Assembly (NCBI GenBank): GCA_949425635.1
Contig: CASPWD010000005.1
Coordinates: 28,552-92,551 of the forward strand
Direction of reading: 5' to 3'
DNA length: 64,000 nucleotides
Source: an uncultured Bacilli bacterium
GTDB taxonomy: Bacteria; Bacillota_I; Bacilli_A; RF39; UBA660
Below are positions 1 to 64,000 of the stretch, in pieces. The translations under genes were made by a program, and so were the position numbers. The notes below the pieces were generated by a model. That model made no database searches, had not been told where the DNA came from, and saw nothing but the letters and a program-made list of their open reading frames with translations. Position 1 is the stretch's first letter; each line of letters begins with the position of its first letter.

Positions 1-229
1 CTGTATTTCTTGCATTTACTAGTCCACCATTTTTTTGATGAATAACTCTTACTCTTTTATCTTTTTGTGAATATTCATCGCAAATTTTAGGACATGAATC
101 AGGTGAACCATCATCAACTAAAATCAATTCATAATCTGTATATGTTTGAGATAATATGCTATCTATACATTTTTTTAAATATTTTTCAACTTTATATATT
201 GGTACTATTACTGAAAACATTGGTTTCAT
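1..229 (-). CDS. Glycosyltransferase family 2, N-terminal fragment (gene runs off the window start)
   Basis: Edge-truncated, so absent from the ORF track. Reverse-strand translation from the ATG at complement 227-229 reads MKPMFSVIVPIYKVEKYLKKCIDSILSQTYTDYELILVDDGSPDSCPKICDEYSQKDKRVRVIHQKNGGLVNARN. This is the textbook GT2 N-terminus (VIVPxY..., LILVDDGSxD). Confidence 0.75.
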   Translation of the reverse strand, partial: MKPMFSVIVPIYKVEKYLKKCIDSILSQTYTDYELILVDDGSPDSCPKICDEYSQKDKRVRVIHQKNGGLVNARNT

Positions 230-601
230 AAAGTCACACTCTACTTTCTATATAATTCAACTTTTTTAAATTAAAATTGCTCTTTTGAAACAAACTGCTT
301 AATCTTCAATATTATTTTTTATCTTGATTACCTTATTTTTATATTTTCCGCCCTTATATTTAAACGTCTGTATGTGTCGTTAAACAATACTTGTTATAAC
401 TTATTTTGTTTATAAACTTTGTAATATTTATATTAATATTCAATCACTAAATATAGCATTACTATATAATTAGTCATTTTACATATCATTTTAACAAGTA
501 TGTCTTAACATTGAAATTATAAAATTCTGTTTGTTAACTCTGCAACTATAATTTTAATTCAAACTCATAATAATTTATTTACAATCTATTCTTAGATTTT
601 T

Positions 602-1618
602 TTATAATATCCCTATTTTTTCTAATATATAGTCATCTATTCTTTTTATAATATAAGAACCAATAAATGTTATTATAAATATAATTATTATATAAACTGA
701 AGACGTAAATTTTATATCTAATAACTTAAGAAATAAAAAACTAACGTATTGAAACAAATATATTTCATAAGATATTTTCCCTATAAAATTAAGAATTTTA
801 TTTCCAAGATTCAATTTAACATTGATTTGCATAATAGTTATTAATATTATTATACTTAATATTATTTTTAACACATATTCTCCGTAGAAAAATACTGTTT
901 TATACTTTAGATAACATAATCCCATTATAAGCGAACAAATAACTAATAATACTGAATTCCTTTTATAATATTTCTTACATATTTCTAAAATCTTATCTTT
1001 CCTTCTATATATTAGAATGCCAAGAGCAAAACCGATTGATTCAGTTGGCCAACTTGCCACAAGTTTTAATTTCGTAAAATAATCAACAATGCTCAAAAGA
1101 ACAATAATTGTTACAATTAGGTAATCTTTGCTTCTTTCTGAAATTTTTATTTTATTCACTATATAAAATATAAGATAAAATAGAAGTAAAACCACAACCC
1201 ATCGATTAATATTAATTAATGATAAAAAAGTTATACTAAAATCATTATATACAATTTTTTTTAATACGTTTAGAATAATGTTTATTATTATTGCAGGAAG
1301 TAAAATCTTAGGTAATCTCTTTTTCCAAAAATCATTTAAATAATTTTTGTTTTTGCTTTTTGAAGTTTGTAACCCATATGCAGAGGATAAGAAGAAAAAT
1401 GTTACTCCTACACACGCGAAACTTCCTATAATATCTTGTATTTCATTTCCATACATATTTGGTATATGCACTAATACTACTACAAGCGAAAATATTCCTT
1501 TTATAATAGTTGTGTCTGACAAACTTAAAAAATCTTTTTTTTCTACATCATATTTCATTTGCCATATTATAATACCGAATAACAATCCGACAAATAAAAT
1601 CATTATTACATTATCCAT
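602..1618 (-). CDS. Acyltransferase family 3 integral membrane protein (putative polysaccharide O-acetyltransferase)
   Basis: 338 aa, highly hydrophobic with about 10 predicted TM segments. Sits inside a polysaccharide locus. Layout is typical of OatA/WecH-type acyltransferase_3. Confidence 0.65.
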   Translation of the reverse strand: MDNVIMILFVGLLFGIIIWQMKYDVEKKDFLSLSDTTIIKGIFSLVVVLVHIPNMYGNEIQDIIGSFACVGVTFFFLSSAYGLQTSKSKNKNYLNDFWKKRLPKILLPAIIINIILNVLKKIVYNDFSITFLSLININRWVVVLLLFYLIFYIVNKIKISERSKDYLIVTIIVLLSIVDYFTKLKLVASWPTESIGFALGILIYRRKDKILEICKKYYKRNSVLLVICSLIMGLCYLKYKTVFFYGEYVLKIILSIIILITIMQINVKLNLGNKILNFIGKISYEIYLFQYVSFLFLKLLDIKFTSSVYIIIIFIITFIGSYIIKRIDDYILEKIGIL

Positions 1619-1624
1619 TATTTT

Positions 1625-2815
1625 TTAATCCTTTTTATTCATTTGTTTTTCGATATCAGCATCAACGATTTCTTCACCTGATTTATTTTTTAATTGTTCT
1701 TTAGAGGCTTCTGATAAGCCATTATTTGCAACACAATTCATATCACATGTTGAACATTTATCTAGTTCTTCTTTAGTTACTTTACCATCTCTTAAGTCTC
1801 TAACAATTTTATTTTCATACATAGAATATTTTTTATTTGTCCAGAATTTTAATTTATGAGTTAAAACCCACCAAGCTGGTTTCCAAATATATTTATGCAT
1901 TGCAGGAGATACTGAACCAATCATCCAACATTGTCTATCGCAATGTCTAACTTTAAATCTTACTTCTTCAGCTTGTGCACTATTCCATAATTCTTCCCAT
2001 GTAGCACATTCATTTAAGTTACCCATAACTTCTTTATCTTTAGTGCCATTACATGGCATTACATCACCATATGGATCAATAAAGAATGTATCAAAAGCCA
2101 TATCACATGGGAGTAATCTTTTTTGTCCATAAACGTAATTAATTAGTCCATGATTAAAATATGCTCTAAACCATTTCTTTGGTGATTTAGAATTTAATAA
2201 TTCATTAACTAAATTTTCAAAGTTTTGTGCAACCATTGGTCTGTCATGAATAATATTTTTTGCTTCTACGAAGTAAAAGCTATTATGTAATGAAGCTGTA
2301 GCAAATTCCATATCCATTTCATTTGAAATATTGTATAAAGGAACTAAATCTGGAGCATTCTTATCTTGAACTGTCATACCAAATCCTACATCTTTCATTC
2401 CCATTTCTTTTAGTTTTTTTAGAGTTTCATAACCTCTTTTATAACCATCTTTTAATCCTCTAATTTCATTATTAGTATCTTCTAATCCTTCAATAGAAAT
2501 TCTGATACCAATGTTAGGGAATCTCTTTGCCATAGCTATAATTCTATCAGTAAAGAATCCATTTGTTGAAATAACAATTCTATCACTCTTCTTATATAAC
2601 TCTTCTACTACATCTTGTAAGTCTTCTCTAATAAATGGTTCTCCACCAGTTATATTAGTAAAATACATTTTAGGTAATTTCTTTATTGTTTCAATACTAA
2701 TCTCTTCTTCTGGTTTTGAAGGACATTTATATCTATTGCACATTGTACATCTAGCGTTGCATCTATATGTTACTATAACTGTTCCATTTAATTTTTTTTC
2801 TTTCATATTTTTCAC
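1625..2815 (-). CDS. Radical SAM enzyme with Cys-rich C-terminal (SPASM/twitch-like) region
   Basis: CxxxCxxC cluster 'CNARCTMC' near the N-terminus and a 'TGGEPF' SAM-binding motif. Downstream motif 'LLPCDMAFDTFFIDPYGDVMPCNG...C..C' plus further Cys residues (CSTCDMNC). Overlaps the upstream GT4 gene by 4 nt. Confidence 0.75.
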   Translation of the reverse strand: MKNMKEKKLNGTVIVTYRCNARCTMCNRYKCPSKPEEEISIETIKKLPKMYFTNITGGEPFIREDLQDVVEELYKKSDRIVISTNGFFTDRIIAMAKRFPNIGIRISIEGLEDTNNEIRGLKDGYKRGYETLKKLKEMGMKDVGFGMTVQDKNAPDLVPLYNISNEMDMEFATASLHNSFYFVEAKNIIHDRPMVAQNFENLVNELLNSKSPKKWFRAYFNHGLINYVYGQKRLLPCDMAFDTFFIDPYGDVMPCNGTKDKEVMGNLNECATWEELWNSAQAEEVRFKVRHCDRQCWMIGSVSPAMHKYIWKPAWWVLTHKLKFWTNKKYSMYENKIVRDLRDGKVTKEELDKCSTCDMNCVANNGLSEASKEQLKNKSGEEIVDADIEKQMNKKD

Positions 2816-3951
2816 ATCTTTCTATATAATTTCAAAGTTTTATCTACTACATCATCCCAATTATATTTTTCTAATATAAAGTCTTGGGCATTTTTTTTAT
2901 ATTCTTCTACTATTTTTTTCTTTTTACAAAGTTCTTGTAATTTAGTTTTTAAATCTTCTAGGTCGGATTTTTTGAATGTTACTCCTTTATCTTCTATTAC
3001 TTGAGAACATTCATCTATATCTGATGTTAAACAACAATTACCATAGCTCATTGCTTCAAGTAAACTTAAAGGCATTCCTTCTAAGTCACTTGGTAAACAA
3101 TATATATATGCATTGCTGTATAATTCGTCAAGTTCTTTTCCTTGAACAAAGCCTGTAAATATTATTCTGTCATCATCTTTGGAAGATTCTTTTAATTCAG
3201 AATAATATGAATCTGTATCGCTTGCACCACCAGCGATAACTAGCTTTTTATCTGTTTTAGTTCCTTTAAATGCTTCTACTAAATAATGAATTCCTTTTTC
3301 TGGAACCATTCTTCCTAAGAATAAAATATAATTATCTTTTTCTAAATTGAATTTTTCTTTTATTATTTCTGCTTCTGATATTTGAGGCTTGCTAACTCCA
3401 TTTGGGATAAAAGTTGTTTTTCTGCCATACGTTTTTTTAAAATAATCTTGAACATTTTGACTTAAAACTATTATTTCATCGGCATTTTTTACTGCAACTT
3501 TTTCCCCAAATTTTATATATTTAGTTGCAAAGCCGCCCCATTTAGCTCTTTGCCAATCTAAACCATGAATAGTTGCAATGATTCTTTTTTTACTAAACCA
3601 TTTTATTATCCACATCCATGCACAAGGTCCTTCTGCATGATAATGAACAACATCTGCTTTAGAAAATAATATTTTTATTGTTGCAAAAAATGAAGATGTC
3701 ATGGCTGCTAAGCCTTTTTTATCAATTGTTAATGTTTTTACAATCTTTACACCTTTATATTCTTTTATGTCTTCTACTTTTTGATTTTTATCAAGAGCAT
3801 GTTTACCACCACGATTATAGCATGTTACATCATGACCTTTCTTAGCCATCCTTGTTGAAAGTTCTTCAACAACTATTTCTACTCCACCTTCACGTGATGG
3901 AACTCTTTTATGTCCTAGCATGGCAATTTTTAATTTCTCAATACTACTCAC
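2812..3951 (-). CDS. Glycosyltransferase family 4 (GT-B fold)
   Basis: 379 aa. N-terminal 'KIAMLGHKRVPSREGGVEIVVEEL' and C-terminal 'LPSDLEGMPLSLLEAMSYG' (E-x7-E type signature). Confidence 0.75.
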   Translation of the reverse strand: MSSIEKLKIAMLGHKRVPSREGGVEIVVEELSTRMAKKGHDVTCYNRGGKHALDKNQKVEDIKEYKGVKIVKTLTIDKKGLAAMTSSFFATIKILFSKADVVHYHAEGPCAWMWIIKWFSKKRIIATIHGLDWQRAKWGGFATKYIKFGEKVAVKNADEIIVLSQNVQDYFKKTYGRKTTFIPNGVSKPQISEAEIIKEKFNLEKDNYILFLGRMVPEKGIHYLVEAFKGTKTDKKLVIAGGASDTDSYYSELKESSKDDDRIIFTGFVQGKELDELYSNAYIYCLPSDLEGMPLSLLEAMSYGNCCLTSDIDECSQVIEDKGVTFKKSDLEDLKTKLQELCKKKKIVEEYKKNAQDFILEKYNWDDVVDKTLKLYRKM

Positions 3952-4051
3952 AACTTTTCACTCCCTAAAAAAGAATACATTGTACATGTATTCTATTCAT
4001 TTTGACTTTCTATAATAATGTAATTGTACAATCTAATTTACTAATTTTATT

Positions 4052-4714
4052 TTATTCTGCTCCTTTGTGTCCAAAAACAGCACTGAATGTTTTAAAGAAT
4101 ATTTTAATGTCCATTCTTAACCCATAATGGTTAGAATAATATTGTTCTAATTTAAGTCGTTCTTTAAAAGACACATCGCTACGACCACTTACTTGCCAGT
4201 ATCCTGTAATACCAGGTTTTGTCTTGATAATATCGTCATAATATTTGCCCATATCTTCTTTTTCTCTTGGTAAATATGGACGATTACCTATTAATGACAT
4301 TTCTCCTTTTAAGACATTTAACAATTGTGGTAATTCATCGATTGATGTTCTTCTAATAAATTTACCAACTTTTGTTATTCTTGGGTCATCTTTTAACTTT
4401 TTGTTTTTTTTATATTCTGCTGCTACTTCTTTATTTTCTTTTAACATTTTGAATAATACTTCGTCAGCATTTGGAACCATAGATCTAAATTTATAAAATT
4501 TAAATTCTTTGCCATCTTTACCAATTCTGTTTTGTGTAAACATAATTGGTGCAAAATCTCCATTAAATACTGAAATAATTTTTATAATAAGACTTATAGG
4601 GATTAATAAAATTAATCCTACTAGTCCTGCTATAATATCAAACAACCTTTTTATTACGAAATAGACAGCTTCTTTAATACACACAAATATATTAGAACTT
4701 ACTGCTTCATTCAT
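4052..4714 (-). CDS. Undecaprenyl-phosphate sugar phosphotransferase (bacterial sugar transferase, WbaP/CpsE C-terminal type)
   Basis: One N-terminal TM segment, then 'KFYKFRSM', 'DELPQLLNVLKGEMSLIGNRP' and 'PGITGYWQVSGRS' motifs. Confidence 0.85.
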   Translation of the reverse strand: MNEAVSSNIFVCIKEAVYFVIKRLFDIIAGLVGLILLIPISLIIKIISVFNGDFAPIMFTQNRIGKDGKEFKFYKFRSMVPNADEVLFKMLKENKEVAAEYKKNKKLKDDPRITKVGKFIRRTSIDELPQLLNVLKGEMSLIGNRPYLPREKEDMGKYYDDIIKTKPGITGYWQVSGRSDVSFKERLKLEQYYSNHYGLRMDIKIFFKTFSAVFGHKGAE

Positions 4715-4749
4715 TTTAATACACCCCTATATCTTTATACATTCTATTT

Positions 4750-5469
4750 TTAATCTGCTCTTTTGCTACTATAATAATCACTTACATAGTAAGAATTATA
4801 ATAACTATTTCCTTTAACATTTGCTTTATTAATAATAACACCATCTATTTTACTATTTGATGCTTCAAACACTTTTTTACTTCTTTCAAGTAATTCAATT
4901 GGTGTTTCTCCACTTGCTACTACTATGATATTAGCATCTGAATATTTTGTCATAATTTGAGTATCACTCATACCTAAGATTGGTGGACAATCTAGTATTA
5001 TAATATCATAATATTTTTTTAATTCTTCAATAACTTCAGCGTTATTTTTTGATGATAACAACTCTACTGGATTTGGTGGAGTTGGTCCTGTTGGAATAAG
5101 ATCGATATTTTTAATACTTGTTTTTGATACGTATCTACTTAATTTTACTTCTTCTTTGAAATTTAAAATAAGGTTAGAATATCCACTATTCGTTTGATTC
5201 ATAACATTGAATATATCATGTTGTCTTCCACGACGTAAGTCACAGTCAATTATTAAAACCTTTTTTCCATCTTGACCATAAGCTGCAGCTAAGTTAGCTG
5301 AAATAAATGTTTTACCATTTCCTGCTTCTGGAGAAGTAATAAGAATAGTTTTTAATTCTTTATCAACTGCTGAGAATTGTAAGTTTGTACGAATATTTTT
5401 GATTGATTCACTAAACATTGATTTAGGATTAATAGTTAAAAATAGTTCTGTTTCGTTCATATCTTTCAC
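4750..5469 (-). CDS. BY-kinase (CpsD/CapB-type tyrosine autokinase) of polysaccharide export
   Basis: Walker A 'SPEAGNGKT', Walker A' 'LIIDCDLRR' and Walker B 'IIILDCPP'. C-terminal Tyr cluster 'NSYYNSYYVSDYYSS'. Confidence 0.85.
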   Translation of the reverse strand: MKDMNETELFLTINPKSMFSESIKNIRTNLQFSAVDKELKTILITSPEAGNGKTFISANLAAAYGQDGKKVLIIDCDLRRGRQHDIFNVMNQTNSGYSNLILNFKEEVKLSRYVSKTSIKNIDLIPTGPTPPNPVELLSSKNNAEVIEELKKYYDIIILDCPPILGMSDTQIMTKYSDANIIVVASGETPIELLERSKKVFEASNSKIDGVIINKANVKGNSYYNSYYVSDYYSSKRAD

Positions 5470-6159
5470 CTACTTCTTCTCTCTATGTTTGGCACGTGGC
5501 ACAATACCATAAACTGGTAATCCAAGTTTATTTTCAATCATTTCAGCACTCTTAATTGTAGTATCAAAATAATATACAACAAAAATACTTCCAAGTCCTA
5601 CTACTAGACCTACTAATATATATATTGCAAGGTCTTTAAAAATATTTACATTATATGCACTATCAGCTTCGACAGCTTTATCAACACTTGAAACATTTGA
5701 TAATTTATAAATTTCTTTAATTTCTTCACCAAATACTTTAACAATTTCATTTGCAATATCAGCTGCTAAAGCTTTGTCAGGATCAGAAACTGCTATCTTA
5801 ATTATTTCAGTATTTGTTGTATTAGAAATTGTTACATTAGAATGTAAATTTCCGTATGTGTAATCAAGATTTAAATTTTTAATTACTTTTTCTAATACTC
5901 TTCTTGACTTAATAATGTCACTATATGTAGTAACCAAACTTTTATTCATATTAAGATCACTTTGAGTAATTGCAGAATTTCCTCCTGCGCTTCCATCGTC
6001 ATTAACTAAAACAATAGTAGCATTTGATCTGTACATTGGAGTTTTTAAAAATATTGAATAAATACTACCTAAAACTAAAACCCCTAATAAGATAATTGTT
6101 ACAACTAAGATACGTTCTTTTATGTAATCAAATAACTCTTTTAAATTAATCTCTTCCAT
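5470..6159 (-). CDS. Wzz/CpsC-type chain-length determinant (BY-kinase transmembrane activator)
   Basis: Two TM segments flank an extracytoplasmic domain, and the gene abuts the kinase gene. I place the start at MEEINLKELFDY (ATG at complement 6157-6159) because a GAAGGGA RBS lies 9 nt upstream. The ORF-track start at 6240 has no RBS. Confidence 0.7.
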   Translation of the reverse strand: MEEINLKELFDYIKERILVVTIILLGVLVLGSIYSIFLKTPMYRSNATIVLVNDDGSAGGNSAITQSDLNMNKSLVTTYSDIIKSRRVLEKVIKNLNLDYTYGNLHSNVTISNTTNTEIIKIAVSDPDKALAADIANEIVKVFGEEIKEIYKLSNVSSVDKAVEADSAYNVNIFKDLAIYILVGLVVGLGSIFVVYYFDTTIKSAEMIENKLGLPVYGIVPRAKHREKK

Positions 6160-6514
6160 AATATAATCCCTTCTAATTCTATCTCGAATAAATCTTATCG
6201 TTCTTTTTTGGAATGCTATATAATATACCATTTTTGTCACAAAAAGAAAATATAAAATTTAATTTTATGTATCTATTTTAACATAAAATCTCTTTATGTT
6301 ATATAGAAAATATACTAAATATATATTTTTTTATTAATTACTAGTTAAATGTACGTTAATCGTATAAATGTACTTGATGGAATTATAAAGAAATTTGATG
6401 TACGATAAGTGTTCGACTAAAATAATTGATGCTATTTTAAGGCTAATTATTATATTTGTCTAATTTTACTATAAAAAACACCATAACCTGTTTTTTAGGC
6501 TATAGTGTTAAAGA

Positions 6515-7021
6515 TTATCTAGGTAATCTAATTACTTCAAAGATAAATAATAAGTATATTCCTGCGTATAGAGATGTTTTAAATCTAAGCATTTCGTATG
6601 TACTTACTACCTTATCTACACCAGATACTAACCATGATTCTTTATACTTAGGTAGTTCTGTTGTACGTGGAAACATATGCTTCTTAATAATATCTTGTTG
6701 AATATTATCTAATTCAAAATACTTTAAGCTATTCGTTAAAGCCATATTAGGATGTTCTCCTAATTTTTCATAACTATTATAATCAGATAAATCACTATCA
6801 ACATAAAAGTCATGTAATAATGCTGCTCTAGTAATTGATTCAGTATTCTTCATATTAAATAAGTCACATATATTATAAGTCCACTTAGCTACACGATATG
6901 AATGATCATATCTAGTAATACCATGGTGTAATTCTCTTTTTAATTTATTAAATTTACTATTATTTGTTATATCTTCAATAATGGAGCTAAAGTCTCCAGT
7001 ACTTTTTTTCATCCAAATCAC
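6515..7021 (-). CDS. HD-domain phosphohydrolase-like protein
   Basis: 168 aa with 'H...' and 'ALLHDFY' HD-type motifs. Confidence 0.5.
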   Translation of the reverse strand: MIWMKKSTGDFSSIIEDITNNSKFNKLKRELHHGITRYDHSYRVAKWTYNICDLFNMKNTESITRAALLHDFYVDSDLSDYNSYEKLGEHPNMALTNSLKYFELDNIQQDIIKKHMFPRTTELPKYKESWLVSGVDKVVSTYEMLRFKTSLYAGIYLLFIFEVIRLPR

Positions 7022-7119
7022 CTCAGGACTTTTGAAATTATATCATAAATAGATGTACTATGCAAATTTCTACATTATTAGTATAGTCTTATTTTAATAT
7101 AATTATACTGATAAGTGAA

Positions 7120-8496
7120 TTATTTTTTATATCTCTTTTGTAAAGTTTTGTTTACTTCTTTTGTTAGTACTGGTGGTTCTTCTACATCAGAATATGCTAG
7201 AGTTGTACCTGCTGGTAATTGAGCATTAAGATAAAAACGATCTGTAGTTTTTTCATAAGCAAATCCATAATAGAATAAATTATCTGTTTGATTTTGACTG
7301 ATATAATATTCGGGAGTTGTTTCCCTATTATAAGTTCTATCATATAAGCCAGTAGTATTATTAGTGCTTCTAAGAGCTGTAAATGGTTTATCTAAGCCAG
7401 TTAAGTCATATGATTTATATTCTGACTCCCCATTTAATTTAACCATATTCCAAGTATGAACATAACTTGATACTTGATAATTATCTAGACCTACTCGATT
7501 AGCAATAGCTTTAAATAATGTGGCATAACTTACACAAGTTCCTAAATCACTATGAATAGCTGAGGAAAGTGGATAATCATTATAGTAATTAGCTAAAGCA
7601 ATATCTTCTGCCGCACTACTATCATATTCAATTTGATTAATAACATATAGAATAATATCATCTAATTTATCTTCATCTGATAAACTATCTAAGTTTAAAG
7701 AAGAAACTATATTTTCTATTTCGCTAGCAGTATTTACTAAATTTTCTTTATTTTCTGTAATAGGGATATTTCTTAATGTATTGCTACTTAGCCATAAAAT
7801 AGTACTTTCGTCTAAATATATTCTTGTCTTATTAAAACTTGTTAGTACTTCTCCATGAGTTACGTTAGGACTTCTTCTTATAGTAATTTTAGCTAAATTT
7901 TTACAATTTTTAATATCATTTAAGTCTAAGAAGCCATAACTACTATAATAGAAATAAAATAAGGATTCTGGTTTACTAATATTTATTTTATTAATATTAC
8001 AATTTGTTATATACAATGTTGCTAATTGTGATGGTGTATATAACGTACCATCTAGTATAGTTGCATGAAATATGTTTAATATACTAAGGCTTGTTGGTAA
8101 TGAATTAGTATTATACATATTTCCTTCTATAATTATTAGTTTTTCTAATTTGGTATTAGTTAATTGGGAACAATCAACATTAATACCTTGAATGGTTACT
8201 TTTTTTAAGTTAGTTAGGTAAGCTAAATCACTTAAGTCGTGATTTGACATTGCTGGTATTTCTAATTCACTAATCGTTCCTAATGTTGTTAAATTAATGC
8301 TATTACCTATTACTCCTCTTATAATATTTTCTAGTTCTTTATTTTTAAATGTTACTACTGTTTCTGAATTTGTAACAGTACTTCCTGTTTGTTCTAATGC
8401 GGCTTCACTTGCATACGCTGGGGTTCCTAATAAACTTAGGGTTAGTGTAGAAGCTATAACAGCCGCTCCTACTCTTTTAATTACTTCTTTTTTCAA
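7120..8496 (-). CDS. Secreted leucine-rich-repeat protein with C-terminal transglutaminase-like cysteine protease core
   Basis: Signal peptide (…LLGTPAYASEA). LRR-like segments (LTNLKKVTIQGINVDCSQL...). C-terminal 'GTCVSYATLFKAIANRVGL...SYVHTWNMV...YDLTG' fits a Cys-His-Asp transglutaminase-like core. Confidence 0.5.
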   Translation of the reverse strand: MKKEVIKRVGAAVIASTLTLSLLGTPAYASEAALEQTGSTVTNSETVVTFKNKELENIIRGVIGNSINLTTLGTISELEIPAMSNHDLSDLAYLTNLKKVTIQGINVDCSQLTNTKLEKLIIIEGNMYNTNSLPTSLSILNIFHATILDGTLYTPSQLATLYITNCNINKINISKPESLFYFYYSSYGFLDLNDIKNCKNLAKITIRRSPNVTHGEVLTSFNKTRIYLDESTILWLSSNTLRNIPITENKENLVNTASEIENIVSSLNLDSLSDEDKLDDIILYVINQIEYDSSAAEDIALANYYNDYPLSSAIHSDLGTCVSYATLFKAIANRVGLDNYQVSSYVHTWNMVKLNGESEYKSYDLTGLDKPFTALRSTNNTTGLYDRTYNRETTPEYYISQNQTDNLFYYGFAYEKTTDRFYLNAQLPAGTTLAYSDVEEPPVLTKEVNKTLQKRYKK

Positions 8497-8621
8497 ACTA
8501 TCAAACTCCTATCATAATTTAATTTTACTATATATTTACAACAATGTGTACACACTTTACGCATGTACTTTACAAATATTGTCATTATAGTTTTTTAAAT
8601 TAACGATAGGAATTTTATATT

Positions 8622-10112
8622 TTATACTCTTTTATATTTAAATGTTTTAGTATTTTGTTCTTCTCTTTTTTTATCATAATGTAATTTAGTACTAAGTGCT
8701 GTATATAGTACAATTAGTTCACCTACTAAAAGAAATAATTGTGCTTCCATTCCTTTTAAAGTATTTGATTTTAAATAACCTATTCTTTGAACTATATTAG
8801 ATATTATTATTGGTTTTATATTTGTTTCAAAATCTGGATTATTAATGCTTTCTAAATCAAAGCTATAGAAGCTTAAATCGTTTGTAATATTTTGTAATAA
8901 CAGATTCCTTATTTCGTCTGAATCTAGTCCATTCATGTCATATGCACTATACTCATTTTCGCCTTCTAAGCGAGCCATATTCCACGTATGATTAGTACTA
9001 CTTGGTTGATAATTATCTATATCTACGCGATTGGCTAAAGCAGTAAATAAACAAGCATAGTTAACACAAATCCCTACATCTTTATTTAAAGCAAAATATA
9101 TTGGGGAAGTATTATATCCCGTTACTAATGTTTTATATCCTTTTTGCTCTTCAGATACTCTTATATCATAATCTATTTTATCTGTGATATAGACTATTAT
9201 GGCATTTAATTTTTCTTCTTCCGTTTTATTTGCATTATTTATTTCAGTTGCTATTTGATTCAATTCTTCTATATATGATAAGTATTTTTCTTTTGATTCT
9301 TTATCTAAGTCAATACTATTTAAGGTTTCTTTGTCTAACCATATACATGAGTAATCATCTAAGGTTACTTTGCTTAAACTAGACATTGCCTTTAGTAAGT
9401 GACTATTAGATACATTAGGACATCTTGTTAAAGAAATAGTTTTTAAATTAGTACATTCTTTTAAATCTGCTAAATCTAATAAAGCGTATCCTTCAAAAGT
9501 AAATGATGTAAGTTCTTCAGGGTTTTTAAAATGTATTTTATTAAAGTTAGTATTATTTATTTCTAATGTTCTTGTGTGATAAGGAACGTAGACAATATTG
9601 TCTGGTAAAGTAGCTCCTTGCAAATATAAATCTGTTACAGTATTTGGAAGTTCATTTAAATTGGATAAGTTACAATCTACAGCATTGAATACTATTAACT
9701 TTTGATTATATATTAAATCATTACAATCTATATTCATTCCACATACTTCTAATCTTGTAAGATTAGGAAGATATTTTAAATCGCTAAGGTCATTATTACT
9801 AAGTGGCTCTTCTAAAATTATTGAAGATATTGAATGTAAGTATTCAATAGTTAATTCACCATTAGCGTTGCTTTTTAATAAATTAAAAAGTTCTGGATTG
9901 TGAAAAGTTATATTATTTTCTTGTTTTATTGAATTGAGTTCATGTTCAAACATAGTGTATGAAACCATTTCACTTAATGTTGCTCCAGTTTCTTTAGCAA
10001 GAACTATTTTAGGCGTAATTAATAAACTAAGTGACATTACACCTACTGTTAAGACTGTTCCTGTAGCTATTTTTAAATTTCTTTTTAGGTTATTTCCTTT
10101 ATTGCTTGACAT
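8622..10112 (-). CDS. Secreted/anchored LRR + transglutaminase-like protein (paralog of 7120-8496)
   Basis: Same architecture as the neighbouring gene. Core 'GICVNYACLFTALANRVDI...TNHTWNMARL...YDMNG'. Has an extra C-terminal hydrophobic anchor followed by a basic tail. Confidence 0.5.
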   Translation of the reverse strand: MSSNKGNNLKRNLKIATGTVLTVGVMSLSLLITPKIVLAKETGATLSEMVSYTMFEHELNSIKQENNITFHNPELFNLLKSNANGELTIEYLHSISSIILEEPLSNNDLSDLKYLPNLTRLEVCGMNIDCNDLIYNQKLIVFNAVDCNLSNLNELPNTVTDLYLQGATLPDNIVYVPYHTRTLEINNTNFNKIHFKNPEELTSFTFEGYALLDLADLKECTNLKTISLTRCPNVSNSHLLKAMSSLSKVTLDDYSCIWLDKETLNSIDLDKESKEKYLSYIEELNQIATEINNANKTEEEKLNAIIVYITDKIDYDIRVSEEQKGYKTLVTGYNTSPIYFALNKDVGICVNYACLFTALANRVDIDNYQPSSTNHTWNMARLEGENEYSAYDMNGLDSDEIRNLLLQNITNDLSFYSFDLESINNPDFETNIKPIIISNIVQRIGYLKSNTLKGMEAQLFLLVGELIVLYTALSTKLHYDKKREEQNTKTFKYKRV

Positions 10113-10186
10113 ATGACTCTCCCCTTGTTTCGTTTTATGATTATAATACTGGTTGTTTTTTTAGTCAAAAAAAAGTAGCTTTTTCG

Positions 10187-11839
10187 CTACTTAATTTTAG
10201 ATATTCTTGTTTTTATTCTTTCACTACCTAATAATTTTAAGATTATGTAAAGATCTGGTGTTTGAGTTAGTGTTGTTACACCTACTCTAATTATATTAGA
10301 TACATCAGCTACACTACCTTTATAGTTATCAGGATTTTCTTTGTATTCTTTCATATTAGAACAATATCCTAATTTCTCAGACATTTCTTTCATTTTGTTG
10401 AACCAAGTATCTTTGTCATCTTCTTCATTATAATATTCGTTGAAGTAAGTCGTTAATACTTCGTTGATGTCATCATTACTAAATTTAGGATCAAAGTTAT
10501 ATTCTACATCTGTAAATAGTTCATCAAACATATACCAAATTTGGCCTTTTATTTCTGAGAATGATGCGTAATCTTTACGTGGCTTCTTTTGTTCTCTTTC
10601 AATATTTAGAACACTTGTTGTATATTCTTTGTATTTGTTAATTAGTTCATTGAATTCTTTATCATATTCTTTTGACCAAGTATCGAGTAAATCATATACT
10701 TCAGTTGCTTTAAGTTTAGATAGATAATTTTTAGAGATATTGTCTAGTTTGTCTAAATCAAATAAAGCTCCTGATACTGACATTTTCTTTGGAGAGAATT
10801 CGAATTCTGTAAAGTGTGCATCTGGATGTTTATCACGCCATTCTTCATAGTTAGAATTTGCGATAGTCATAATTGCTTCAATAACAGCAAGTATTGGGTA
10901 TCCTTTTTCTTCATAATATGTCATTCTAGCTTCTGGGTCTAATCTTTTAGATATTTTTCTAATTTTGTCACCATCTTTTTTTAGAATTAATGGTGTATGT
11001 ACATATTTAGGCATTTTGAAGCCAAATGTTTTAAATAATTCATAGTGAACTGGTACTGAGCTTACCCATTCTTGACCACGAATTACATAAGTAGTACGCA
11101 TTAGGTGATCATCAACTAAGTGTGCAAAATGATATGTAGGAAGTAAGTTACTTGATTTCATTATAGGTATATCAATATCATTTTCTGGGAATTCCATATC
11201 ACCATTTACTAAATCAGTAAATTTAAACTTCTTGTTGAAGTCTCCTTGTGATTTTAAACGAATCGTATATTTTTCACCATTATTTATTCTTTCTGCTGCT
11301 TCGTCTGGAGTTAAATTACGATATTTAGCATATCTACCATAAATACCTATTCTTCTTTTATCTCTTGTTTGAGATTCTCTAATTGAATCCATTTCTTCTT
11401 GCGTTAAGAAACAAGGGTATGCTTTACCTTCAATAATTAAATGTTTAATGAAAGCATGGTAAATATCTTTTCTTTCTGATTGGATATATGGTCCATAGTT
11501 ACCTTTCGTTTCGTTTGTATCACGATATTCATATTCATCTGGATTCATATCGTAATGTTGTAAAACATGTCTAATATATTCTACTGCTCCTTCTATTTCA
11601 CGTGCTGAATCTGTATCTTCATTACGTAAATAGAATACTCCACCATTTTTCTTTGCCATTACATAGTCAATAACTGTAGACATGAAGTTACCAATATGCA
11701 TGAATCCTGTTGGTGATGGTGCAAAACGAGTTACTTTGGCTCCTTCTGGTAGTTCTCTTTCTGGATACATTGCCTCATAATCTGCAACGGTTTTTGTGAT
11801 ATTTGGAAATATCAAATCTGCTAAATCTTTTGTAGTCAT
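10187..11839 (-). CDS. gltX: Glutamate--tRNA ligase (long, 550-aa form)
   Basis: Class I HIGH-type motif 'PSPTGFMHIGN' and KMSKS-type 'KISKR'. Preceded by a T-box leader whose specifier region contains GAA. Confidence 0.85.
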   Translation of the reverse strand: MTTKDLADLIFPNITKTVADYEAMYPERELPEGAKVTRFAPSPTGFMHIGNFMSTVIDYVMAKKNGGVFYLRNEDTDSAREIEGAVEYIRHVLQHYDMNPDEYEYRDTNETKGNYGPYIQSERKDIYHAFIKHLIIEGKAYPCFLTQEEMDSIRESQTRDKRRIGIYGRYAKYRNLTPDEAAERINNGEKYTIRLKSQGDFNKKFKFTDLVNGDMEFPENDIDIPIMKSSNLLPTYHFAHLVDDHLMRTTYVIRGQEWVSSVPVHYELFKTFGFKMPKYVHTPLILKKDGDKIRKISKRLDPEARMTYYEEKGYPILAVIEAIMTIANSNYEEWRDKHPDAHFTEFEFSPKKMSVSGALFDLDKLDNISKNYLSKLKATEVYDLLDTWSKEYDKEFNELINKYKEYTTSVLNIEREQKKPRKDYASFSEIKGQIWYMFDELFTDVEYNFDPKFSNDDINEVLTTYFNEYYNEEDDKDTWFNKMKEMSEKLGYCSNMKEYKENPDNYKGSVADVSNIIRVGVTTLTQTPDLYIILKLLGSERIKTRISKIK

Positions 11840-11861
11840 TTTAATCAGTCCTTTCTAATAA

Positions 11862-12080
11862 TTAAAAAAGAGTAATTCCTCCAAAGGACGAATTACTCGT
11901 GTTACCACCTTATTTTGTGTATTACTACACCTCTACATCTTAACGCGATTAACGGAATATCTTGTATACAATATTCAACTCCAAAGTTTCTTCAATTAGT
12001 TTATATACTCTTTTACACCAGACAAGAGTTCTCTATGATATAAGGGCTAATTTACTCTTCTTTTTCCTCGTTTTGTGGTT
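11862..12080 (-). promoter_or_regulatory. T-box riboswitch leader (Glu specifier) with intrinsic terminator
   Basis: Minus-strand read shows a stem I with AGAGA and 'CTGGTG' distal-loop elements. The specifier region is 'AATTGAAGAAAC' (GAA). The T-box sequence is 'AAGGTGGTAACACG' (complement of 11898-11912). It overlaps the terminator GAGTAATTCGTCCTTTGGAGGAATTACTC + T6 (11865-11898). Confidence 0.8.
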
Positions 12081-12111
12081 TAATTATAGTAAATTGTATT
12101 TCTTTTGTCAA

Positions 12112-13068
12112 TTATTTTCTTTTTCCTAAAGTATGAGGTATTTCTTTATAATCTGGTTGGATTAGCATTGTTTCTTCATTAGCTAGTCTTATTTCATTTT
12201 GAACAATAGCTAGTTGTTTCATATTAATACGAGCTATTTTTTTATTAAAGAAGGTAAATTCAGCTTCTAAAAATCCAGATAAAGGGCGATATTCATAAGC
12301 AAAATGACTGGCATCCGATAAAGCTGGTATATAAACTAGTTTATGATCTCTAGTTTTTGATTTGTGACTATGTCCACGATATGTGATAGTTACATTTTTG
12401 GGAGCTTCTACTTTTTTAGAACGACTCAAATCATGGATTAATGCTATTGAGTCATCTTTCATATGAATTGTGCATTCACCATACCCTAAAGATACTAAAT
12501 CATATCTTCTTTCTTCTAGGTATCTTGCTACATCAAATCCTTCATCTATTAATGAACGATAGTCATGATTGCCATATAACATAAAGCATGTAATATCAGG
12601 ATCAAATGGATGAACACGTAAAACTTTTTTTACTTGGGATTCTGTTGTAGGATTTTTTAGTTTGTAGGGAGCATCAGGATAAACTCCATCAATTAAATCT
12701 CCCCCATTAAAAATTATGTGACAATCATGTTTTTTAGCATAATTATAAACAATTTTTAATAGATTAGGATTTTCGAACTCACTACCTATATGTAAGTCAG
12801 AAATAAAAATTGCTTTAAGTATTCTATCTTTAACGCTTATACGAATAGACTTTCTATCACCGAAATTTAAAGTTCTGTTCGTTTTTATAGTTATTTCGCC
12901 ATCTGATGAGAATGATTTACTATAATTATAGCCAGCATTCCTAATGGCTTTTAGAATTTTATTAAATTCCCTATAATCAACATTTAACATGTTTTGAATT
13001 TCGTTTACATTGTGTCCTTCGTTCATTAAAGATAAAGTTAAAGCAATTTTTTCTTTCATAATAATCAC
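12112..13068 (-). CDS. Metallophosphoesterase (calcineurin-like) with N-terminal HTH-like segment
   Basis: Motifs 'SDLHIG', 'GGDLIDG' and 'YGNHD', plus a later 'GHSH'. Confidence 0.65.
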   Translation of the reverse strand: MIIMKEKIALTLSLMNEGHNVNEIQNMLNVDYREFNKILKAIRNAGYNYSKSFSSDGEITIKTNRTLNFGDRKSIRISVKDRILKAIFISDLHIGSEFENPNLLKIVYNYAKKHDCHIIFNGGDLIDGVYPDAPYKLKNPTTESQVKKVLRVHPFDPDITCFMLYGNHDYRSLIDEGFDVARYLEERRYDLVSLGYGECTIHMKDDSIALIHDLSRSKKVEAPKNVTITYRGHSHKSKTRDHKLVYIPALSDASHFAYEYRPLSGFLEAEFTFFNKKIARINMKQLAIVQNEIRLANEETMLIQPDYKEIPHTLGKRK

Positions 13069-13581
13069 CTATTTTTTACTAGTTGTTTTTTTAGTATTTT
13101 TCTTAGTTGTTGTAGTTTGATTACTATCTTCTTTTTTCTCTTCAGGTTCTTCTTCCTTGATTGGTTCATTTGTACATGTAGCATTTATGTGATAAATTTG
13201 CTCATATGTTTCGTTGCTATCAAAAACACTTATTATAGTGTCAATACTCCTTGCACGATTTAGACTGGTAGTTAAAACTTCATTATCTTTTAAGATTTTA
13301 GACTCTACTTTTATTGTTGATTTACGATGAGTTTCTGTTAATTGATAATAAATTATCTGCGTATTTTCATCCACTATTTTACTACAATCGACATCAACAC
13401 TATATGTTCTTTCATTGTCTTTTAATCTTACTTTTTCATCTAGTACTTCGATAGTATTAAATGGATTGCTCGCTATCTTCAAATTTGTTTTATAAGATGA
13501 GTAATTCCTTATAAAAATTGAAGTTATTACAATAACTAGTATAGCTAATAATGATATTATAATTATGTTTTCTTTTTTCAT
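13069..13581 (-). CDS. Membrane-anchored hypothetical protein with K/T-rich tail
   Basis: 170 aa with an N-terminal TM segment. Abuts the downstream gene. No recognisable motif. Confidence 0.35.
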   Translation of the reverse strand: MKKENIIIISLLAILVIVITSIFIRNYSSYKTNLKIASNPFNTIEVLDEKVRLKDNERTYSVDVDCSKIVDENTQIIYYQLTETHRKSTIKVESKILKDNEVLTTSLNRARSIDTIISVFDSNETYEQIYHINATCTNEPIKEEEPEEKKEDSNQTTTTKKNTKKTTSKK

Positions 13582-13873
13582 TTTTGCACCTCTATGAATT
13601 TCTAGAGGTTATTATAACACAAAGAAGAAAAATAAAAAGTTTTTTTGAAAGATAGTAATAAAAAAACATGCGTTTTAAAAAAAGACACATGTCTTGGAGT
13701 TTATTTATAAATAAATTGTGTAAATTCTGATAACATCATATTACCAACTCCTATTATAAATATACTATTTTTTTTGGTACTTATAAAGTTTTTTATTTCA
13801 TTTTAATATAATAATTTTTTATATCCTTTTTTTGCAAAGAAAAAAGTCCTTTAATAGGACTAATTTTAATATT

Positions 13874-13950
13874 TGGTGATCCGTATGGGATTCGGACCCA
13901 TGTATGTAACCTTGAGAGGGTTATGTGTTAAACCACTTCACCAACGGACC
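13874..13950 (-). tRNA. tRNA-Glu (anticodon CUC)
   Basis: Hand-folded cloverleaf: GGTCCGT acceptor / ACGGATC-A-CCA, anticodon stem TAACC/GGTTA with loop CTCTCAA (CUC). The 5' half resembles Bacillus tRNA-Glu (GGnCCGTTGGT...). The T-loop reads TCCGAAT, so position 55 is C instead of the near-invariant U. A terminator hairpin lies at 13841-13868. Confidence 0.75.
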
Positions 13951-14009
13951 AGAAAATGTCTTTCGACATTGTTAATTTTATCATAGTTATTTTTTATATT
14001 CAATATTTT

Positions 14010-15044
14010 TTATTCAGAATATATTTTATTAATTGTTCCGCCACCTAAACATATATCATTATCGTATAAGACTAGCGATTGACCAGGAGTTGCTGATTTA
14101 ACTGGTTCATCAAAAGTAACTTTGATATCGTTATTATCTAATACTTCTATAGAACAAGGTGTTGGTTGATATTTATATCTTATTTTACCTAGAGCTTTTA
14201 TAGGTAATTTATCTACAAGTAAATTAACATCTGTTATTTCAATTGTATTGCTATATAAATCACTTTCAGTACCTAAGATTACCTCATTTGTATCTTTATT
14301 TATTGAGATAACGTATAAAGGATGCTTATAACTTATACCAAGTCCTTTTCTTTGACCTATTGTATAATAAATTATACCTTTATGTTTACCTAATACTTCA
14401 CCTGTTTTTAAGACAAAATTGCCACTATCAGGAAGTTTGTCCATGTTTTCTTCTAAGAATTTTGTATATACTCCATTTTCAATAAAACAGATATCTTGAC
14501 TATCTTTTTTCTTGGCTGTTTCTAGTTTTAAATTTGAAGCAATTTCTCTAATGGTCTCTTTATTAGGATATTCACTTAGAGGAAATAAGATGTTGTTAAG
14601 AATACTTTTATCTATTTTATATAGGAAGTAGCTTTGGTCTTTTGGTGAATCTATTTTGCATAGTTTACCATTTTTTATTGCTGCATAATGACCAGTAGCA
14701 ATATATTCACAGTTAAGTTCTTGCGCTTTTTTCCAAAGAAGACCAAATTTTAAATGTTTATTACATTCAATACAAGGATTAGGAGTTTGAGCATTTTTAT
14801 ATGAGTTAATAAAGTTATCTATAACATGATTTTTAAATTCAGCTTGATAGTTAACGATATGATGTTCAATACCTAGGGTATCACAAACTTTTTTAGCGTC
14901 TATGCATGATGTATCATTTTCTTTAGTGAATAAAGTCATTGTTACACCTACTACTTCATAACCTTGTTCTTTTAAAAGATAAGCTGCTGTTGATGAATCT
15001 ACACCACCAGACATTCCTAATAAGACTCTTTTCATATACTTCAC
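14010..15044 (-). CDS. mnmA: tRNA 2-thiouridine(34) synthase
   Basis: PP-loop 'GMSGGVDSS'. Conserved Cys residues (CIECN...) and 'DQSYFL' match the MnmA layout. A promoter of TTTACA-17-TATAAT lies upstream. Confidence 0.9.
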   Translation of the reverse strand: MKYMKRVLLGMSGGVDSSTAAYLLKEQGYEVVGVTMTLFTKENDTSCIDAKKVCDTLGIEHHIVNYQAEFKNHVIDNFINSYKNAQTPNPCIECNKHLKFGLLWKKAQELNCEYIATGHYAAIKNGKLCKIDSPKDQSYFLYKIDKSILNNILFPLSEYPNKETIREIASNLKLETAKKKDSQDICFIENGVYTKFLEENMDKLPDSGNFVLKTGEVLGKHKGIIYYTIGQRKGLGISYKHPLYVISINKDTNEVILGTESDLYSNTIEITDVNLLVDKLPIKALGKIRYKYQPTPCSIEVLDNNDIKVTFDEPVKSATPGQSLVLYDNDICLGGGTINKIYSE

Positions 15045-15114
15045 TCCTCTTTTTAAATCATTATATACTTCAAATAACGTTATGTAAAGGCAAGAAAAAA
15101 AGAAACTCCCGTTT

Positions 15115-15771
15115 CTAATTATCTCTAGCTTTTCCTAATAATCTTAGTAAATCTAAGAAAATATTAATTATATCAAGGAATAATTGGAAAGCTATGTAAA
15201 TTCCTTTGTTTTCACAATCACTTAGGAAGTTTTCATCTAAAGCACGTTGAACATCATAAGCAATATATGCACAGAATATTAAGATTGAAGCAACACATAA
15301 TATCATGTTTAAAGTATTATTTGCGATGAAGATGTTTACTATTTCTAAAACAATGACTGCTAGTAATCCAACAAATAAGTATACCCACCATTTTGATAAA
15401 TCGATTTTTGTAAATTTACCTATTAGAGCAAATAAACCAAATGTTATAGCTGTTGCTAAGAAAACAAAAGCTATAGAACTCGCAGTATAATATAAGAAGA
15501 TTCCTGTTAAGCTTATTCCTGTTAAAACACAATATAGTAAGTAAAGAATCTTAGCAGTTAATGATGACATCTTCCTTATTCTTAATGTCAAGATAAGAGC
15601 AACTACAATTTCTACAATTAACCATAAATAGAAGCCGTTCATTCCAAATGGAGCATATATTAAATACATCATTTGTGGCGAATATGTTGCTGTAATAGAT
15701 ACACCAAAACATATTAAAAGTCCAATGAACAACCATAAGAAGGACTCTGTTAAAACTTTATTTTTATTCAT
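15115..15771 (-). CDS. BAX inhibitor-1/YccA family membrane protein
   Basis: 218 aa with 7 TM segments and the family-typical C-terminus 'FQLFLDIINIFLDLLRLLG'. Confidence 0.75.
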   Translation of the reverse strand: MNKNKVLTESFLWLFIGLLICFGVSITATYSPQMMYLIYAPFGMNGFYLWLIVEIVVALILTLRIRKMSSLTAKILYLLYCVLTGISLTGIFLYYTASSIAFVFLATAITFGLFALIGKFTKIDLSKWWVYLFVGLLAVIVLEIVNIFIANNTLNMILCVASILIFCAYIAYDVQRALDENFLSDCENKGIYIAFQLFLDIINIFLDLLRLLGKARDN

Positions 15772-15786
15772 GTTCTCTCTCCTTTT

Positions 15787-16332
15787 TTAATTTTCGTTTA
15801 TTATTAAACCATATTTTCTTGCTAGTGTTTCTATTGTTGTGGTATTCATACTACCATAATATCCAAATACTTGTTTTTTATTCTTAATTATTATAGTTGA
15901 TGGAGTTGTTTGGATAAAATCTCCAAATTTCCCCTTTTCTCCTTGTAATTCATAGTCTATATCGAGTTTATCTATAAACTTATTTAAGTCGTCTATTTGA
16001 GATTCATCTATTGACGAAAGTTCTAGATAATAAACAGGAAAGCCAAATTTAGCTTCTGCTATTTGTAAATAAGGAACATACCCAATTGTAGCACTACAAG
16101 TTTCTAAACCTGCAACTAAGTATACTGGATCATCTTGTTCAAATAATTTTAAAGCTTCTTGTAATGTTACTACTTCAAAGTATTTTGTATCAACCTTAGC
16201 TACTTGAACTTCTTCATTATCTTCATGAGTTACAAATAAAGTTACAAGAATTACTGATAAACAAACTAACAAAACTGTATAGATGGCGAAATTATTTTTA
16301 AAGTGTTTTTTTATTTTTTCCATTTTATTCAC
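15787..16332 (-). CDS. Membrane-anchored hypothetical protein (possible thioredoxin-like fold, no CxxC)
   Basis: N-terminal TM segment. 'LVAGLETCSATIGYVPYL' sits where a thioredoxin fold would carry CxxC. Weak call. Confidence 0.3.
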   Translation of the reverse strand: MNKMEKIKKHFKNNFAIYTVLLVCLSVILVTLFVTHEDNEEVQVAKVDTKYFEVVTLQEALKLFEQDDPVYLVAGLETCSATIGYVPYLQIAEAKFGFPVYYLELSSIDESQIDDLNKFIDKLDIDYELQGEKGKFGDFIQTTPSTIIIKNKKQVFGYYGSMNTTTIETLARKYGLIINEN

Positions 16333-17089
16333 CTTTTATAAGTTTTTCTACTGCCTTAACTGCAACTTTTATTTCGTTATCGACATCTAAATTTGTTTCT
16401 TGTGGTAATCCAGCTGCTTCTCTTTCTTGATTCCATACAGCAGATAAAACTGCTCCAGCTTTTAGTCTTAGAGTTGAAGCTACAATATACAATGAAGCTG
16501 TTTCCATTTCACTTGCCAAAGCTCCAGCTTTAATCCAAGCGTTCCACTTATTTTCTAATTCATAAGATACTGGCATTTTTTCTGGGCTATGTTGGCCATA
16601 AAATGAATCTTTACATTGGACTACTCCAACATGACTAGTTAGTCCTAGTTCGTTAGTAGCTTCTACTAATGCATTAGTTATTTTTAAATCTGCTACTGCT
16701 GGATATTCTATCGGAACATATTCTTTACTTGTTCCTTCTTGCCTAATTGCCGCTTGTGCAATAACAATATCTCCTGCACAAACTTCCATTTGCATACCAC
16801 CACATGTTCCAACTCTTATTAAATTTTCGATACCTATAAGAGCTAATTCTTCTATACAAATTGCTGTAGATGGTCCACCCATTCCTGTTGATATTACAAG
16901 GATATTCTCACCTGATAATTCTCCTAGGTAACTTGTATATTCTCTGTTTTGTCCTATTTTAATTGGATTATTTAAATAAGTAGCAATCTTTTCTACACGT
17001 CCTGGATCACCAGGTAAAATAGCATATTTAGCTCCTTTTAAATCATCTTTTGTTAAACCAATATGGTACATTTTTTCTTTGTTTTCCAT
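16325..17089 (-). CDS. udp: Uridine phosphorylase (PNP/UDP family 1)
   Basis: Motifs 'LPGDPGRVEKIA', 'STGMGGPS' and 'SEMETASL'. Forms an operon with cdd. Confidence 0.8.
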   Translation of the reverse strand: MENKEKMYHIGLTKDDLKGAKYAILPGDPGRVEKIATYLNNPIKIGQNREYTSYLGELSGENILVISTGMGGPSTAICIEELALIGIENLIRVGTCGGMQMEVCAGDIVIAQAAIRQEGTSKEYVPIEYPAVADLKITNALVEATNELGLTSHVGVVQCKDSFYGQHSPEKMPVSYELENKWNAWIKAGALASEMETASLYIVASTLRLKAGAVLSAVWNQEREAAGLPQETNLDVDNEIKVAVKAVEKLIKGE

Positions 17090-17099
17090 TTTAACCCTC

Positions 17100-17519
17100 C
17101 TATAATCTGAAACTATTAGGTAATAGTTCTTCTAATGTATAAGTATATAATTTTTGTTCTTTATCATCATATGTATATACTTTAAAGTCGGAGCTGGTAT
17201 ATTCACTTAAGAATTGACGACAATAACCACATGGTAATGTTTTAGAAAAATTTACATCATTAAGATTTTTTCCTACTACTGCAATACATACAAATTCTTT
17301 TTCACCTTCGGTTAAAGCTTTTGCAAAAGCTGTTCGTTCTGCACAAATAGATTGAATACCATCATTTTCGATATTAAATCCATTATAAATTTTTCCACTC
17401 TTACCAAGAAGTGATGCTCCTACTGTGAAGTTAGAATGTTTGCAACAAAAATTACTATTAGCGATTTTTTTAGCTTCACTAATTAATTCTAGTACTTTGT
17501 TATTTTCCACTTTTATCAC
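17100..17519 (-). CDS. cdd: Cytidine deaminase
   Basis: Zinc-binding motifs 'CAERTA' and 'PCGYCRQ'. 139 aa. Confidence 0.9.
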   Translation of the reverse strand: MIKVENNKVLELISEAKKIANSNFCCKHSNFTVGASLLGKSGKIYNGFNIENDGIQSICAERTAFAKALTEGEKEFVCIAVVGKNLNDVNFSKTLPCGYCRQFLSEYTSSDFKVYTYDDKEQKLYTYTLEELLPNSFRL

Positions 17520-17596
17520 ATCCTAATAGTATTTTATCATATTTTTATATTAAAGAAAAAGAAAAGATAGGTTTCTTTTCTTTTGCGTTTTAGCTT

Positions 17597-18589
17597 TTAT
17601 ATTTTTTGTTCAGTTATTGGCTTTTTTTCTAATACTTTAGTTGGCTTTTTGTATCGATATGTGATAGTAGATTCTGTTGCTTCTGTTGGTTTAAAACCTA
17701 AGCGCTCTAAATCTGCTCTACAGCATTCATTGTCTTTTCTTGCTACAACAAACAGTTCATTCATAGTTGTTGTTTCAATGAATTTAGACAACGCTTCTAA
17801 AGTATAACCATTTCCTAAAAAGTTCTCATATATTTTAAATTCAATGTAGTTATTAAATTTAACTGAAATATATCCTATTTCTGTATTATCTTCTCTTAAA
17901 TATATGGCATATCCGACGGATGCAAAGTCTGGAGTACTTTCTTTTTGAAGATACAAACGATCTGTTTTTATGCACTCAATATAACAATCTTCGTCGAAGC
18001 TTTCTAGTTTTTCCATTGTTGAATCTTTTAAATCAAAATTTATTTTATAAGGACTATTTAGAACAGATGAGTAGTCGTCATGTTTAGTTAATTCAACTAA
18101 TGCTACACAATAAGTTCTTAATTTTCTAAAATGTTCATTATCAAAATGAAAACGGATATCTTGTTGAACATCTATGTAGGCAATTAAGTCTGTGTTATAT
18201 TGTCTACTTCTGGCATGACAATCGCATGCCATTTCTAATAAGTCTAGTTCAGACATATCATTTGAACTATCATAGTATTCTGGGTGATGAGGGTTACGCT
18301 TACGATGTAGCCTTATGGCTTGCTCCTGTTTTTCACTTAGAACATGTTCAATATCATGCATTGAATCTATTTCATCAACAATGCTTGCTAAAGACATAAA
18401 TTCTTCAGTGTTTTGAATTTTAGAAATATCATGAATAGAACATCTACCTAATAAACGGATAGCATCTACACTCCTATTTCTGTGTATCAAGTAACGAGCT
18501 AGATACATTCCACTACGCATTACACATGCACGATGAATTAATGTATCGTTCATTTCCTTTGATAACTTTTCTGTATCAATTTTTTTCAT
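17597..18589 (-). CDS. Fusion of a His-rich helical domain (DUF5662-like) with a C-terminal GNAT acetyltransferase
   Basis: N-terminal half carries 'HDISK', 'RNPHHPEYY' and 'CDCHARS'. C-terminal half carries 'IYENFLGNGYTLEAL...LERLGFK', a GNAT motif A-like segment. Confidence 0.4.
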   Translation of the reverse strand: MKKIDTEKLSKEMNDTLIHRACVMRSGMYLARYLIHRNRSVDAIRLLGRCSIHDISKIQNTEEFMSLASIVDEIDSMHDIEHVLSEKQEQAIRLHRKRNPHHPEYYDSSNDMSELDLLEMACDCHARSRQYNTDLIAYIDVQQDIRFHFDNEHFRKLRTYCVALVELTKHDDYSSVLNSPYKINFDLKDSTMEKLESFDEDCYIECIKTDRLYLQKESTPDFASVGYAIYLREDNTEIGYISVKFNNYIEFKIYENFLGNGYTLEALSKFIETTTMNELFVVARKDNECCRADLERLGFKPTEATESTITYRYKKPTKVLEKKPITEQKI

Positions 18590-18738
18590 TATACGGCCTC
18601 CATACGCCTATACACAAACATAAATATTTGTGTTACGGGTATTATACAAGAACAGAAAAAAAGAAGTCAACTTGACTTTTTTTAAAATGTTGTTCTCTTT
18701 AGTATATAAAAGGAAAAAAGGACTTTTATAAAGCCCTT

Positions 18739-19011
18739 TTAAGTTAATATTTTTTTAAATTCACGCTCTGTTAATACTTTTCCTTGGCTTATTAAGTTAT
18801 TATTAACAACAATACCTGGAAAGTTTTTAACATTATATTTATTTTTAGACGATTCATCATCTAAAAGAATTAAGTTAATATCTATATCACTATTTTCTAT
18901 AGTTCTTTCAATTATCTTTTTCATTTTTAAGCCATTTTTTGAATTGGCTCCTATTAATTTAATATCAACTATAATTATCTCTCCTTTCATAATTAGATTA
19001 TAAATTATCAA
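18739..19011 (-). CDS. Small thioredoxin-fold-like protein lacking redox cysteines
   Basis: About 80-90 aa. 'KLIGANSKNG...NFPGIVVNNNLISQGKVLT' resembles Thioredoxin_3-type small proteins. Weak call. Confidence 0.3.
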   Translation of the reverse strand: MIIYNLIMKGEIIIVDIKLIGANSKNGLKMKKIIERTIENSDIDINLILLDDESSKNKYNVKNFPGIVVNNNLISQGKVLTEREFKKILT

Positions 19012-19062
19012 TGTGATGTTTTTTTGTCTAATTTATGAAAGAATAATGTTTTTTTGTGAATT

Positions 19063-19995
19063 TTATCTAATGAATATATAAGCAAAGTATGCAACATAAA
19101 ATAATAACATACCTATACCTTCTTTTTTAGATATTTTTAAGTCATTAAATCCGAAGATTAATAAGATTATACTAGCAATTATAAGTATTGATAAGTCAAT
19201 AATACTTTCAATGTTAATTAGCATTGGATTAACAAGACTACTAGCTCCTAAGATAAATAAGATATTAAAAATGTTACTTCCTATAACGTTACCAACAGCA
19301 ATATCATCTTCTCCTTTTAGTAAAGCAACTAATGATGTACATAATTCTGGTAATGATGTTCCTATAGCTATAATTGATAGTCCAATAAATCTTTCACTTA
19401 ATCCGAAACTACGAGCTATTTCTGTAGCACTATTAACTGTTAAGTTTCCACCAAATACTACACAAGCTAAACCTATTATAATTAAAATAACATCTTTTAT
19501 TTTAAATGGTTTTTGTTCTACTTGTTTCTTAGATGAGTCGACACCTTTTATTAAAGATATTAAGTAGTAAATTAATAGAGCTACTAGAACTAAACCACCT
19601 ATTCTACTTAACATAAGACTTCCTTTTAGAAAATAGTTAACAACAATTAGAACTAGTAAAAGTATAGAGCTAATTAATGATAAACTATAGTCTTTTTTTA
19701 TAACTTCCTTTTCTGTAACAACATCTTTAAATAATGCAGTAATTCCTAGAACAACAAACAGATTAAAGATATTTGATCCAATTATGTTTGATATAGAAAT
19801 ATCTGCTGATTTATTAAGTGATGCAGTGATACTAACAGCTGCTTCTGGTGCTGATGTACCAAATGCTACTAAAGTTAGACCTATGATAATTGTTGGTATT
19901 CGTAAAAATTTAGCAATGTTGGAACTTCCTTCAACAAAAAAGTCTGCTCCTTTAATAAGTAAGATAAAACCTACTAATAGTAATATGTAATTCAT
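19063..19995 (-). CDS. Ca2+/Na+ (CaCA, YrbG-type) antiporter
   Basis: Two alpha-repeat signatures, 'AFGTSAPEAAVS' and 'AIGTSLPELCTS', with about 10 TM segments. I place the start at MNYILLL (ATG at complement 19993-19995) behind a GGAGGG RBS. The ORF-track start at 20028 lies inside the leader terminator. Confidence 0.8.
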   Translation of the reverse strand: MNYILLLVGFILLIKGADFFVEGSSNIAKFLRIPTIIIGLTLVAFGTSAPEAAVSITASLNKSADISISNIIGSNIFNLFVVLGITALFKDVVTEKEVIKKDYSLSLISSILLLVLIVVNYFLKGSLMLSRIGGLVLVALLIYYLISLIKGVDSSKKQVEQKPFKIKDVILIIIGLACVVFGGNLTVNSATEIARSFGLSERFIGLSIIAIGTSLPELCTSLVALLKGEDDIAVGNVIGSNIFNILFILGASSLVNPMLINIESIIDLSILIIASIILLIFGFNDLKISKKEGIGMLLFYVAYFAYIFIR

Positions 19996-20006
19996 TTTCT
20001 TCCCTC

Positions 20007-20130
20007 CAAAAAAAAGACTCTTATACATTACAAAAATAATATATAAAAGTCTTGTTGTTTAAACTATATGCGGATTTTTAAATCGTATTGACGCACATAA
20101 TCCCAAAATGGGTAACTACTCCCTTTTCAT
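20007..20130 (-). promoter_or_regulatory. Candidate yybP-ykoY-like (Mn2+) riboswitch / transcription attenuator
   Basis: Minus-strand read is 'GAAAAGGGAGTAGTTACCC...GCGTCAATACG...CAACAAGACTTTTAT'. The 'GGGAGTAG' and 'CAAGAC' blocks, closed by AAAAG/CTTTT, resemble the conserved L1 and L3 elements of yybP-ykoY. The 3' strand overlaps the terminator AAGACTTTTATA...TATAAGAGTCTT + T8, which sits directly before the RBS. Confidence 0.45.
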
Positions 20131-20144
20131 ATTTATAGATTATA

Positions 20145-20540
20145 TCATAAATTGATTATTTTTTCAATATTATCTAAAGTACCATGTAGTTCTTTAACGC
20201 CCCATCCTTCAAGTTCATCTAAATATGGTTCATAAAATTCATTAAGTAATAAAATATTCTTATGATAATAGAAAGCAAAAGCTATTTCTGCAAAACTGTT
20301 TGGTCCGATATAATTTTCAATATTATTTTTTGTAGCATTTACAATTAAAATCGTGTCATTTTCTGGATGGACTATTCTGTCGAAATGAGCACGTGATGCT
20401 ATTACTTTAGGTAAACCTTCCATACATTCTTTGGGTAAAAGAACATTATAGCCCTTTTCTTTTAAAAGCTGTTCTACTTCTATTATTTTGTCTTTTACTT
20501 TCATACTGCCACAAAGAACAATATTTTTCATACTTATCAC
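20145..20540 (-). CDS. Small Rossmann-like protein, nucleoside 2-deoxyribosyltransferase-like superfamily (putative)
   Basis: The N-terminus 'MKNIVLCGSMKVKDKI' and overall length resemble the second copy at 48572-48886 ('MKIITVCGSLKFKDEI'). Weak call. Confidence 0.3.
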   Translation of the reverse strand: MISMKNIVLCGSMKVKDKIIEVEQLLKEKGYNVLLPKECMEGLPKVIASRAHFDRIVHPENDTILIVNATKNNIENYIGPNSFAEIAFAFYYHKNILLLNEFYEPYLDELEGWGVKELHGTLDNIEKIINL

Positions 20541-21481
20541 TACCTTCTTAGTAAATATTTATATATTGAACCATCAATACTACTTTTATGAGTAATATCA
20601 AAATGTTCTAACATTTCTTCTAAAATTATACTGCCATCAATAACCATTTGTATATATCTAAATATTTCTTTTCTTATAGATGAATTCCCATAATAGTAAA
20701 TTTGAAATAATTTTATTGCTTTTAATATAGAGCTTGCATATTTACTTGATTTAAGAGCATCATATTCACTAATTGTTCCATCATTTTCATAATAATATTT
20801 AAACATATTATCAAATTCTAAGAGAAAATAATTGATTTTATTTTTCTCAGTTGTTCTTAGCAAACCTTCTTGGCTATCCTTATCAAGCAGGTAAACAAAT
20901 TCCATAAACATACTTAAGACTTCTCCATTATTATAATCTATAACTTTTCCTTTAGGTTCTAATAACTGGGTATGCATTATTTCGTGGAGATAGCATGAAG
21001 TTGTTATATCATTTATTTTACTAGTAAGTTCTATGTGTGTTATAGACAATAACATATCTTTATAAAATTCTAAAGTGTCATATAAACCTTGATGGAATGC
21101 TAATAAACCATAATATTGTCCATATTCACTTGTGTATTTTATAGGTATTTTAAATGGACTTACATATTTGCTGACATCATTATAAACTTTGGCTAATTCA
21201 GCTACACCACTTACTTCTAAGCCATCTAATTTAAAAAACATTCTATCATTACAATGTCTGACATCACGAACTTTTAGTTTACTATCCATATATTCTTGAG
21301 CATTTTTTCTCATTTTCCATTTACTAATATTTCTTAAACGGATATCTAAATCAGGCGGATTCACTTTAGAAAGTAAATATGCAAACTCTGAGAACTCAGT
21401 ATCTACTTTTAATGGAGATGAATCTATATCAAATCCATGTAATAACATATTAGCTTTCTTTATTTCTTCGATTGTTTCCAT
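20540..21481 (-). CDS. Hypothetical protein with HExxH metallopeptidase-like motif
   Basis: 313 aa with 'SCYLHEIMHTQL' and a downstream Glu ('NGEVLSMFMEF'). Overlaps the next gene by 1 nt. Confidence 0.3.
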   Translation of the reverse strand: METIEEIKKANMLLHGFDIDSSPLKVDTEFSEFAYLLSKVNPPDLDIRLRNISKWKMRKNAQEYMDSKLKVRDVRHCNDRMFFKLDGLEVSGVAELAKVYNDVSKYVSPFKIPIKYTSEYGQYYGLLAFHQGLYDTLEFYKDMLLSITHIELTSKINDITTSCYLHEIMHTQLLEPKGKVIDYNNGEVLSMFMEFVYLLDKDSQEGLLRTTEKNKINYFLLEFDNMFKYYYENDGTISEYDALKSSKYASSILKAIKLFQIYYYGNSSIRKEIFRYIQMVIDGSIILEEMLEHFDITHKSSIDGSIYKYLLRR

Positions 21482-21594
21482 AACAAATACCTCTTTTTCT
21501 GATTTTGATGATTATTATATCACAGAAAATGTAAATCAAAGTATTTTCGGTTCATAAAAAAACAAACTCATTTCAAGTTTGTAATAAATATAAT

Positions 21595-21670
21595 TGGTTA
21601 CCCCAGTAGGATTCGAACCTACGGAATGTCAGGGTCAGAGCCTGATGCCTTACCGCTTGGCGATGGGGTA
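21595..21670 (-). tRNA. tRNA-Gln (anticodon CUG)
   Basis: Cloverleaf: TACCCCA / TGGGGTA-A-CCA acceptor, D-arm GCCAAGCGGTAAGGC (as in Bacillus tRNA-Gln), anticodon stem TCAGG/CCTGA with loop CTCTGAC, and a T-arm GTAGG-TTCGAAT-CCTAC. A terminator hairpin lies at 21562-21582. Confidence 0.85.
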
Positions 21671-21706
21671 ATTACATATTATATTGTATCACTAAGTTAT
21701 AAAATT

Positions 21707-22171
21707 TTAAATAACAAAATATTTATTATCAAAATATTCAATAAATTTTATTAAGTCGGTGTATTTAATAGATATGGTCTTAGTATTTGTATCTGGGTGC
21801 ATCAGTATTTTTTTACTTATCAATTCTTTATCAATGATTATTTTAGTTATATGAGATGAATCATTTATGATACCTAGAGGTGTTACTCCTCCTCTACTTA
21901 GTCCTAAGATATTATTGAGTTCTTTTTCACTAGCGAAGGTTAAATGTGACGTATTTAATTTTTTTGATAAATTCTTAAAGTCTGCTTTTTTAGTATCTTC
22001 TAATAAATATAAATAATAATTATTATTAGAATCTTTTAAAAATAAATTTTTGCATCCTACTCCATTATTCTTTTCTTTGATATGTTGAGCTTCTTTTGCT
22101 GTGTAAACTGGTTTGTGAACTATTTCTTCAAAAGATATATTAAGACTTTCTAAAATGTTGTAAATATTCAT
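21707..22171 (-). CDS. YbaK/ProX-type aminoacyl-tRNA deacylase domain protein
   Basis: Motifs 'CKNLFLKD' and 'GGVTPLG'. I place the start at MNIYNILE behind a GAAGGGA RBS. Confidence 0.65.
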   Translation of the reverse strand: MNIYNILESLNISFEEIVHKPVYTAKEAQHIKEKNNGVGCKNLFLKDSNNNYYLYLLEDTKKADFKNLSKKLNTSHLTFASEKELNNILGLSRGGVTPLGIINDSSHITKIIIDKELISKKILMHPDTNTKTISIKYTDLIKFIEYFDNKYFVI

Positions 22172-22261
22172 ATTAATACATCCCTTCAAATATAATAATA
22201 GCATAACATAAATATGTTGTTTTAGAAAAAATATAGTATAATAAGATTAGGAGGAGAAGTT

Positions 22262-22678
22262 ATGACAATTGTATGGTTAGTAATAGTTATTGCTTTAGCA
22301 GTTATTGAAGTAATGACAGTTAACTTAGTTACTGTTTGGTTTGTAGCTTCAGGTATAGTTGCATTAATTGCTGCTTATTTAGGAGCTTCAACTATTATAC
22401 AGCTAGCAATATTTGTTATATTAGGTGTTCTTCTATTGTTGTTAACAAAGAAACCTTTAGAAAAATTACTTAATAAGACAAATAAGCATAAGACTAATCT
22501 AGACCGAATTTTTGAAATGGAAGGTATTGTTACTGAAGAAATCAAAAAAGGTTCTACTGGAGAAGTTAAAGTTGATGGTAAAAGATGGACTGCTATTGCA
22601 GATAAGACAATCAAAAAAGATAGTACTGTAAAAATATTAAAAATTGATGGAGTAAAATTAGTTGTTGAGGAGGTATAA
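22262..22678 (+). CDS. NfeD-family membrane protein
   Basis: N-terminal TM segments plus a C-terminal OB-like 'GEVKVDGKRWTAIAD'. Lies immediately upstream of an SPFH gene, which is the classic pairing. Confidence 0.75.
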   Translation: MTIVWLVIVIALAVIEVMTVNLVTVWFVASGIVALIAAYLGASTIIQLAIFVILGVLLLLLTKKPLEKLLNKTNKHKTNLDRIFEMEGIVTEEIKKGSTGEVKVDGKRWTAIADKTIKKDSTVKILKIDGVKLVVEEV

Positions 22679-22683
22679 ACAAT

Positions 22684-23580
22684 ATGGAAATTTTAATCCC
22701 TATTCTAATTATTGTATTTATTGGTATAATCCTTTGTATTAAGGTAGTACCACAAGCTGAGGCTTATGTTATCGAACGTGTTGGTTCTTATTTAGAAACA
22801 TGGCAAAATGGATTACACTTTATGATTCCATTTATTGATCGTATTTCAAATAGATTAACATTAAAAGAAATCGTTAAAGATTTTAAACCACAACCAGTTA
22901 TTACTAAAGATAATGTTACTATGCAAATTGATACTGTAGTATATTATCAAATTACAGATCCTAAGTTATATACTTATGGTGTTGAAAATCCAATTACTGC
23001 AATTGAAAATTTAACCGCTACTACATTACGTAATATTATTGGTGAACTAGAGTTAGACCAAACTTTGACATCAAGAGATATTATTAATGCTAAGATGCGT
23101 TCTATCTTAGATGAAGCAACTGATCCTTGGGGAATCAAAATTAACAGAGTTGAAGTTAAGAATATTATTCCACCAAGAGATATTCAAGAAGCAATGGAAA
23201 AACAAATGCGTGCTGAACGTGAAAGACGTGAAAAAATTCTTCAAGCTGAAGGTGAAAAGAAATCAAGTATCTTAATTGCTGAAGGTGAAAAAGAAAGTGC
23301 TATTCTTAGAGCTGAAGCTAATAAAGAAGCAGCAATTAAAGTTGCTGAAGGTCAAGCTGAAGCAATTATAAAAATGAATCAAGCTGAAGCTGAAAGTATT
23401 AAATTACTTCGTGAAGCTAAGGCTGACCAATCTGTTATAACATTAAAGAGTTTAGAAGCTGTTGCTAAGATGGCTGACGGACAAGCTACTAAAATAATTG
23501 TTCCTTCTAATCTTCAAGATGTAGCTTCATTAGCTACGACTGTTGGTGAAATGCTAAAAGACGATAAAAAAACTAAATAA
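22684..23580 (+). CDS. SPFH/band-7 (stomatin/QmcA-like) protein
   Basis: N-terminal TM segment, an SPFH core ('VPQAEAYVIERVGSY...TKDNV...') and an Ala/Glu-rich coiled-coil tail. Confidence 0.85.
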   Translation: MEILIPILIIVFIGIILCIKVVPQAEAYVIERVGSYLETWQNGLHFMIPFIDRISNRLTLKEIVKDFKPQPVITKDNVTMQIDTVVYYQITDPKLYTYGVENPITAIENLTATTLRNIIGELELDQTLTSRDIINAKMRSILDEATDPWGIKINRVEVKNIIPPRDIQEAMEKQMRAERERREKILQAEGEKKSSILIAEGEKESAILRAEANKEAAIKVAEGQAEAIIKMNQAEAESIKLLREAKADQSVITLKSLEAVAKMADGQATKIIVPSNLQDVASLATTVGEMLKDDKKTK

Positions 23581-23648
23581 TATAAGTAAATTACAATAAT
23601 TAAATAACCATGTAGTTAAATGCTATATGGTTTTTATTTTAGATAATA

Positions 23649-23886
23649 TTGACAAAAGAAAAAAGATATTGTAGATTATGGGCAGAGACGCAAAAAGACT
23701 CTTGAAAGGAAATAAATATGAATTATCTTATGAATATGAATATTAGACGTAGACGTAGTTAGTCACCTATTTAAGTAATCATGTGAAGATTGCGGATATA
23801 GGTGTATTTAAGTATAGCTGTGTCTACAATCGGTAAGATAATTTTTTATATAATACCTATGTTGATGCAGCATAGGTATTTTTATT
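23649..23886 (+). promoter_or_regulatory. Promoter plus Arg-codon leader-peptide attenuator, copy 1
   Basis: Promoter: TTGACA (23649-54), 17 nt spacer, TAGATT (23672-77). An AAAGGA RBS precedes the leader ORF 23718-23762, MNYLMNMNIRRRRS* (AGA CGT AGA CGT). Segment 1 is CACCTAT (23764-70), segment 2 ATAGGTGT (23798-805), segment 3 ATACCTATG (23853-61) and segment 4 CATAGGTAT (23871-79), followed by a T-run. Segment 2 can pair with either segment 1 or segment 3, and 3:4 forms the terminator. Confidence 0.65.
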
Positions 23887-23887
23887 A

Positions 23888-24075
23888 TGAAATGAGATGA
23901 GTATATGAAAAATTTGATAATTAGTTATATGAATATGAGACGCAGACGTCGGTAGAACACCTATCAAGTAAATCAAAGTTGATTGAAGATATAGGTGTGT
24001 TTAAGTATGGCTGTATCTTCAAAAGTATAAGAAATTATTTATACCTATGTCGATATGGCATAGGTTTTTTATTTA
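23888..24075 (+). promoter_or_regulatory. Arg-codon leader-peptide attenuator, copy 2
   Basis: Leader ORF 23905-23955 encodes MKNLIISYMNMRRRRR* (AGA CGC AGA CGT CGG). Segment 1 is ACACCTAT (23957-64), segment 2 ATAGGTGT (23991-98), segment 3 ATACCTATG (24041-49) and segment 4 CATAGGT (24059-65), followed by T6. The architecture matches copy 1 and carries compensatory changes in an additional stem. Confidence 0.6.
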
Positions 24076-24093
24076 GAAAAGGAAGGTTTAAGT

Positions 24094-25158
24094 ATGAAAA
24101 AAGAAATTATAGATATTTTAAAAGAATTAATGAAATATAAGACTGTTAATGGAAGTTTGCAAGAGTTTGAAGGAATTTTTGAATATATAAAAAGTTATAT
24201 GAATAATGGACTTTATTATAATGAGTATGTTTTTAATGAGAATAAAGCTTGTGTTATTTCTAATTATGATGGAAATGAATTTGATGTAGTTTTCTCTACT
24301 CATATAGATGTTGTTCCAGCTAGTAGTTATGAGTATAGTGAAGATGATAAAAATATTTATGGTCGTGGAACGATAGATATGAAAGGAAGTGTGGCCGTTT
24401 TATTAAAACTATTTAATGATATAGAAACAAATAAAAGGATTGCCCTATTTATTACTTCTGACGAAGAACAAGATGGTAATTGTACTTATGAGTTATTAAA
24501 AATTTATAAAACAAAATTGGCTATTGTACCAGATGGTGGAACTCATTTTAATTTAATTAATGAAGAAAAAGGACTATTAAGATTAAAATTAAGTATAAAA
24601 ACAAAATCTGCTCACTCATCTCAACCATTTAATGGCGTAAATGCAATATGTGAACTTGTTGATGTTTATAAAAAGATAATAAAGAAGTACCAATTGCCTA
24701 AGTCTGACAAAGAATATATTACTTCTGTAAATTTAGCAAAATTTGTTGGTGGAGATGCGTTAAATAAGATTGCTGATTATGCCGAAATGTATTTGGATAT
24801 TAGACATATTAAGAAAGATACTAAAGAAAACATAATCGAGTTTATAAAAAAGATAAATAAAGATGTTAAATTAGAAATATTACTTGAAGGTGATGTTTTT
24901 GAGACAAATTTAGATAATGAGGAGATAAAAAGATATATTGAGATTTGTGAAAGTATTTTAAAAAGAAAGATAACTATAGTAGGATGTGAATCTACTTCGG
25001 ATGCAATATATTTTTCAAATCTAGGAATACCTACTATTATTATGAATCCAGATGGCTATTATGCACATTGTCCCAATGAATATGTTAGTAAAGAAAGTCT
25101 TGTTTATTTATTTAAAATTTATAAAGAATTTATAGAAGGCGGTGATATTAATGGATAA
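24094..25158 (+). CDS. M20-family metallopeptidase/deacylase (ArgE/DapE-like)
   Basis: Motifs 'THIDVVP', 'GRGTIDMKG', 'TSDEE' and 'AHSS'. 354 aa. Confidence 0.8.
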   Translation: MKKEIIDILKELMKYKTVNGSLQEFEGIFEYIKSYMNNGLYYNEYVFNENKACVISNYDGNEFDVVFSTHIDVVPASSYEYSEDDKNIYGRGTIDMKGSVAVLLKLFNDIETNKRIALFITSDEEQDGNCTYELLKIYKTKLAIVPDGGTHFNLINEEKGLLRLKLSIKTKSAHSSQPFNGVNAICELVDVYKKIIKKYQLPKSDKEYITSVNLAKFVGGDALNKIADYAEMYLDIRHIKKDTKENIIEFIKKINKDVKLEILLEGDVFETNLDNEEIKRYIEICESILKRKITIVGCESTSDAIYFSNLGIPTIIMNPDGYYAHCPNEYVSKESLVYLFKIYKEFIEGGDING

Positions 25159-25870
25159 TGAAAAATTTTTTAAAGCAATATATAATGATAAAAGCGAATT
25201 ACAAATATGGAAAAAATTAGATAATGGATGTTATATTGGTACTTTAGGATATTCTGAGAAAAATATTAATATATTAATTAATCTTTTAAAATCATTTGAG
25301 GAACAATATGGTGAAAAAATCGATTATGAAGCTGCTAAGGATGAGCTTATGTTATATCAAAATAAAGGAAAATTATTTGTTTACTTTAATAAAGATGGCT
25401 TGCCTATTTCGATGAACGGATGTGTTTATGATTATGATAACGATACTGTGGAATTTAAGAGTGATAATAAAGACAATTTAAAATCGATCTATTTTTATGG
25501 CTTATCAACATTAAAAGCCTACAGAGGTCATGGAGCATGTAAAGAGTTAATAAAATTTGCAATAGAGTTTGCCAAGTTTAATGGATTTGATTATGTATAT
25601 GCAAGGACTGACTTAGTTAATTCTAATTCAGAATGGATTATGGCGAATGCAGGTATGGAAATTTGTTTAAACGGCAATTATATTATTGCTGAATGGGTTG
25701 ATGTTACTGAAAATATTGGTGATTACAGATTACATATGTGGAAAGCTTTAACAGATGGAATTTATTTGGCTCCTAAAGATAAAGCCCTTTTCGCTTATAA
25801 TGATAGTTTAAGAAATATAGTACCAATTTTTGATTGCTCCCCTACTGGTTTTGTAAAGAGAAAAAATTAG
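25151..25870 (+). CDS. GNAT-like N-acetyltransferase (putative)
   Basis: 'YFYGLSTLKAYRGHGACKELIKFAIEFAK' fits GNAT motif A (R-x-x-G-x-G/A). Overlaps the end of the M20 gene. Start could be ATG 25151 or GTG 25142. Confidence 0.5.
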   Translation: MDNEKFFKAIYNDKSELQIWKKLDNGCYIGTLGYSEKNINILINLLKSFEEQYGEKIDYEAAKDELMLYQNKGKLFVYFNKDGLPISMNGCVYDYDNDTVEFKSDNKDNLKSIYFYGLSTLKAYRGHGACKELIKFAIEFAKFNGFDYVYARTDLVNSNSEWIMANAGMEICLNGNYIIAEWVDVTENIGDYRLHMWKALTDGIYLAPKDKALFAYNDSLRNIVPIFDCSPTGFVKRKN

Positions 25871-25893
25871 TAGTAACTTAGGAATCTAGGCAT

Positions 25894-25930
25894 TTAACAT
25901 ACAATATATGAAATTGTATGTTAATTTTTT
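25894..25930 (+). terminator. Intrinsic terminator of the M20-GNAT operon
   Basis: TTAACATACAAT-ATATGAA-ATTGTATGTTAA followed by T6. Confidence 0.8.
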
Positions 25931-25943
25931 AAAATTTTTTTAA

Positions 25944-27023
<1,080 letters not shown>

Positions 27024-27081
27024 ACAAAAAAATTATCATTATAAAAAGTCATCCATAAGGATGGCTTTTGTTGTGGATTAT

Positions 27082-28032
27082 TTATTTAATTGCTATATCT
27101 CCAGAAGTTGTTTGGATTTTTAAAGTATTTTCTGACATACGATTATTACTATCTATTCTTACATCTCCACTTGTTGTTTTCGTTTCTATATAAGTATCGT
27201 TTATTTTATTTATTATAATTTCACCACTAGTTGAGTTAATAGATGAAGAACCTGTTACTGATAAATTTCTAATTGTAATGTCTCCTGACATTGTTGATAA
27301 ATTTATATTACCTGTATTGCCTATTTTTATTTCTCCACTTGTAGAATTCATTTCTGAGGTACTAGATGAATCAACAATAATATCTCCACTTGTAGTCGTT
27401 ACTTTGACATTTTCTCCTTCTTTAAGATAGACTTCCCCACTCGTTGATTTTATTTCAACATCTTTCGCTTTTGCAATAGTTATATCTCCACTAGTAGTTT
27501 TAACTACTATATTCTTAGTATCTTGAACATTTATTTCTCCACTAACAGTTTCTATATTCATATCACTATTGTATGAGTTTAAAATATTAATATCACTTGA
27601 AGTCGCTTTAATATTTATAAATTTATTAAATGATTCTGGTAAATAAATTATAACTTCTTCATCATAGAAACAAAAGCCAAAGCAAAAACTTGAAAAAGCT
27701 TGTTCTTTAACTTCTAGATTATTATCATTATTTGAAATATTATAACGTTCCTTACGCTCTTCTTTACCATAAATTTCTACTTTTATGTTTTCATCTTCAC
27801 TATATTTAATTGTTACATCTGTTGATGACATGTTTATATTTAGTTTATTTACTTCATTTGTATTATAAGTCTTGCTATGTAATAGTTCTTTTTCATAATC
27901 ACCAAAGGAAAAAATAAATTCTCTTTTAAATAGAACAAATAACATAATACTTAGAAGAATTATGATCAGAAAAATATATAAAATTATTTTAAATATACTA
28001 CTTGTCTTCATTGTCTTTACCATCCTTTGCAT
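27082..28032 (-). CDS. DUF4097-type beta-repeat protein (membrane-anchored)
   Basis: N-terminal TM segment, then about 10 repeats of 'T[ST]SG[DE][IV]x[IV]'. Confidence 0.7.
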   Translation of the reverse strand: MQRMVKTMKTSSIFKIILYIFLIIILLSIMLFVLFKREFIFSFGDYEKELLHSKTYNTNEVNKLNINMSSTDVTIKYSEDENIKVEIYGKEERKERYNISNNDNNLEVKEQAFSSFCFGFCFYDEEVIIYLPESFNKFINIKATSSDINILNSYNSDMNIETVSGEINVQDTKNIVVKTTSGDITIAKAKDVEIKSTSGEVYLKEGENVKVTTTSGDIIVDSSSTSEMNSTSGEIKIGNTGNINLSTMSGDITIRNLSVTGSSSINSTSGEIIINKINDTYIETKTTSGDVRIDSNNRMSENTLKIQTTSGDIAIK

Positions 28033-28738
28033 CTAAAATAATATGAACTATTTTTATTACTAAAGAATAAACAATCCAAAGAATCCAAGTTATGTGCCAA
28101 CCACCTGTTGTAAAACTAACATAAAGATATAGAATAGTAAAAACTAAAGCAATAATATCATCCATATCTTTATATTTAGATTTAACTTTAAAATCTGAAT
28201 CAGATAATTTATGATACTTAGCTTGTTCCTTTAAATAACGTTTTTGATTACCAACAGAAATATAATAATACGTTAATATACATGTAGGAATAGCTGCAAT
28301 AAGCAAGAAAATACTTACCATCAATTCATCACTTATAACATCTAAACTTTCGATAAAAATTATCCAAACAACTGCCACAAAATATAAAAAGATACTTATT
28401 GATACAACTAATGGTTCAAATCTTTTATAGACTCTAGGAACAATTATGTCTTCTTGTTCTTTACTGCTATCTTGTTCTTCTTTTAAAGTTTCCTCTTTTG
28501 TTTTACTTTCTAAAGATTCTATCGTTTCTTTTTTCTCTGGAGTAACTCCTCTTATTAATTCATCCGTTGATATATTATATAAGTTACATAATGGAATTAT
28601 TTTATCAAAGTCAGGATTTGATTCACCTGTTTCCCACTTACTAATCGTTTGTCTTGATACACCAATAATATTAGCTACTTCTTCTTGAGACAAACCAACA
28701 CTTTTTCTTAATTTTAATAGTCTTTCCCCTATATTCAT
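27998..28738 (-). CDS. XRE-family HTH regulator with C-terminal transmembrane domain
   Basis: 'LRKSVGLSQEEVANIIGVSRQTISKWETGESNP' followed by 4 TM segments. Overlaps the DUF4097 gene by 35 nt. Confidence 0.75.
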   Translation of the reverse strand: MNIGERLLKLRKSVGLSQEEVANIIGVSRQTISKWETGESNPDFDKIIPLCNLYNISTDELIRGVTPEKKETIESLESKTKEETLKEEQDSSKEQEDIIVPRVYKRFEPLVVSISIFLYFVAVVWIIFIESLDVISDELMVSIFLLIAAIPTCILTYYYISVGNQKRYLKEQAKYHKLSDSDFKVKSKYKDMDDIIALVFTILYLYVSFTTGGWHITWILWIVYSLVIKIVHIILDAKDGKDNEDK

Positions 28739-28841
28739 TTTTTTCTCACCTCTTGAAAAATTATATAAGATTTGGCGAATCTATTCTACCAATAGCACTT
28801 GGAAATTTGTCAACCAAACTTAACATTTTACTTTTCACAAA

Positions 28842-29600
28842 TTATTTTAGACAAATTAATGCAATGTTACGACCTGAAGAAGTTCCATCGTAACGATAAG
28901 AATGGAAAGTATCATGATAACATTTTGTACAGATATTTGAACTAAAGATATTCTCTTTTTTAAAACCTAAATCGGTCAATACTTTTTTATTTAATTCGAT
29001 AGTATCTATGTAATATTTTTGTTTCCCTTCTTTCATGTCACCTAAAGTAATAAACTCATCTACGTCAGAAAAATTTTCTTTAAAAGAATCAACAAGATCT
29101 TTATCAACTTCAAAACAGCAATTCATAATACTTGGACAGATATATGCTTCAATATTAACTGGGTTACAATTATATTCCGATTTCATTAAATTAATTGCAT
29201 TAACAATTATTTTGTTTAATGTGCCTTTCCAACCACTATGGATGTTACCAATAACTTTATTTACTGGATCGTAAAGTAAGATACTTTGGCAGTCGGCTGA
29301 CTGAGTTATTAAAGCAACATTTTTTAAATTTGTAATAAGACCATCTACTTCATTAAAGTCATTGTTTATATTTTGTTCTGTGAGAACACAAACTTTGTTA
29401 GTATGTGTTTGGATTGGATACTTTATATTTTTAAATCGAAAATTAAAGTCTTGTTCTATTTTACTTATTAATTTTTTTCTTCCTTCTTCTCCAACATTAT
29501 TAAGTGAAAAGTCTAAATCTTTCTTTGTATATAAATGAATTATTTCAGAATTGTTATTTAATCGATCAAAAGTAAAATATTTATCATTCATTTTTTTCAC
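28842..29600 (-). CDS. pgeF: Peptidoglycan editing factor / laccase-domain protein (YfiH/DUF152)
   Basis: 'TQSADCQSILLYD', 'HSGWKGT' and 'CTKCYHDTFHSYR' match the family's conserved Cys and His residues. Confidence 0.75.
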   Translation of the reverse strand: MKKMNDKYFTFDRLNNNSEIIHLYTKKDLDFSLNNVGEEGRKKLISKIEQDFNFRFKNIKYPIQTHTNKVCVLTEQNINNDFNEVDGLITNLKNVALITQSADCQSILLYDPVNKVIGNIHSGWKGTLNKIIVNAINLMKSEYNCNPVNIEAYICPSIMNCCFEVDKDLVDSFKENFSDVDEFITLGDMKEGKQKYYIDTIELNKKVLTDLGFKKENIFSSNICTKCYHDTFHSYRYDGTSSGRNIALICLK

Positions 29601-29635
29601 CTCTTATTAGTATTATACATTATATTTTTGTAGTT

Positions 29636-29661
29636 CAGAAAAAAGAAGGATGTTCCTTCTT
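29636..29661 (-). terminator. Intrinsic terminator ending the small-paralog/Nudix operon
   Basis: Minus-strand AAGAAGGAACATCCTTCTT followed by T6. Overlaps the stop codon. Confidence 0.7.
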
Positions 29662-30208
29662 AATTTAAAATATTTTTTATTAACTCAAATTCTTCTTTAT
29701 GATTAATTATTTCATCATTAGCAATTAATGTAAGAAGTTCTTCTTTTGTAAACCAACGTGCTTCACTTACCTCTTCTACTTGTACTATTATATCTTCAAG
29801 GTCAACGTCGGATTTTATTAAATAGACATAGACAAATTCTTTACTATTTACTCCGTTGCTTAAAAATTCTTCTTTTATTTTATTTAAAAATTGAAATTCA
29901 AATTTTTCTGAGTCTAAACCTAGTTCCTCTGCTAATTCTCTTTTGGCAGAAATAAGTGGTTCTTCTCCTGTAGTAATATGACCACCAACTGTTATGTCCC
30001 ACATATTGGGATATAGTTTTTTATCTGGACATCTTTTTTGTAAAAGTATTTTTGTTTTATCTTCGTTAATTAGTAAAATGTGAATTGAGCTATGCCATAT
30101 TCCATTTTGATGAGCTTTATTTTTACTGATCGTTTCTCCTGTTTTTTCTCCTGTAGTTTCATCATAAATATCAATTATTTCTTCCATTTTTCTACTCTTT
30201 TCTTTCAT
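29660..30208 (-). CDS. Nudix hydrolase
   Basis: Complete Nudix box 'GGHITTGEEPLISAKRELAEELGL'. Overlaps the upstream gene by 4 nt. Confidence 0.75.
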   Translation of the reverse strand: MKEKSRKMEEIIDIYDETTGEKTGETISKNKAHQNGIWHSSIHILLINEDKTKILLQKRCPDKKLYPNMWDITVGGHITTGEEPLISAKRELAEELGLDSEKFEFQFLNKIKEEFLSNGVNSKEFVYVYLIKSDVDLEDIIVQVEEVSEARWFTKEELLTLIANDEIINHKEEFELIKNILN

Positions 30209-30999
30209 TTATTTTTTAGATTTTCTTCATTATATTGGCAAAGAACCGATGGACGATGACCACCTGTTTGAACCATTTCCTCTGTTAAAATTACCTTGTC
30301 AGCAATCGTTCTACGGAAAGCAGAATTTACTAATTTTTTATTTAGTAAAAGTTCATATACTTGTTTTAGTTCGCCTATCGTAAATTTTTCTGGCATTAAG
30401 TTAAAGACTATATCTGTATTATTTACTTTGTTTCGAAGTTCCATAATACCATCGATTATTAATTTAGCATGGTCAAAAGCAAGATTACTTTGAGAAGTCA
30501 CTTCATAATTATATTCATCACTTTTTATGTCGATAGGTATTTTCTTAACATCATAGTTAATCGTTTCTTCTCCATTAGTTAATACTATATGATAAAAGTT
30601 ATTTTCTTCTGTTATACATATATCAAACCAACAAGCATTTTCTTGTAGTTTTTCTACTAATAATGTACGATCAATTAATGCCATGTATGATACTGATATC
30701 ACTCTACCTCTAGGATCTCGATTTACAGCATCATTAACACTTAATTGTTGCATGTAGACATTAGTAAGACCTGTTTCTTTTGTTAAGACCCTATCACTAG
30801 CGATTTTAGAAGTTTCACCTGATTCAATAAATCCACCTGGAAGACACCACTTATCAACAAATGGTTCCTTATCTCTTTTAACAAGTAAAATACTAAAATG
30901 CTTTACAGGAAGAGAACGCGTGTTAGCGTTCTTTCGACTATCAATACCGAATATAAGTAAGTCAGTTGTGTATGCTACATTAAATTTTATTTTTTTCAT
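30205..30999 (-). CDS. NrtR-like regulator (degenerate Nudix domain + C-terminal winged helix)
   Basis: The Nudix box is degenerate: 'PGGFIESGETSKIASDRVLTKETGL', with RE changed to DR and EE to KE. The C-terminus 'LAFDHAKLI...LMPEKFTIGELKQVYELLLNKKL..SAFRRTI...RPSVLCQY' matches the NrtR wHTH pattern. Confidence 0.65.
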   Translation of the reverse strand: MKKIKFNVAYTTDLLIFGIDSRKNANTRSLPVKHFSILLVKRDKEPFVDKWCLPGGFIESGETSKIASDRVLTKETGLTNVYMQQLSVNDAVNRDPRGRVISVSYMALIDRTLLVEKLQENACWFDICITEENNFYHIVLTNGEETINYDVKKIPIDIKSDEYNYEVTSQSNLAFDHAKLIIDGIMELRNKVNNTDIVFNLMPEKFTIGELKQVYELLLNKKLVNSAFRRTIADKVILTEEMVQTGGHRPSVLCQYNEENLKNK

Positions 31000-31319
31000 A
31001 AATACATTCTCCCATTAACATCTAATCTAATCTCTTTAACGCTTACTCTCAAGTTTTGTAAAGCTCTTCTTTTAACAGTAGTCGGAAGCTTTGATGCGTT
31101 AATATCTGTTTCTATATTACAACATGGACATTTAAATGTATAGCAGAAATCTTGTTTAGAATACATAAAATCAGGTGTTTCTTCATCTTTTAAAATAGGT
31201 ATTGCATAAATATCTTCGGCTTCAACTTCTAATACTGCTCCACATCCACCACCATTAGTTCCTATTCCTAGACAATAATGTTTTATTGACCATTTTTTTC
31301 CTTCATTTAATACCTTCAT
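30996..31319 (-). CDS. Small Cys-rich (putative Zn-ribbon) protein, paralog 5 of 5
   Basis: MKVLNEG..W.I..YC...GGGCGAVLEVEAEDIY...YTFKCPCCNIET.I. Has its own AGGGGA RBS. Confidence 0.7.
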   Translation of the reverse strand: MKVLNEGKKWSIKHYCLGIGTNGGGCGAVLEVEAEDIYAIPILKDEETPDFMYSKQDFCYTFKCPCCNIETDINASKLPTTVKRRALQNLRVSVKEIRLDVNGRMYL

Positions 31320-31342
31320 TTTTATTTCCCCTAATTAATTTT

Positions 31343-31669
31343 TTATCTATACCCTAATTTTTTTAAGTACTTTAACTTTGTTCCATTGGCTTGTTCAATA
31401 TTAAGGATCGCTTTTCTAACTTCTATAGGTATTTCACTATCATCAATCAAAGTTTCTTTATTACAGCATGGACATTTAAATGTATAAGAGAAATCATTAT
31501 AATTGGAAAGTTCACTATTTCTCTTATCATTATTAGCTTTCTGTTGATAACTTAAATAGATATCCACAGCTTCTACTTCTAATAAAGCTTCGCAGCCACC
31601 ATCATTATTTTTATTAGCTATGCATTCTTTTTCAATCTTCCAAATAACTGGTTCTTTTACAACTTTCAT
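31343..31669 (-). CDS. Small Cys-rich (putative Zn-ribbon) protein, paralog 4 of 5
   Basis: I place the start at MKVVKEP, by analogy with the paralogs. Motifs 'W.IEKEC', 'GGCEALLEVEAVDIY' and 'YTFKCPCCNKET'. Confidence 0.7.
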   Translation of the reverse strand: MKVVKEPVIWKIEKECIANKNNDGGCEALLEVEAVDIYLSYQQKANNDKRNSELSNYNDFSYTFKCPCCNKETLIDDSEIPIEVRKAILNIEQANGTKLKYLKKLGYR

Positions 31670-31694
31670 TACCATCACCGCCATATATTAACAA

Positions 31695-32024
31695 TTATTT
31701 CTTAGATAAAGTTTTTTTATAATCACTCAATCTTTTTTTAGAAGATTCGGTGGTCTTTAATAACTTTCTCATTCTTTCTGGAATGTCATTTTTATTTATT
31801 AAATTTTCTTTTCCACAACATGGACATTTAAAAGCATAAGATTCATCAATGTAGTAATGTAGATATTCATCTCCTGAATTACTATAAGATTTTTGTTTAA
31901 AATTTAAATATATGTCTTCTAAAGAAACTTCTAATATTGCTCCACATCCAAGTTCACTATAATTATCAAGACATTCTTGTTGAATAGTCCAAGTAATTTT
32001 AATAGGTTCTTTTATAACTTTCAT
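31695..32024 (-). CDS. Small Cys-rich (putative Zn-ribbon) protein, paralog 3 of 5
   Basis: MKVIKEP...WTIQQEC...LGCGAILEVSLEDIY...YAFKCPCCGKEN. AGAGG RBS. Confidence 0.7.
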   Translation of the reverse strand: MKVIKEPIKITWTIQQECLDNYSELGCGAILEVSLEDIYLNFKQKSYSNSGDEYLHYYIDESYAFKCPCCGKENLINKNDIPERMRKLLKTTESSKKRLSDYKKTLSKK

Positions 32025-32043
32025 ACATTTACCTCTTTAATTG

Positions 32044-32376
32044 TTAACTTTTGCTTAACTTTTTTTGATTATTTGATTCCTTTTTTTCTTTTTCTTTATT
32101 CACTATGATTTTTCTTATTTTATCAGGAATATCATTATCTTTTATAGATGTTTCTTTTCCACAACATGGACACCTAAAAACAAATATCTGAACTTGATAA
32201 CGATAGCTTTCTCCATCACGTTCATCATATCCATATTGCATTTTCATCTTTGGATATATATCAGACATATCAACTTCTAATACTGCTCCACAACCATAAT
32301 CTCCAGTACTAACATCTGCTATACATTCTTTTTCAATACTCCAAGAAACTGGAACTGGTTCTTTTATTATTTTCAT
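32044..32376 (-). CDS. Small Cys-rich (putative Zn-ribbon) protein, paralog 2 of 5
   Basis: MKIIKEP...WSIEKEC...YGCGAVLEVDMSDIY...FVFRCPCCGKET. GGAGG RBS. Confidence 0.7.
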   Translation of the reverse strand: MKIIKEPVPVSWSIEKECIADVSTGDYGCGAVLEVDMSDIYPKMKMQYGYDERDGESYRYQVQIFVFRCPCCGKETSIKDNDIPDKIRKIIVNKEKEKKESNNQKKLSKS

Positions 32377-32395
32377 AGTAGGTATACCTCCAAAC

Positions 32396-32662
32396 TTATC
32401 TACTTAAACTTCTTCCTCTATTTCTTGCAAGATTTCTAACTCCTGAAGGAACTAATTTATCAGGAATATCAGTTTCGACTCCACAGCAAGGACATTTGAA
32501 TGTCCAGAAATAATCTGTATCTCCTGTGTAGTCTGTACTAGATGTTTGATAGATGTCTTCTTTTTCTACAGCAAGTAATGCACCACATCCGCCACCACCA
32601 TTTCCTACTCCAGTACAAGTTTGTTCTATTGACCATCCTGGTCCTTCTTTTAGCACTTTCAT
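32396..32662 (-). CDS. Small Cys-rich (putative Zn-ribbon) protein, paralog 1 of 5
   Basis: MKVLKEGPGWSIEQTC...GGGGCGALLAVEKEDIY...WTFKCPCCGVET. GAGGAG RBS. Confidence 0.7.
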   Translation of the reverse strand: MKVLKEGPGWSIEQTCTGVGNGGGGCGALLAVEKEDIYQTSSTDYTGDTDYFWTFKCPCCGVETDIPDKLVPSGVRNLARNRGRSLSR

Positions 32663-32679
32663 TTTATCATCTCCTCACA

Positions 32680-32749
32680 TAGTTACATTTTAATACTAAG
32701 TATCGTGTTTTGTCAATATACTTTGTTACATTTTTGTACAAAGTATATT
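32680..32749 (-). promoter_or_regulatory. Promoter with long palindromic operator upstream of the five-paralog operon
   Basis: On the minus strand, TTGACA (complement of 32711-32716) is followed after 18 nt by TAAAAT. A perfect 12-bp inverted repeat, AATATACTTTGT (32715-26) and ACAAAGTATATT (32738-49), has an 11-nt spacer and abuts/overlaps the -35. Confidence 0.55.
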
Positions 32750-32756
32750 TGATTCA

Positions 32757-32783
32757 TAAAAAAATCCCCTGCTTTTAGGGATT
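32757..32783 (-). terminator. Intrinsic terminator after the modification operon
   Basis: Minus-strand ATCCCTAAAAGCAGGGGAT followed by T7, 3 nt after the methyltransferase stop codon. Confidence 0.7.
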
Positions 32784-32786
32784 TTA

Positions 32787-33476
32787 TTATTTTACAAATT
32801 CGAACAAAACTATCTTATGTTCAATAAGTTCACTCTTAACTCTACTTGCTACCTCTACTCCATATATTTCTAAAAAACATTTTCGTGCTTCGTCTTTGGA
32901 ATCAAATTTAAAATAAGTATTAAATCTTTCCATGACTTTAAATCCGTTATTCAAAATCCAATTATTATAATCTTTAGTACGTGTATCTTTATCGTGGCCT
33001 CTTAAAGTTTCAAATTCACTATCTTCCTCATTTTCAATTAATATAATCTTTCCACCTGGTTTTAAGACTCTCTTTAAATCTTGCAAACATAATTCTCTAT
33101 CTCCTAAATCAGTAATTGTTCCAAGAACCCATGGTGATACAATTAAATCAATTGAATCAGAACATAACATTGTATCTTTTAAATTAGTATTAACAAAAAT
33201 TGAATTTTCTTTTCTAGACTTTATTTTAGCTTTTACTAGTTGATTGAATGATAAGTCTATTCCAATATATTTACTTGAGACATCTTCTAAAATTTGTAAA
33301 AACTTACCTGTACCGCAGCCTGCATCCAATACAATCTTATCTTTTGCTATTTTACTTAAATAATTTACAACTTTACTTTCACCATCTTCCGCTTTACTAA
33401 ATATTTCATAGTAATCATTATTTTCATAGTAGGCACTAGAATCTTTTAAGAGATTTTTTTCTTTCATCTTCCTCAC
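32787..33476 (-). CDS. Class I SAM-dependent methyltransferase
   Basis: Motif I 'VLDAGCGTGKF' and post-I 'GIDLS'. Overlaps the end of the ATP-grasp gene. Confidence 0.75.
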   Translation of the reverse strand: MRKMKEKNLLKDSSAYYENNDYYEIFSKAEDGESKVVNYLSKIAKDKIVLDAGCGTGKFLQILEDVSSKYIGIDLSFNQLVKAKIKSRKENSIFVNTNLKDTMLCSDSIDLIVSPWVLGTITDLGDRELCLQDLKRVLKPGGKIILIENEEDSEFETLRGHDKDTRTKDYNNWILNNGFKVMERFNTYFKFDSKDEARKCFLEIYGVEVASRVKSELIEHKIVLFEFVK

Positions 33477-34500
33477 TTCTTTCTTTTGTTTCTGGATATA
33501 TTAAATCCACCATGTACTTAGCAATATTCTGTGATTTACCAATTGCTGGGCGAAAATGCATATGTACTCCTGGTACTGTATTAATCTCAATAATACGATA
33601 TGTTCCCATATTTTGTTTTTTATCAATGCTATTTGTCATAAAATCAATTCCTACATAAGGAAGTCCAGGAAAGGCTTCAAGGACACGCATTCCAATGTCA
33701 ATAACACTTTCGTGGACCTTGTCAGTATAATCAACACATAGGCCACCCATTGCAACATTTGAATTCGGTCGTAAGTAAACTTTCTTTCCTAATTTAGGAA
33801 TAGTATTCATGCTTATACCATTTTTGTTCATGAATCTTAGCATTTCCTCATCTACTAGAATTTCACACAATGCATTAGTGCGTGGATGCATACGATAATA
33901 ATTTTCTTCAGCTATTAATTCCTTTATTGTCTTCTTACCATCACCGTAAACGTGAGCAGGATCTCTTAATAATACAGCATAATCTCTATTCTTAGTTATA
34001 AATACTCTAAACTCTTTTGATGCGAAATATTCTTCGATTAGAACTTTAGCTTTTTCACCTTTACTTCTTATTATCTTTGCTAACGCTTCTATAACATCTT
34101 CTTTAGTTCTAAGATCTGTATAAACATCGTAGCCATGTGAACCAAAAACTGGTTTTAAAACAACTGGACGGTTTAGAATTTCAAATGCCTTAAGAATATC
34201 TGATTTATAATTTGCACTAAAAACTGCACCAGTTGGAACACTGATTCCTGCATTAAACAATATTTCTTTAGTGATTCCCTTATCACCAGCAAGAATAGAA
34301 ACATTGTATGGCATTATTGAAGAATCACGATCATATATTAATTCATCATGTCCTTGATAAGATGCTTTTATTAATTCAAGTCCCTCATCTAAAACGTCAA
34401 CTTTAATTCCACGACGTAACATTTCATAAATTAAAATTTTTTGATTAGAATGTAAATTTTTATAAATATTTTCCATATCACCATCTACTTTCGCCATCAT
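33436..34500 (-). CDS. ATP-grasp ligase (GshF C-terminal / cyanophycin-synthetase-type)
   Basis: 'DKGITKEILFNAGISVPTG', 'VVLKPVFGSHGYDV', 'HVYGDGKKTIKELI', 'LRPNSNVAMGG..VDYTD.VH' and 'IIEINTVPGVHMHFRP' resemble the amino-acid-ligating ATP-grasp of GshF/CphA. An alternative start (ATG, complement 34474-34476) lies 1 nt after the stop of the upstream gene. Confidence 0.7.
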   Translation of the reverse strand: MMAKVDGDMENIYKNLHSNQKILIYEMLRRGIKVDVLDEGLELIKASYQGHDELIYDRDSSIMPYNVSILAGDKGITKEILFNAGISVPTGAVFSANYKSDILKAFEILNRPVVLKPVFGSHGYDVYTDLRTKEDVIEALAKIIRSKGEKAKVLIEEYFASKEFRVFITKNRDYAVLLRDPAHVYGDGKKTIKELIAEENYYRMHPRTNALCEILVDEEMLRFMNKNGISMNTIPKLGKKVYLRPNSNVAMGGLCVDYTDKVHESVIDIGMRVLEAFPGLPYVGIDFMTNSIDKKQNMGTYRIIEINTVPGVHMHFRPAIGKSQNIAKYMVDLIYPETKERSEEDERKKSLKRF

Positions 34501-35086
34501 GACTTTCAGATGAGTCGTATCCCCAACTTGAATAGGATGGAGAAACCTTCTTTTTTGGAGTTAATGTAAGTTTTTTTACTTCATTAATCTTTTCCTCAAA
34601 TTCATCACTTTCTTTCTCAATTTCACTAATTATACGGTCTTCCCTAATTTGTCTTAGTTTTTCTATTTGCTGTTTTCTCCTTTTTAAAGATTTGCTATAT
34701 TTTTCTCCTCTTCCTTGTAATTGTTCTAAAACAGGTATTGTTATTTCTAGTTGTTCGATTAAAGAATCAATATCTTCAAAGTTACTATACTTAGCTGGAA
34801 TACTTGAATCATCTAGCGTTCTATCTATTGTTGGTTTTGATGTAGTTTGTTTCGGTTGGCTACTTCTTATAATAGGAGCACACGATTCACTTGCTTCCCT
34901 ACTTTCAGAGGATACAAAACCTCTTACACTTCTTGGAGTTTGTGTAACACGACTTTCACTAGATTCATGAGATTCACTAGACCATGATGAAAATGGGGTG
35001 TAACTTCTACTTTCACTAGAACACCTACTTTCACTTGAATATCCGTAAGAATATCCTCTACTTTCTCCACTACGACTTTCACTCAT
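34478..35086 (-). CDS. SES[RH]-repeat protein with central coiled coil (unknown function)
   Basis: A strong AAGGAG RBS lies 10 nt upstream, inside the end of the previous gene. The N-terminal ~80 aa carry 8 copies of (S/G)ES(R/H/C), interspersed with GYSYGYS and SSWS. The middle is a K/E/R-rich helical segment. The C-terminus ends 'SSWGYDSSESHDGESRW'. Confidence 0.65.
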   Translation of the reverse strand: MSESRSGESRGYSYGYSSESRCSSESRSYTPFSSWSSESHESSESRVTQTPRSVRGFVSSESREASESCAPIIRSSQPKQTTSKPTIDRTLDDSSIPAKYSNFEDIDSLIEQLEITIPVLEQLQGRGEKYSKSLKRRKQQIEKLRQIREDRIISEIEKESDEFEEKINEVKKLTLTPKKKVSPSYSSWGYDSSESHDGESRW

Positions 35087-35092
35087 TTTAAC

Positions 35093-35929
35093 TCATCTCC
35101 TTAATATTATTACGCCATCACTTTTTTCTTCTTCTGGTTCTAGCGCACTTCTAAATCTTTTTGCTTCATAATTTTTAAAAACTTTATCTACTAAACTTAA
35201 ATTATCGATTTCACTTCTTGGATTACTATTTCCAATATCATAAAGGTAGGCCATATAAATTTTCTTAACTCTATCTAGAAATTTATTCATCAAATCCCTA
35301 TACTTTATAAGTCCATCTTTACCATACATCATTCCAATATAATCAGATATATTAGATAAAAACATATAATCAAAATATTCATCTAACTCTAAATTTTCTA
35401 AACTACAAGTAATATGTCTAATTTTTAATCCACTCAACTTATCTTTAACTAAATTATAACTATCTTCATTTAAATATAAATTCTGCCATACTTTACTATC
35501 TGGATTAAAATACTTACGATTAAAATAATGAGAATTTTTTAAGCTTCTTCCATCTTTATTAAACTCTTGTAATTTATCTAACCAAAACATTCTACTTTCA
35601 ACTGGCAAATCCAAACTGGAAATAATATCATAATCAAAGCTTATCTTTGTATCATAAAGAAGGAAATTAACAAAATCATTAAAATCTAACTTTTTTAATG
35701 CTGATAATTTCAAATCCATGTACTTCTCAGTAAGTGGATTAATATCAAACGTTGTAACATCAAGTCCACCTCTAGCTACTATATTTAAAATATGATCAGT
35801 TGAACCAGTAACTGTTATTACTTTTGTACCAGTTAAATCTAAATCATCCATATATCCTGCGATATTCTCCGTTGTAAAAGGATAAATACTATCAAATCTT
35901 TCCATAACATTTACCACTTCCTTTTGCAC
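35093..35929 (-). CDS. DUF3419 / BtaA-like SAM-dependent (3-amino-3-carboxypropyl-transferase-like) protein
   Basis: 'TKVITVTGSTDHILNIVARGGLDVTTFDINPLTEKYMDLKLSALKKLDFNDFVNFL' matches the BtaA-family pattern as I remember it (xVLxIxSxGxNxL....V.AVD.NP.Q..LLELK.AA...L....F..F). Recognised from memory only. Confidence 0.5.
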   Translation of the reverse strand: MQKEVVNVMERFDSIYPFTTENIAGYMDDLDLTGTKVITVTGSTDHILNIVARGGLDVTTFDINPLTEKYMDLKLSALKKLDFNDFVNFLLYDTKISFDYDIISSLDLPVESRMFWLDKLQEFNKDGRSLKNSHYFNRKYFNPDSKVWQNLYLNEDSYNLVKDKLSGLKIRHITCSLENLELDEYFDYMFLSNISDYIGMMYGKDGLIKYRDLMNKFLDRVKKIYMAYLYDIGNSNPRSEIDNLSLVDKVFKNYEAKRFRSALEPEEEKSDGVIILRR

Positions 35930-37352
35930 ATAAGAACTTAGTTAACTTTTTATCTTTTAATACTTCGTCAAGTGGATTATCTCGTAAAGATATATCAGAT
36001 ATACAGGTCTTATCTACTTCATGTACCCAAGGACATGGACTTACTTGACCAAAATTGTTTATATATAAAAACTTATCTCCAGCTGGACATCTATGAATCG
36101 TAATTGGTTGATGTCCAAAGTTATAATTCACTACAATTTTTCCTTTATATTTACTTCTAAGATCATCGAGTTCACTTATTAAATCTTCTGTATTTCTTTT
36201 CTTAAATAAACTTTTATCTTGTCCTTCAACAGGTTCCATAATAGAAAATATTATTTCATCAGCTGCTAAGCTACTAGAATCTCTTATTAATCCTTCCAAA
36301 TTTCTCTCATTATTAGCATGTATTACAGCTCCGACTCTTACCTTATTTGTTGAATTCTTTAGTAACTCAATTCCCCTAATTGTTCTTAGATAAGTATCTT
36401 TACCTCTAACTGCTTCATGTTCTAACCTATTTCCATCTAAACTAACATGAATCATTTTCAGTTTAAGTTCATTAAGTAATCTTACCTTTTCTTCAGTAAG
36501 AAGTGATGCATTAGTAGAAATATCTGTTATTAATTTACTACTTGCATATCTTAAAATATCTATAATATCTCTTATAATAAAAGGTTCTCCACCAGTTATC
36601 TTTAGATGTCTAAAATCATGTGTACAAAGCTCATCAATTATATGAAAACATTCTTCTGTAGTTAGTTCATTCGTAATCTTACTATTCTTATGGCAAGAAA
36701 ATATACAATAAGAACAACCATAATTACATTTATGAGTTATCTCCCAAATTGCCTTACCTCCACCATCATTAGGTAACGTAAATTTACAATCCATTCCATT
36801 AATAAAGCTTTGTATTAATTCCATATCTACGTTTGTATCATTATTAACAACTAAAACATTATTGGCTTCGAGTCTACTCCTATCAAATTCTTGTAATTTG
36901 AATCTTTGTAATATTTCCTCTTTTGATAGATCGCTATTCCCAAGTCTTTCTAATCTCTTATTAACACTAGTATCAACATAGATTATTTTCTCAAATAAAC
37001 TTTCCAAATTATCATTAAATATTAATGCCCAATCAACTAAAATTGTTTTATTATCAAACTCTTCAATATACATCATAAAATATCTATAAAGAACTTCCTT
37101 ATATCTATTCATATAATCTTCATTTGAATAAATAAACTTATTTAATATTCTAGAATCAACTTCATTATATAAATTTAATTCTGGTATAGCTCTCTTTAGC
37201 TCATTAACATAACTTTCATTCTTAAATAGACTTCTTCTAAATTCATCGACATCTATATAAATAAAATCTCTATTATCAAGCATTATCTTTCTAGCAATTG
37301 TTGTTTTACCAGCAGACATCCCACCAGTTATTCCTATTAATCTATTCTTCAT
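35892..37352 (-). CDS. Fusion protein: dephospho-CoA-kinase-like P-loop NTPase + radical SAM/SPASM domain
   Basis: N-terminal 'LIGITGGMSAGKTT' (CoaE-like Walker A) spans about 190 aa. Then 'CNYGCSYC' (CxxxCxxC) and 'ITGGEPF'. The C-terminus 'HRCPAGDKFLYINNFGQVSPCPW...C...C....C' is SPASM/twitch-like. I place the start at MKNRLIG. Confidence 0.75.
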   Translation of the reverse strand: MKNRLIGITGGMSAGKTTIARKIMLDNRDFIYIDVDEFRRSLFKNESYVNELKRAIPELNLYNEVDSRILNKFIYSNEDYMNRYKEVLYRYFMMYIEEFDNKTILVDWALIFNDNLESLFEKIIYVDTSVNKRLERLGNSDLSKEEILQRFKLQEFDRSRLEANNVLVVNNDTNVDMELIQSFINGMDCKFTLPNDGGGKAIWEITHKCNYGCSYCIFSCHKNSKITNELTTEECFHIIDELCTHDFRHLKITGGEPFIIRDIIDILRYASSKLITDISTNASLLTEEKVRLLNELKLKMIHVSLDGNRLEHEAVRGKDTYLRTIRGIELLKNSTNKVRVGAVIHANNERNLEGLIRDSSSLAADEIIFSIMEPVEGQDKSLFKKRNTEDLISELDDLRSKYKGKIVVNYNFGHQPITIHRCPAGDKFLYINNFGQVSPCPWVHEVDKTCISDISLRDNPLDEVLKDKKLTKFLCAKGSGKCYGKI

Positions 37353-38688
37353 ACCAACACATCCCATACTTTATTGGAACAAAAGCAGCTACTTTCATTT
37401 CCTTATCTTGATTGTTATATTTCATCCAATCTACATTATCTGTAATAATTTCGTACCCCTCTTTTTTTAAATTTTTAAGTAATAATTCTATTTCATGTTC
37501 TAAGTCCTTATTTTCTATATTAGGTTTATTTCCATGAATATACTGTGTCTTATTAATTACATTTCCGTTCTCTTCATAAACTGGAGTTCCATATCTATAA
37601 GCTAAGTAATGTAAACGAAGTTCGTGAGGTTTAATACTTTTAAGTAACTTTCTTGTTTTCTTTAAATCTTCTACCTTTGTTCCAGGATAATCTAAAATAA
37701 AACTAGTTCTTACTCTATAACCCATATCTTTTACTTCTTTAATTATCTCTTCTACTCTTTTAACATCCATCTCTTTGTTCATCATTTTTAATATCTTTGG
37801 ACTACCAGATTCTAAACCAAAATGAATCCATCGAAATCCAACTTTATACATTTCTTCTAACATTTCTGCATCATAACACTTAATGCTACACAAAGCTCCA
37901 AATAAACATTTTATCTTTCTTTTTCTAATAAGATTACAAATTCTCATCATACGTTTTTTATCAACAGTTGCATTATCATCTAAGAATATTATTTGCTTCG
38001 CTTTATATTTTTTTATCAATATTTCTATTTCATCTACAACTTCTACAGGTGACTTACCACACCACTTTCTAAAATAGTAAGGTGTTGTACAAAACTTACA
38101 TCCACCAATACATCCTCTAGAAGTGATTATCGTTCTTGTCTCCATATACTTAGAAATATCCACGAATTCTCTATCTATCATTGGAAGTTTATTGTAATTA
38201 TTTGGCATAAAGACTTGTTTAGTAATGACAACTTTCTCATTATCTTTATAAACAATATTAGGAATTTTATTTAACTTGTCCTTATCAAATACATTTTCTA
38301 TAACATCATTAATTAATTCTTCTGCAATTCCCTTTATAACTACATCAACACCATTTTCTAAAAACTTACTATAAGAGTATGTTGATGTTTTACCAACCAT
38401 AATGACTTTACTTTCTCTATTTAGATTCTTGATTATTTCAAATATATTATTTATTGCTTCACTTGTATGTAGTGGTAACTGATAGTCATAAACAAATACA
38501 ATAACATTTTTACTTTCTAGATATTCATTTATATTATTTTCCATTCTATTAACATCCATATCGATAACTCTTACATTATTAAATCTTTCTTTAACTACTG
38601 TAGCTATTTGTAGAACATCAAGTGGTTCAGCTAAGATTGTTTCATTTGTAAAAGGTTTATTAGGTGGGTTTACTACTAAAATATTCAT
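37342..38688 (-). CDS. B12-binding-domain radical SAM enzyme (class B-like)
   Basis: N-terminal Rossmann-like region of about 170 aa, then 'CIGGCKFC' and a TIM-barrel region. 448 aa. Confidence 0.75.
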   Translation of the reverse strand: MNILVVNPPNKPFTNETILAEPLDVLQIATVVKERFNNVRVIDMDVNRMENNINEYLESKNVIVFVYDYQLPLHTSEAINNIFEIIKNLNRESKVIMVGKTSTYSYSKFLENGVDVVIKGIAEELINDVIENVFDKDKLNKIPNIVYKDNEKVVITKQVFMPNNYNKLPMIDREFVDISKYMETRTIITSRGCIGGCKFCTTPYYFRKWCGKSPVEVVDEIEILIKKYKAKQIIFLDDNATVDKKRMMRICNLIRKRKIKCLFGALCSIKCYDAEMLEEMYKVGFRWIHFGLESGSPKILKMMNKEMDVKRVEEIIKEVKDMGYRVRTSFILDYPGTKVEDLKKTRKLLKSIKPHELRLHYLAYRYGTPVYEENGNVINKTQYIHGNKPNIENKDLEHEIELLLKNLKKEGYEIITDNVDWMKYNNQDKEMKVAAFVPIKYGMCWYEE

Positions 38689-38803
38689 ATTTATCTCTCC
38701 TCTTATTTACATTATAGTAATAACATACAAATAAATAAAATGAATATTTCTCATATACAACATTACTCGTAGTTATATAAAATCGGAGACTGGTTTCTAA
38801 CAT

Positions 38804-38828
38804 AAAAAAAGGACTATTAATTAGTCCT
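38804..38828 (-). terminator. Intrinsic terminator separating gene 38834-39547 from the radical SAM operon
   Basis: Minus-strand AGGACTAATTAATAGTCCT followed by T7. Confidence 0.8.
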
Positions 38829-38833
38829 ATAAA

Positions 38834-39547
38834 TTATTTAGTTAATTTTTTACTTTGAACACTTTCTAAAGAAAAATCTTTGTTTTCAAGAACTGTACAA
38901 GAAAAACCATATTTCTTAGCTATTTTATTTACTGACTCTGCAGTTACATTTCTTTTATCACCTTGATTAATTAATAAAATCAATTTATCTTCAAGTCTAA
39001 TAAGACCGCGGAATAGTCTTCCATCTACTTGGAATTCTGCTTCTTTGTCTTCGTCTAAATAGTTTAAATCATCACTTTCGACATCTGTTGTGTATCCTAA
39101 ACTTAGACTTCCTTCAAGAAATGGGAAATAATCAAAGCCTCTATTATTAGTTCTTGATATGCTATCAGCAAAAGCATCATCTACTACATATTCTTCTCTA
39201 GCGAACCATAATTCAGGAATGGTTTTATCGTCTTCATGTTTTTCTGATATTGGAGCAAAACTTACTTCATGATAAACAAAACCTTTATTATCTAAATAAG
39301 ATCTTATATCATTTGCTATGACTTCTCCACCACGCATTAACATTAATAAAATATCATTTTCTTCACTATATAAAAATGTGTCAAATTGTCTACTTACTAT
39401 TTTTTCTCCACCAAGATTAAAGTTACTTAAAACATTAGTAAAAATAATAATATCATTATCAGTTTTTATATTATCTAAAGCGGTTTTTAATTCACTTGGT
39501 AAAGATTGGATTGCCCATACATCTAAATTGCTATTCATACTAAACAC
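38834..39547 (-). CDS. Hypothetical acidic protein
   Basis: 237-aa ORF behind an AGGAGAG RBS. No motif recognised. Confidence 0.4.
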   Translation of the reverse strand: MFSMNSNLDVWAIQSLPSELKTALDNIKTDNDIIIFTNVLSNFNLGGEKIVSRQFDTFLYSEENDILLMLMRGGEVIANDIRSYLDNKGFVYHEVSFAPISEKHEDDKTIPELWFAREEYVVDDAFADSISRTNNRGFDYFPFLEGSLSLGYTTDVESDDLNYLDEDKEAEFQVDGRLFRGLIRLEDKLILLINQGDKRNVTAESVNKIAKKYGFSCTVLENKDFSLESVQSKKLTK

Positions 39548-39662
39548 TCTCCTATGTTCAATTTTTATGTGGTTTTAATATCTTAGCATATTATTTAAAA
39601 ACTAGCAAGTAAGGTGACAAAATATAACATATTGTTATAGATAAAAATGTAAATTATTCTAA

Positions 39663-40445
39663 TTAGAATAATCCCCATTCGGCAAATTTTTCGAAGCCTC
39701 CAATACTTTTAATATATTCTTTTGCTTCAGAAACTATGGAACTATAAGGCAAATTATCAACAAATTCATCGCCAATTGCACAACTTATTTTTACAACTTC
39801 GCCCGTTTCTTGAGCTTTTTTGAAAGCGTAAATATTTATAGAAACGTCAGCTTTGGATAAATCTTTGCCATGTAACCCGCCTCCTGTAATGCTGTCTGCC
39901 ATATCAGATCCTAATTTTCTGTTCGTTGCTCCTGAGTCGACATCTGTTCCTCCAGTCCATTCTCCTAAAGGGTTTATAACTGCATCAGGATAAATTGTTT
40001 TTAAATCATCTGTCTTGGCATTACTTTGACAAATTATAAGTTTATCATTATCTAAAATATATTTACCATCAAATGGATACTTTGAATAAATTTCTCTAGC
40101 AATTTTAGATAACTCTTTTTGCTCTTTCGTTAAAGGCACTCCTTTAAATATTCCATTATCTCCACATCTAATTTGATTTGTTTGGTTAGCTGCTAGGTGA
40201 ATATCTTGTTTTACAACATTTAAATCTAACTTAAGTGGACCAGCTATACGATTTACAATTTTTTGTACTTCATTTTCTGTAAAGTTTTCACTTGTTTCAG
40301 CAATAATATGACAATTTCCATGGCCTATAAGTACTTCTACAGCTATTTTACAATTGTCATTTTTAGAATAAGCAAGATCAACTAGAGCTCCAGCTATTCT
40401 ATCAGCCACCTTATCAGGATGGCTTGGGTTTACTTTCTCAATCAT
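39663..40445 (-). CDS. Compact S-adenosylmethionine synthetase (MetK)-like protein
   Basis: I place the start at MIEKVNP behind a GGAGG RBS. 'SHPDKVADRIAGALVD' aligns with MetK 'GHPDKIADQISDAVLD', 'CGDNGIFKG' with 'GDQGLMFGY', and 'NPLGEW..GG...DSGATNRKLGSD....ITGGGLHGKDLSKADVS' with 'NPTGRFVIGGP.GD.GLTGRKIIVDTYGG...HGGGAFSGKDPSKVDRS'. It is only about 260 aa, versus about 385-400 aa for canonical MetK. Confidence 0.65.
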   Translation of the reverse strand: MIEKVNPSHPDKVADRIAGALVDLAYSKNDNCKIAVEVLIGHGNCHIIAETSENFTENEVQKIVNRIAGPLKLDLNVVKQDIHLAANQTNQIRCGDNGIFKGVPLTKEQKELSKIAREIYSKYPFDGKYILDNDKLIICQSNAKTDDLKTIYPDAVINPLGEWTGGTDVDSGATNRKLGSDMADSITGGGLHGKDLSKADVSINIYAFKKAQETGEVVKISCAIGDEFVDNLPYSSIVSEAKEYIKSIGGFEKFAEWGLF

Positions 40446-40469
40446 TTTAAAATCTCCTCCTAACACATC

Positions 40470-40595
40470 AAATAAAAACACCCAAGATAACTTTCTTGAG
40501 TGTAAAAGCTATCTTATCGTACTAGCATTACCACCTAATTTAATAGGTTGGTGCGACTTCTTAGGGCTAGTCCCTCCATCGCTCTTTATAAGATG
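40470..40595 (-). promoter_or_regulatory. SAM-I (S-box) riboswitch with terminator
   Basis: Minus-strand read is CTTATAAAGAGCGATGGAGGGACTAGCCCTAAGAAGTCGCACCAACC...GGTGGTAATGCTAGTACGATAAG, showing the S-box blocks GAGGGA, GCCC, AAGAA, CAACC and GGTG.TAA. It is followed by the terminator CACTCAAGAAAGTTATCTTGGGTG + T5. Confidence 0.85.
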
Positions 40596-40669
40596 TTAAA
40601 TTCATTATACTATTTAAAGTATAAAATAACAATAACATTTTATTAAATAAGATTAACTTCTTTTGTTAT

Positions 40670-41269
40670 TTATTTTTTGGCTCTTCGCCTTTCCTCGAAT
40701 TCTAGCATAAATTCTGGGTTCGAACTATCTACAACTGGAATTCCATAATCTTCTGCTATACTTTCTATTTTACTAATAAATTCAGAATATTCATCTGGTG
40801 TAAAATATGTGAAATTTGATAACTTAATAAGATTACTAATCGTAGGAGTTCTATGATATGGAATACCAATTGCTATTACTTTTTCAAAAGGAATAAAATA
40901 ACGTGCTTGGTATTCATCAATTAAATCACTAAAACGTTTATCTGGATTATCTGTTCTTAACTTCATTAAATCGAAACGATTCATTGTACTAGCATCTTCT
41001 ATATATACTGGCTTTTCAACCTCTATATCATCTGAAATTATAAAACAAAAGTTATCTATAATATATTTATTAAATGCATTGTTTGGATGGCTTTTATAAA
41101 CTTCTTCTCCCATATATTTACATAAACTAATATAGTCACCTTCATTAAATCCTATTCTGTTAACTAACATTCTTTTTGATGCAGAACTAATTTCTCTATC
41201 TTTTAAAATATCTAATAGTTTTTCGTCAACTAAACCATTTACTACACCATGATAATACATAAATCTCAC
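40670..41269 (-). CDS. Hypothetical protein
   Basis: 199-aa ORF. No motif recognised. Confidence 0.35.
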   Translation of the reverse strand: MRFMYYHGVVNGLVDEKLLDILKDREISSASKRMLVNRIGFNEGDYISLCKYMGEEVYKSHPNNAFNKYIIDNFCFIISDDIEVEKPVYIEDASTMNRFDLMKLRTDNPDKRFSDLIDEYQARYFIPFEKVIAIGIPYHRTPTISNLIKLSNFTYFTPDEYSEFISKIESIAEDYGIPVVDSSNPEFMLEFEERRRAKK

Positions 41270-41340
41270 CTAATTTAATAATACCATATTTATAACGCTG
41301 AAGAAAATATAAAAGAAAAAAGTCCTTTATGGACTTAATA

Positions 41341-41826
41341 TTAAACATATAATAAGATATTTAATAGAATGGCAATAACTAAAACAATGGCAATCATACC
41401 TAATAATGTAAGTAATGATAAGAAAATTTTAGATATAATATTCATATTTGATGTACAAATTTTGAAAGTTAAACTGATACCTAAGAAAGCAAAGCAAACT
41501 CCAATTACACCATTAAAGAAATTTATAGCATTTAATACAACAAAGATATATGTCCATTTTGGAATATTTTCTATCATAGTATAATCTTTTTCAGTATCAT
41601 AATTTTGGCCATCAACAACTAAAATGTATTTATTAAAATTATAAACTAAATAGATTTCATGCTCTTCAACTGGTAGTTTATATTCAGTAATTACGCCCAT
41701 TAATGATTTATGTCTTAAAGGAGCTATTTTGAATTCTTCGTCATCAATTTTTATCTTATTAGATGAGATAAGTTTTATTTCATAATCTTTCTCTTCAGTC
41801 TTAACAATCCATTTCTTTTTTTCCAT
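41341..41826 (-). CDS. Hypothetical membrane protein (soluble N-domain + 2-3 TM)
   Basis: 161-aa ORF with a hydrophobic C-terminal half. Confidence 0.4.
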   Translation of the reverse strand: MEKKKWIVKTEEKDYEIKLISSNKIKIDDEEFKIAPLRHKSLMGVITEYKLPVEEHEIYLVYNFNKYILVVDGQNYDTEKDYTMIENIPKWTYIFVVLNAINFFNGVIGVCFAFLGISLTFKICTSNMNIISKIFLSLLTLLGMIAIVLVIAILLNILLYV

Positions 41827-41916
41827 GATTTTACATCCTCTTTCTTAATAATATTTCTTCGTAGTTGTTATATTATCATTAAGGTTTGATAAAATCAATT
41901 TTTTCTTATATATTTA

Positions 41917-43149
41917 TTATTGATATGGATTTTTTCTTCTTTTTGTAAGAGTTTTAGCTTCATTTTGTTTTTCAGCTTTTGGAGTTATTGATTCATAAGA
42001 TGGTTCTTCTAATGATGAATTTTCTAAAGCGTCTTCTGTTGTTAAAACACTTTGTTTTGCTTCACTGATTGATTTTGTAGATGACAACATAATAGTTTCC
42101 TCTTCTGAACAAGTGATATAAAACTCTTCTAAAGCTCTTTTATTTTCTTGAAGCTCTATAGTTAGACCAATAATTACAGTTATAGTATTATTTATTAACT
42201 GTTCTAAATCTTGAGAGCAATTTAAATGATTTTCGGCTGATTGATTCAATATTGTTTCTGGGAGATTTTCTTTTATTGTTTCAAATGCCTGGTTTTTTAC
42301 TTTATCTCTGTAAGTAAGATAGCCTGCTGTTCCTACTGTTCCAGCTATAAATGGTGATATAACAGCAAGAAAACTATTAAAGTTAGGTGGTAATTGAAAA
42401 GGTGTATTTATATATGCAATCATGATGGTAATAAAAATATATAGTAAAGTATATAAACCGCCCATACATGAAGCTGCTAAAGTTTCCATTATACGAATAC
42501 TCTTATCTAATTGATGAGAAAATCTAGAGTGTATTACCTTAGTCGTTGTTAGAGTATCTAGTTCTTTATATTTACTTTGTAATGTGGACTCTAATTGTCT
42601 TCCCTTTTCTTCTCTTTCTTTTATAGAGAGATTATTGTCTTTATCATTTATTTCATACTTACTTGATAAAGATGAAAGTGTTTTTTCGTTACTAGTTAAA
42701 TTTTCTATAGTTCTTGTTAAGGCAATATTTCTTGTTTCAATCTTTTTTAGTTCAATCTCGTTTTTGATTTCTTCAGTTAGTTTATCTTGTTCAGTATTAG
42801 CATTTGTAAAGTTTGCTAGACGTTCTTTAAGTTTAAACTTTTTCTCCATTGCCTTTCTAGTGATTGTTCCAATTAATCCAGATCCTCCTAATAAAACAAA
42901 CGGATAAATCTCTCGGGGGATTGATTGAATAAATAGTGGTGTGTCAAAAGCTGCTAAGGATATAGCCGATATAACAAAAAGTCCTAAATATCCAAATAAA
43001 GAAAATGCAATAGTTGTAGTTAGCTTATAATCTACTTGATTTACTTTTGCCATTCTAGTTCTTTCATCATATAGCAAAGATGATTCATTGTTTTTTTCGA
43101 TTGTTCTTTGTAATTCGTTTTTTGACTTTTCAAAATCTTTAATTTTCAT
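41917..43149 (-). CDS. Hypothetical membrane protein with coiled-coil loop
   Basis: 410 aa. Two pairs of TM segments flank a long helical K/E-rich region. Confidence 0.4.
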   Translation of the reverse strand: MKIKDFEKSKNELQRTIEKNNESSLLYDERTRMAKVNQVDYKLTTTIAFSLFGYLGLFVISAISLAAFDTPLFIQSIPREIYPFVLLGGSGLIGTITRKAMEKKFKLKERLANFTNANTEQDKLTEEIKNEIELKKIETRNIALTRTIENLTSNEKTLSSLSSKYEINDKDNNLSIKEREEKGRQLESTLQSKYKELDTLTTTKVIHSRFSHQLDKSIRIMETLAASCMGGLYTLLYIFITIMIAYINTPFQLPPNFNSFLAVISPFIAGTVGTAGYLTYRDKVKNQAFETIKENLPETILNQSAENHLNCSQDLEQLINNTITVIIGLTIELQENKRALEEFYITCSEEETIMLSSTKSISEAKQSVLTTEDALENSSLEEPSYESITPKAEKQNEAKTLTKRRKNPYQ

Positions 43150-43419
43150 AAAAACTCCTATCTAAAAAGATTATATCACATTCTTATTATTTAGATTTAG
43201 CAATTATATAGTAATAAAAAAATGTAAATTAACACTTTTTTTTGTAAATATGCAAAGTAAAATATTATTTTTATAAAATGTGCTTTTGCTTTATAATTTC
43301 AAGGCAAAATATTATTTTAGTTTTAATTAATCTCTTTATTTAATTTATTTAAAAAAGTTTTGTCAATTAATTTCAAAAACTTGATTGACAAAGAGTTTAA
43401 AATAATATATCATTTAATT

Positions 43420-43512
43420 AGCATGATAGATGTCATGCTGGTTACTTTCACGATTAGTGTGAAGGTGAATCAACCAAAACCCCCTGAAGAGAGCGAAAGC
43501 TCTCATTTTTTG
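43420..43512 (+). ncRNA. Candidate orphan small RNA (about 90 nt)
   Basis: Promoter of TTGACA (43385-90), 17 nt spacer, TATCAT (43408-13). Hairpins are AGCATGA-TAGATG-TCATGCT and ACTTTCAC-GATTAGT-GTGAAGGT, the latter enclosed by TGGTT/AACCA. It ends in the terminator GAGAGC-GAAA-GCTCTC + T6 (43489-43511). There is no downstream plus-strand ORF. Confidence 0.45.
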
Positions 43513-43567
43513 TTTTAAATTATGTTAATAAAAAATGTACTAATCTTTTAATTAGTACATTTTTATT

Positions 43568-44119
43568 TTATTTTTTCGTTATTGTATAATTTAATATTTC
43601 TGCTAATTCTTTGGAATTTAAAACTTTTTTATCTATATTAGCTAGTGTTTTTACTTGATTGCCTTCAGAATCAAATACATCTCCACCACGTACTTCAATA
43701 ATTAGATACTTATTTTCTTTTGGAATTTGATAATATAATGTAGCATTCCAAGTGTCTTCTTCTATAAAATAATTATAAGTTTTATCATTAATTGTAACTT
43801 CTTCTTTTGCAGAATTGTATGTTTTATCGCTATTTTCAATATCTTTTAAATCAACAAAGTCTACAAAATATGTACTTTTATTATTGCTTGATAATTCAAA
43901 TGAAGTTTCAAAATATGTTCCTTCTGAAGGATGACCTACTTCTTTGGATTTAATATCAATGGTATAGCCATTAATACTAAAGCTTGTATTAGAAAATGAG
44001 CCAGTCTCGTTTTCAGAATTTTCTTTATTGGAATCACTTTTTGTAAATATACATACTGCAACTACTAAAATTATTATTACGATAATTACTCCTGTTATTA
44101 TTCCTATTTTCTTATTCAT
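43568..44119 (-). CDS. Membrane-anchored hypothetical protein
   Basis: 183 aa with an N-terminal TM segment and an extracytoplasmic domain. Confidence 0.4.
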   Translation of the reverse strand: MNKKIGIITGVIIVIIILVVAVCIFTKSDSNKENSENETGSFSNTSFSINGYTIDIKSKEVGHPSEGTYFETSFELSSNNKSTYFVDFVDLKDIENSDKTYNSAKEEVTINDKTYNYFIEEDTWNATLYYQIPKENKYLIIEVRGGDVFDSEGNQVKTLANIDKKVLNSKELAEILNYTITKK

Positions 44120-44319
44120 TTTTACTACTCCTTTTATTGATTTATTATTTTAATTGTTTCACATAATTTTTCTTTAATCAAGAATTAAGAAACATTATTT
44201 TATAATTAATTTATTTCTTCATAAAAAAATCCGCTGGCTTAGCTAGCAGTTTTTTTATATCAAAATGACTCAAGATTTTTTCTTAATCTTCTGTATATTA
44301 AATTAAAATTAGCTGATTT

Positions 44320-46398
44320 TTAGAGTAAGCTTTTTGTATTGTTAGGATTTATTTTTATAATACAATCATCAATAATTTCACTTATTTTACTAAATATTTC
44401 ATTATCATTTTCAATTGGTTCTATAGCGTCTAAACACTTCTTTATAAACATACTATTTTGATAATAAACGTATTCCATATCTCTTATAAGTAATTTATCT
44501 AACTTTAAATTACTTTTTATTTCAAAAATACTTTGATTTATAAAGAAAAAACCTAATAATCCAACAAGTCTGCTTTCTTCTACTTCAGTTAGTGGATTTT
44601 GTACTTTAAAATATCTTGGAATTTTAGTTATATTTAAATGAATAAAGGAAGACAATCCATCAAAAATATTATCGTAGAACTCAGTATAGTTTGTACTTTT
44701 TGAACTTATTTCTTTCATATTTATTTTAGTATTAAATTGTTCTCCAGTTATTTTATTAACCAAAATGTGTTTTGAAAGCTTTCCATCATGATTTACTTTA
44801 TATTGTGCTTCTCCTTTTTCTAGTAATGATAGAGAAAGAATTTTTTCTCGAAAAAGGTTATCATTTTTTAAAAACACTTCTGTCTGCATTAAATCTTCAA
44901 ATAAAATTCTGGTTATATTAGAAACTTCCTCTACTGATTTCTCTTCAATTCCATTTTGTAAAATTTGACCATCTTTAACTATTTTATTTCCACATAAAAT
45001 GCAAAAATCTTCTTTTTTCTCTATTTTAAAATTTTTGTAATTGAATTGTAGGTCTGTAATCTTATTCATAAATACATTTATTATAATTAAAGCGTTATGT
45101 ATGTAAGTTGGTAAATCCTTTAATGTTTTATTCGCTTCTCGAACTAATTCGAATATAGACATATTATTTTTTAATTTTATAGCATTTTTCTCTTCAAATT
45201 CTGCTAATGCTTCCTTCCATTCTTCTATGTCTAAATCTGTATATTGACTTTTATTAAATTGACTTAATAACATTTCTGTTTTTAATGTTGCATACTGAAT
45301 TCCTAAATCGATGTTTTCATCTGATGTTAAAGTGAATAAATACTCATAAGGGTTCATTGCTTCTTTTGTAGATAAAATATTCATGATTTTTTCGTTTCCA
45401 TATGGATTTCTTCCTATTATTTCTTTGTATCTTTCTATAAGATTAGTAAGTGAATCTGCTGCAACTGGATGTAATTTCAATTCTTTTTTTATTTCGCCAT
45501 CTTCCTTAATCCATTTTAACTCTCTTAATTTACAACAATCCTTATAATTTTTACCACTTCCACATGGGCATAAACTATTTGCCGAAATCTCTCGCTTACA
45601 ATGAAGCTTTGATATTGCTTTTTCGAAGTAACGATTATATTTTTCTATAGTATTTTGATCAAATCTTTCATCTTCATATTCTGTAAATCTTAGCAAAGTT
45701 ATTCCAAATGCCTCCGCGAATTTTTCGCTGATATTTTCTTCTTCTAAGTTAAATTCTTTTTGAAATTGACTAATTAACTTTGGCTTTTTATCAGAAACAT
45801 AATCATATAGGCTTAGACCCAAAAGATAGGTAAAAGAATATTCAAGAGGAAAAGAATTTTTTTCTAAAGAATAAAGTTTATGCAGGAATATTCTATTTAT
45901 TTCACTCTCAAATACTACTGTGTGGGTTTCAGCGTATTTATTTACATATGGAATATTAAAGAAATAATATATTGATTTAGAATTTTCTAATACTTTTATA
46001 AGATTGTATTTATCTTCAGCTATTCTTATTATGTCATTAATAGTTGAGTCACTTAAACTTATATGTTCTTCATCTATCCATTCATCTTCTACAAGATTTG
46101 TTATATTGTCTACTCTGCTTGTAAAGTTTTCTTTGGTTAAGTTAAGTAGATATAAGCAAATAAGCAGCCAATTTGATTCAGAATCAATAAAGAAACAATT
46201 TGTTTTTTCCCCTAATATACTTTTATGGTATTCTGTAATATAAAAAACTAATTCAAAAATTCCTTCATTAAGGTTTTCTAAAAAGTCTTCTACTTTTTCC
46301 TCATCTAAATCGGTATATTTTCTTTTTAAAAACGATAAAAAATTTAAGATATTTTCTTTAGATGATTCCTTTAACATATTTTCTAATTCATTACACAT
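44320..46398 (-). CDS. Large hypothetical protein with internal SEC-C metal-binding motif
   Basis: 692 aa. The motif 'CPCGSGKNYKDCC' lies mid-protein. No other motif recognised. Confidence 0.5.
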   Translation of the reverse strand: MCNELENMLKESSKENILNFLSFLKRKYTDLDEEKVEDFLENLNEGIFELVFYITEYHKSILGEKTNCFFIDSESNWLLICLYLLNLTKENFTSRVDNITNLVEDEWIDEEHISLSDSTINDIIRIAEDKYNLIKVLENSKSIYYFFNIPYVNKYAETHTVVFESEINRIFLHKLYSLEKNSFPLEYSFTYLLGLSLYDYVSDKKPKLISQFQKEFNLEEENISEKFAEAFGITLLRFTEYEDERFDQNTIEKYNRYFEKAISKLHCKREISANSLCPCGSGKNYKDCCKLRELKWIKEDGEIKKELKLHPVAADSLTNLIERYKEIIGRNPYGNEKIMNILSTKEAMNPYEYLFTLTSDENIDLGIQYATLKTEMLLSQFNKSQYTDLDIEEWKEALAEFEEKNAIKLKNNMSIFELVREANKTLKDLPTYIHNALIIINVFMNKITDLQFNYKNFKIEKKEDFCILCGNKIVKDGQILQNGIEEKSVEEVSNITRILFEDLMQTEVFLKNDNLFREKILSLSLLEKGEAQYKVNHDGKLSKHILVNKITGEQFNTKINMKEISSKSTNYTEFYDNIFDGLSSFIHLNITKIPRYFKVQNPLTEVEESRLVGLLGFFFINQSIFEIKSNLKLDKLLIRDMEYVYYQNSMFIKKCLDAIEPIENDNEIFSKISEIIDDCIIKINPNNTKSLL

Positions 46399-46571
46399 AA
46401 TTTTACTCCTTTTAAATCACTTTTATTATATCATTAAATTTATAATTCTTAATATATTATGTTAGGCAATTTATTTCTACTATAGTATTGAATAATTTTT
46501 AATTTTTTTCAAATTTTACTTGAAATATTATAAAAATAATGATATTATCAATTTACATGCAAAACATGTAT

Positions 46572-46646
46572 GCAGGTGTAGTACAACGGTTAGTATGCGA
46601 CCTTGCCAAGGTTGAGATGGCGGTTCGATTCCGCTCACTTGCTCCA
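46572..46646 (+). tRNA. tRNA-Gly (anticodon GCC)
   Basis: Cloverleaf: GCAGGTG / CACTTGC-T-CCA, anticodon stem CGACC/GGTTG with loop TTGCCAA, and a T-arm GGCGG-TTCGATT-CCGCT. A terminator lies at 46657-46687. Confidence 0.85.
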
Positions 46647-46741
46647 TTGGTATTTTAAAGAGACTTTTTAAGAAGTCTCTTTTTTATTGCCATTAATAAT
46701 TTGATATACATAACGATAAAAATATTACCTATAACTCAAAA

Positions 46742-47533
46742 CTAACGATTTTGTTTCATCCATTGTTTTAATTCTTCAAGCATTATTTTAGAATCAGTTT
46801 CTGTTGAAAAAATTGAAATATTGCCATAATTATCCTTATCAAAATAAACCTTTATTTCATGTGGATTTATTGTAATTGTATAGTTATCATCAAATAATAA
46901 ATCTATGGTATAACTTCCTTCTTTTTTACTATCAGAATATAAAATTATTTTCTTTAAAAAAACCTCATTTAAATTGTTAGATAAATTTATGGGAAGTATA
47001 ACATCTTCTTTATTATCAGTGAAGTCTACAATAAATTCATCTATTTCTAGAAATTTATTAATATCATTTTTTACTTCATCATATTTCCACATAATACTTT
47101 GAATGTCATTGTCACTAATCCCCAAACTTGACTTGTAAGTTAATTTGGCGTCAAACAAGAACCTTTTGTCCAGATTAACTCTATAATAATAAATATTACA
47201 GCCAGATACTGTTTCGGCAAAAAGACATCCATCTAATGGTATGATGCACTTCCCTGTACATTTTGCACGACCTTGGTATTTCAATTCAACATTGCTAGAA
47301 TTTAATGAGTTTTTTATATAACTTTCTATTTTATACTTGGGTGATGATTTAATAAGCACACATATTAAAACCATGAATACTATCAAAAGTATTATTACAA
47401 CACCGAAGTTACCCTTTGAGTGTTGTTTATTTTTTATTAAAGCAAAATCTTTAACATTAGACACTCCACAATCTGAACATTTCAATTCGTTTTTGTCTAA
47501 TTTTTTGCCACAATTTGTACAATAATTATTCAT
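46742..47533 (-). CDS. Zinc-ribbon / single-pass membrane protein
   Basis: I place the start at MNNYCTNCGKKLDKNELKCSDCG (CxxC...CxxC) behind a GGTGG RBS. One TM segment, then an extracytoplasmic domain. Confidence 0.5.
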   Translation of the reverse strand: MNNYCTNCGKKLDKNELKCSDCGVSNVKDFALIKNKQHSKGNFGVVIILLIVFMVLICVLIKSSPKYKIESYIKNSLNSSNVELKYQGRAKCTGKCIIPLDGCLFAETVSGCNIYYYRVNLDKRFLFDAKLTYKSSLGISDNDIQSIMWKYDEVKNDINKFLEIDEFIVDFTDNKEDVILPINLSNNLNEVFLKKIILYSDSKKEGSYTIDLLFDDNYTITINPHEIKVYFDKDNYGNISIFSTETDSKIMLEELKQWMKQNR

Positions 47534-47911
47534 ATTACCACCATCTATTACACATGTCATTCAAGTGTTATACTAATAAGAAATAGTTAAAAGCTAATTA
47601 TAATATTTGGTTAAATTTAACATAATAATTGATATAAAAAAACTTGTGCAGCATTTTTATGACTTAACTAATATTAAATGTAAAAATTTTACACTATGTA
47701 AAATAAACTATTTCAACAATTTCACTTTCTAATAAACGATTTTATAGTTGTTTTTATTTTTTAGCAAATATTTTCGCTAATAGATTATAAAATTACACCT
47801 CAATACATTTGTTAAATTATATCATTTTTTACAAACAAATACTATATGACTCGATTATGAACATCTAAAATTATTAAATCATATTTGATATAATATTATA
47901 GAGGTGTAAAT

Positions 47912-48550
47912 ATGGAATATAATTACTGGAATGATGAATACTGGAAAAATAACTTGGCTAATCACAAAGGTGAAAAATTAGACTTTTTAAGTGATATATG
48001 GCTTAATAAATATACTGAAATATTTAAAAAAGTTAAATTTGGCAAAGCTTTAGATTTAGGATGTGGTCTTGGACAATATACAAGTTTCTTATTAGATAAA
48101 GGTTTTGATACTATTTCAGCTGATATATCTAAAGATGTTTTAAAGAAAGTAAAAGAAAATAATCCTAATACAGAAACTATTATGTTGGATATGAGCAAAT
48201 CTTTGCCGTTTCAAGATAAACAATTTGACTTAGTTTTTGCTAATCTTTCAATCCATTATTTTGATAAAGAAACAACTGAGAAGTTATTGGAAGAAATCAG
48301 AAGGATTTTAAAAGATGATGGATATTTTATAGGGTCTGTTAATTCTTCAAAAACTTATAAATTTATAGAAGATATAGCTATTGAACTAGAACCTAATTAT
48401 TATAAAGAAAACGGAAGAACTGTAAGATTGTGGGATAAAGAACAATTTGATTACTTCTTTAAAAATTTTAAGATAGATGTTTTAGAAGAAGTAGAAACTG
48501 AAAGATGGAATCTTATTAAAATAATGTGGGAATTTATTGTACATAAATAA
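47912..48550 (+). CDS. Class I SAM-dependent methyltransferase
   Basis: Motif I 'ALDLGCGLGQY' and 'DLVFANLSIHY'. Confidence 0.75.
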   Translation: MEYNYWNDEYWKNNLANHKGEKLDFLSDIWLNKYTEIFKKVKFGKALDLGCGLGQYTSFLLDKGFDTISADISKDVLKKVKENNPNTETIMLDMSKSLPFQDKQFDLVFANLSIHYFDKETTEKLLEEIRRILKDDGYFIGSVNSSKTYKFIEDIAIELEPNYYKENGRTVRLWDKEQFDYFFKNFKIDVLEEVETERWNLIKIMWEFIVHK

Positions 48551-48571
48551 AAGGTAAACTTAAGTATAAGC

Positions 48572-48886
48572 TTACCTTTTTGTGTTATTTAATTCACTAT
48601 AGTAGATTATTTCTTTACCTAATTGTTTGGCAAATTCTATTTCACTCTTTGTTGATGATCCAATATATCCGCCAACATCTACAACAAGAATAGCATCCGA
48701 TAATTTAATTTTTTCTTTATGCATTTCATCTAACATTATTGCTTCTTCTTCAGTGTAAGCATCTTTATCAGGATTTGTTGGATATATTACGCTTAACATA
48801 CAATTTCCTTGAATTTCCATTTCTTCTGTTATCCTCATTATTTCATCTTTAAACTTAAGACTTCCACATACTGTTATTATCTTCAT
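48572..48886 (-). CDS. Small Rossmann-like protein, nucleoside 2-deoxyribosyltransferase-like superfamily (putative)
   Basis: 'MKIITVCGSLKFKDEI...SDAILVVDVGGYIGSSTKSEIEFAKQLGKEI'. Distant paralog of 20145-20540. Confidence 0.35.
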   Translation of the reverse strand: MKIITVCGSLKFKDEIMRITEEMEIQGNCMLSVIYPTNPDKDAYTEEEAIMLDEMHKEKIKLSDAILVVDVGGYIGSSTKSEIEFAKQLGKEIIYYSELNNTKR

Positions 48887-48938
48887 TTTTATTTCTCCTT
48901 TTCCTTATAATAACATAAGATATAAAAATTGGTATTCT

Positions 48939-49958
48939 CTATTCATCAAAATAACTACATATGTTTATTCTCGTTTCATTTTCATGGTTATTAACTAAGT
49001 AGTAATTGTTTCCATTATCGAATATAGATTCATCTATTTTAGATTTAAATTTTATTAAGTAAAATAGTCCTCCTTTAGGTTCTGTTATAGAGATTATTTC
49101 TTTTCTATATTGTTCTTTTAAGTTAATTAGAGATTTAGTTAAACATTCTTGATACTTAGGAATTCTTTTTGATATAGTCTCTTCTAGGTTATAGTTGTTT
49201 AAATAATCAAGGATTACATATTGATTAAATGCTGATGTACATAGATCATAACTTTTTTTATATTGATATAATTTACTAATGATACTATTATTAGCAAAGA
49301 TGTATCCAACATTAATAGATGGACTGATGTATTTCGAGAATGTTCCTAAATATATAATATTTTTTCCTTTATTTAATTCATATAAAGTTGGATATTTTTT
49401 ATTAGTAAAATTTATTAAATGATAAGGGTCATCTTCAATAACTAAAATATTATATTTGTTTATTAGTTTTAAGAATCCTACTCTACTCTTTTTACTCCAT
49501 GAATATCCTGTTGGATTATGAAATGTAGGTACGACATAAATTAATTTAGGATTATACTTTATTATTTTTTCTTCTAATTCTTTTAGATTAAAGCCCTCTT
49601 TTGATAGATTGATTCCTATTTTATTAAAACTTTTATTTTTTAAAATATCTAAAGTTCCATAATATGTTGGTTGTTCAATTAGAATAGTATCATTGTTTTT
49701 TAATATACTATCAAATACGAGATTTATAGATTGTTGTGAACAAGAGGTTATAATTGTCTCTTCAGGATTAGGATGAAAACACCAGTATTTTGTCATTACT
49801 TCAATTATCTTCTGTCTTAGTTCTTTCAATCCTTTAGGGGTAAGATAAGTATTATAGTTAATGTTACTTTCTATGATAGTAGATATACTCTTTTTTAAAT
49901 TGTCAGAATCAAGAATATTATAAGTACCAAGAGATTTGTTCTTTACTTTTTCTGACAT
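48939..49958 (-). CDS. PLP-dependent aminotransferase (class I/II fold), short form
   Basis: 'PTFHNPTG', 'VIEDDPY' and 'GTFSKYISPSINVGY' (the PLP Lys motif). Confidence 0.65.
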   Translation of the reverse strand: MSEKVKNKSLGTYNILDSDNLKKSISTIIESNINYNTYLTPKGLKELRQKIIEVMTKYWCFHPNPEETIITSCSQQSINLVFDSILKNNDTILIEQPTYYGTLDILKNKSFNKIGINLSKEGFNLKELEEKIIKYNPKLIYVVPTFHNPTGYSWSKKSRVGFLKLINKYNILVIEDDPYHLINFTNKKYPTLYELNKGKNIIYLGTFSKYISPSINVGYIFANNSIISKLYQYKKSYDLCTSAFNQYVILDYLNNYNLEETISKRIPKYQECLTKSLINLKEQYRKEIISITEPKGGLFYLIKFKSKIDESIFDNGNNYYLVNNHENETRINICSYFDE

Positions 49959-50578
49959 ACGTATAAAGCGCTCTTTCCATCATCATAAATAGTAATATTA
50001 AAATAAGGGGAAAGTATTCTTCTAAAATCTTCTTCACTAATAAATGCAAACTCTGTAAAATGAGGTTTAAATTTTTCTCTTATTTGAATATGTTCAACCA
50101 TATTATCAACAAGATAAGATATTTCTAAATATTGTATATCATCGATTCTATATTCTTGAATCATTGGAATTGCTGAAGGCTTCTTTGAGAAAGTATTAAA
50201 AATGAAAAGACCATCTTTATTTAGTAGTTTACTAAATTTTTCGATGTTTGTGTCTAGTAGCCAGTAGTTAACAGCTTGTTCACAGAATATTTTGTCATAC
50301 TTATTAACAGAAGTGTTTACAAAATCTTGAATAGATGTGTTGTAAACTATTATTCCTTTTTCTTTTAAATATTCTGGTATCATATCTCTTTCTTGATCTA
50401 GATATGAAACATTATCAACAAGTGTCTTTAGTTTTAGGGTAAGACGACCATTGCCACCACAAACATCTAAAACTTTATCTGATTTTTTGAGTGATGCTTT
50501 CTCTATAAGATAGTCTACTCCTTTCGTAAAGTATCTTTTGTACATTTTTTCGTATTCAGTATATTTTGGATATTTCAT
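49943..50578 (-). CDS. Class I SAM-dependent methyltransferase
   Basis: Motif I 'VLDVCGGNGRL'. Confidence 0.7.
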   Translation of the reverse strand: MKYPKYTEYEKMYKRYFTKGVDYLIEKASLKKSDKVLDVCGGNGRLTLKLKTLVDNVSYLDQERDMIPEYLKEKGIIVYNTSIQDFVNTSVNKYDKIFCEQAVNYWLLDTNIEKFSKLLNKDGLFIFNTFSKKPSAIPMIQEYRIDDIQYLEISYLVDNMVEHIQIREKFKPHFTEFAFISEEDFRRILSPYFNITIYDDGKSALYVCQKK

Positions 50579-50595
50579 ATTGTTTCCTTCTTTCT

Positions 50596-51279
50596 TTATA
50601 GTAAGTTATAATCTTTATCATATAAGTAAATCACACCATGGGACTTTATATTAAAGGAAGTCTTGTTTGGTCTTATGGAATCTCTAGTGGTACCCGGAAA
50701 AGCATATTCATAATTTGGTAATTTTTCATCATAATAATGGTTTATATGGACTATAGCTTTAACTTGTGGATTTTTAAAAAGATAATCAAGTAAAGGAGCA
50801 TTCAAAGTTGCCTTTTTATCAACTACCTTGATAGTATGATTATCATGATTGACATTATTTACAATTGTATATTCCAAGAAATTCTCTTTACCACGAATAG
50901 TGGTAATAAAATTATTATCTTTAGTACGAATAGCAACACTACCAAATAGATATTTATCGCCATAGATATTTTTAGACATTAGTGGTTTATATTGTTCTAA
51001 ATATTTAAAATATAAATTTAAATCTTCCTTATTATATAAATCTTCTTTGTGAGTATTATTTTTTATACTTGTTTTATAGTATGTATCTTTATTAGCTAAT
51101 TCAACAAAAGTTTGTTCATTATCAATTTCAAAAATACTCTTTTCTTTAGTTAAACAGTACATTTTGTTTTGACATTCAATAATTAAAAATTGATATTTAT
51201 TCTTAAGTAAATCTTTATATAGATTATCAATTGTTGGATTGCTTAATTTTTTAGTGTTAATATGTTGATAATTAATCAT
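50596..51279 (-). CDS. Hypothetical protein (possible class II aldolase/adducin-like fold)
   Basis: 'FGSVAIRTKDNNFITTIRGK' weakly resembles the 'GN.S.R......ITPSG' motif. Very tentative. Confidence 0.25.
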   Translation of the reverse strand: MINYQHINTKKLSNPTIDNLYKDLLKNKYQFLIIECQNKMYCLTKEKSIFEIDNEQTFVELANKDTYYKTSIKNNTHKEDLYNKEDLNLYFKYLEQYKPLMSKNIYGDKYLFGSVAIRTKDNNFITTIRGKENFLEYTIVNNVNHDNHTIKVVDKKATLNAPLLDYLFKNPQVKAIVHINHYYDEKLPNYEYAFPGTTRDSIRPNKTSFNIKSHGVIYLYDKDYNLL

Positions 51280-52012
51280 TTGTAAACATCTCACTTACTA
51301 GTTTTGCTGCAATATCTTCTTTATTCTGAGCTTCTATATAAGTATTATCTTTCTTAATAATGAAAGCTTTATGGTGACCTATTCTTATATTACTTAAATC
51401 ATTAGCAACCACTAAATCACAGTTATTTTTATCACGAAGTTTAGTGGCGACATTAATTAGTTCTTTCTCACTTACATTATCTAGTAATTTGAAACCAACA
51501 AGATAAGTTTGAGGACTAAGATTCTTTATTAAAGATATTATTTTAGGCGTTCTTTTTAATTTAATAATAAGATTATCTTCATAAGAAGATATTTTGTTTT
51601 CTGTAAAAATATCTTCGTTTGTACAAATTAAATTGCAGACATCTTGATTTATATTATCATTTATCCTTTTAGCAAGTTTTTCTGCTGTTGTTACAAAGTC
51701 TACTGTATAATCTGAGACTGCCATAGAATGAATGAAATAATTTATATCTTCTTTTTGAAGCAATTCTTCAATTGTATTTTTCAGTTCTGCAGTATCAGCT
51801 ATTTCAATTATTTCTATTTTATTATTTGGATTTGGTTTTACTGAGTTTTTAGAACATACATAATAGATTTTTTCAATTTGGTCCTCTTTTTTCTCTAGTA
51901 TTTTACTAGTAATGGTACATCCTAATTTTCCTGAACTACTATTGGTGATTTTTCTAACATTATCAATTTTTTCACTAGTTCCTCCAGATGTTATAATTAT
52001 TTTCTTTTTCAT
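51272..52012 (-). CDS. coaB: Phosphopantothenate--cysteine ligase (stand-alone CoaB)
   Basis: 'IIITSGGTSEKIDNVRKITNSSSGKLG' matches the CoaB signature 'ITAGGT.E.ID.VR.I.N.SSGK.G'. Confidence 0.85.
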   Translation of the reverse strand: MKKKIIITSGGTSEKIDNVRKITNSSSGKLGCTITSKILEKKEDQIEKIYYVCSKNSVKPNPNNKIEIIEIADTAELKNTIEELLQKEDINYFIHSMAVSDYTVDFVTTAEKLAKRINDNINQDVCNLICTNEDIFTENKISSYEDNLIIKLKRTPKIISLIKNLSPQTYLVGFKLLDNVSEKELINVATKLRDKNNCDLVVANDLSNIRIGHHKAFIIKKDNTYIEAQNKEDIAAKLVSEMFTND

Positions 52013-52563
52013 TATTCTTCTCCTTCTAAAAGTTCTTTTATTTTATTAATTATTGTTTCCTTTTTAGCTAATTTACCTACTGCTTGATATCCACAAGCAA
52101 GATTTCCTACTATAGGTTCAACAAACTGATATCCATATTCTCTTAACTTTTGAATATTTGCTTGAACAATTTTATTATTGTACATTTCATTATTCATAGC
52201 TGGAGCAAAAATTACTGGTGAAGGTGTGGCCATTAAAGTAGTTGATAGCATATCATCAGCAATACCACTTGCAACCTTACCAAGTATATTTGCTGTAGCT
52301 GGGGCAACTAGGACAAGATCCGCTTTTCTTGCTAAACTTATGTGTTCTACTTCAACATGTTCCTTTTTCTCGAACATATCTGTTACTACCTTATTCTTAG
52401 AAAGTGTCTCTAAAGTTAGTGGCGCTATAAATTCGCAAGCATTTTTAGTCATTATACATTCAACATTAGCCCCTTCTTTGGTAAGATAAGAAATAAGTTC
52501 ACATACTTTATAGCAAGCTATTCCTCCTGTTATACCTATTAAGATATTTTTCTCTTTTAACAT
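52012..52563 (-). CDS. coaC: Phosphopantothenoylcysteine decarboxylase flavoprotein (stand-alone CoaC)
   Basis: 'ILIGITGGIACYK' and 'APAMNNEMY'. I place the start at MLKEKNIL behind an AAGGA RBS. Confidence 0.8.
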   Translation of the reverse strand: MLKEKNILIGITGGIACYKVCELISYLTKEGANVECIMTKNACEFIAPLTLETLSKNKVVTDMFEKKEHVEVEHISLARKADLVLVAPATANILGKVASGIADDMLSTTLMATPSPVIFAPAMNNEMYNNKIVQANIQKLREYGYQFVEPIVGNLACGYQAVGKLAKKETIINKIKELLEGEE

Positions 52564-52653
52564 AAATATTCCTTCTTTCACTTATAATTTTATGATTTGC
52601 TTGTTGATAAGTAAAATATATAAATGTTATAATGTTGATAAGGAGTACTTATT

Positions 52654-53526
52654 ATGAATATAGATTTAGAATTATATAGAGTTTTTTATGTTGTTGCTAA
52701 ACATAAGCACATGACAAAAGCTAGTAAAGAACTACATATATCACAGCCTGCTATTTCACAGTCAATAAAAAAATTAGAAGAACAACTAGATGGAACTTTA
52801 TTTTTAAGAAGTAATAAAGGAATGGAATTAACTGAAGAAGGTAGAATGTTTTATGAATATGTTAAAGGTGCTTTGGAGTTAATTAATAACGCTGAAAAAG
52901 AATTCACTTCATTTAAAGATTTATCTAAAGGAGATATAAAAATAGGATGTTCAGCTACTTTAACAAAATTAGTTCTTATGGATGTTTTAAAAGATTTTCA
53001 TAAAGAATATCCTAATATAAATATTCAGATTACTAATGATTTGACAAGTAATTTAATTAATGATTTAAAATTAGGTAAATTAGATTTTGTTATATTTAAT
53101 GAAAGCAATGTAAAAGAAAAGAACGTTGATTTAAAGAAAATTAAAGAACTAAAACAAGGTTTTGTATACAATTCTGACTATTTTAATGATGATATTTGTG
53201 ATTTTATGGATTTAAATAATTATCCATTAATTTTACAAAAGGTAGAATCAAATAGTAGAAAGTTACTTGATTATATAGCTTTAAATAATAATGTAAAATT
53301 AATCCCTAAAATGGAAGTTGTTAGTCAAGATTTAATTACAGAGTTTGTTAATATTGGACTTGGAATTGGATTTGTTATAGTTGATTTAGCTAAAAGAAAT
53401 TTTAGTAATTTAAAAGAATTACGTATTAATGATAGAATCCCTAATATAAAGGTATTTTTAGCAACAAATAAGTCAGTGTTACCAACACATGCTAGTAAGA
53501 TGTTTATAGATTTCTTATCCAAATAA
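52654..53526 (+). CDS. LysR-family transcriptional regulator
   Basis: HTH 'MTKASKELHISQPAISQSIKKLEEQL'. Divergent from the coaC operon. Confidence 0.85.
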   Translation: MNIDLELYRVFYVVAKHKHMTKASKELHISQPAISQSIKKLEEQLDGTLFLRSNKGMELTEEGRMFYEYVKGALELINNAEKEFTSFKDLSKGDIKIGCSATLTKLVLMDVLKDFHKEYPNINIQITNDLTSNLINDLKLGKLDFVIFNESNVKEKNVDLKKIKELKQGFVYNSDYFNDDICDFMDLNNYPLILQKVESNSRKLLDYIALNNNVKLIPKMEVVSQDLITEFVNIGLGIGFVIVDLAKRNFSNLKELRINDRIPNIKVFLATNKSVLPTHASKMFIDFLSK

Positions 53527-53549
53527 AAAAGGATAGCTTTTAGCTTCCT

Positions 53550-53987
53550 TTACAAAAATCGTTTTAACTTTTCAACAGCTTCTTCTTGCATATCAACAAA
53601 TTCTTGAACTAACTTATTTACTTGCTCGTCTGTATCATTGTTATTTAATAATTTTCTTCCTTCTATAATTCCCATATTAGTTCCTTGTAATAATAACTCT
53701 GCTATTTTAGAATTACTATCATCCATTAAAGTTTTCATTTCAACACTATACCATGTCATTGCTTTATTCATTGCATTTGTTTCATGAGGCTCTCCAGTAC
53801 TATATTCAGGATATAACTCACAAATTTTATCAGATAAAGATTTATAATTATTATATTGTTTATCTAATTCTTCTTTTAAACTATCGTCTTTTACTTTGTC
53901 TAGTACGTAGTGAATGGCGTCCCTTCCCATACAAGCACCTTTATTTAGTTCATCTAAAACATTTACTTCAATTTTCTCTTCATTCAT
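53550..53987 (-). CDS. Helical-bundle hypothetical protein
   Basis: 145 aa, predicted all-helical. No catalytic motif. Confidence 0.3.
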   Translation of the reverse strand: MNEEKIEVNVLDELNKGACMGRDAIHYVLDKVKDDSLKEELDKQYNNYKSLSDKICELYPEYSTGEPHETNAMNKAMTWYSVEMKTLMDDSNSKIAELLLQGTNMGIIEGRKLLNNNDTDEQVNKLVQEFVDMQEEAVEKLKRFL

Positions 53988-54030
53988 AAAAAAATCCTCC
54001 TATATTTATTTTGGGAAGATTTTTTTTATT

Positions 54031-54615
54031 TTATGCAATATTTTTAGATTCTATTAGCTCTTTAATTTTCTTAGCTACTTTGCCGAAAAATGGGTTTTTA
54101 GAAAGTTCATCAAAACTTATCCAATTGTAATCTCCTGATTCAGACGAATCAACTTTAATATCTGTAATTTCATCTATTGTAAATAAATATCTAAAATCAA
54201 AATGATAATGTGATGGTAAGTCTAGTCTTTCATTATAAGGAATTTTATGAGTATCAATATCAAAAGGGACTAAAGTGTCTTCTGTAATTTTTAATAGTTT
54301 GAAGTTACTAAGACTTGTTTCCTCCTTAACTTCTCTAATTGCAGTTACTAATGGGTTTTCATCTGTAGGATCAATATGTCCTCCTGGATATAAATACTTT
54401 TTCATATCTTTGTGATAAATCATTAAAAATTTTTGCTCTTTTATTGAATATATAAAACCACTTGCACAAATGTGTCCATCAAAATTATTCCAATCAGTTA
54501 ACTCTTTACTAGTATGTTTTGTCAAATTACTTAATAGAATTTCTAATCTAGATTGCTCATTTGGAAATAGTTCTAAGTATTTATTAACAGCATTCATTAT
54601 AATTTCTTTTTCCAC
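54031..54615 (-). CDS. Nudix hydrolase
   Basis: Nudix box 'PGGHIDPTDENPLVTAIREVKEETSL'. Confidence 0.75.
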   Translation of the reverse strand: MEKEIIMNAVNKYLELFPNEQSRLEILLSNLTKHTSKELTDWNNFDGHICASGFIYSIKEQKFLMIYHKDMKKYLYPGGHIDPTDENPLVTAIREVKEETSLSNFKLLKITEDTLVPFDIDTHKIPYNERLDLPSHYHFDFRYLFTIDEITDIKVDSSESGDYNWISFDELSKNPFFGKVAKKIKELIESKNIA

Positions 54616-54618
54616 TTT

Positions 54619-55122
54619 TTAATCACCTTTAGTATTTTTATAATTTATATAATGTGGTACATTTTTGTACTCTTCATAATATTTTTCAATACCCATTTCT
54701 TTTATCTTTTGAGTACCATCTAACCACTTTTTAATAGTTGTCTCTTTGAAGTTTGAGTTATTTACTTTTTGGCATGGAAATTCTGGACATTCAGCACAAA
54801 AATCTATATTATGTTCCTTCACACATTCTGGAATAATACAACCTTTAATACTACATCCACTAGACCCACCATTACGGCATCCGCCACATTTAGGATTAGC
54901 AAATTTTTTTAATCGTTTTTGAAATATTCTAAATTCATCTAATCTATCTCTGTACTGGGCTTTTAAATTTTTATCTAAAAACTCTTCGTGACCTTCTAAT
55001 AACTTTAATAGCTCAGTAGCATGTAAACTTATCTCACCATATTTACATCCAGTACATGTACTACAAAACATAGAACAAGGAGCTACTGATTTTAATATCT
55101 TTTCACTTATCCTTTTTTCCAT
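54619..55122 (-). CDS. DUF3795-type Cys-rich protein
   Basis: Multiple Cys clusters: 'CSMFCSTCTGC', 'CGGCRNGGSSGCSIKGC' and 'CAECPEFPC'. Confidence 0.55.
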   Translation of the reverse strand: MEKRISEKILKSVAPCSMFCSTCTGCKYGEISLHATELLKLLEGHEEFLDKNLKAQYRDRLDEFRIFQKRLKKFANPKCGGCRNGGSSGCSIKGCIIPECVKEHNIDFCAECPEFPCQKVNNSNFKETTIKKWLDGTQKIKEMGIEKYYEEYKNVPHYINYKNTKGD

Positions 55123-55154
55123 AACAACCTATCCTTTAAATATTATATCATAAA

Positions 55155-56546
55155 CTATGCAACTAAATCTCTTACTAAACTTTTTTTCTTAGCAATTCTT
55201 TCTTTATTTATTGCTCCTGTACCTAATGATATAATTTCACAATTTGTTTCATATTCTAACCATCTTAAATATTCTTTTACATACTTATTAAAATGAATAT
55301 CATCAATCATACCTTTATAATGATGGAAATCATAATCTAGATGTTGAAAGAAATTAAGATACAATCCATAAGGGTGATTCACTCTACAATTATTTTTTAA
55401 TTTACTTATATCTAAATCAAATACTCTTCTTTCCATCTTTGTAACTGTCGTCTGTTCTGATAAATCATGAATATATTGTTCTCCCTTATCTTCGTAAAAT
55501 CTATCTAATGGTGGTAAGTCTAATAATAAAGATTGATAAGATTTTTCACCTTTACATAATAGTCTCTCTAGTTCACACGCTTGAACAAAAGTAACTAACT
55601 CTGGATGATCTATATAATAAGATGCCTTAGTACCAAATAATTGTTTTAAGTAAACTTCATCAACACTTAACATTAATTCTAATATATAATCTTTATTTTG
55701 AAATGCATCTGTAGCATAAAAATCTAAATCTCCTTTAAACGGATATGTTCTAAGCATTGAAGAAATATTTATCTGTGACCAAGTAAGTTCCTGACCACTA
55801 CCATAAGCCCCTGTATAAATGAGTTCTCCTGCTTTAGTAACATTACTTATTCTAATTGGAAAAGGTCTCATTACCATTATTGTCCCAAGTAAGGCTTCTC
55901 CAGGTATTCCACTATCTGCAAGTAATTGTGTAGTTGAAACATTTCTACTTGTTACATAAGGATAATTGCCACTAAAATTAAGCGACAAATCACATCCTTG
56001 AGCTCCTTCTAATACAACAAACTCTTCACTTCTATTTAAATGACTATGTACTCTGTCTAACCATTCATCGTTGGTACATCGAACCGCATTTTTATAAGTC
56101 TGAAAAAATTCTAAATTAGGATCTCTCATTATTTTTTCCATACTTACAGCACCACAACCTTTGAATGTCGAACCACTTTTTATATGAAGGTGTTCGTATT
56201 CTTTATGTCTATCACAAATTAAAGGCACCATTTCATGAACATATATCTTTCTATCACCTAAATATGGTTTGGCCATTTCATATTCTCTTTTAAATACTTC
56301 CATATCAATTGCAGATCCAGGTCCTATAAATAATTCTGTATTTGGATTAACAATCGATACAGGTATATTTCTAAATACTAAAGATTTTCCATTATGAGAT
56401 ACAAAAGTGTGTCCTGCATTGGGCATACAATTAGTAATGGCAGCTCCAAGATTAATCGTAGAATCAGTAGCTAGTTCACCAACTACTTTGGCTTTTCCAC
56501 AGCTACCAGCTGCACCATCAAGAACGGAAATAACATTTCTAATCAT
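55155..56546 (-). CDS. Divergent adenylosuccinate synthetase (PurA)-family protein
   Basis: 'NAGHTF' aligns with PurA 'NAGHT', and 'VLEGAQGCDLSLNFSGNYPYVTSRN' with '[22 protein letters not shown]'. The P-loop 'GDEGKGK' is replaced by 'GAAGSCGKAK'. 463 aa with extra C-terminal sequence. Confidence 0.6.
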   Translation of the reverse strand: MIRNVISVLDGAAGSCGKAKVVGELATDSTINLGAAITNCMPNAGHTFVSHNGKSLVFRNIPVSIVNPNTELFIGPGSAIDMEVFKREYEMAKPYLGDRKIYVHEMVPLICDRHKEYEHLHIKSGSTFKGCGAVSMEKIMRDPNLEFFQTYKNAVRCTNDEWLDRVHSHLNRSEEFVVLEGAQGCDLSLNFSGNYPYVTSRNVSTTQLLADSGIPGEALLGTIMVMRPFPIRISNVTKAGELIYTGAYGSGQELTWSQINISSMLRTYPFKGDLDFYATDAFQNKDYILELMLSVDEVYLKQLFGTKASYYIDHPELVTFVQACELERLLCKGEKSYQSLLLDLPPLDRFYEDKGEQYIHDLSEQTTVTKMERRVFDLDISKLKNNCRVNHPYGLYLNFFQHLDYDFHHYKGMIDDIHFNKYVKEYLRWLEYETNCEIISLGTGAINKERIAKKKSLVRDLVA

Positions 56547-56655
56547 AATGACACCTTCTTTAATTTTACTTTCTATTATAGCAAAAAAGACTACATATGT
56601 AGTCCATAATTTATAATTATTTTATTTAATTTAAAATACCTTACTTAACCTATCT

Positions 56656-57207
56656 TTATGAGTTTATTTTATTATCATTAATTTCATTATTATTTATAAC
56701 TTTATACCATACTTGTAAAATATCTTCTTGTTCTCTAATCACTTTATCTAGAACTAATTTATTTTCGAAAAATTCTCCTTCAAAGAGGTTGATTCCTTTA
56801 TTTAAAACATATGGATTGTAGTTGATAATAACCTGATTAACAATGGTTTCTTTCATAAATAATGTATTAATTGTAGCTCCACCAGAAATAAAGACATTCT
56901 TAATATTTTTTTCTTCACATAATTTATAGAATTGTTCTAGTGAATTGACTACAAATACATTAGAGTAAGGATATTCTATGTTACTTTTCGAAAATATTAT
57001 TACAGTAGTATCCTTTAAATCGTTTATATAATCACTCCCCCAAGACATTACATTTTTAAAAGTTGTGTTTCCCCAAACTAAACAATCATAATTTTTTAAA
57101 AAATCTAACATTATTTGATAATTTCTTTCAAGTAAAAAATCTTCACTACCATTTTCGTAAGCTATAAGTCCATTTATTGAACTGGCCATTTCTATTGTTA
57201 TATTCAT
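56656..57207 (-). CDS. RibD C-terminal / dihydrofolate-reductase-like family protein
   Basis: 183 aa. 'MASSINGLIA' and 'FISGGATINTLF' are typical of the RibD_C family. Confidence 0.55.
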   Translation of the reverse strand: MNITIEMASSINGLIAYENGSEDFLLERNYQIMLDFLKNYDCLVWGNTTFKNVMSWGSDYINDLKDTTVIIFSKSNIEYPYSNVFVVNSLEQFYKLCEEKNIKNVFISGGATINTLFMKETIVNQVIINYNPYVLNKGINLFEGEFFENKLVLDKVIREQEDILQVWYKVINNNEINDNKINS

Positions 57208-57335
57208 AATATTTAATCCTTTCTAATATTTAGTTAATCCTTAACGAATATTTTATCAAAATTTATAACACTGCACAATTTATAAATGATAATACCTAAA
57301 ACACAAAAAGACCTTATAATTTCTAGAGGTCCTTA

Positions 57336-58250
57336 TTACAAATCTAAATTTGTATCTATGTATTCTTGGATAAATTTACGAGGAGCTGTTGTTAAGAAGT
57401 GCTTATTATATACGATATTAATTTCTACTGTAGGAAGCTCTTCCTTAATATTTAATATTTCTATTTCACCATTTTTCGTTTCGTGTTCAACTAAATTCTC
57501 AATTACATATCCAATACCTAAGTCTTTTTTTACAGCACCTATAATCATCTCGCTCGTATGGATATTTATTACGTTATCAACATTTACTTTATTAGCTGCT
57601 AATACTTCATTAAGATCAGTACGATTAGCTGTACCTGGAATTGGAAGAATCAATAAATAATTTTTTAAATCGTTAAGTTTTTTGATTTTCTTAATATCAA
57701 TAGTTGTTGTATCTTTTTTAGCAATGAAACAATACTTTACTTCAGCTAGTTTTTTTATAATTACGTCTTCGTCTGTTTTGATATCTATAGGAGAAGTGTC
57801 AATGATAAAGTCTACTTTATGGTTATCTAAAAGACTTGTTAAATTTGTAGTCGATCCAGTTATAATAGTTACTTCAATGTTAGGAAACTTTTTATGGAAG
57901 TCAATTATTTTATCAAATAAGAAGAATGAACCGATATTTGATGGCATGCCGATTGAAAGTTTACCTCGTTCTAAGTTTTCTGTTTCAAGCATGTTTCTTT
58001 CAGCAATTATTAAATTGTTATATGACTTTTCAACGAAATATAAAAGTTCTTTCCCTTTTTCTGTTAATTCAACACCATTTAAATTTCGATAAAATAATTT
58101 AGTAGAAAGTTCTTCTTCTAGTTTCTTTATGGCTTTACTTACAGCTGGTTGAGAAGTATAACTCATTCCTGCAGCTTTAGAAATACTACCACATTTTGCT
58201 ACATCATAGAAAGTTTTATATAAGTTAAGATTAACATTTGTTTTATACAT
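57336..58250 (-). CDS. LysR-family transcriptional regulator
   Basis: HTH 'GSISKAAGMSYTSQPAVSKAIKKLEEEL'. Confidence 0.85.
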   Translation of the reverse strand: MYKTNVNLNLYKTFYDVAKCGSISKAAGMSYTSQPAVSKAIKKLEEELSTKLFYRNLNGVELTEKGKELLYFVEKSYNNLIIAERNMLETENLERGKLSIGMPSNIGSFFLFDKIIDFHKKFPNIEVTIITGSTTNLTSLLDNHKVDFIIDTSPIDIKTDEDVIIKKLAEVKYCFIAKKDTTTIDIKKIKKLNDLKNYLLILPIPGTANRTDLNEVLAANKVNVDNVINIHTSEMIIGAVKKDLGIGYVIENLVEHETKNGEIEILNIKEELPTVEINIVYNKHFLTTAPRKFIQEYIDTNLDL

Positions 58251-58379
58251 ATAATATCACCCTTGATAATTTGTTATTATAGCATCTTTTCTAAAATTTA
58301 ACTATTCAATTATCTTTATTTAGACATTGTCATTATTTTTTAAATAATGTTATACTACTCTAAGAACGGAGAATGATTA

Positions 58380-58949
58380 ATGGAAAAATATTTATTTGAT
58401 AATGGATTCTTTGAATTTGTACATAGTGAAGAGGATTTCATAATAGATGGCAATACTAAAAGAATTAAAAGAAACTTTGTTAGAAGACCTCCTGGAATAA
58501 GAGCATTAATTGTTGATAAAGAAAGTAAAAAAATACTTTTTTCAAGAGAATTTAGATATGAATTAAATGATTGGGATTTAAGATTACCTGGGGGAAAAGT
58601 ATTTGATAGTTTAGATGATTATAAAAGATCTTTAGAAAAAGATGATGTTTTAGACCATGTAGAAATGACTGTACCAAAGGAGGTTCTTGAAGAAATAGGA
58701 CTTATTGTAAATAATCCTAAATTAATTAAAGTTTCAAAGGATGGTGCTGGAGTTATATGGGATTTATATTATTACGAAATTACTGATTATAAAATAAGTA
58801 AAGATGGTCCACAGCTTGAAGAAGATGAGGTAATTAATGGATATGTTTGGAAATCTTTTGATGAAATAATTGATTTATGTAATCAAAATCTTATTCATGA
58901 AGATAGAACTGTTGGAGTTTTATTAACATATATTTTAAATAATAGATAA
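58380..58949 (+). CDS. Nudix-family hydrolase (ADP-ribose pyrophosphatase-like, partly degenerate box)
   Basis: 'LPGGKVFDSLDDYKRSL...PKEVLEEIGL'. Confidence 0.55.
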   Translation: MEKYLFDNGFFEFVHSEEDFIIDGNTKRIKRNFVRRPPGIRALIVDKESKKILFSREFRYELNDWDLRLPGGKVFDSLDDYKRSLEKDDVLDHVEMTVPKEVLEEIGLIVNNPKLIKVSKDGAGVIWDLYYYEITDYKISKDGPQLEEDEVINGYVWKSFDEIIDLCNQNLIHEDRTVGVLLTYILNNR

Positions 58950-58997
58950 CAAAAAAAGTTCATAACTATAAAAGATATGAACTTTTATTTTGGCTTT

Positions 58998-59687
58998 TTA
59001 ATTATTCGTATTCTCTAGTTCTTTTAAATATTCTTCAAGATATGAAATCCACTTTGGTTCGTTTTCTTCTAAAAATAAATTGTATAGAAAATCAACCATT
59101 ATTGTTTGTCTATTTGTGGCCTCGCAACGACCTGACTCTGTCAACATAAGATATTTTAATTTTAATAGTTTTTCGAAACAATGAATAACTCCTGAATCGG
59201 CACATAGTTTGTAATTATCAACATTTACTTCTTTATTAGGAAAAATTTCTTTGTCAAAGAAAGGTTTATTATGTGATAACTCATAAGTACATGTTCTTAT
59301 TATAGCAGTTGCACCAATACCATCACACATGTCAGCATCAGAAACAATTTGTCCTTCTAAAGTAGTCGGTCTTAATCCTTGTAATAATTTGCGATAACCG
59401 ATATGACTTATTTCTTTTAAAACTATTTTTTGAGTTTTTTTATCTACACCAACAGTATCCATAATATGTTTGGCATTGGGTAAATCTTTTTCATTTTCTA
59501 AACCAAATAATTTGTAATCATCGACATCATGTAATAGTGCTATTAACAGGGTTAGTTCAACATTTGCATTCTCTTTTATAGCAAATGATGATGCTAGATT
59601 TTCTACACGCTTTATATGACTTACATCATGCCCTGACTTATCATTACTTAAAAGCTCGTATACTTTTTTTCTAATTTCATCTATCAT
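58998..59687 (-). CDS. HD-domain metal-dependent phosphohydrolase
   Basis: 'GHDVSHIKRV' and 'ALLHDVDD'. Confidence 0.7.
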   Translation of the reverse strand: MIDEIRKKVYELLSNDKSGHDVSHIKRVENLASSFAIKENANVELTLLIALLHDVDDYKLFGLENEKDLPNAKHIMDTVGVDKKTQKIVLKEISHIGYRKLLQGLRPTTLEGQIVSDADMCDGIGATAIIRTCTYELSHNKPFFDKEIFPNKEVNVDNYKLCADSGVIHCFEKLLKLKYLMLTESGRCEATNRQTIMVDFLYNLFLEENEPKWISYLEEYLKELENTNN

Positions 59688-59733
59688 ATGATAATCACCA
59701 TTTTTATTATATCATAACATAATATTGTATATT

Positions 59734-60798
59734 CTAGAATTTAGATGCTTTCTTAAGTGTTAATTTATCAATAAGAATGAATAAAATAATTAATATTGCA
59801 CTTATAATAACAAAAAGATAAAAACTTATACCACGAGAGATAATCATAGCACTACTTAATATGGTTGATGGGAAGAACATTTTAAATAAAATCATAAATC
59901 CTCCTTCACTGACACCCATTGCACCTGGAAATGGTAATGAAGATACAGAAATATATAAAACAGCTTGCATAAAGATAAAAGTTAAAAAATTAACATCATT
60001 TAGGCCAAAAGAAAGATATACAAAATAAGGTATACTATGATATAGAATCATTTGAATAGTAGTAGTAAAAATTATTTTAAGTAAGACTAATTTATTAGAT
60101 TTTAAATATATAGAGCATTTATGATACTCTTCTACTTGGTTTAATATTTTTTCTTTTAATTCAGTAGTTTTTTTATAATGAAGGAAGTTTAAAAGGGAAA
60201 TAATGATATTCACTAATTTTATTGCAAAGTTTCTAGAAAATATCATTATAAGAAGGAAAATTAAGATGAGTATGTTAATTGTAAGTCCTAGAGCAAGAAG
60301 ATATTTAATGTTCCCAATATTATTTATTAGAATGTCATAGTTATAGGCAAAACCAATAATAGCAATACTACAAGAGACAAATTGAAAACTAGATAATTCT
60401 ACTAGTAATGCTAAAGCTGAATGAGCAATTGGAAGTTTATCCTTACTCATAAAATAAAGTTGAGCTGGATCTCCTCCACTAGCAGATGGCGTAACTGAAC
60501 TAAAGAAGAAACCTACTAAGGCATACTTAAAAGATTTTAAATAACTTATTTTGCAGTTAAGAGTTTGTAATACACGACGAATATTAATTCCTTCACAGGA
60601 AATAAAAATGAACATTGAAATTATAGCAAATATAATATATGTTATGTTTACTTGTTTAATATTTAAAAATATTTCAGTCATGTTGTTCTTTTTGAAAACT
60701 ATAGAAATTGTTAAAATGGCGAATATTAAAAATATAATGATGTTTAAGATATTTTTTCTGATATTTTTATTTTTCATAATACTTATCCACCGTTTCAA
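59734..60798 (-). CDS. Flippase-like / lysylphosphatidylglycerol-synthase TM-region family membrane protein (UPF0104)
   Basis: 354 aa with about 8 TM segments and 'PSASGGDPAQLYFM'-type motifs. Overlaps the upstream deacetylase gene. Confidence 0.55.
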   Translation of the reverse strand: MKRWISIMKNKNIRKNILNIIIFLIFAILTISIVFKKNNMTEIFLNIKQVNITYIIFAIISMFIFISCEGINIRRVLQTLNCKISYLKSFKYALVGFFFSSVTPSASGGDPAQLYFMSKDKLPIAHSALALLVELSSFQFVSCSIAIIGFAYNYDILINNIGNIKYLLALGLTINILILIFLLIMIFSRNFAIKLVNIIISLLNFLHYKKTTELKEKILNQVEEYHKCSIYLKSNKLVLLKIIFTTTIQMILYHSIPYFVYLSFGLNDVNFLTFIFMQAVLYISVSSLPFPGAMGVSEGGFMILFKMFFPSTILSSAMIISRGISFYLFVIISAILIILFILIDKLTLKKASKF

Positions 60799-61453
60799 AT
60801 TTGTACCCTTTTCTTAAAAGTATAGGAATAACTTTATCTAATGCTTCGATGGTACGAAGAGGAGCATTTGGTGCACCGCGGCCATCATGAAGACAGATTA
60901 TATCACTGCCTTGAATTCTTTTTAAGAGTTTGACTTCTATTTCAAATATAGATGTTTTAGACTCCCAATCTTCAGCCATTACATGCCATAAAACTAATTT
61001 AAGATTGTGCTTTTTTAGATTGTATAGTGTAGCTATGTTTAAGTCTCCCCAAGGTGGACGATAATAAACAACTTTTTGATTTAATGAATTCATAATATCA
61101 AGACTTTTTGAAAAATCATTACTTGTTTTAAATGGGGACATAAGATAAGCATTTTCGTGCTTTAAAGAGTGGAGGCAAATTAAGTGTTTTTCTTTTGACA
61201 TTCTTTCTATTGTATCAGGATATTGTTTAGCAAAATTTGCCACACAAAAGAAAGAGGCTTTTATATTATATTTTTTTAATACATCTAATAACTTATTGGT
61301 ATGTTCACTTGGTCCGTCGTCAAAAGTAAGATATATAGTTTTATCTTTTTCGCGACGATTTTTTTTATAAATGTACTTAAAATAGCGACTTGGAAGTATT
61401 GCATATAGAAAAAAGATTATAGTGATTATTGATAGAATTATTAAAAGAATCAT
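60767..61453 (-). CDS. Polysaccharide deacetylase (NodB homology domain)
   Basis: N-terminal TM segment, then 'LTFDDGPS', 'LHSLKHE' and 'YRPPWG'. Confidence 0.8.
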   Translation of the reverse strand: MILLIILSIITIIFFLYAILPSRYFKYIYKKNRREKDKTIYLTFDDGPSEHTNKLLDVLKKYNIKASFFCVANFAKQYPDTIERMSKEKHLICLHSLKHENAYLMSPFKTSNDFSKSLDIMNSLNQKVVYYRPPWGDLNIATLYNLKKHNLKLVLWHVMAEDWESKTSIFEIEVKLLKRIQGSDIICLHDGRGAPNAPLRTIEALDKVIPILLRKGYKFETVDKYYEK

Positions 61454-61470
61454 TTTTCTTCCTCTTCTCT

Positions 61471-62514
61471 TTATATGATTGTGGTATATGGAGTGTTATC
61501 GAAACTATTTTTTAGTTTTTTCATATTTCTTCTCATTTGTGATAACTTTTCTTCATTATTAATTAGTTTTATAATATCTTCTGCTAAGAATTTATTCTTT
61601 TTCCATATAACTTCACCTAAATTATTATCTTCTATATATAGGGCGTTCCCTACTTCTTGAGTTAGAAAAGGCTTTATAACTAACATTGGTGTTTCTGTAT
61701 TTATAGCTTCAAACATTGTAATTCCTCCAGCTTTAGTAACTATAAGGTCTGCTTCTTTCATATATTTAAAAACTTCGTTAGTAAAACCAATTATATTAAT
61801 ATTATGGTAAATTGAAGATATTTTTTGTTTAAGCTTCTCATTGTTTCCAACGATAACATTTACTTTAAATGAGCTATTATGTTCAAGAGACTCTAGTAAT
61901 TCATCAACATCAGGAATGAGTCCTAAACCACCACCCATTATTAAAATATTCTTTTGTTTGGTTTCTTTTTTGCTATTTATAAATTCTTTTCTTACAGGTA
62001 TTCCAGAAATTATAATTTTATCTTTATTCACTCCTTTTTCAATTAAATTTTCTTTTGTTTTTTCACATGCAACAAAGTATAAATTAGTTTCATTACTAAT
62101 CCACTCTTCATGTGCATCAACATCTGTTATACATGTGTTTAAAACAATATCATTGTTTACCATTCTTTTATAAGCAGAGATATATTGAGAACAAGTTGGA
62201 AAAACTGAAATTATTAAATCTGTATTATTTTCATATATTAGATCATCAATCTTTTTTACTATTACTTTTTTTAAAGGAGCACTAGTATTTCGAGAACTAA
62301 TTTTATTTAAACAATTGTATAAAGTATGACATTTACCAACAAGAAAATTAAATGTACTATAGATATATTTATTAAGAGTTGGGAACATGTATTCTATAAA
62401 ATCGATTATTTTAATGTTATAATCAGGATTCTCTAATAGAATTTTTTCTTTTATAGACTTTGCAGCACTATTATGCCCATAGCCGAAATTTCCTGTAAGA
62501 ATTAAAATGTTCAT
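61471..62514 (-). CDS. MGDG-synthase/UgtP-like diacylglycerol glycosyltransferase (GT28)
   Basis: 'ILILTGNFGYGHNSAAKSI' matches the UgtP N-terminus. C-terminal 'TKAGGITMFEA'. Confidence 0.75.
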   Translation of the reverse strand: MNILILTGNFGYGHNSAAKSIKEKILLENPDYNIKIIDFIEYMFPTLNKYIYSTFNFLVGKCHTLYNCLNKISSRNTSAPLKKVIVKKIDDLIYENNTDLIISVFPTCSQYISAYKRMVNNDIVLNTCITDVDAHEEWISNETNLYFVACEKTKENLIEKGVNKDKIIISGIPVRKEFINSKKETKQKNILIMGGGLGLIPDVDELLESLEHNSSFKVNVIVGNNEKLKQKISSIYHNINIIGFTNEVFKYMKEADLIVTKAGGITMFEAINTETPMLVIKPFLTQEVGNALYIEDNNLGEVIWKKNKFLAEDIIKLINNEEKLSQMRRNMKKLKNSFDNTPYTTII

Positions 62515-62703
62515 AAACTCACCTCACTTTGATTTTATAATATCAACTGGTTGCACACTACCAAATCTGTTTTACATTTTGTATAATTTAGGTTGCATTT
62601 TAACAAAAAAATAGATTTCTGGCTTTTTATAGCTTTATTATAATTAAGTAAAGTGACTTTTAACTTACAAAAAAATGATAAATTGGCATTTATCATTTTA
62701 GTT

Positions 62704-63258
62704 TCACAATTCTTTTAATTTTGAAATTAACTTTTGATGAATCGGCCTTACGAAGTCGACTATTTCGTTATTAGTTGCATCACTTAGTGATATCCATTTA
62801 ACTCCACTGCTTTCATCTTTACGATATTTAAGTTCTTGTTTATCATCCGCTTCGAGTAAATATATTACATCTAAATGTGTATGTGAGGAAATGTACTCAC
62901 CTTTTTTTATATGAGCTTTTGTAGCATTCGCTTGTATAGCAAATATTTTATCATCTAATATTTTAGTTTTTAAACCTGTTTCTTCTTCGACTTCACGAAT
63001 AGCGACTGACAAAAGATTTTCTTCTCCGTCAGCGTGTCCTCCTGGATAAATCCAACCATCATAAATATTGTGATATACAACGAGCATTTTTGTTCTATCC
63101 TTATTAACAACAAAAGCTGATGATGTAAAATGACCAAAGATATTTCTTCTAGTAAGGTAGTCCTCAAATGTGTTTATAAATTTTAAGAAATAATCTTTAT
63201 CTTTTAACTCTTGTTCATTGTATGGATTATATTCTATTATTGATTCTTTAATTTTCAT
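62704..63258 (-). CDS. Nudix hydrolase
   Basis: Nudix box 'PGGHADGEENLLSVAIREVEEETGL'. Confidence 0.75.
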   Translation of the reverse strand: MKIKESIIEYNPYNEQELKDKDYFLKFINTFEDYLTRRNIFGHFTSSAFVVNKDRTKMLVVYHNIYDGWIYPGGHADGEENLLSVAIREVEEETGLKTKILDDKIFAIQANATKAHIKKGEYISSHTHLDVIYLLEADDKQELKYRKDESSGVKWISLSDATNNEIVDFVRPIHQKLISKLKEL

Positions 63259-63307
63259 ATTGTTTCCTCTTATAAAGAAAGAGTAATGTAGTTAGTATTA
63301 CTCAAAT

Positions 63308-64000
63308 CTAATAATTCATTGTATAGTGTTCTTCTTGGATAAAACCTGGTGCAGCTTCTGCTGGTTCATATATTAATTTAATGTCTTTATCTTTAATATA
63401 GAAATCCCCTATTGAACCGATTGTTTGAAAAGATAAGACTTCTTTAAATTCGTTATCAATATTTTTATAAATGTAGTGTGTTACAGGAACTGGTGAAATT
63501 CTATTATCACTTATTCTTGTAATCAATTCTAGTGTTCCATCTTCATCAAGATCAATTGCATAGAAAACTGAACCCTCATTTTTCAAGTTCATTAATTTAT
63601 CATTTAAATATATATTGTTATTATCTATTTTTACGATTGCTTCTGTATCTTTATTCAATTTTAATTTATCTCCTGAAGAAACAACAATATCTCTTAATAT
63701 TATGTGGCGATATCCATCTTTAGCTTCTTTTTCTTCTTCGTCAAGACTTTCGATTAAAGATTTTAAGATTTTGCTTCCTCTTTCAGAATCGCTGATTGTT
63801 CCTGCTTTTTCTTTTTCGATACTTTCAATAGCAATAACAATACTTTCAATATTACTTAGTTGGCTGTATTTTAATTCAACTTCATTTTCTGCATCACTAT
63901 TATCATAATAGAACGCATATTGATTACTAAGTGTCTGTGGATTTTCACTACCAATCTTATCTAAAATTCGAGTTATAATACTTAACTCTTCTGTTTTTAA
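63308..64000 (-). CDS. Hypothetical protein, C-terminal part (gene runs off the window end)
   Basis: The minus-strand frame is open from 64000 to the stop at 63308 (231 codons). The track's 116-aa ORF starting at TTG is only its tail. Contains an FG-GAP-like 'AIDLDEDGTLELI' segment. Confidence 0.5.
   Translation of the reverse strand, partial: LKTEELSIITRILDKIGSENPQTLSNQYAFYYDNSDAENEVELKYSQLSNIESIVIAIESIEKEKAGTISDSERGSKILKSLIESLDEEEKEAKDGYRHIILRDIVVSSGDKLKLNKDTEAIVKIDNNNIYLNDKLMNLKNEGSVFYAIDLDEDGTLELITRISDNRISPVPVTHYIYKNIDNEFKEVLSFQTIGSIGDFYIKDKDIKLIYEPAEAAPGFIQEEHYTMNY

Follow-up and report, generated by a model that had tools for sequence, protein, structure and literature searches.

A 64,000-nt stretch of DNA from an uncultured Bacilli bacterium (the window) carries, at 23649-24093, one promoter-like site and two homologous units of ~190 nt, located 5' of genes for an M20 deacylase and a GNAT acetyltransferase. 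Each unit combines a short ORF ending in four or five Arg codons with alternative helices and an intrinsic terminator. Judging from sequence comparison and folding models, the region probably consists of two transcription attenuators in tandem that depend on the ribosome and respond to the charging state of tRNA-Arg. The element would be a variant of ribosome-mediated attenuation, with the M20/GNAT pair most likely switched on when charged Arg-tRNA is low. The Arg version, its wiring and its spread in uncultured gut Bacilli appear undescribed.

Organisation of the leader region

All features described here lie on the forward strand. The promoter-like site (TTGACA, a 17-nt spacer and TAGATT; 23649-23677) has 10/12 matches in a consensus scan, and in the close relatives L002 and L003 a similar arrangement, TTGACAAA...TAGATTATGG, can be read 5' of the leader. 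Unit 1 has a Shine-Dalgarno (SD) sequence, GAAAGGAA (23704-23711), 6 nt 5' of the ATG of leader ORF 1 (MNYLMNMNIRRRRS*, 23718-23762), whose Arg run reads AGA CGT AGA CGT (23745-23756). The motif CACCTAT, termed seg0, follows at 23764-23770 (+4 to +10 from the stop codon), and its partner is the top of the 5' arm of hairpin P2 (ATAGGTG). A second hairpin, P1b (GTAATC...GATTGC, 23775-23793), is predicted in the MFE fold and reaches with its 3' half into the base of the P2 5' arm. P2 itself spans 23790-23829 (5' arm 23790-23806, 3' arm 23813-23829; -13.9 kcal/mol). The unit closes with intrinsic terminator 1 (23852-23888, terminator scan), which has a 13-bp stem at 23852-23880 and then the U-run TTTATTAT.

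Unit 2 repeats this layout, with a weak SD (GAGATGAG, 23894-23901) and leader ORF 2 (MKNLIISYMNMRRRRR*, 23905-23955) containing the run AGA CGC AGA CGT CGG (23938-23952). Its seg0 (CACCTAT) lies at 23958-23964, P1b is predicted by folding at 23971-23984 (AATCAA...TTGATT), and P2 occupies 23983-24022 (5' arm 23983-23999, 3' arm 24006-24022; -15.5 kcal/mol). Intrinsic terminator 2 (24041-24074, terminator scan; stem 24043-24065, then U-run TTTTTATTT) precedes the first structural gene, and each leader ORF is separated from the structural genes by a terminator. That gene (24094-25158) encodes an M20-family deacylase of the ArgE/DapE family with 354 aa (Pfam PF01546 and PF07687). The second (25151-25870) encodes a GNAT acetyltransferase of 239 aa from the ATG at 25151 (Pfam PF00583) and overlaps the end of the M20 gene.

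A first-pass annotation of this DNA had already listed both ORFs, CACCTAT, ATAGGTGT and the terminators, and a check of the sequence found every one of them in place, with ATAGGTGT inside the P2 5' arm of each unit. Its statement that the runs use CGC and CGG codons holds for copy 2, while copy 1 uses solely AGA and CGT. Its description of the tandem arrangement as two copies of one unit is borne out by their 80% identity, consistent with a duplication. Terminator-like sites are concentrated here (3 in 900 nt versus 0.1 expected), and each unit, when folded as the annotation had proposed, did better than any of its 200 shuffled versions (z -4.25 and -4.33).

Spread of the element in uncultured gut Bacilli

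The annotation had proposed a covariance search to see whether the element recurs in relatives, and such a search showed that it does. The model, R1, found 63 units in 57 of 58 orthologous loci of uncultured gut Bacilli, always 5' of the M20/GNAT operon and irrespective of gene order within it. The analyses of leader ORFs, duplex energies, spacing and ribosome masks below are based on 62 units, and pair counts for the originally proposed antiterminator on 48 distinct relatives. In metagenome contigs, R1 found 16 further Arg-type units, and those with enough downstream sequence lie 5' of M20/GNAT, with the single exception of L089. About half of 32 metagenome pattern hits had neither a leader ORF nor a model match and were treated as chance matches.

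No Rfam family matches the element. An Rfam cmscan of 22000-26000 at E <= 10 returned only chance-level matches to unrelated families, and a search of the whole window at gathering score gave no match in this region. Likewise, no covariance-model match to the described leader families (including Trp_leader, His_leader, Leu_leader, Thr_leader and Phe_leader) was obtained. The window's units have no T-box features (Stem I with specifier loop, UGGNACC antiterminator bulge), and no T-box match was found in 23600-24100.

Mutually exclusive helices with comparative support

Comparison across the family supports two exclusive sets of helices. In the first, P2 and the terminator together are 92.5% paired, and 18 of their 25 pairs have changed on both sides; for the terminator helix taken separately the values are 93.9% and 10/11 pairs. 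The view that an intrinsic terminator with competing helices closes each unit is upheld by both the terminator scan and comparative pairing. In the first-pass annotation, P2 appeared as an accessory 'further stem' preserved by compensatory and wobble changes between the two copies. Those differences amount to one C.A mismatch and two wobble pairs, and true compensatory changes emerged only once relatives were added. P2 is instead the central anti-antiterminator hairpin, present family-wide.

In the second set, seg0 pairs with the P2 5' arm. This helix is 93.8% paired with both-side changes in 5/7 pairs, scored on a family MAFFT alignment not fitted to structure, and the helix homologous to P1b is 84% paired, again with compensatory changes. 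The P2 3' arm in turn can form a duplex with the terminator, averaging -16.2 kcal/mol (z -4.2, 62 units); of the two candidate pairings, this one gives the more stable duplex in 60/62 units. The register of this complementarity is clade-specific. A fixed-register antiterminator on the MAFFT alignment reached just 66.7% paired and was replaced by a register-free duplex search, because the register varies among clades and terminator loops align poorly.

In the window, the duplex of P2 3' arm and terminator reaches -17.4 kcal/mol in unit 1 and -11.8 kcal/mol in unit 2. Here seg0:P2-5' together with P1b amounts to -14.8 (unit 1) and -12.8 (unit 2) kcal/mol, versus the -13.9 and -15.5 kcal/mol of P2; the two states are about equal in stability, and seg0:P2-5' with P1b is transcribed before P2.

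A further pairing, between the Arg-run region and the P2 3' arm, averages -9.7 kcal/mol (z -1.6), with 31 of the 62 units at z < -2. With a weak signal confined to half of the units, it was not retained as a conserved fourth helix, and it possibly represents a 'no-ribosome' state.

Position of the ribosome relative to seg0

In the 62 units, the first Arg codon is followed by the start of seg0 at a distance of 16-24 nt; for the last Arg codon this distance is 11-12 nt in 41 of them. The stop codon is so placed that a terminating ribosome would cover seg0. By this spacing, a ribosome stalled on Arg codons is predicted to leave seg0 uncovered, just past its edge, whereas one that has reached the stop codon would enclose it.

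The transcript was folded with ribosome masks as a snapshot, taken immediately ahead of the point at which the terminator is able to close. With Arg codon 1 in the A-site, ~13 antiterminator bp are expected, at least 6 bp in 56/62 units, and this outcome depends little on how large the ribosome leading edge is assumed to be. At the stop codon the expectation falls to 2.8 antiterminator bp, with 9.0 bp of P2, and the switch occurs directly past the run, between codon +2 and codon +3/+4. The same folding of the window gives 13.9 vs 0.0 bp for unit 1 and 10.1 vs 2.3 bp for unit 2. When the last Arg codon is in the A-site, the ribosome partly covers seg0 in the window, and the prediction there is footprint-dependent.

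Masks on full-length transcripts shift the equilibrium in the right direction but modestly, and snapshot folding was used in their place. At full-length equilibrium the terminator is still favoured with an Arg-stalled ribosome (mean P(terminator) 0.70-0.77), so the model depends on co-transcriptional kinetics. For the window's two units P(terminator) is unchanged by an Arg-stalled ribosome, because their terminators are very stable.

These data bear on the wiring first put forward, a classical four-segment attenuator in which the Arg-stalled ribosome masks CACCTAT ('segment 1'), ATAGGTGT pairs with the terminator 5' arm ATACCTAT as antiterminator, and P2 is accessory. Within the window this looks attractive: the duplex is strong (-12.8 and -14.7 kcal/mol, z about -4), and the last Arg codon is merely 8-10 nt from CACCTAT. 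However, the pairing is peculiar to the window. In the 48 distinct relatives it is formed at 60.1%, versus 59.5% in shuffles, and three of its eight pairs are broken in 36-44 of the 48 sequences. The family mean of the duplex energy is -6.4 kcal/mol (z -0.5), and the signal comes solely from the window's own two copies. On duplex energies and pair counts, this antiterminator was rejected as a family feature.

Timing and geometry also count against the classical scheme. The P2 3' arm is transcribed ~30 nt ahead of the terminator 5' arm and would therefore capture ATAGGTGT first. The distance from the first Arg codon disfavours masking of CACCTAT by a stalled ribosome, and a ribosome at the stop codon covers it even more fully, so the classical model predicts the same outcome in starved and fed cells. 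Nor does it explain why the terminator loop is conserved, why P2 covaries or why the spacing is fixed at 11-12/17-20 nt. The classical scheme is accordingly considered unlikely, although in the window its duplex is as strong as the family antiterminator and could contribute locally, making the wiring there possibly mixed.

Leader ORFs and the amino acid that is sensed

The earlier proposal that the short ORFs are translated sensors of Arg codons agrees with the wider data set. In all 62 units an SD-like motif and an ATG precede 2-5 Arg codons that form a run in the same frame (the SD of unit 2 in the window being weak), and the ORFs contain no in-frame stop despite ~27% G+C. Homologous positions of the run alternate between AGA and CGT/CGC/CGA, keeping the amino acid constant while the bases vary, and each analysed run combines AGA with CGN, that is, both Arg codon families. 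In addition, CGC makes up 22% of run codons versus 2.3% in the window's long ORFs. Outside the run the leader peptides are poorly conserved and vary in length from 11 to 21 aa; Asn codons are frequent ahead of the run (NNRRR).

Two further observations concern the identity of the signal. First, a paralogous M20/GNAT operon is preceded by the same RNA scaffold with HHH, HRH or HSH at the position of the Arg run. The spacing of this His version is identical: the first and last His codons lie 17 and 11 nt, respectively, from seg0. Both this substitution and the AGA/CGN switching indicate that the run is kept as codons and not as a nucleotide motif. Second, Rfam T-boxes with specifier CGC or CGU lie directly 5' of the unit at five loci (L009, L010, L013, L035 and L051). 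An upstream T-box in L050 has a Trp specifier (UGG) and was placed outside the present system. From such comparisons the codon run is the predicted sensor, because Arg T-boxes adjoin the unit and His codons replace Arg on the same scaffold. The T-box association and the His version also imply amino-acid-specific roles for the M20/GNAT operons.

Slightly less likely than the classical wiring is that the leader ORF is translated and responds to another signal, such as polybasic nascent-peptide arrest, free arginine acting on the ribosome-nascent chain complex, or general translation stress or antibiotics. Polybasic stretches and rare CGN codons can in themselves retard translation, and the frequent Asn before the run might hint at a peptide context. 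The peptide is, however, poorly conserved apart from the run, and the scaffold can carry His codons. Both Arg codon families occur in every run, as expected for a sensor of tRNA charging, and at five loci a reader of uncharged tRNA-Arg stands in series. The fungal arginine attenuator peptide (AAP), an instance of free arginine acting on such a complex, has a conserved sequence and arrests translation at the peptide's own stop codon, whereas the present peptides are not conserved outside the Arg run.

An untranslated structured RNA (a riboswitch or protein-binding leader), with Arg codons as by-products of a pairing motif AGACGYAGA, is very improbable. In its favour, about half of the units allow pairing between the Arg-run region and the P2 3' arm, and CGYAGAT, at the base of the P2 5' arm, is similar to the CGY-AGA alternation. 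The SD and in-frame ATG in every unit, the stop-free frame at this G+C, the preservation of Arg across multi-base synonymous switches, the His codons of the paralogues and the lack of an Rfam match all speak against it.

A proposed relay governed by tRNA-Arg charging

From the observed conservation of anatomy, covariation, spacing, codon swap between paralogous operons and T-box association, we infer ribosome stalling, a kinetic order of folding, a sign of regulation and a benefit of tandem copies. A single promoter would give rise to a leader transcript carrying both copies of the unit, each with five interacting strands: seg0, the two arms of P2 and the two arms of the terminator. Formation of P2 and the terminator would stop transcription and exclude the other set of helices, namely seg0:P2-5' (with P1b holding the base of the P2 5' arm) and P2-3':terminator, which would permit read-through.

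When Arg-tRNA is scarce, a ribosome would stall on the AGA/CGN run and leave seg0 free just past its leading edge. Free seg0 would then capture the P2 5' arm during its transcription, and the released P2 3' arm would pair with the terminator 5' arm and loop, allowing RNA polymerase to read through. When Arg-tRNA is plentiful, the ribosome would reach the stop codon and cover seg0, so that P2 and then the terminator form and transcription ends. With no ribosome, the ORF region may pair with the P2 3' arm, again favouring the terminator. Two units in series, or an Arg T-box and one unit as in other lineages, would be expected to reduce basal expression and make for a sharper response.

An inverted sign, with arginine starvation causing termination and plenty causing read-through, would suit a catabolic or detoxifying operon, and the M20/GNAT genes do not fix the physiological sign; it is nonetheless highly improbable, as mask folding gives the antiterminator on the Arg run and P2 once the ribosome is past, and T-boxes, which allow read-through with uncharged tRNA, stand in series with the unit, where opposite signs would shut the operon off under all conditions.

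The downstream M20/GNAT genes

The downstream genes had been described as an ArgE-like/GNAT pair. The assignment to the M20 enzymes of the ArgE/DapE family and to GNAT holds, but the M20 protein falls below every NCBIfam ArgE/DapE equivalog cut-off. Its nearest solved structures in a PDB sequence search are 2rb7 (function unknown), ArgE and DapE. The AlphaFold model of the GNAT protein (P0241 is identical to the window protein) has a pLDDT of 91.9, and Foldseek placed it closest to N-alpha-acetyltransferases and other small-molecule GNATs, with no specific match among them. Overall, NCBIfam, Pfam, PDB, AlphaFold and Foldseek yielded only generic ArgE/DapE-family and GNAT assignments. Gene neighbourhoods vary and contain no arg genes near the operon, and an arginine-biosynthetic role is not demonstrable. 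The link of the enzymes to arginine is putative as far as sequence and structure comparison go.

Relation to known systems and significance

The element resembles the leader-peptide attenuators of Proteobacteria (trpL, hisL, pheL, thrL, leuL and ilvL) in its SD-led short ORF with a run of regulatory codons, and in mutually exclusive helices closing with an intrinsic terminator; selection of the fold by the position of the ribosome is predicted to be a further parallel. Like hisL, it would use a relay of more than four strands. It differs in that the regulatory amino acid is arginine, in matching no Rfam leader in sequence or structure, and in its occurrence in uncultured gut Bacilli, where it is tandem-duplicated or combined with T-boxes. 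Furthermore, the first strand (seg0) is predicted to lie outside the stalled ribosome and to be masked only by a ribosome past the run.

RNA-level amino-acid sensing in Firmicutes is dominated by T-boxes. Rli60 of Listeria monocytogenes, upstream of ilv-leu, is a Firmicute ribosome-mediated transcription attenuator, in which a leader peptide of 13 aa with many regulatory codons precedes antiterminator and terminator hairpins (PMC5864092). It differs from the present element in sensing branched-chain amino acids, in its classical 2:3/3:4 wiring, and in being a single copy at a biosynthetic operon (PMC5864092). The two share no sequence relationship. In the Salmonella speF leader, ribosome pausing at consecutive Arg codons of the short upstream orf34 under low arginine likewise selects the mRNA fold (PMC6386406). 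The output in that case comprises Rho-dependent termination, sequestration of the RBS and sensitivity to RNase G in place of an intrinsic terminator, and the two Arg codons lie within a longer conserved peptide (PMC6386406). That leader is Enterobacterial and has no homology to the units described here. For arginine regulation, T-boxes have been named and no classical attenuator listed (PMC1262725), and no arginine leader-peptide attenuator was found in the searched literature or Rfam.

If correctly interpreted, the element would show that ribosome-mediated attenuation is broadly distributed across a large clade of gut Bacilli that are uncultured. Its wiring would be a variation on the textbook model, with the stalled ribosome freeing the first strand and the passing ribosome masking it. 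The system would also be an unusually clean natural experiment, in which one scaffold carries Arg or His codons, sometimes with a T-box for the same tRNA in series, and it may offer a compact codon-programmable sensor part for synthetic biology. The element may flag the M20 deacylase/GNAT pair as responsive to arginine (histidine in the paralogues), making the pair a lead for amino-acid salvage in auxotrophic gut bacteria with reduced genomes.

A broader reading, for which the balance seems even, joins these elements into a modular codon-programmable scaffold of uncultured gut Bacilli, in which Arg or His codons stand at a fixed distance from seg0, the stalled ribosome exposes the first strand in a reversal of the trp paradigm, and each version controls its own M20/GNAT paralogue. 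If true, this would amount to an unrecognised amino-acid-specific salvage or processing system, induced by the matching uncharged tRNA and sometimes backed by a same-tRNA T-box in series.

Serial sensors have precedents. Tandem riboswitches and T-boxes, such as that of Bacillus subtilis thrZ, place two terminator-based sensors for one signal in one leader. The present arrangement is alike in having complete sensors in series, with the same expected lower basal level and sharper response, and differs in that the repeated sensor is a putatively translated leader-peptide attenuator. The literature searched yielded neither tandem leader-peptide attenuators nor a hybrid of T-box and leader peptide. 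Arg-specific T-box leaders (RF00230) would share the signal, uncharged tRNA-Arg, and the choice between terminator and antiterminator, and at the five loci named above they control the same operon. They differ in binding the tRNA directly, with no translation needed, and form a separate element in series with the unit. Elsewhere in the window, T-boxes occur at 11881-12077.

A tandem arginine-codon leader

Unusually rich comparative evidence argues that the leader of the M20/GNAT operon carries tandem, arginine-codon, ribosome-mediated attenuators, as the first-pass annotation had proposed, and that they represent a so far undescribed variant of this kind of regulation. All parts noted in the window are present: a promoter-like site from a consensus scan (TTGACA-17-TAGATT, 23649-23677) and two leader ORFs, which encode the peptides MNYLMNMNIRRRRS (23718-23762) and MKNLIISYMNMRRRRR (23905-23955) and end at stop codons. 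After each ORF come CACCTAT, then a long hairpin that includes ATAGGTGT, and last an intrinsic terminator with a U-run behind it (23852-23880 and 24043-24065). Rare CGC and CGG codons, claimed for the pair, occur in copy 2, while copy 1 uses neither. A scan of 900 nt found three terminator-like sites against 0.1 expected. When aligned, the units are 80% identical to each other, and the fold of each outscores all 200 of its dinucleotide-shuffled versions (z -4.25 and -4.33). The element in the window's leader region matches no described Rfam family, even at E <= 10.

Conservation across relatives

About 58 orthologous loci (protein identity 44-68%) emerged when species-representative genomes were scanned with an M20 alignment; they come from uncultured gut Bacilli or 'Tenericutes' MAGs, for example Candidatus Coprovivens and Clostridium sp. 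CAG:1193. In most of these loci, a short ORF that encodes RRR or RRRR lies 150-250 nt upstream. Conservation in relatives, for which a covariance search had been proposed in advance, was borne out: a model built from 49 units matched 63 units in 57 of the 58 loci, only upstream of the M20/GNAT operon, including exactly two matches in the window (82 and 78 bits). Where gene order is reversed, the unit precedes the GNAT gene, which makes it an element of the two-gene operon as a whole. Tandem pairs occur in three lineages, namely the window, loci L024/L078/L100 and loci L039/L041/L048.

A further 16 Arg-type units came from a pattern scan of metagenome contigs; they lie upstream of M20/GNAT wherever enough downstream sequence is available, except in L089. 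Here, the two ORFs (298 and more than 197 aa) that come after a full-scoring unit (1551-1696, minus strand; 113.8 bits; peptide beginning MKIFMTNIIRRRRLRRHL) resemble neither M20 nor GNAT. Either the locus was rearranged or genes of a second kind are regulated here.

The codon run as a probable sensor of tRNA charging

Each of the 62 analysed units has an SD-like motif and an ATG and, in frame, two to five Arg codons in a run. At homologous positions, AGA switches with CGT, CGC or CGA, in changes that extend over up to three bases and leave arginine in place. Every run contains both AGA and CGN codons, and CGC makes up 22% of run codons compared with 2.3% in the window's long ORFs. Such a mixture would suit a sensor that probes both tRNA-Arg families by way of codons in poor supply. 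Directly before the Arg run there are very often one or two Asn codons (AAC/AAT), as in NNRRR (many loci, e.g., L023, L030, L039, L048), and in the His-type leaders described next they come after the run (HHHNN). These codons might tune stalling or form a second hungry-codon site.

Two independent lines appear to tie the system to tRNA charging. The first is the presence of an Rfam T-box (98-121 bits) directly upstream of the Arg unit in five loci (L009 3260-3439; L010 121-300; L013 3624-3806; L035 3628-3807; L051 3620-3799), with a CGC or CGU specifier followed by the conserved purine. This arrangement would be a hybrid tandem, with two different sensors of tRNA-Arg charging in one leader.

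The second is a codon swap. The same RNA scaffold, with His codons replacing Arg, precedes a paralogous M20 operon, and the distance from codon run to the strand after it is the same in both types. His-type leader peptides (e.g., MLNIVLNYHHHINLHLFLRH, MFQSKRYFHHHNNLHLLIRH and MFRVIHRHNNLHLLIRH) contain HHH, HRH, HH or HSH, and the units were found in L107 (6643-6779), L110/L111 (about 2300-2490), L112/L113, L082 (8396-8522, minus strand) and L091 (7880-8015). Most precede a paralogous M20 gene (351 aa, about 29% identity) and a small GNAT gene (170-176 aa); in L091, the following genes encode a PRTase-like protein (228 aa) and a 181-aa protein. Two of these units have a tRNA gene 150-200 nt in front of them (L107 6429-6499; L082 8639-8711). 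Regulatory codons are expected to swap in this way on a fixed scaffold. A leader ORF encoding a peptide-specific arrest sequence would hardly account for it, nor would an untranslated RNA motif.

A putative five-strand relay

The first-pass annotation described a four-segment switch in which ATAGGTGT pairs with the terminator 5' arm as antiterminator. This wiring did not hold beyond the window's own copies. Across 48 distinct sequences the pairing was at shuffle level (60.1% versus 59.5%), three of its eight pairs were broken in most, and the duplex energy carried no signal (mean -6.4 kcal/mol, z -0.5), the window's two copies excepted.

The conserved architecture is best described as a putative five-strand relay. 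What had been called a further stem forms the lower portion of P2, a long hairpin, and the differences between copies, read as compensatory and wobble changes, are one mismatch and two wobble pairs, none of them compensatory. Together, P2 and the terminator are 92.5% paired, with both sides changed in 18 of 25 pairs. The strand after the Arg run, seg0, reads CACTTG in most units and CACCTAT in the window. Its partner is the top of the P2 5' arm (93.8% paired, compensatory in five of seven pairs, in an alignment that was not structure-fitted); examples include CACTTG:CAAGTG, TACTTG:CAAGTA, CGCTTG:CAAGCG and CACCT:AGGTG. Between seg0 and P2 lies a small hairpin, P1b (84% paired), whose 3' half is the base of the P2 5' arm. 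Finally, the P2 3' arm can also pair with the terminator, across its 5' arm, its loop and the early part of its 3' arm (mean -16.2 kcal/mol, z -4.2), a complementarity that explains why the terminator loop is conserved. This pairing is stronger than the other candidate in 60 of 62 units, in a clade-dependent register (TGCTTGTAT:ATACAAGCA, ATCTACAT:ATGTAGAT or ATCTGTATAG:CTATGCAGAT). From these pairings two states can be proposed: P2 plus terminator would stop transcription, and seg0:P2-5' with P1b and P2-3':terminator would permit read-through.

Ribosome position and the predicted choice of fold

According to toeprinting and helicase mapping, the footprint of a ribosome reaches about 15 nt upstream and 11 nt downstream of the first A-site base. 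In the units, seg0 starts 16-24 nt past the first Arg codon (modes 17 and 20) and, in 41 of 62, 11-12 nt past the last. Stop codons fall into two classes, either 2-7 nt ahead of seg0 or 15-19 nt past its start and 7-13 nt ahead of P2. Given this spacing and the assumed footprint, a ribosome stalled on the Arg run would leave seg0 free, and one at a stop codon of either class would cover it.

Mask folding, in which each leader is cut just before the terminator can close and the footprint is kept unpaired, gave 13.2 antiterminator bp with the A-site at Arg codon 1 (>= 6 bp in 56 of 62 units). With the ribosome at the stop codon, the prediction was 2.8 antiterminator bp and 9.0 P2 bp; without a ribosome it was 4.7 antiterminator bp, since the P2 3' arm is then taken up by the ORF region. 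When the ribosome is moved along one codon at a time, the antiterminator persists to Arg codon 3 and is lost one or two codons on, so the Arg run marks the last positions still permitting read-through. The window's units behave alike: predicted antiterminator pairing on the run versus past it was 13.9 versus 0.0 bp for unit 1 and 10.1 versus 2.3 bp for unit 2. The first-Arg-codon result is robust to the assumed leading edge, and the last-Arg-codon result is not.

The window's seg0:P2-5' helix, together with P1b, has a stability comparable to that of P2 (-14.8 and -12.8 kcal/mol, against -13.9 and -15.5 for P2) and is transcribed earlier, which makes a kinetic preference for it plausible while seg0 is free. 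At full-length equilibrium the terminator is still favoured (mean P(terminator) 0.70-0.77 with a stalled ribosome), and in the window units a stalled ribosome leaves P(terminator) unchanged. We infer that the fold is decided co-transcriptionally, as in all attenuators.

Relation to known attenuators

Known here from sequence and folding, the unit has the structural features of classical leader-peptide attenuators and would work like them. Its mechanism is predicted to depart from the trp paradigm mainly through an additional strand, which would reverse what the ribosome does: seg0 would be exposed by a stalled ribosome and masked by a passing one. Classical attenuators have been reported for His, Thr, Phe, Trp, Leu and Ile/Val, with arginine assigned to T-boxes (PMC1262725), and a Firmicute case is the ribosome-mediated attenuator for branched-chain amino acids in Listeria (PMC5864092). 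The Salmonella speF leader uses consecutive Arg codons as a pausing sensor, although its outputs differ from those of the window units (PMC6386406). In the literature searched, neither a leader-peptide terminator or attenuator for arginine nor leader-peptide attenuators in tandem were found, and hybrids of a T-box with a leader-peptide unit were likewise absent.

Regulated genes and genomic surroundings

Downstream of the tandem units lie an M20-family deacylase gene (24094-25158) and a GNAT acetyltransferase gene (25151-25870), which probably starts at ATG 25151 rather than GTG 25142 and whose product is identical to a 239-aa database protein (P0241). The 8-nt overlap with the end of the M20 gene suggests translational coupling. 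The arginine-biosynthetic role assigned earlier to these genes is not borne out: the M20 protein is an ArgE/DapE family member far under every equivalog cut-off, its nearest solved structure is a relative of no known function, and the operon's variable neighbourhoods contain no arginine genes. The confident GNAT model (pLDDT 91.9) matches only generic N-alpha-acetyltransferases and small-molecule acetyltransferases. Directly 3' of the GNAT gene is a collagen triple-helix repeat protein (PF01391; Scl/Lcl adhesin-like; 25950-27023).

Each M20 paralogue in these bacteria may be linked to one amino acid, and the wiring to Arg, His and possibly Trp suggests, speculatively, amino-acid-specific salvage or processing. 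In L050, a T-box with a UGG (Trp) specifier (2880-3161) lies about 840 nt upstream of an M20 homologue, and in L114 (2501-4555) a gene for a class-Ib aminoacyl-tRNA synthetase (PF00579, 328 aa) comes after a further paralogue. The source organism itself appears to be a typical low-G+C Firmicute, given the window's 27% G+C, a T-box leader (11881-12077, minus strand; 124 bits) and a SAM-I (S-box) riboswitch aptamer (40511-40594, minus strand; 63.6 bits).

What the first reader, a model, noticed from the sequence alone, without database searches (positions are those of the whole stretch)
30996..32662. Array of five tandem, diverged paralogs of a small CPCC-containing protein with a hypervariable central insert
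Five consecutive genes (88-113 aa, spacers of 19-25 nt, each with its own RBS) share the pattern MK[VI][ILV][KN]E-x(3-6)-W-x-I-x(2,3)-C-x(5-10)-GC[GE]A-x-L-x-V-x(3)-DIY-[15-25 variable, Y/D/S/E-rich residues]-[YFW]-x-F-[KR]-CPCC-x(2)-E-[TN]-x(1,2)-I-x(4,5)-[IVL]-P. Each is followed by a variable basic tail. Four or five invariant Cys residues (C, GC, CPCC) suggest a Zn-ribbon-like knuckle or a set of modification sites. Conserved termini around a hypervariable core, plus multi-copy tandem organisation next to a radical SAM/SPASM operon, fit diversified RiPP-type precursors. They would equally fit a diversified binding or immunity protein family. I cannot assign the family to anything characterised.
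Basis: partly seen in the sequence, partly recalled or inferred. Interest (0 to 1): 0.8.

Follow-up and report, generated by a model that had tools for sequence, protein, structure and literature searches.

The report
Nudix-linked zinc-ribbon protein gene array
Five tandem genes encode folded zinc-ribbon proteins of a large, unnamed family that across distant bacteria sits beside, or is fused to, ADP-ribose-type Nudix and adenine-salvage enzymes; they are not peptide-antibiotic precursors, and their biochemical role is still unknown.

Summary
Five paralogous genes (88-110 aa) lie head to tail on the minus strand at 32662..30996.

- **Zinc site.** Only four Cys are conserved across the family (C-x9-C ... 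C-P-x-C). The middle Cys of "CPCC" is not. This is a Cys4 zinc-ribbon signature.
- **Fold.** AlphaFold2 gives confident small beta-sheet folds with a basic C-terminal helix. The "hypervariable insert" is an ordered, lengthened beta-hairpin.
- **Insert variation.** The insert differs between paralogs but is conserved among orthologs. dN/dS is mostly below 1.
- **Transcription.** The array has its own promoter, flanked by two conserved 20-nt boxes, after the terminator of the radical-SAM operon. It is co-transcribed with an NrtR-like regulator and a Nudix hydrolase.
- **Family.** It has about 1,200 clusters at 50% identity, no Pfam or NCBIfam model and no solved-structure match.
- **Gene linkage.** In 40 of 51 assessable genome loci from several phyla, a Nudix gene is adjacent or fused. 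In candidate-phyla-radiation (CPR) bacteria the family forms a shuffled trio with Apt and a small Nudix.

The RiPP reading is not supported. The most likely role is an accessory or regulatory zinc protein of an ADP-ribose/purine-salvage module, expanded here into paralogs with different binding arms. The mechanism is inferred, not shown.

The parts
32396..32662 (-). c1, 88 aa. The ancestral-type Zn-ribbon copy: it keeps the CTGxGNGGGGC loop and a short hairpin.
   Evidence: ORF. It is 88-94% identical to first-position orthologues, where flanking genes are 65-85% identical. The AF2 model has pLDDT 89. Family-wide orthologues are 55-68% identical.
32044..32376 (-). c2, 110 aa. Lineage-specific paralog with a long beta-hairpin and a Lys-rich helix.
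   Evidence: The AF2 model has pLDDT 87.7, hairpin strands 40-51 and 56-68, and helix 85-109.
31695..32024 (-). c3, 109 aa. The fastest-diverging paralog.
   Evidence: It is 45-51% identical to its best counterparts in relatives.
31343..31669 (-). c4, 108 aa. An alternative upstream ATG at 31684 would give 113 aa.
   Evidence: Orthologues begin MK/MQ-V and end ..LRKLGYR.
30996..31319 (-). c5, 107 aa. Its stop codon overlaps the start of the NrtR-like gene.
   Evidence: Orthologues end ..GRMYL.
32687..32716 (-). Sigma-70-like promoter of the array: TTGACA, 18 nt, TAAAAT.
   Evidence: 11 of 12 matches. It is conserved in about 17 related loci.
32720..32746 (-). Operator-like box 1 (ACTTTGTACAAAAATGTAAC core), just upstream of the -35 hexamer.
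   Evidence: repeat D6. The box travels with the NrtR-like gene even where the Zn-ribbon genes are replaced (L139, L142). It is absent where the Zn-ribbon gene has no NrtR neighbour (L018, L036).
32677..32703 (-). Operator-like box 2 (ACTTAGTATTAAAATGTAAC core), overlapping the -10 hexamer.
32766..32781 (-). Intrinsic terminator of the upstream methyltransferase/radical-SAM operon.
30205..30999 (-). NrtR-like regulator: a Nudix domain with a degenerate Nudix box, plus an NrtR winged-helix domain.
   Evidence: Pfam NUDIX scores 36 bits and NrtR_WHD 54 bits, both above their cut-offs. The NCBIfam NrtR model scores 111 bits, below its equivalog cut-off of 400. The Nudix box reads GGFIESGETSKIASDRVLTKETG, so RE has become RV and EE has become KE (sequence).
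29660..30208 (-). Nudix hydrolase with an intact Nudix box, YfcD/IDI-like. It is the last gene of the operon.
   Evidence: Pfam NUDIX E=1.4e-19. The box is GHITTGEEPLISAKRELAEELG. Its start overlaps the stop of the NrtR-like gene.
29643..29661 (-). Terminator-like hairpin at the end of the operon.

Best explanation
The five genes are tandem paralogs of an undescribed family of small Cys4 zinc-ribbon proteins. Each has an acidic beta-sheet core, a protruding beta-hairpin and a basic C-terminal helix.

This family is the conserved operon partner of NrtR/NadM-type (ADP-ribose-type) Nudix proteins. In CPR bacteria it also partners adenine phosphoribosyltransferase and an ITPase-like NTPase.

In this window the five copies form the promoter-proximal part of a seven-gene operon: c1 to c5, an NrtR-like repressor, then an active Nudix hydrolase. 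The operon is driven by one sigma-70-type promoter bracketed by two conserved 20-nt boxes. These boxes are most likely the operators of the NrtR-like protein.

Inferred mechanism:
1. The NrtR-like repressor holds the operon off until its nucleotide ligand (ADP-ribose or a relative) accumulates.
2. The zinc-ribbon proteins are then made together with the Nudix proteins.
3. They act as accessory, regulatory or adaptor subunits of this nucleotide-salvage and clean-up module. They bind their partner through the conserved core, and a second target through the variable hairpin and the basic helix.
4. c1 keeps the ancestral role. c2 to c5 are older lineage-specific duplicates that have diverged in the hairpin arm, the Gly-rich loop and the tail.

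Shown here: the family, the fold prediction, the Cys4 pattern, the operon structure, the gene linkage, the fusions and the evolutionary rates.
Inferred only: zinc binding, physical contact with Nudix or Apt, the identity of the ligand, and what the hairpin and helix bind.
For: Fold and zinc site:
- Across 71 and 253 sequences, only C16, C26, C57 and C60 are invariant.
- AF2 models have pLDDT 89 (c1) and 88 (c2). Each has five strands plus a helix, and the insert forms an ordered long hairpin.
- Sub-threshold Pfam hits are all generic Zn-ribbon families.

Linkage to Nudix:
- Of 55 species-representative genome loci, 37 have a Nudix gene within 1 kb downstream. Three are true fusions, in both domain orders (L037, L044, L048). 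Two more have a Nudix gene at 1-2.5 kb, and 4 have no room to judge.
- Many gene pairs overlap by 1-19 nt.
- Further fusions were found in the exhaustive search: ZnR+NUDIX (P0173, P0200), ZnR+Apt (P0217) and ZnR+DUF84 NTPase (P0175).
- CPR loci keep the trio Apt/ZnR/Nudix in shuffled orders next to a divergent TrmB-like gene.
- Apt scores above the NCBIfam equivalog cut-offs.

Operon and regulation:
- A terminator, a promoter and two boxes lie upstream of c1. These are the only two exact sites in the 64-kb window.
- The same promoter-and-box architecture is conserved in about 17 loci whose proteins are only 55-65% identical.
- The boxes co-occur with the NrtR-like gene, not with the Zn-ribbon gene.
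- The NrtR-like protein has a degenerate Nudix box, as expected of a sensor.

Paralog history:
- c1 is 88-94% identical to its orthologues. The values are 45-70% for c2 to c5 and 65-85% for flanking genes.
- Whole-gene dN/dS is 0.07-0.45.
- Copy number is 4 to 6 in relatives.
- Tandem copies also recur in other phyla: 17 of 55 loci.

Charge: every copy has a core charge of -4 to -6 and a tail charge of +5 to +8.
Against: - No experiment or structure shows contact between the Zn-ribbon protein and a Nudix protein. The tools return no interface information.
- Nine of 51 assessable genome loci, and 13 of 14 viral loci including jumbo-phage-sized contigs, carry the gene without any Nudix nearby. 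It also occurs alone in ICE-like and phage-like gene runs. The protein can therefore work without that partner.
- In L139 and L142 the same NrtR-controlled slot holds an unrelated Cys-free protein family. This argues against an obligate partnership with the NrtR-like protein.
- The boxes do not fit the published NrtR core GT-N7-AC (PMC2330246).
- No NAD-synthesis gene is part of the operon.
- The reason for five copies is unexplained.
Confidence: 0.5

Rival explanations
1. ADP-ribose-gated battery of diversified binders used in phage/host conflict. The NrtR-like sensor would derepress the operon when NAD-cleaving immunity or phage ADP-ribosyltransferases release ADP-ribose. The Zn-ribbon paralogs would then bind different foreign or host proteins, as inhibitors, decoys or immunity proteins, through their variable hairpins. 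Phages would carry homologues as mimics or counter-measures.
For: - The family occurs in phages, jumbo-phage-sized contigs and ICE-like contexts.
- The family has weak but consistent hits to phrog_2834.
- Copy number varies from 4 to 6, and the non-first copies evolve fast.
- The same regulated slot can carry a different tandem small-protein family.
- dN/dS is raised in the hairpin of three paralog types, at 0.4-0.8.
- Nudix-HTH sensors are reported to regulate ADPr-related conflict systems (PMC9503650).
Against: - There is no hit to PADLOC defence models.
- The locus lies in conserved chromosomal synteny, not in a defence island.
- In CPR bacteria the partners are housekeeping-type salvage enzymes: Apt, ITPase and a small Nudix.
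- dN/dS does not robustly exceed 1.
- c1 is extremely conserved.
Confidence: 0.17
2. Small nucleic-acid-binding regulators. The Zn ribbon plus basic helix would bind DNA or RNA. It would form, with a nucleotide-binding enzyme fold (Nudix, PRTase or NTPase) as sensor, a split or fused regulator analogous to NrtR, PurR or PyrR.
For: - Every copy has a basic C-terminal helix with charge +5 to +8.
- The family is fused to Nudix, PRTase and NTPase domains, the same domain logic as known enzyme-derived regulators.
- Small phage early-region proteins are often regulators.
- Faint fold resemblance to Cren7/Sso7d-like DNA binders, which is not significant.
Against: - The globular core is acidic.
- A dedicated regulator is already present at nearly every locus: the NrtR winged-helix domain or a divergent TrmB-like gene.
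- The conserved boxes track the NrtR-like gene, not the Zn-ribbon gene.
- The partner Nudix proteins in CPR bacteria keep an intact catalytic box.
Confidence: 0.18
3. RiPP-type precursor peptides matured by the neighbouring radical SAM/SPASM, ATP-grasp and methyltransferase enzymes.
For: - The array lies next to an operon with a B12-rSAM, an rSAM-SPASM, an ATP-grasp and a methyltransferase. That adjacency is kept in the closest relatives.
- The proteins are Cys-rich, multi-copy and have a variable middle.
Against: - A terminator and a separate promoter lie between the two units.
- The rSAM linkage is absent in most of the 55 genome loci. It is limited to one clade, plus L028 in a different arrangement.
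- The proteins are predicted to be well folded.
- The Cys specific to CPCC is not conserved, while the four conserved Cys form a Zn-ribbon pattern.
- The family is common in CPR bacteria and phages that have no maturase nearby.
- The rSAM operon holds its own repeat-rich 202-aa candidate substrate.
Confidence: 0.04

Closest known systems
NrtR regulons (Nudix-related transcriptional regulators of NAD/ADP-ribose metabolism; Rodionov et al. 2008, PMC2330246)
   Same: - The regulator has the NrtR architecture: a Nudix-like domain with a degenerate catalytic box plus the NrtR winged-helix domain.
- It is encoded in the operon it presumably controls.
- Paired operator-like boxes overlap the promoter.
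   Different: - The boxes do not show the published 21-bp palindrome with a GT-N7-AC core.
- The NCBIfam NrtR equivalog score is far below its cut-off.
- The regulated genes are not NAD-synthesis genes. They are five Zn-ribbon proteins and a YfcD/IDI-like Nudix.
- No Zn-ribbon partner is described in the NrtR papers found.
Zn-ribbon modules attached to Nudix enzymes, e.g. the C4 zinc motif of NADH pyrophosphatase NudC (Pfam zf-NADH-PPase, Nudix_N_2). This comparison is recalled from knowledge of Pfam and NudC, not tested beyond hmmscan.
   Same: A Cys4 zinc ribbon is physically joined to a Nudix fold in some family members (fusions).
   Different: - No hmmscan hit to those Pfam families at E<=1 for the five window copies or for 71 family members, and none at E<=0.01 for the fusion proteins.
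- Here the ribbon is usually a separate polypeptide of about 90 aa, with five strands and a basic helix.
- Fusions occur in both domain orders.
Zinc-domain regulatory subunits of nucleotide enzymes, e.g. PyrI of aspartate transcarbamoylase. This is an analogy from textbook knowledge.
   Same: A small Cys4 zinc protein is encoded next to, and works through contact with, a nucleotide-metabolism enzyme. This is the working model proposed here.
   Different: No sequence or fold similarity was detected. The interaction is not demonstrated here.
phrog_2834 and uncharacterised phage proteins (Sphingobium phage Lacusarx gp LAV_00162, Pseudomonas phage PN09, Escherichia phage Mangalitsa)
   Same: - Weak but consistent profile hits, E 3e-5 to 2e-3, over the GC..CPxC region.
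- Foldseek matches with E 1e-5 to 1e-3 and TM 0.5-0.7.
- tblastn gives 45% identity to the Lacusarx gene.
   Different: - The phage proteins have no known function.
- They sit in runs of small early genes without a Nudix neighbour.
- Many are shorter, at 58-68 aa.
LysW-type amino-group carrier proteins
   Same: A small Zn-ribbon protein with an ATP-grasp gene nearby. There are faint Zn_ribbon_LysW and PDB LysW hits.
   Different: - The hits are not significant.
- LysW carries an acidic C-terminal tail used for ligation, whereas these tails are basic.
- The ATP-grasp gene belongs to a different transcription unit.

Membership tests
Cys4 zinc-ribbon proteins | Two Cys pairs (knuckles) on beta-hairpins, conserved across homologues | tested here: met
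   C16, C26, C57 and C60 are invariant in 71 sequences. The C-x9-C and C-P-x-C pattern is found in 253 of 267 sequences. The strands flank both pairs in the AF2 models.
Cys4 zinc-ribbon proteins | Stoichiometric Zn(II) bound by the four Cys | not testable with these tools
   This needs ICP-MS or a PAR assay on purified protein.
RiPP precursors of radical SAM/SPASM maturases | Conserved genetic linkage (co-transcription) with the maturase across taxa | tested here: not met
   A terminator and the array's own promoter separate the units. rSAM homologues lie within 8 kb only in L008-L015, L085-L087 and L028, out of all the loci examined.
RiPP precursors of radical SAM/SPASM maturases | Leader/core organisation, with the modified residues conserved and the peptide not an autonomous fold | tested here: not met
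   Confident globular models. Both termini and the core are conserved. The CPCC-specific Cys is variable.
RiPP precursors of radical SAM/SPASM maturases | Post-translational cross-links or leader cleavage | not testable with these tools
   This needs mass spectrometry.
NrtR regulon | Regulator with an N-terminal Nudix-like domain and a C-terminal NrtR winged helix | tested here: met
   Pfam NUDIX scores 36.1 bits against a cut-off of 21.1. NrtR_WHD scores 54 bits against a cut-off of 27.
NrtR regulon | 21-bp palindromic operator with a GT-N7-AC core upstream of the regulated genes (PMC2330246) | tested here: inconclusive
   Two conserved boxes, ACTTwGTAnnAAAATGTAAC, sit at the promoter. Their symmetry is ACTTTGT-N11-ACAAAGT, not GT-N7-AC.
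NrtR regulon | ADP-ribose releases the repressor from DNA | not testable with these tools
   This needs EMSA with and without ADP-ribose.
NrtR regulon | Regulated genes belong to NAD synthesis or salvage | tested here: not met
   The operon holds only the Zn-ribbon genes, the regulator and a YfcD/IDI-like Nudix. There is no other exact box in the window.
phrog_2834 (phage family of unknown function) | Significant match to the PHROG profile | tested here: inconclusive
   E values of 3e-5 to 0.2 for 10 family members, always over profile positions of about 20-75.
Known anti-phage defence proteins (PADLOC) | Match to a defence-system model | tested here: not met
   No hit for c1 to c5. Only a generic Nudix-domain hit to PDC-S07 for the two Nudix proteins.
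LysW-type carrier proteins | Zn ribbon plus an acidic C-terminal ligation tail, co-operonic with a LysX-type ATP-grasp | tested here: not met
   The tails carry charge +5 to +8. The ATP-grasp is in a separate unit. The LysW hits are not significant.

The most novel reading that the evidence does not exclude
The array is an ADP-ribose-gated set of diversified zinc-ribbon binders. An NrtR-like sensor would detect ADP-ribose released during NAD-targeting conflict and switch on five proteins. Their different beta-hairpin arms would each neutralise or mark a different phage or host target. Phages would carry stand-alone homologues as counter-measures. This would be a new class of inducible, small-protein immune or anti-immune effectors tied to NAD/ADP-ribose signalling.
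Probability: 0.1. Interest if true: 0.85.

Novelty: new variant of a known kind. Interest (0 to 1): 0.55.

Why it matters
The family is large: at least 1,196 clusters at 50% identity. It spans Bacilli, CPR/Patescibacteria, Proteobacteria-binned MAGs and phages. It has no name, no domain model and no structural relative.

Despite that, it has one of the cleanest gene-neighbourhood signals one can ask for. A Nudix gene is adjacent or fused in about 80% of assessable genome loci, in both fusion orders, and the family forms a shuffled trio with Apt. That makes an unknown component of ADP-ribose and adenine-nucleotide salvage directly testable. This pathway is central to the reduced-genome, host-dependent bacteria in which the family is commonest.

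The result also extends the NrtR family to a regulon with no NAD-synthesis gene and with a new, highly conserved operator pair.

Finally, it removes a false RiPP lead. The five-copy array offers natural variants of one scaffold for working out what the hairpin arm recognises.

Tried and rejected
**Searches for a known identity.**
- Pfam, NCBIfam and PADLOC scans of all five copies gave no family.
- A Pfam scan of 71 members gave only sub-threshold generic Zn-ribbon hits.
- A PDB sequence-profile search gave only motif-level TFIIE and LysW matches.
- Foldseek of both models against the PDB gave nothing with E<0.1.
- tblastn of c1 against phage records, and of P0111 against plasmids, found nothing. 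P0111 hit only Sphingobium phage Lacusarx, in an uninformative run of hypothetical genes.
- Rfam found nothing in 28.5-35.5 kb.

**Literature.** No paper linked NrtR or Nudix to such a Zn-ribbon partner. The nrtX/nrtY genes of the 2008 paper could not be identified from the text.

**Regulon search.** I scanned metagenome contigs with the operator pattern. Most of the 119 hits were single chance sites. The scan yielded only about 10 further Zn-ribbon/NrtR loci and the two alternative-cargo loci.

**Alternative cargo.** I tested whether the Cys-free 135-aa cargo is a degenerate relative of the Zn-ribbon family. hhalign gave probability 0.1%, so this was rejected. A homologue search found only the protein itself.

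**Smaller ideas rejected.**
- Release-factor genes near some loci are ordinary prfA/prfB genes at varying distances.
- A deaminase-like PCxxC zinc site was rejected: the motif order and the fold do not fit.
- A ComF-like ZnF-PRTase was rejected: the PRTase scores as Apt, not ComF.


Full report
**1. What is in the sequence**

The coordinates hold five consecutive ORFs on the minus strand:

| Copy | Coordinates | Length |
|---|---|---|
| c1 | 32662..32396 | 88 aa |
| c2 | 32376..32044 | 110 aa |
| c3 | 32024..31695 | 109 aa |
| c4 | 31669..31343 | 108 aa |
| c5 | 31319..30996 | 107 aa |

- A longer 113-aa reading of c4 starts at an ATG that homologues do not use.
- The spacers are 19-25 nt, each with a purine-rich RBS.
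Pairwise BLASTP E-values are 1e-8 to 1e-28 at 33-48% identity.
- The conserved cores also appear as five-fold DNA repeats with a period of about 344-352 nt.

**2. Which features are general to the family**

- A profile search found 452 relatives. All are unnamed and none has a Pfam domain.
- An exhaustive HMMER search of 1.84 billion representatives found 1,196 clusters at E<=1e-3, and 560 at E<=1e-10.
- Across 71 diverse members the invariant residues include only four Cys: C16, C26, C57 and C60 in c1 numbering.
- The middle Cys of "CPCC" is Cys in only 105 of 253 members. It is Glu in 59, and Val, Gln, Ile or another residue in the rest.
- The pattern C-x9-C ... C-P-x-C is that of a Cys4 zinc ribbon. 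It is not a set of modification sites.
- The usual distance between DIY and the second Cys pair is 17-18 residues. The 25-29-residue versions are confined to the Bacilli paralog group to which c2 to c5 belong.

**3. Structure**

- AlphaFold2 with the family alignment gives c1 a mean pLDDT of 89 and pTM of 0.74. The model has five strands and a C-terminal helix at residues 73-87.
- c2 gives pLDDT 87.7. The "insert" is simply a longer, ordered hairpin (strands 40-51 and 56-68), followed by a 25-residue helix.
- Neither model has a significant match among solved structures. The profile also finds nothing real in PDB sequences.
- The only structural relatives are uncharacterised phage proteins in BFVD, with E values of 1e-5 to 1e-3. 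This agrees with weak, consistent hits to phrog_2834, a family of unknown function.
- Every window copy has an acidic core (net charge -4 to -6) and a basic tail (+5 to +8).

**4. Transcription unit**

- Upstream of c1 lies the terminator of the methyltransferase gene, at 32781-32766.
- Next comes a near-consensus promoter, TTGACA-18-TAAAAT, at 32716-32687.
- Two 20-nt boxes, ACTTwGTAnnAAAATGTAAC, lie just upstream of the -35 hexamer (32744-32725) and over the -10 hexamer (32701-32682). They are the only exact copies in the 64-kb window.
- The c5 stop overlaps the start of an NrtR-like gene at 30999..30205. That protein hits Pfam NUDIX and NrtR_WHD, both above their cut-offs.
- Its Nudix box reads GGFIESGETSKIASDRVLTKETG. 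Two of the catalytic Glu residues are lost (RE to RV, EE to KE), as expected of a sensor rather than an enzyme.
- That gene in turn overlaps a Nudix hydrolase with an intact box, at 30208..29660. A terminator-like hairpin follows at 29661-29643.
- The unit is therefore promoter and boxes, c1 to c5, the NrtR-like gene, then the Nudix gene.

**5. Comparative context**

*Closest relatives.* In uncultured Bacilli MAGs the whole neighbourhood is syntenic, including the radical-SAM operon. These relatives carry 4, 5 or 6 Zn-ribbon genes.

*More distant loci.* The radical-SAM genes disappear but the Nudix link stays. The 55 species-representative genome loci come from Bacilli, Erysipelotrichaceae, Muribaculaceae-binned contigs, Falkow-, Uhr-, Magasanik- and Saccharibacteria, Gammaproteobacteria-binned MAGs and Vicinamibacterales, among others. 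They break down as follows:

| Nudix context | Loci |
|---|---|
| Nudix gene within 1 kb downstream | 37 |
| True fusion | 3 |
| Nudix gene at 1-2.5 kb | 2 |
| No room to judge | 4 |
| None nearby | 9 |

*Fusions.* The fusions occur in both orders: Nudix then ZnR in L037 and L044, and ZnR then Nudix in L048. The exhaustive search adds ZnR+NUDIX (P0173, P0200), ZnR+Apt (P0217) and ZnR+DUF84 NTPase (P0175).

*Partner Nudix type.* It is of the NrtR/NadM (ADP-ribose pyrophosphatase-like) type. It has an intact catalytic box in the small CPR versions.

*CPR operons.* Apt, ZnR and Nudix occur in shuffled orders beside a divergent TrmB-like gene. One locus has ZnR, Apt and an ITPase. Apt reaches the NCBIfam equivalog cut-offs.

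*Viral contigs.* By contrast, only 1 of 14 viral loci has a Nudix gene nearby. Some copies sit alone in ICE-like or phage-like gene runs.

**6. The operator boxes belong to the NrtR-like protein**

- The promoter with both boxes is almost invariant in about 17 loci whose Zn-ribbon proteins are only 55-65% identical.
- It is absent from loci that have the Zn-ribbon gene but no NrtR-like gene (L018, L036).
- It is present in two metagenome contigs (L139, L142) where the slot before the NrtR-like gene holds tandem copies of an unrelated, Cys-free 135-aa family instead.
- That other family shows no homology to the Zn-ribbon family and no relatives elsewhere.
- The boxes differ from the published NrtR core GT-N7-AC (PMC2330246). 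This is therefore a divergent NrtR-family regulon.

**7. Evolution of the paralogs**

Compared with four related genomes, amino-acid identities are:

| Gene | Identity to relatives |
|---|---|
| Flanking genes | 65-85% |
| c1 | 88-94% |
| c4 | 66-70% |
| c5 | 59-65% |
| c2 | 51-66% |
| c3 | 45-51% |

- Each paralog has its own orthologous group, with a conserved tail and hairpin.
- Nei-Gojobori dN/dS among three closer genomes is 0.07-0.45 for whole genes and 0.04-0.37 for the cores.
- For the hairpin it is 0.0-0.8, with one value of 1.37 from only 21 codons.
- The region is thus paralog-specific and somewhat relaxed. It is not demonstrably under diversifying selection.
- Tandem duplication of the family also recurs in other phyla: 17 of 55 loci have 2 to 6 copies.

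**8. Interpretation**

*RiPP reading.* It fails on linkage, transcription, fold and Cys conservation. The radical-SAM operon also contains its own Ser/Glu-rich repeat protein (34478-35086), which is a more natural substrate.

*Best-supported reading.* These are accessory zinc-ribbon proteins of an ADP-ribose/adenine-nucleotide salvage and clean-up module. They are made together with the Nudix proteins, under an NrtR-like repressor.

- The conserved core probably contacts the Nudix or Apt partner. Fusions in both orders and translational coupling point that way.
- The hairpin and basic helix probably contact a second target.

*Evidence against an obligate partnership.* Phage and ICE copies occur without any Nudix gene, and L139 and L142 show cargo replacement.

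*Open rivals.* Two remain open: a conflict-related binder battery gated by ADP-ribose, and small nucleic-acid-binding regulators.

*Not shown.* Zinc binding, partner binding, the ligand of the repressor and the reason for five copies are all inferred.

**9. Novelty and scores**

- Nothing in Pfam, NCBIfam, PADLOC, the PDB or the searchable literature describes this family.
- I class it as a new variant of a known kind: a divergent NrtR/Nudix operon with a previously undescribed zinc-ribbon partner family.
- Interest is moderate, at 0.55. This reflects a large, clean, testable unknown in NAD/ADP-ribose and purine salvage of reduced-genome bacteria, with no demonstrated new mechanism.

Noticed in passing
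window 32787-40481 (minus strand): The upstream operon runs: MetK-N-like fragment, 237-aa ORF with no Pfam hit, B12-binding radical SAM, CoaE-kinase+radical SAM+SPASM fusion, DUF3419, 202-aa Ser/Glu-rich protein with repeated SSESR/SSESH motifs (34478-35086), cyanophycin-synthetase/GshAB-like ATP-grasp, class-I methyltransferase. The block is conserved in the closest relatives. The repeat protein looks like the substrate of a protein- or peptide-modification pathway.
   Followed up: partly
L139 2937-3790; L142 826-1640: These contigs have the same promoter, the same two operator boxes and the same NrtR-like and Nudix genes. However, the slot is filled by two tandem paralogs of an unrelated Cys-free family of about 135 aa, with no Pfam hit and no homologues found. 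The regulated cargo position is therefore exchangeable.
   Followed up: yes
L021, L023-L026 (Erysipelotrichaceae-type MAG contigs): The NrtR-like regulator and the YfcD/IDI-like Nudix hydrolase are fused into one ORF of 427-436 aa directly after a single Zn-ribbon gene.
   Followed up: no
L008 6650-6964 (copy 5 of a six-copy array): This copy has Trp in place of the first Cys of CPCC, and DIC in place of DIY. It is possibly decaying or neofunctionalised.
   Followed up: no
L030, L037, L040, L046, L057, L207 (CPR contigs): Adenine phosphoribosyltransferase, the Zn-ribbon protein and a small NadM-type Nudix occur in shuffled orders beside a divergent TrmB-family regulator. In L040 the third gene is an ITPase/XTPase instead.
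   Followed up: partly
window 27082-28738 (minus strand): An HTH_3 (Xre-type) protein is followed by a DUF4097 'toastrack' protein. The pair is conserved downstream of the Cu-oxidase_4 (PgeF/YfiH-type) gene in all close relatives.
   Followed up: no
L027, L029 (contigs binned as Muribaculaceae): Their promoter, boxes and Zn-ribbon-NrtR genes are nearly identical in architecture to the Bacilli loci. This suggests either horizontal transfer or mis-binned contigs.
   Followed up: no
L098, L145, L173, L182, L185, L193: A single operator-like site lies upstream of a 402-aa membrane protein, next to WhiA and a 203-aa Nudix-like gene. It is probably a chance match.
   Followed up: partly

What the first reader, a model, noticed from the sequence alone, without database searches (positions are those of the whole stretch)
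32787..38688. Six translationally coupled genes combining two radical SAM enzymes, a BtaA-like SAM enzyme, an ATP-grasp ligase, a methyltransferase and a repeat protein: candidate uncharacterised peptide/protein (or scaffold-borne metabolite) maturation system
The operon is bounded by intrinsic terminators at 38804-38828 and 32757-32783. Every junction overlaps or is at most 6 nt apart (37342/37352, 35892/35929, 35086/35093, 34478/34500, 33436/33476). The gene order is: B12-binding radical SAM, CoaE-like kinase fused to radical SAM/SPASM, DUF3419/BtaA-like protein, SES[RH]-repeat protein, GshF/CphA-type ATP-grasp, class I methyltransferase. Four of the six products are SAM-consuming, and SPASM-type radical SAM enzymes usually act on peptides. 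The only non-enzyme is a low-complexity repeat protein placed in the middle and immediately before the ATP-grasp ligase. I do not recognise this enzyme combination as any described RiPP or modification class. The cluster is also flanked by a SAM-riboswitch-controlled MetK-like gene upstream and by five tandem Cys-rich small proteins downstream. Either of the latter two sets could be additional substrates.
Basis: partly seen in the sequence, partly recalled or inferred. Interest (0 to 1): 0.85.

Follow-up and report, generated by a model that had tools for sequence, protein, structure and literature searches.

The report
Conserved enzyme cassette modifying a Glu-repeat protein
Six tightly linked genes (two radical SAM enzymes, one fused to a kinase, a BtaA-like SAM enzyme, a methyltransferase, an ATP-grasp ligase and a small protein studded with Ser/Gly-Glu-Ser motifs) form an undescribed system found in gut Bacilli, Patescibacteria-labelled, Margulisbacteria and Alphaproteobacteria MAGs, and it most likely builds an unknown chemical modification on that small protein.

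Summary
Six co-directional, overlapping genes lie at 32787-38688 (- strand), between two terminators, and every domain call is correct. In all complete orthologous loci from gut Bacilli MAGs the six genes keep the same order while the flanks differ completely. The non-enzyme gene g4 diverges fast (28-61% identity) yet always keeps 3-9 copies of [S/G]-E-S-[R/H]. That is 30-100 times the number expected from composition, and the first copy always starts at residue 2. The rSAM half of g2 occurs elsewhere fused to DUF3419, to CoaE+DUF3419, and to CoaE+DUF3419+methyltransferase, so g2, g3 and g6 are one module. Five fetched loci from other lineages (22-59% GC) carry all six enzyme functions. In four of them, the only ORF starting MSE[S/N/D] sits directly 5' of the ATP-grasp. 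The closest solved relatives are protein or peptide modifiers: QCMT for g1 and PqqE/SkfB/SuiB for g2. No curated family claims any of the proteins, and no paper in the searchable library describes the system. Best reading: a new multi-enzyme maturation system acting on the invariant Glu motif of a ribosomal protein; the chemistry is unknown. The MetK-like gene and the Cys-rich paralogs are local neighbours only, not part of the system.

The parts
38810..38828 (-). Terminator-like hairpin ending the upstream unit (237-aa ORF); marks the 5' boundary of the operon
   Evidence: 7-bp stem, T-run; sequence read
38689..38809 (-). Promoter/leader region: perfect -10 TATAAT about 20 nt upstream of a GGAGAG ribosome-binding site and the g1 ATG; weak -35
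   Evidence: read directly from the sequence; not picked up by the consensus scan, so this is inferred
37342..38688 (-). g1: B12-binding radical SAM enzyme (class B), 448 aa
   Evidence: Pfam Radical_SAM 79 bits, B12-binding 30 bits. Best NCBIfam hits are the MCR Gln C-methyltransferase and ApyD, far below cut-off. Closest solved structure is 9CCB = QCMT. Orthologues at 33-36% identity over the full length in L091-L095
35892..37367 (-). g2: CoaE-like P-loop kinase (res ~6-185) fused to a radical SAM domain with a C-terminal 4-Cys twitch/SPASM-like domain (res ~200-491); probable start at 37352
   Evidence: invariant Walker A, CNYGCSYC, C427/C445/C455/C487; SkfB, DPCK; AF2 model; Foldseek top hits PqqE, SkfB, SuiB, anSME; DPCK for the N-terminal domain
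35093..35929 (-). g3: DUF3419 (BtaA-like) SAM-binding Rossmann protein, probable start 35905 (270 aa)
   Evidence: Pfam DUF3419 E 5.5e-11, profile positions 6-131 only. AF2 pLDDT 84, class I methyltransferase fold, TM <= 0.46 to any PDB entry. Found fused to the g2-type rSAM in other phyla
34478..35086 (-). g4: 202-aa non-enzyme; N-terminal S/G/Y-rich region with 8 [S/G]ES[R/H/C] motifs starting at residue 2, central 'YSNFEDIDSLIEQLE' plus a region that reads as coiled coil (by eye), C-terminal 'SSESHDGESRW'; proposed substrate
   Evidence: enrichment, alignment of 17 orthologues; synonymous codon variation; unique in the window; own ribosome-binding site
33436..34500 (-). g5: stand-alone ATP-grasp ligase of the cyanophycin synthetase G-domain / GshF C-terminal type; probable start 34476
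   Evidence: NCBIfam cya_phycin_syn E 1.9e-67, GshAB 1.4e-58, all below cut-off. PDB 7wac CphA1 E 4e-46, 3ln7 GshF. The most conserved gene of the cassette, 67-82% identity. Always directly 3' of the small-protein gene
32787..33476 (-). g6: class I SAM-dependent methyltransferase, 224-229 aa
   Evidence: Pfam Methyltransf_11 E 2.7e-17. Fused to rSAM-DUF3419 in P0276, P0402, P0407, P0436, P0448
32766..32781 (-). Terminator-like hairpin 6 nt after the g6 stop; 3' boundary of the operon

Best explanation
This is a self-contained, vertically conserved maturation system. The small ribosomally made protein g4 is the substrate (or covalent scaffold) of five enzymes carrying six catalytic domains. The recognition and modification site is the short motif [S/G]-Glu-[S/N]-x, in this clade [S/G]-E-S-[R/H]. 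It is present once at the extreme N-terminus and repeated in disordered tails, and the only invariant functional side chain is the Glu carboxylate. Inferred mechanism (not shown): the CphA/GshF-type ATP-grasp, always encoded directly after the small protein, activates a carboxylate as an acyl phosphate and ligates an amine to it. That carboxylate is either the motif's Glu or one introduced by another enzyme. The module CoaE-kinase / twitch-rSAM / DUF3419 / methyltransferase works as one unit and is a single polypeptide in some phyla. It uses SAM in three ways: a 5'-deoxyadenosyl radical, a BtaA-like alkyl transfer (possibly 3-amino-3-carboxypropyl), and methyl transfer. The B12-rSAM adds a C-methyl (or related) group, as its nearest relative QCMT does on a protein glutamine. 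The logic 'aminocarboxypropyl transfer + N-methylation + ATP-dependent ligation' would resemble diphthamide and betaine-lipid (BtaA/BtaB) chemistry, here transplanted onto a protein. Whether the end product is the decorated protein itself or a fragment released from it is open.
For: Shown by tool results. (1) All six genes occur in the same order in every complete orthologous locus (L001-L013, L016, L017, L089, L090) with unrelated flanks. (2) g4 is the least conserved gene (28-61%). Yet every orthologue keeps 3-9 [SG]ES[RH] motifs against 0.03-0.17 expected, never reached in 5000 shuffles. The first is at residue 2, the modal spacing is 6 residues, and synonymous codons vary. (3) Rosetta-stone fusions exist: rSAM-DUF3419, CoaE-rSAM-DUF3419, rSAM-DUF3419-MTase and CoaE-rSAM-DUF3419-MTase. 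(4) L091-L095 (22-59% GC; Margulisbacteria, Alphaproteobacteria and others) hold full-length orthologues of all five enzymes. In four of the five, the only ORF in ~18 kb that starts M[SG]E[SND] lies directly 5' of the ATP-grasp. Three of those four are enriched in [SG]E[SN] (P 0.001-0.007). A sixth locus has a 116-aa ORF in the same position. (5) The nearest solved relatives are protein or peptide modifiers: QCMT for g1; SkfB by sequence and PqqE, SkfB, SuiB, anSME by fold for g2. (6) No sugar, lipid or nucleotide pathway genes are conserved next to the cassette.
Against: No modification has been observed. The substrate role of g4 rests on conserved adjacency and motif conservation. There is no RRE/PqqD domain, and no conserved protease or exporter. 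At 143-215 aa with a coiled-coil-like region, g4 is unlike a classical RiPP precursor. One distant locus (L093, Margulisbacteria) has no MSE-type small ORF, and the 38-aa ORF of L092 has only the N-terminal MSED. CoaE-type kinases and BtaA are known on small molecules (a nucleotide ribose, a lipid), not proteins. CphA and GshF ATP-grasp domains are known to act on alpha-carboxylates of C-termini, not Glu side chains. Viperin, BlsE and MoaA (nucleotide enzymes) are also structural neighbours of g2. The specific chemistry proposed is inference only.
Confidence: 0.6

Rival explanations
1. Scaffold-borne metabolite or cofactor. The small protein is a consumable or reusable carrier, as PqqA, MftA or the amino-group carrier protein LysW are. 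A small molecule is built on or from the Glu motif and then released, for example a redox cofactor or a betaine-like compound that small-genome bacteria need.
For: The ATP-grasp + kinase + carrier-protein logic is known from LysW/LysX/LysZ (established knowledge). g5 has weak similarity to LysX (E 1e-9). PqqE and the mycofactocin maturase are among the closest relatives of g2. Many copies of a tiny motif per protein would give many product molecules. The system is retained in small genomes, including MAGs labelled Patescibacteria and a 1.3-Mb contig.
Against: No hydrolase or peptidase is conserved in the cassette to release a product. g5 is far closer to CphA/GshF than to LysX. g4 has no LysW-like zinc ribbon or EDWGE tail. 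The conserved central coiled-coil-like region of g4 in Bacilli suggests that the protein itself has a function.
Confidence: 0.2
2. Small-molecule, nucleotide, RNA or lipid pathway in which the small protein is only an accessory (regulator, chaperone, assembly factor). An example would be a hypermodified nucleoside made with wybutosine-like logic (rSAM + aminocarboxypropyl transferase + methyltransferases), or a modified lipid head group with BtaA/BtaB logic.
For: CoaE phosphorylates a ribose 3'-OH, and BtaA alkylates a lipid (established knowledge). The wybutosine pathway also combines an rSAM enzyme, an acp transferase and methyltransferases. Viperin, MoaA and BlsE are structural neighbours of g2, and the PADLOC pVip model matches at 70 bits. 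L093 seems to work without an MSE-type ORF.
Against: A mere accessory protein would not need a motif repeated 3-9 times, kept through rapid sequence turnover, and kept at residue 2 across phyla. The best sequence and fold matches of g1 and g2 are protein or peptide modifiers. No nucleotide, sugar or lipid genes are conserved nearby. The pVip match covers only the generic rSAM core and is weaker than the AhbD and StsB matches.
Confidence: 0.13
3. The biological role is anti-phage or inter-microbial conflict. This concerns function, not mechanism, and is compatible with the best explanation. The matured repeat protein would be an effector like HxsA of the HXS system, or a precursor of an exported antimicrobial.
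For: HXS is a precedent: two rSAM enzymes mature a His-Xaa-Ser repeat effector that blocks phage DNA entry (PMC13128918). The cassette sits in different places in different genomes: next to Abi_2 in L006/L007, next to an integrase/Mob element where it is decayed (L088), followed by a C39-peptidase ABC exporter in L004/L005, and followed by a BceRS/AB-like module in L090.
Against: PADLOC finds no defence family beyond generic rSAM and methyltransferase matches. g4 has no signal peptide or double-glycine leader by eye. Exporter or immunity genes are present in only 2 of more than 10 distinct contexts. High conservation (60-90% identity) across a whole clade and across phyla looks more like a housekeeping accessory trait than an arms-race gene.
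Confidence: 0.1

Closest known systems
HXS system (HxsA repeat effector matured by rSAM enzymes HxsB/HxsC, with HxsD); PMC13128918
   Same: A ribosomal protein carrying short tandem tripeptide-type repeats is encoded with two radical SAM enzymes that mature it. g2 has a weak match to HxsB (E 6.5e-15).
   Different: The repeat differs ([S/G]-E-[S/N] rather than H-x-S). There is no peptidoglycan-binding domain or signal peptide, and no HxsD. This system adds a B12-rSAM, a CoaE kinase, DUF3419, a methyltransferase and an ATP-grasp. The HxsB match is 55 bits against a cut-off of 370.
SPASM/twitch rSAM RiPP and cofactor maturases (SkfB/SkfA, PqqE/PqqA, MftC/MftA, SuiB)
   Same: They are the best sequence (SkfB, E 4e-15) and fold (PqqE, SkfB, SuiB) matches of the g2 rSAM half. 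g2 has a C-terminal Cys-rich auxiliary-cluster domain with CX12GX4C, and a small ribosomal substrate is encoded alongside.
   Different: There is no RRE/PqqD domain. No conserved Cys, Tyr or Trp partner appears in the motif. g2 is fused to a kinase and, in other phyla, to DUF3419 and a methyltransferase. All family scores are far below the cut-offs.
QCMT (B12-rSAM glutamine C-methyltransferase of methyl-coenzyme M reductase) and RiPP B12-rSAM C-methyltransferases (ApyD, PoyC type)
   Same: Top NCBIfam and PDB matches of g1. They methylate sp3 carbons of residues in proteins or peptides; QCMT acts on Gln, the amide of the invariant Glu seen here.
   Different: 123 bits against a cut-off of 360; different organisms and substrate; the activity is untested.
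Diphthamide pathway (Dph1/2, Dph5, Dph6) and betaine-lipid pathway (BtaA/BtaB)
   Same: Same toolkit logic: SAM-derived 3-amino-3-carboxypropyl transfer (BtaA belongs to DUF3419, as g3 does), SAM-dependent N-methylation, and (for diphthamide) an ATP-dependent ligation or amidation step.
   Different: The only homology is between g3 and the N-terminal third of the DUF3419 profile. The acceptors in the known pathways are a His of EF2 or a diacylglycerol. Dph2 and Dph6 are unrelated to g2 and g5. This is an analogy recalled from knowledge, not a test.
Cyanophycin synthetase CphA1 (G domain) and bifunctional GshF (C-terminal ATP-grasp)
   Same: g5 aligns over ~270-325 residues with these domains (E 4e-46 and 8e-39). 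They form peptide bonds via an acyl phosphate.
   Different: g5 is only the ATP-grasp domain (345-354 aa). It has no CphA N or M domains and no GshA domain, and it is always paired with the small protein gene.
LysW/LysX amino-group carrier protein system
   Same: A small acidic carrier protein whose Glu carboxylate is loaded by an ATP-grasp ligase, followed by a kinase and further enzymes.
   Different: LysW is a ~54-aa zinc-ribbon protein with a single C-terminal EDWGE. LysX is RimK-type (g5 match only E 1e-9). LysW systems have a release hydrolase (LysK) and no rSAM enzymes.

Membership tests
RiPP biosynthetic gene cluster (generic) | Ribosomally encoded precursor gene next to the modifying enzymes | tested here: met
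   g4 or the small ORF is always present and adjacent to the ATP-grasp in the Bacilli loci and in 5 of 6 distant loci
RiPP biosynthetic gene cluster (generic) | Leader/core organisation with a protease and/or exporter, or an RRE (PqqD-like) recognition domain | tested here: not met
   No PqqD/RRE Pfam hit in any enzyme. No conserved peptidase or transporter: a C39-ABC exporter only in L004/5 and a Bce-like module only in L090. g4 is 143-215 aa with a coiled-coil-like region
Sactipeptide / SkfB-type maturase | Score above the family cut-off, and a conserved Cys donor in the substrate | tested here: not met
   rSAM_skfB 74 bits against cut-off 300; StsB 90 against 625. g4 orthologues have no conserved Cys
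HXS (His-Xaa-Ser) system | HxsA with H-x-S repeats, plus HxsB/HxsC/HxsD | tested here: not met
   HxsB model 55 bits against cut-off 370. There is no HxsA, HxsC or HxsD hit for g4 or its neighbours, and the repeat is [SG]E[SN]
Prokaryotic viperin (pVip) with kinase | Full-length viperin match including the nucleotide-binding C-terminal extension; no auxiliary cluster | tested here: not met
   The PADLOC pVip and NCBIfam viperin models match only the rSAM core (profile positions 7-165 of 262; 59-70 bits, NCBIfam cut-off 180). g2 has four invariant C-terminal Cys and is closer to PqqE, SkfB and SuiB by fold
Class B (B12-dependent) radical SAM enzymes | N-terminal cobalamin-binding Rossmann domain plus a CX3CX2C rSAM core | tested here: met
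   g1: Radical_SAM 79 bits; B12-binding 30.2 bits (just under the 32.1 cut-off) but clearly present in orthologues L092 and L093; closest structure is QCMT
MCR glutamine C-methyltransferase (QCMT, TIGR04014) | Equivalog score of at least 360 bits; MCR context | tested here: not met
   123 bits; no MCR genes; bacterial hosts
Dephospho-CoA kinase CoaE (TIGR00152) | Equivalog score of at least 65.55 bits, stand-alone enzyme of CoA synthesis | tested here: inconclusive
   60.9 bits, just below cut-off. Walker A and DxD/RR motifs are invariant and the fold matches DPCK. However, it is always fused or adjacent to the rSAM, so a different substrate is likely
BtaA (SAM:diacylglycerol 3-amino-3-carboxypropyl transferase) / DUF3419 | Match to the whole DUF3419 profile (385 positions), with BtaB and a lipid context | tested here: inconclusive
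   Above the Pfam cut-off (42.7 against 28.2 bits) but only profile positions 6-131. Class I methyltransferase fold with no close PDB relative. No lipid genes nearby. The acp-transfer activity is not testable here
Cyanophycin synthetase CphA1 / GshF | Multi-domain architecture (N + G + M domains, or GshA + ATP-grasp) and a score above cut-off | tested here: not met
   228 bits against cut-off 850; 199 against 425. g5 covers only the ATP-grasp domain
Graspetide (omega-ester/amide) ATP-grasp | MdnB/MdnC-type ligase; core peptide pairing Thr/Ser/Lys with Asp/Glu | tested here: inconclusive
   All strong matches of g5 are to CphA/GshF/Ngg-type ligases. The motif does contain Ser and Glu, but Ser is replaceable by Gly or Asn. 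No dedicated graspetide model was available to score
LysW/AmCP carrier system | Zinc-ribbon carrier with a C-terminal EDWGE; LysX/RimK-type ligase; release hydrolase | tested here: not met
   g4 has no Cys4 ribbon or EDWGE tail. LysX model 37.7 bits against cut-off 275.6. No hydrolase is conserved

The most novel reading that the evidence does not exclude
A previously unrecognised, phylogenetically broad post-translational modification pathway. A kinase-rSAM-BtaA-like-methyltransferase 'megasynthase' module, a B12-rSAM and a CphA-type ATP-grasp would together convert the Glu of [S/G]-E-[S/N] motifs (including the protein's own N-terminus) into a new complex residue. One candidate is a diphthamide- or betaine-like aminocarboxypropyl adduct; another is an adenosyl-3'-phosphate adduct. 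The result would be either a new class of decorated structural or effector protein, or a new peptide-derived cofactor used by small-genome and episymbiotic bacteria.
Probability: 0.4. Interest if true: 0.9.

Novelty: new variant of a known kind. Interest (0 to 1): 0.8.

Why it matters
If the reading is right, this is an undescribed enzyme set that makes an unknown modification on a ribosomal protein. It is conserved from abundant gut Bacilli (one g3 cluster was seen on 558 contigs) to Margulisbacteria, Alphaproteobacteria and MAGs labelled Patescibacteria. It gives a first functional context for several things. These are bacterial DUF3419 proteins outside betaine-lipid synthesis, CoaE-like kinase-rSAM fusions, and stand-alone cyanophycin-synthetase-type ATP-grasp enzymes. 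It also defines a compact, experimentally tractable target: one operon of ~5.9 kb with a clear motif to mutate. That target could reveal new radical SAM/B12 chemistry, a new RiPP-like class or a new cofactor. Its retention in very small genomes suggests a function that matters to host-associated or episymbiotic lifestyles.

Tried and rejected
- **Plasmid or phage origin:** no megablast hit in plasmids, and only generic rSAM hits in phages.
- **Defence system by PADLOC:** only rSAM-core/pVip and generic methyltransferase matches.
- **MetK-like gene, the 237-aa ORF and the five Cys-rich paralogs as cassette members:** rejected. They are absent outside the three closest relatives, they form a separate promoter/terminator unit, and the last Cys-rich gene overlaps an NrtR-like gene.
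- **L020-L087 from the metagenome scan:** generic rSAM loci with no g3 or g5 relatives, so uninformative.
- **The genome-contig scan with a single protein:** it found only two close relatives. An alignment query would have been a better use of that single scan.
- **Sequence search of g3 against the PDB:** nothing significant. The fold search gives only the generic class I methyltransferase fold, so aminocarboxypropyl versus methyl transfer cannot be decided.
- **Pfam, NCBIfam and PHROGs on g4 and the distant small proteins:** no family.
- **Literature:** nine full-text searches (DUF3419; BtaA + radical SAM; dephospho-CoA kinase + radical SAM + ATP-grasp; His-Xaa-Ser; and others) found no description of this system. 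The graspetide survey PMC8939145 does not mention cyanophycin-type ligases.
- **Sactipeptide, viperin, CphA, GshF and LysW membership:** each fails a defining feature (see the membership table).

Full report
**1. Observation**

The six ORFs exist as described, all on the minus strand:
- g1, 37342-38688, 448 aa.
- g2, 35892-37367, 491 aa. Orthologues start at the internal Met, so 37352 is the likely start.
- g3, 35093-35929. The likely start is 35905, giving 270 aa.
- g4, 34478-35086, 202 aa.
- g5, 33436-34500. The likely start is ATG 34476, one base after the g4 stop.
- g6, 32787-33476.

Every junction overlaps or leaves at most 6 nt. The g4 ribosome-binding site AGGAGA lies inside the last codons of g3. 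Terminator-like hairpins sit at 38810-38828 and 32766-32781. Between the upstream terminator and g1 there is a perfect TATAAT box and a GGAGAG ribosome-binding site. The window is AT-rich throughout (24-34% GC). The cassette is not compositionally distinct.

**2. Domains**

- **g1:** B12-binding plus Radical_SAM. The best weak matches are the MCR glutamine C-methyltransferase and the RiPP enzyme ApyD.
- **g2:** CoaE + Radical_SAM + Fer4_12 + a marginal SPASM hit. The best matches are AhbD, StsB and the mycofactocin maturase.
- **g3:** DUF3419, but only profile positions 6-131 of 385.
- **g4:** no family.
- **g5:** the ATP-grasp of cyanophycin synthetase and GshF (E 1.9e-67 and 1.4e-58).
- **g6:** a class I methyltransferase.

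Every NCBIfam score is far below its curated cut-off, so none of the proteins belongs to a named family. Against solved structures:
- g1 is closest to 9CCB, which a review identifies as QCMT (PMC12931638).
- The g2 rSAM half is closest to the sactipeptide maturase SkfB, and its N-terminal part to dephospho-CoA kinases.
- g5 is closest to the CphA1 G domain and GshF.
- g3 has no sequence relative.

An AF2 model of g3 (pLDDT 84) has a class I methyltransferase fold, with TM <= 0.46 to anything solved. An AF2 model of g2 (pLDDT 80) has PqqE, SkfB, SuiB and anSME as its top structural neighbours. Viperin, BlsE and MoaA rank behind them, and DPCK matches the N-terminal domain. In 15 orthologues, g2 keeps an invariant Walker A motif, the CNYGCSYC cluster motif and four C-terminal cysteines, including a CX12GX4C pattern.

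**3. Conservation within the clade**

g2 has more than 300 homologous clusters at 57-100% identity. The few that carry names are labelled 'uncultured Bacilli' or 'Mollicutes bacterium'. The two closest genome hits are mouse-gut MAGs, and one host carries sporulation genes.

In every locus long enough to judge (L001-L013, L016, L017, L089, L090), the six genes occur in the same order. The flanks are entirely different from locus to locus. Identity to the window is highest for g5 (67-82%) and lowest for g4 (28-61%).

The MetK-like gene and the Cys-rich paralogs recur only in the three nearest relatives (L001, L002, L008). The 237-aa ORF recurs nowhere. One copy (L088) is decayed and lies beside an integrase/Mob element, so the cassette is dispensable.

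**4. The repeat protein**

All 17 distinct g4 orthologues share one plan:
- They start M-[S/G/Y]-E-S-R, or M-E-S-x.
- An S/G/Y-rich N-terminal region carries several [S/G]-E-S-[R/H/N] motifs.
- A conserved 'YNNLDDIDSLIEKLE' segment follows, then a region that reads as coiled coil. This is a judgement by eye; no predictor was run.
- In 11 of the 17 there is a C-terminal 'SES[RH]DSGESRW'.

Each protein has 3-9 [SG]ES[RH] motifs, against 0.03-0.17 expected from its own composition. The observed count was never reached in 5000 shuffles. The commonest spacing is 6 residues. Arg and Ser codons within the motif vary, so the motif is maintained at the protein level, although the strong AGT/AGA bias also suggests expansion by duplication. 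In the 64-kb window, g4 holds 9 of the 11 occurrences in all six frames.

**5. The system is much wider than this clade**

An exhaustive search of 1.84 billion representatives with g2 found 78 proteins at E <= 1e-30. The rSAM half recurs at 36-47% identity in several forms:
- alone, at ~300-335 aa;
- fused to CoaE, at ~500 aa;
- fused to DUF3419, at ~590-650 aa (many cases);
- as CoaE-rSAM-DUF3419, at 770-860 aa;
- as rSAM-DUF3419-methyltransferase, at ~860 aa;
- as CoaE-rSAM/SPASM-DUF3419-methyltransferase in one chain (P0436 at 849 aa, P0448 at 999 aa).

These fusions show that g2, g3 and g6 are parts of one machine. Source names include Patescibacteria, 'uncultured bacterium (gcode 4)', Candidatus Margulisbacteria and Alphaproteobacteria.

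Six contexts were retrieved. The usual order is B12-rSAM, CoaE, rSAM-DUF3419, methyltransferase, a small unannotated ORF, ATP-grasp. In the five loci with DNA, tblastn shows full-length orthology of all five enzymes to the window's proteins: g1 33-36%, g5 33-42%, g6 32-41%, g3 29-32%, g2 rSAM half 38-45%. GC content across the loci measured (Bacilli and distant) runs from 22% to 59%.

**6. The small ORF in distant systems**

- L091: MSESVDNDGESYSNQ...SSESPSSESY...KLKYW (158 aa).
- L095: MSESSSYGESSWGSNNGGESSS...KLKYW (132 aa). Its helical part is homologous to that of L091 (E 2e-12).
- L094: MSENLSSGSSGENLSSRSRSTRGENL... (66 aa).
- L092: MSEDNNPTENY... (38 aa).

In each of these four loci, this is the only ORF in about 18 kb (six frames) that starts M[SG]E[SND] or carries three or more [SG]E[SN] motifs. 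It always lies directly 5' of the ATP-grasp. Motif enrichment is significant in three of the four (P 0.001-0.007). A sixth locus, without DNA, has a 116-aa ORF in the same position.

L093 (Margulisbacteria) is the exception. It has no such ORF. Instead a 630-aa protein without Pfam hits, with an S/Y/G-rich tail, directly precedes the B12-rSAM.

The cross-phylum invariant is therefore [S/G]-Glu-[S/N] beginning at residue 2, and Glu is the only constant functional side chain.

**7. Interpretation**

Three results point the same way. The small-protein gene travels with the enzymes over large evolutionary distances. A tiny motif survives against a fast-changing background. The nearest characterised relatives of both rSAM enzymes modify proteins or peptides. 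Together they make the small protein the most probable substrate or covalent scaffold (confidence about 0.6).

The rest of the mechanism is inferred, not shown. ATP-grasp enzymes act through acyl phosphates, and g5 is always encoded next to the small protein. So it probably ligates an amine either to the motif's Glu or to a carboxylate installed by another enzyme. DUF3419 contains BtaA, a SAM 3-amino-3-carboxypropyl transferase. Together with a methyltransferase and an ATP-dependent ligase, this recalls diphthamide and betaine-lipid logic. A CoaE-like kinase joined to an enzyme that generates 5'-deoxyadenosyl radicals raises another possibility, that an adenosyl-type adduct is phosphorylated. 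None of this can be tested with the tools at hand.

Three rivals remain:
- **A released metabolite or cofactor, PQQ-, mycofactocin- or LysW-like (about 0.2).** No release enzyme is conserved.
- **A small-molecule, RNA or lipid pathway with an accessory protein (about 0.13).** This fits the known substrates of CoaE and BtaA, and the L093 exception, but it does not explain the motif.
- **A conflict or defence role, as for HXS.** This concerns function rather than mechanism. The hints are the variable location, an Abi_2 neighbour, a C39-ABC exporter in one lineage and a Bce-like module in another. PADLOC gives no support.

**8. Comparison and novelty**

The nearest concept is HXS, in which rSAM enzymes mature a repeat protein (PMC13128918). 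The nearest enzyme relatives are QCMT, SkfB/PqqE, CphA1/GshF and BtaA. Membership in each of these families fails on score, architecture or context (see the membership table). Nine full-text searches found no description of rSAM-DUF3419 fusions, of CoaE-rSAM fusions, or of this cassette. In that library, DUF3419 appears only in connection with betaine lipids.

I rate it a new variant of a known kind: rSAM-dependent maturation of a ribosomal protein or peptide. Its enzyme set and presumably its chemistry have no described counterpart, and there is a substantial chance that it is more novel than that.

**9. Limits**

- There are no experimental data.
- The taxonomy of most loci is known only from record names.
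- The coiled-coil and disorder statements about g4 come from reading the sequence, not from a predictor.
- The literature library lacks most subscription journals.

Noticed in passing
window 39663-40481 (-) with riboswitch 40511-40594 (-): The gene behind the SAM riboswitch encodes a 272-aa MetK-like protein, about 110 residues shorter than canonical methionine adenosyltransferases. It keeps the HPDKVADRI and GG..HGKDLSKADVS motifs, but only the N-terminal Pfam domain is detected. It is conserved at 82-83% in L001, L002 and L008. It may be a minimal SAM synthetase.
   Followed up: partly
window 30996-32662 (-): Five tandem paralogs of 88-113 aa share invariant Cys16, Cys26 and a CPCC motif (zinc-ribbon-like), with a weak match to phrog_2834 of unknown function. 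They have their own strong promoter (TTGACA-18-TAAAAT at 32716-32687). The last one overlaps the start of an NrtR-like Nudix regulator (30205-30999), which is followed by a Nudix hydrolase and a Cu-oxidase_4/YfiH gene. They are not part of the cassette.
   Followed up: partly
window 38834-39547 (-): A 237-aa ORF between the MetK-like gene and the cassette has no Pfam, NCBIfam, PADLOC or PHROG match and no counterpart in any related locus.
   Followed up: partly
L088 7986-13408: This is a decayed copy of the cassette: g1 is truncated, g2 is called as two ORFs, and g6 is partly replaced. It lies beside an integrase / Mob_Pre / AAA_25 mobile element, inserted where L006 and L007 have an Abi_2 gene between recG and the cassette.
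   Followed up: partly
L004 14907-17349 and L005 14120-16562; L090 9207-16009: In one lineage a C39-peptidase ABC exporter and two small ORFs directly follow the cassette. In another, a BceRS/BceAB-like two-component system and ABC module, plus a further radical SAM gene, follow it. These may hint at an exported or antimicrobial product, but they occur in only 2 of more than 10 contexts.
   Followed up: no
L093 4050-5942: The Margulisbacteria locus has no MSE-type small ORF. Instead, a 630-aa protein without Pfam hits, ending in an S/Y/G-rich tail (…RSSYSPVYSGRSSGYGSNE), sits 40 nt upstream of the B12-rSAM. It may be an alternative substrate.
   Followed up: partly
L004 12262-12909, L015 5730-6278, L016 9132-9659: The g4 orthologues of these lineages carry an extra conserved module, 'GLSYxDWLxTNPWIxRGGLSSQGE', directly after an ESR motif (duplicated in L004). 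They also lack the C-terminal SESxDSGESRW tail.
   Followed up: no
L001 9451-10274; L004 9199-10008 vs L005 7890-9221: g3 is split into two ORFs in L001. g1 is truncated to 269 aa in L004 and L014, although the otherwise near-identical L005 has the full 443 aa. These are either frameshifts or assembly errors in individual MAGs.
   Followed up: no
window 11881-12077 (-); 13874-13950, 21595-21670, 46572-46646: There is a T-box leader (124 bits) upstream of a 550-aa ORF, and three tRNA genes (Glu-CTC, Gln-CTG, Gly-GCC). This is ordinary chromosomal content and supports a chromosomal rather than a mobile origin for the window.
   Followed up: no
L092 14991-16154: In this distant locus a canonical full-length MetK (387 aa, all three Pfam domains) lies about 3 kb from the cassette on the opposite strand. 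Together with the MetK-like neighbour in the window, this may be coincidence or a loose link to SAM supply.
   Followed up: no
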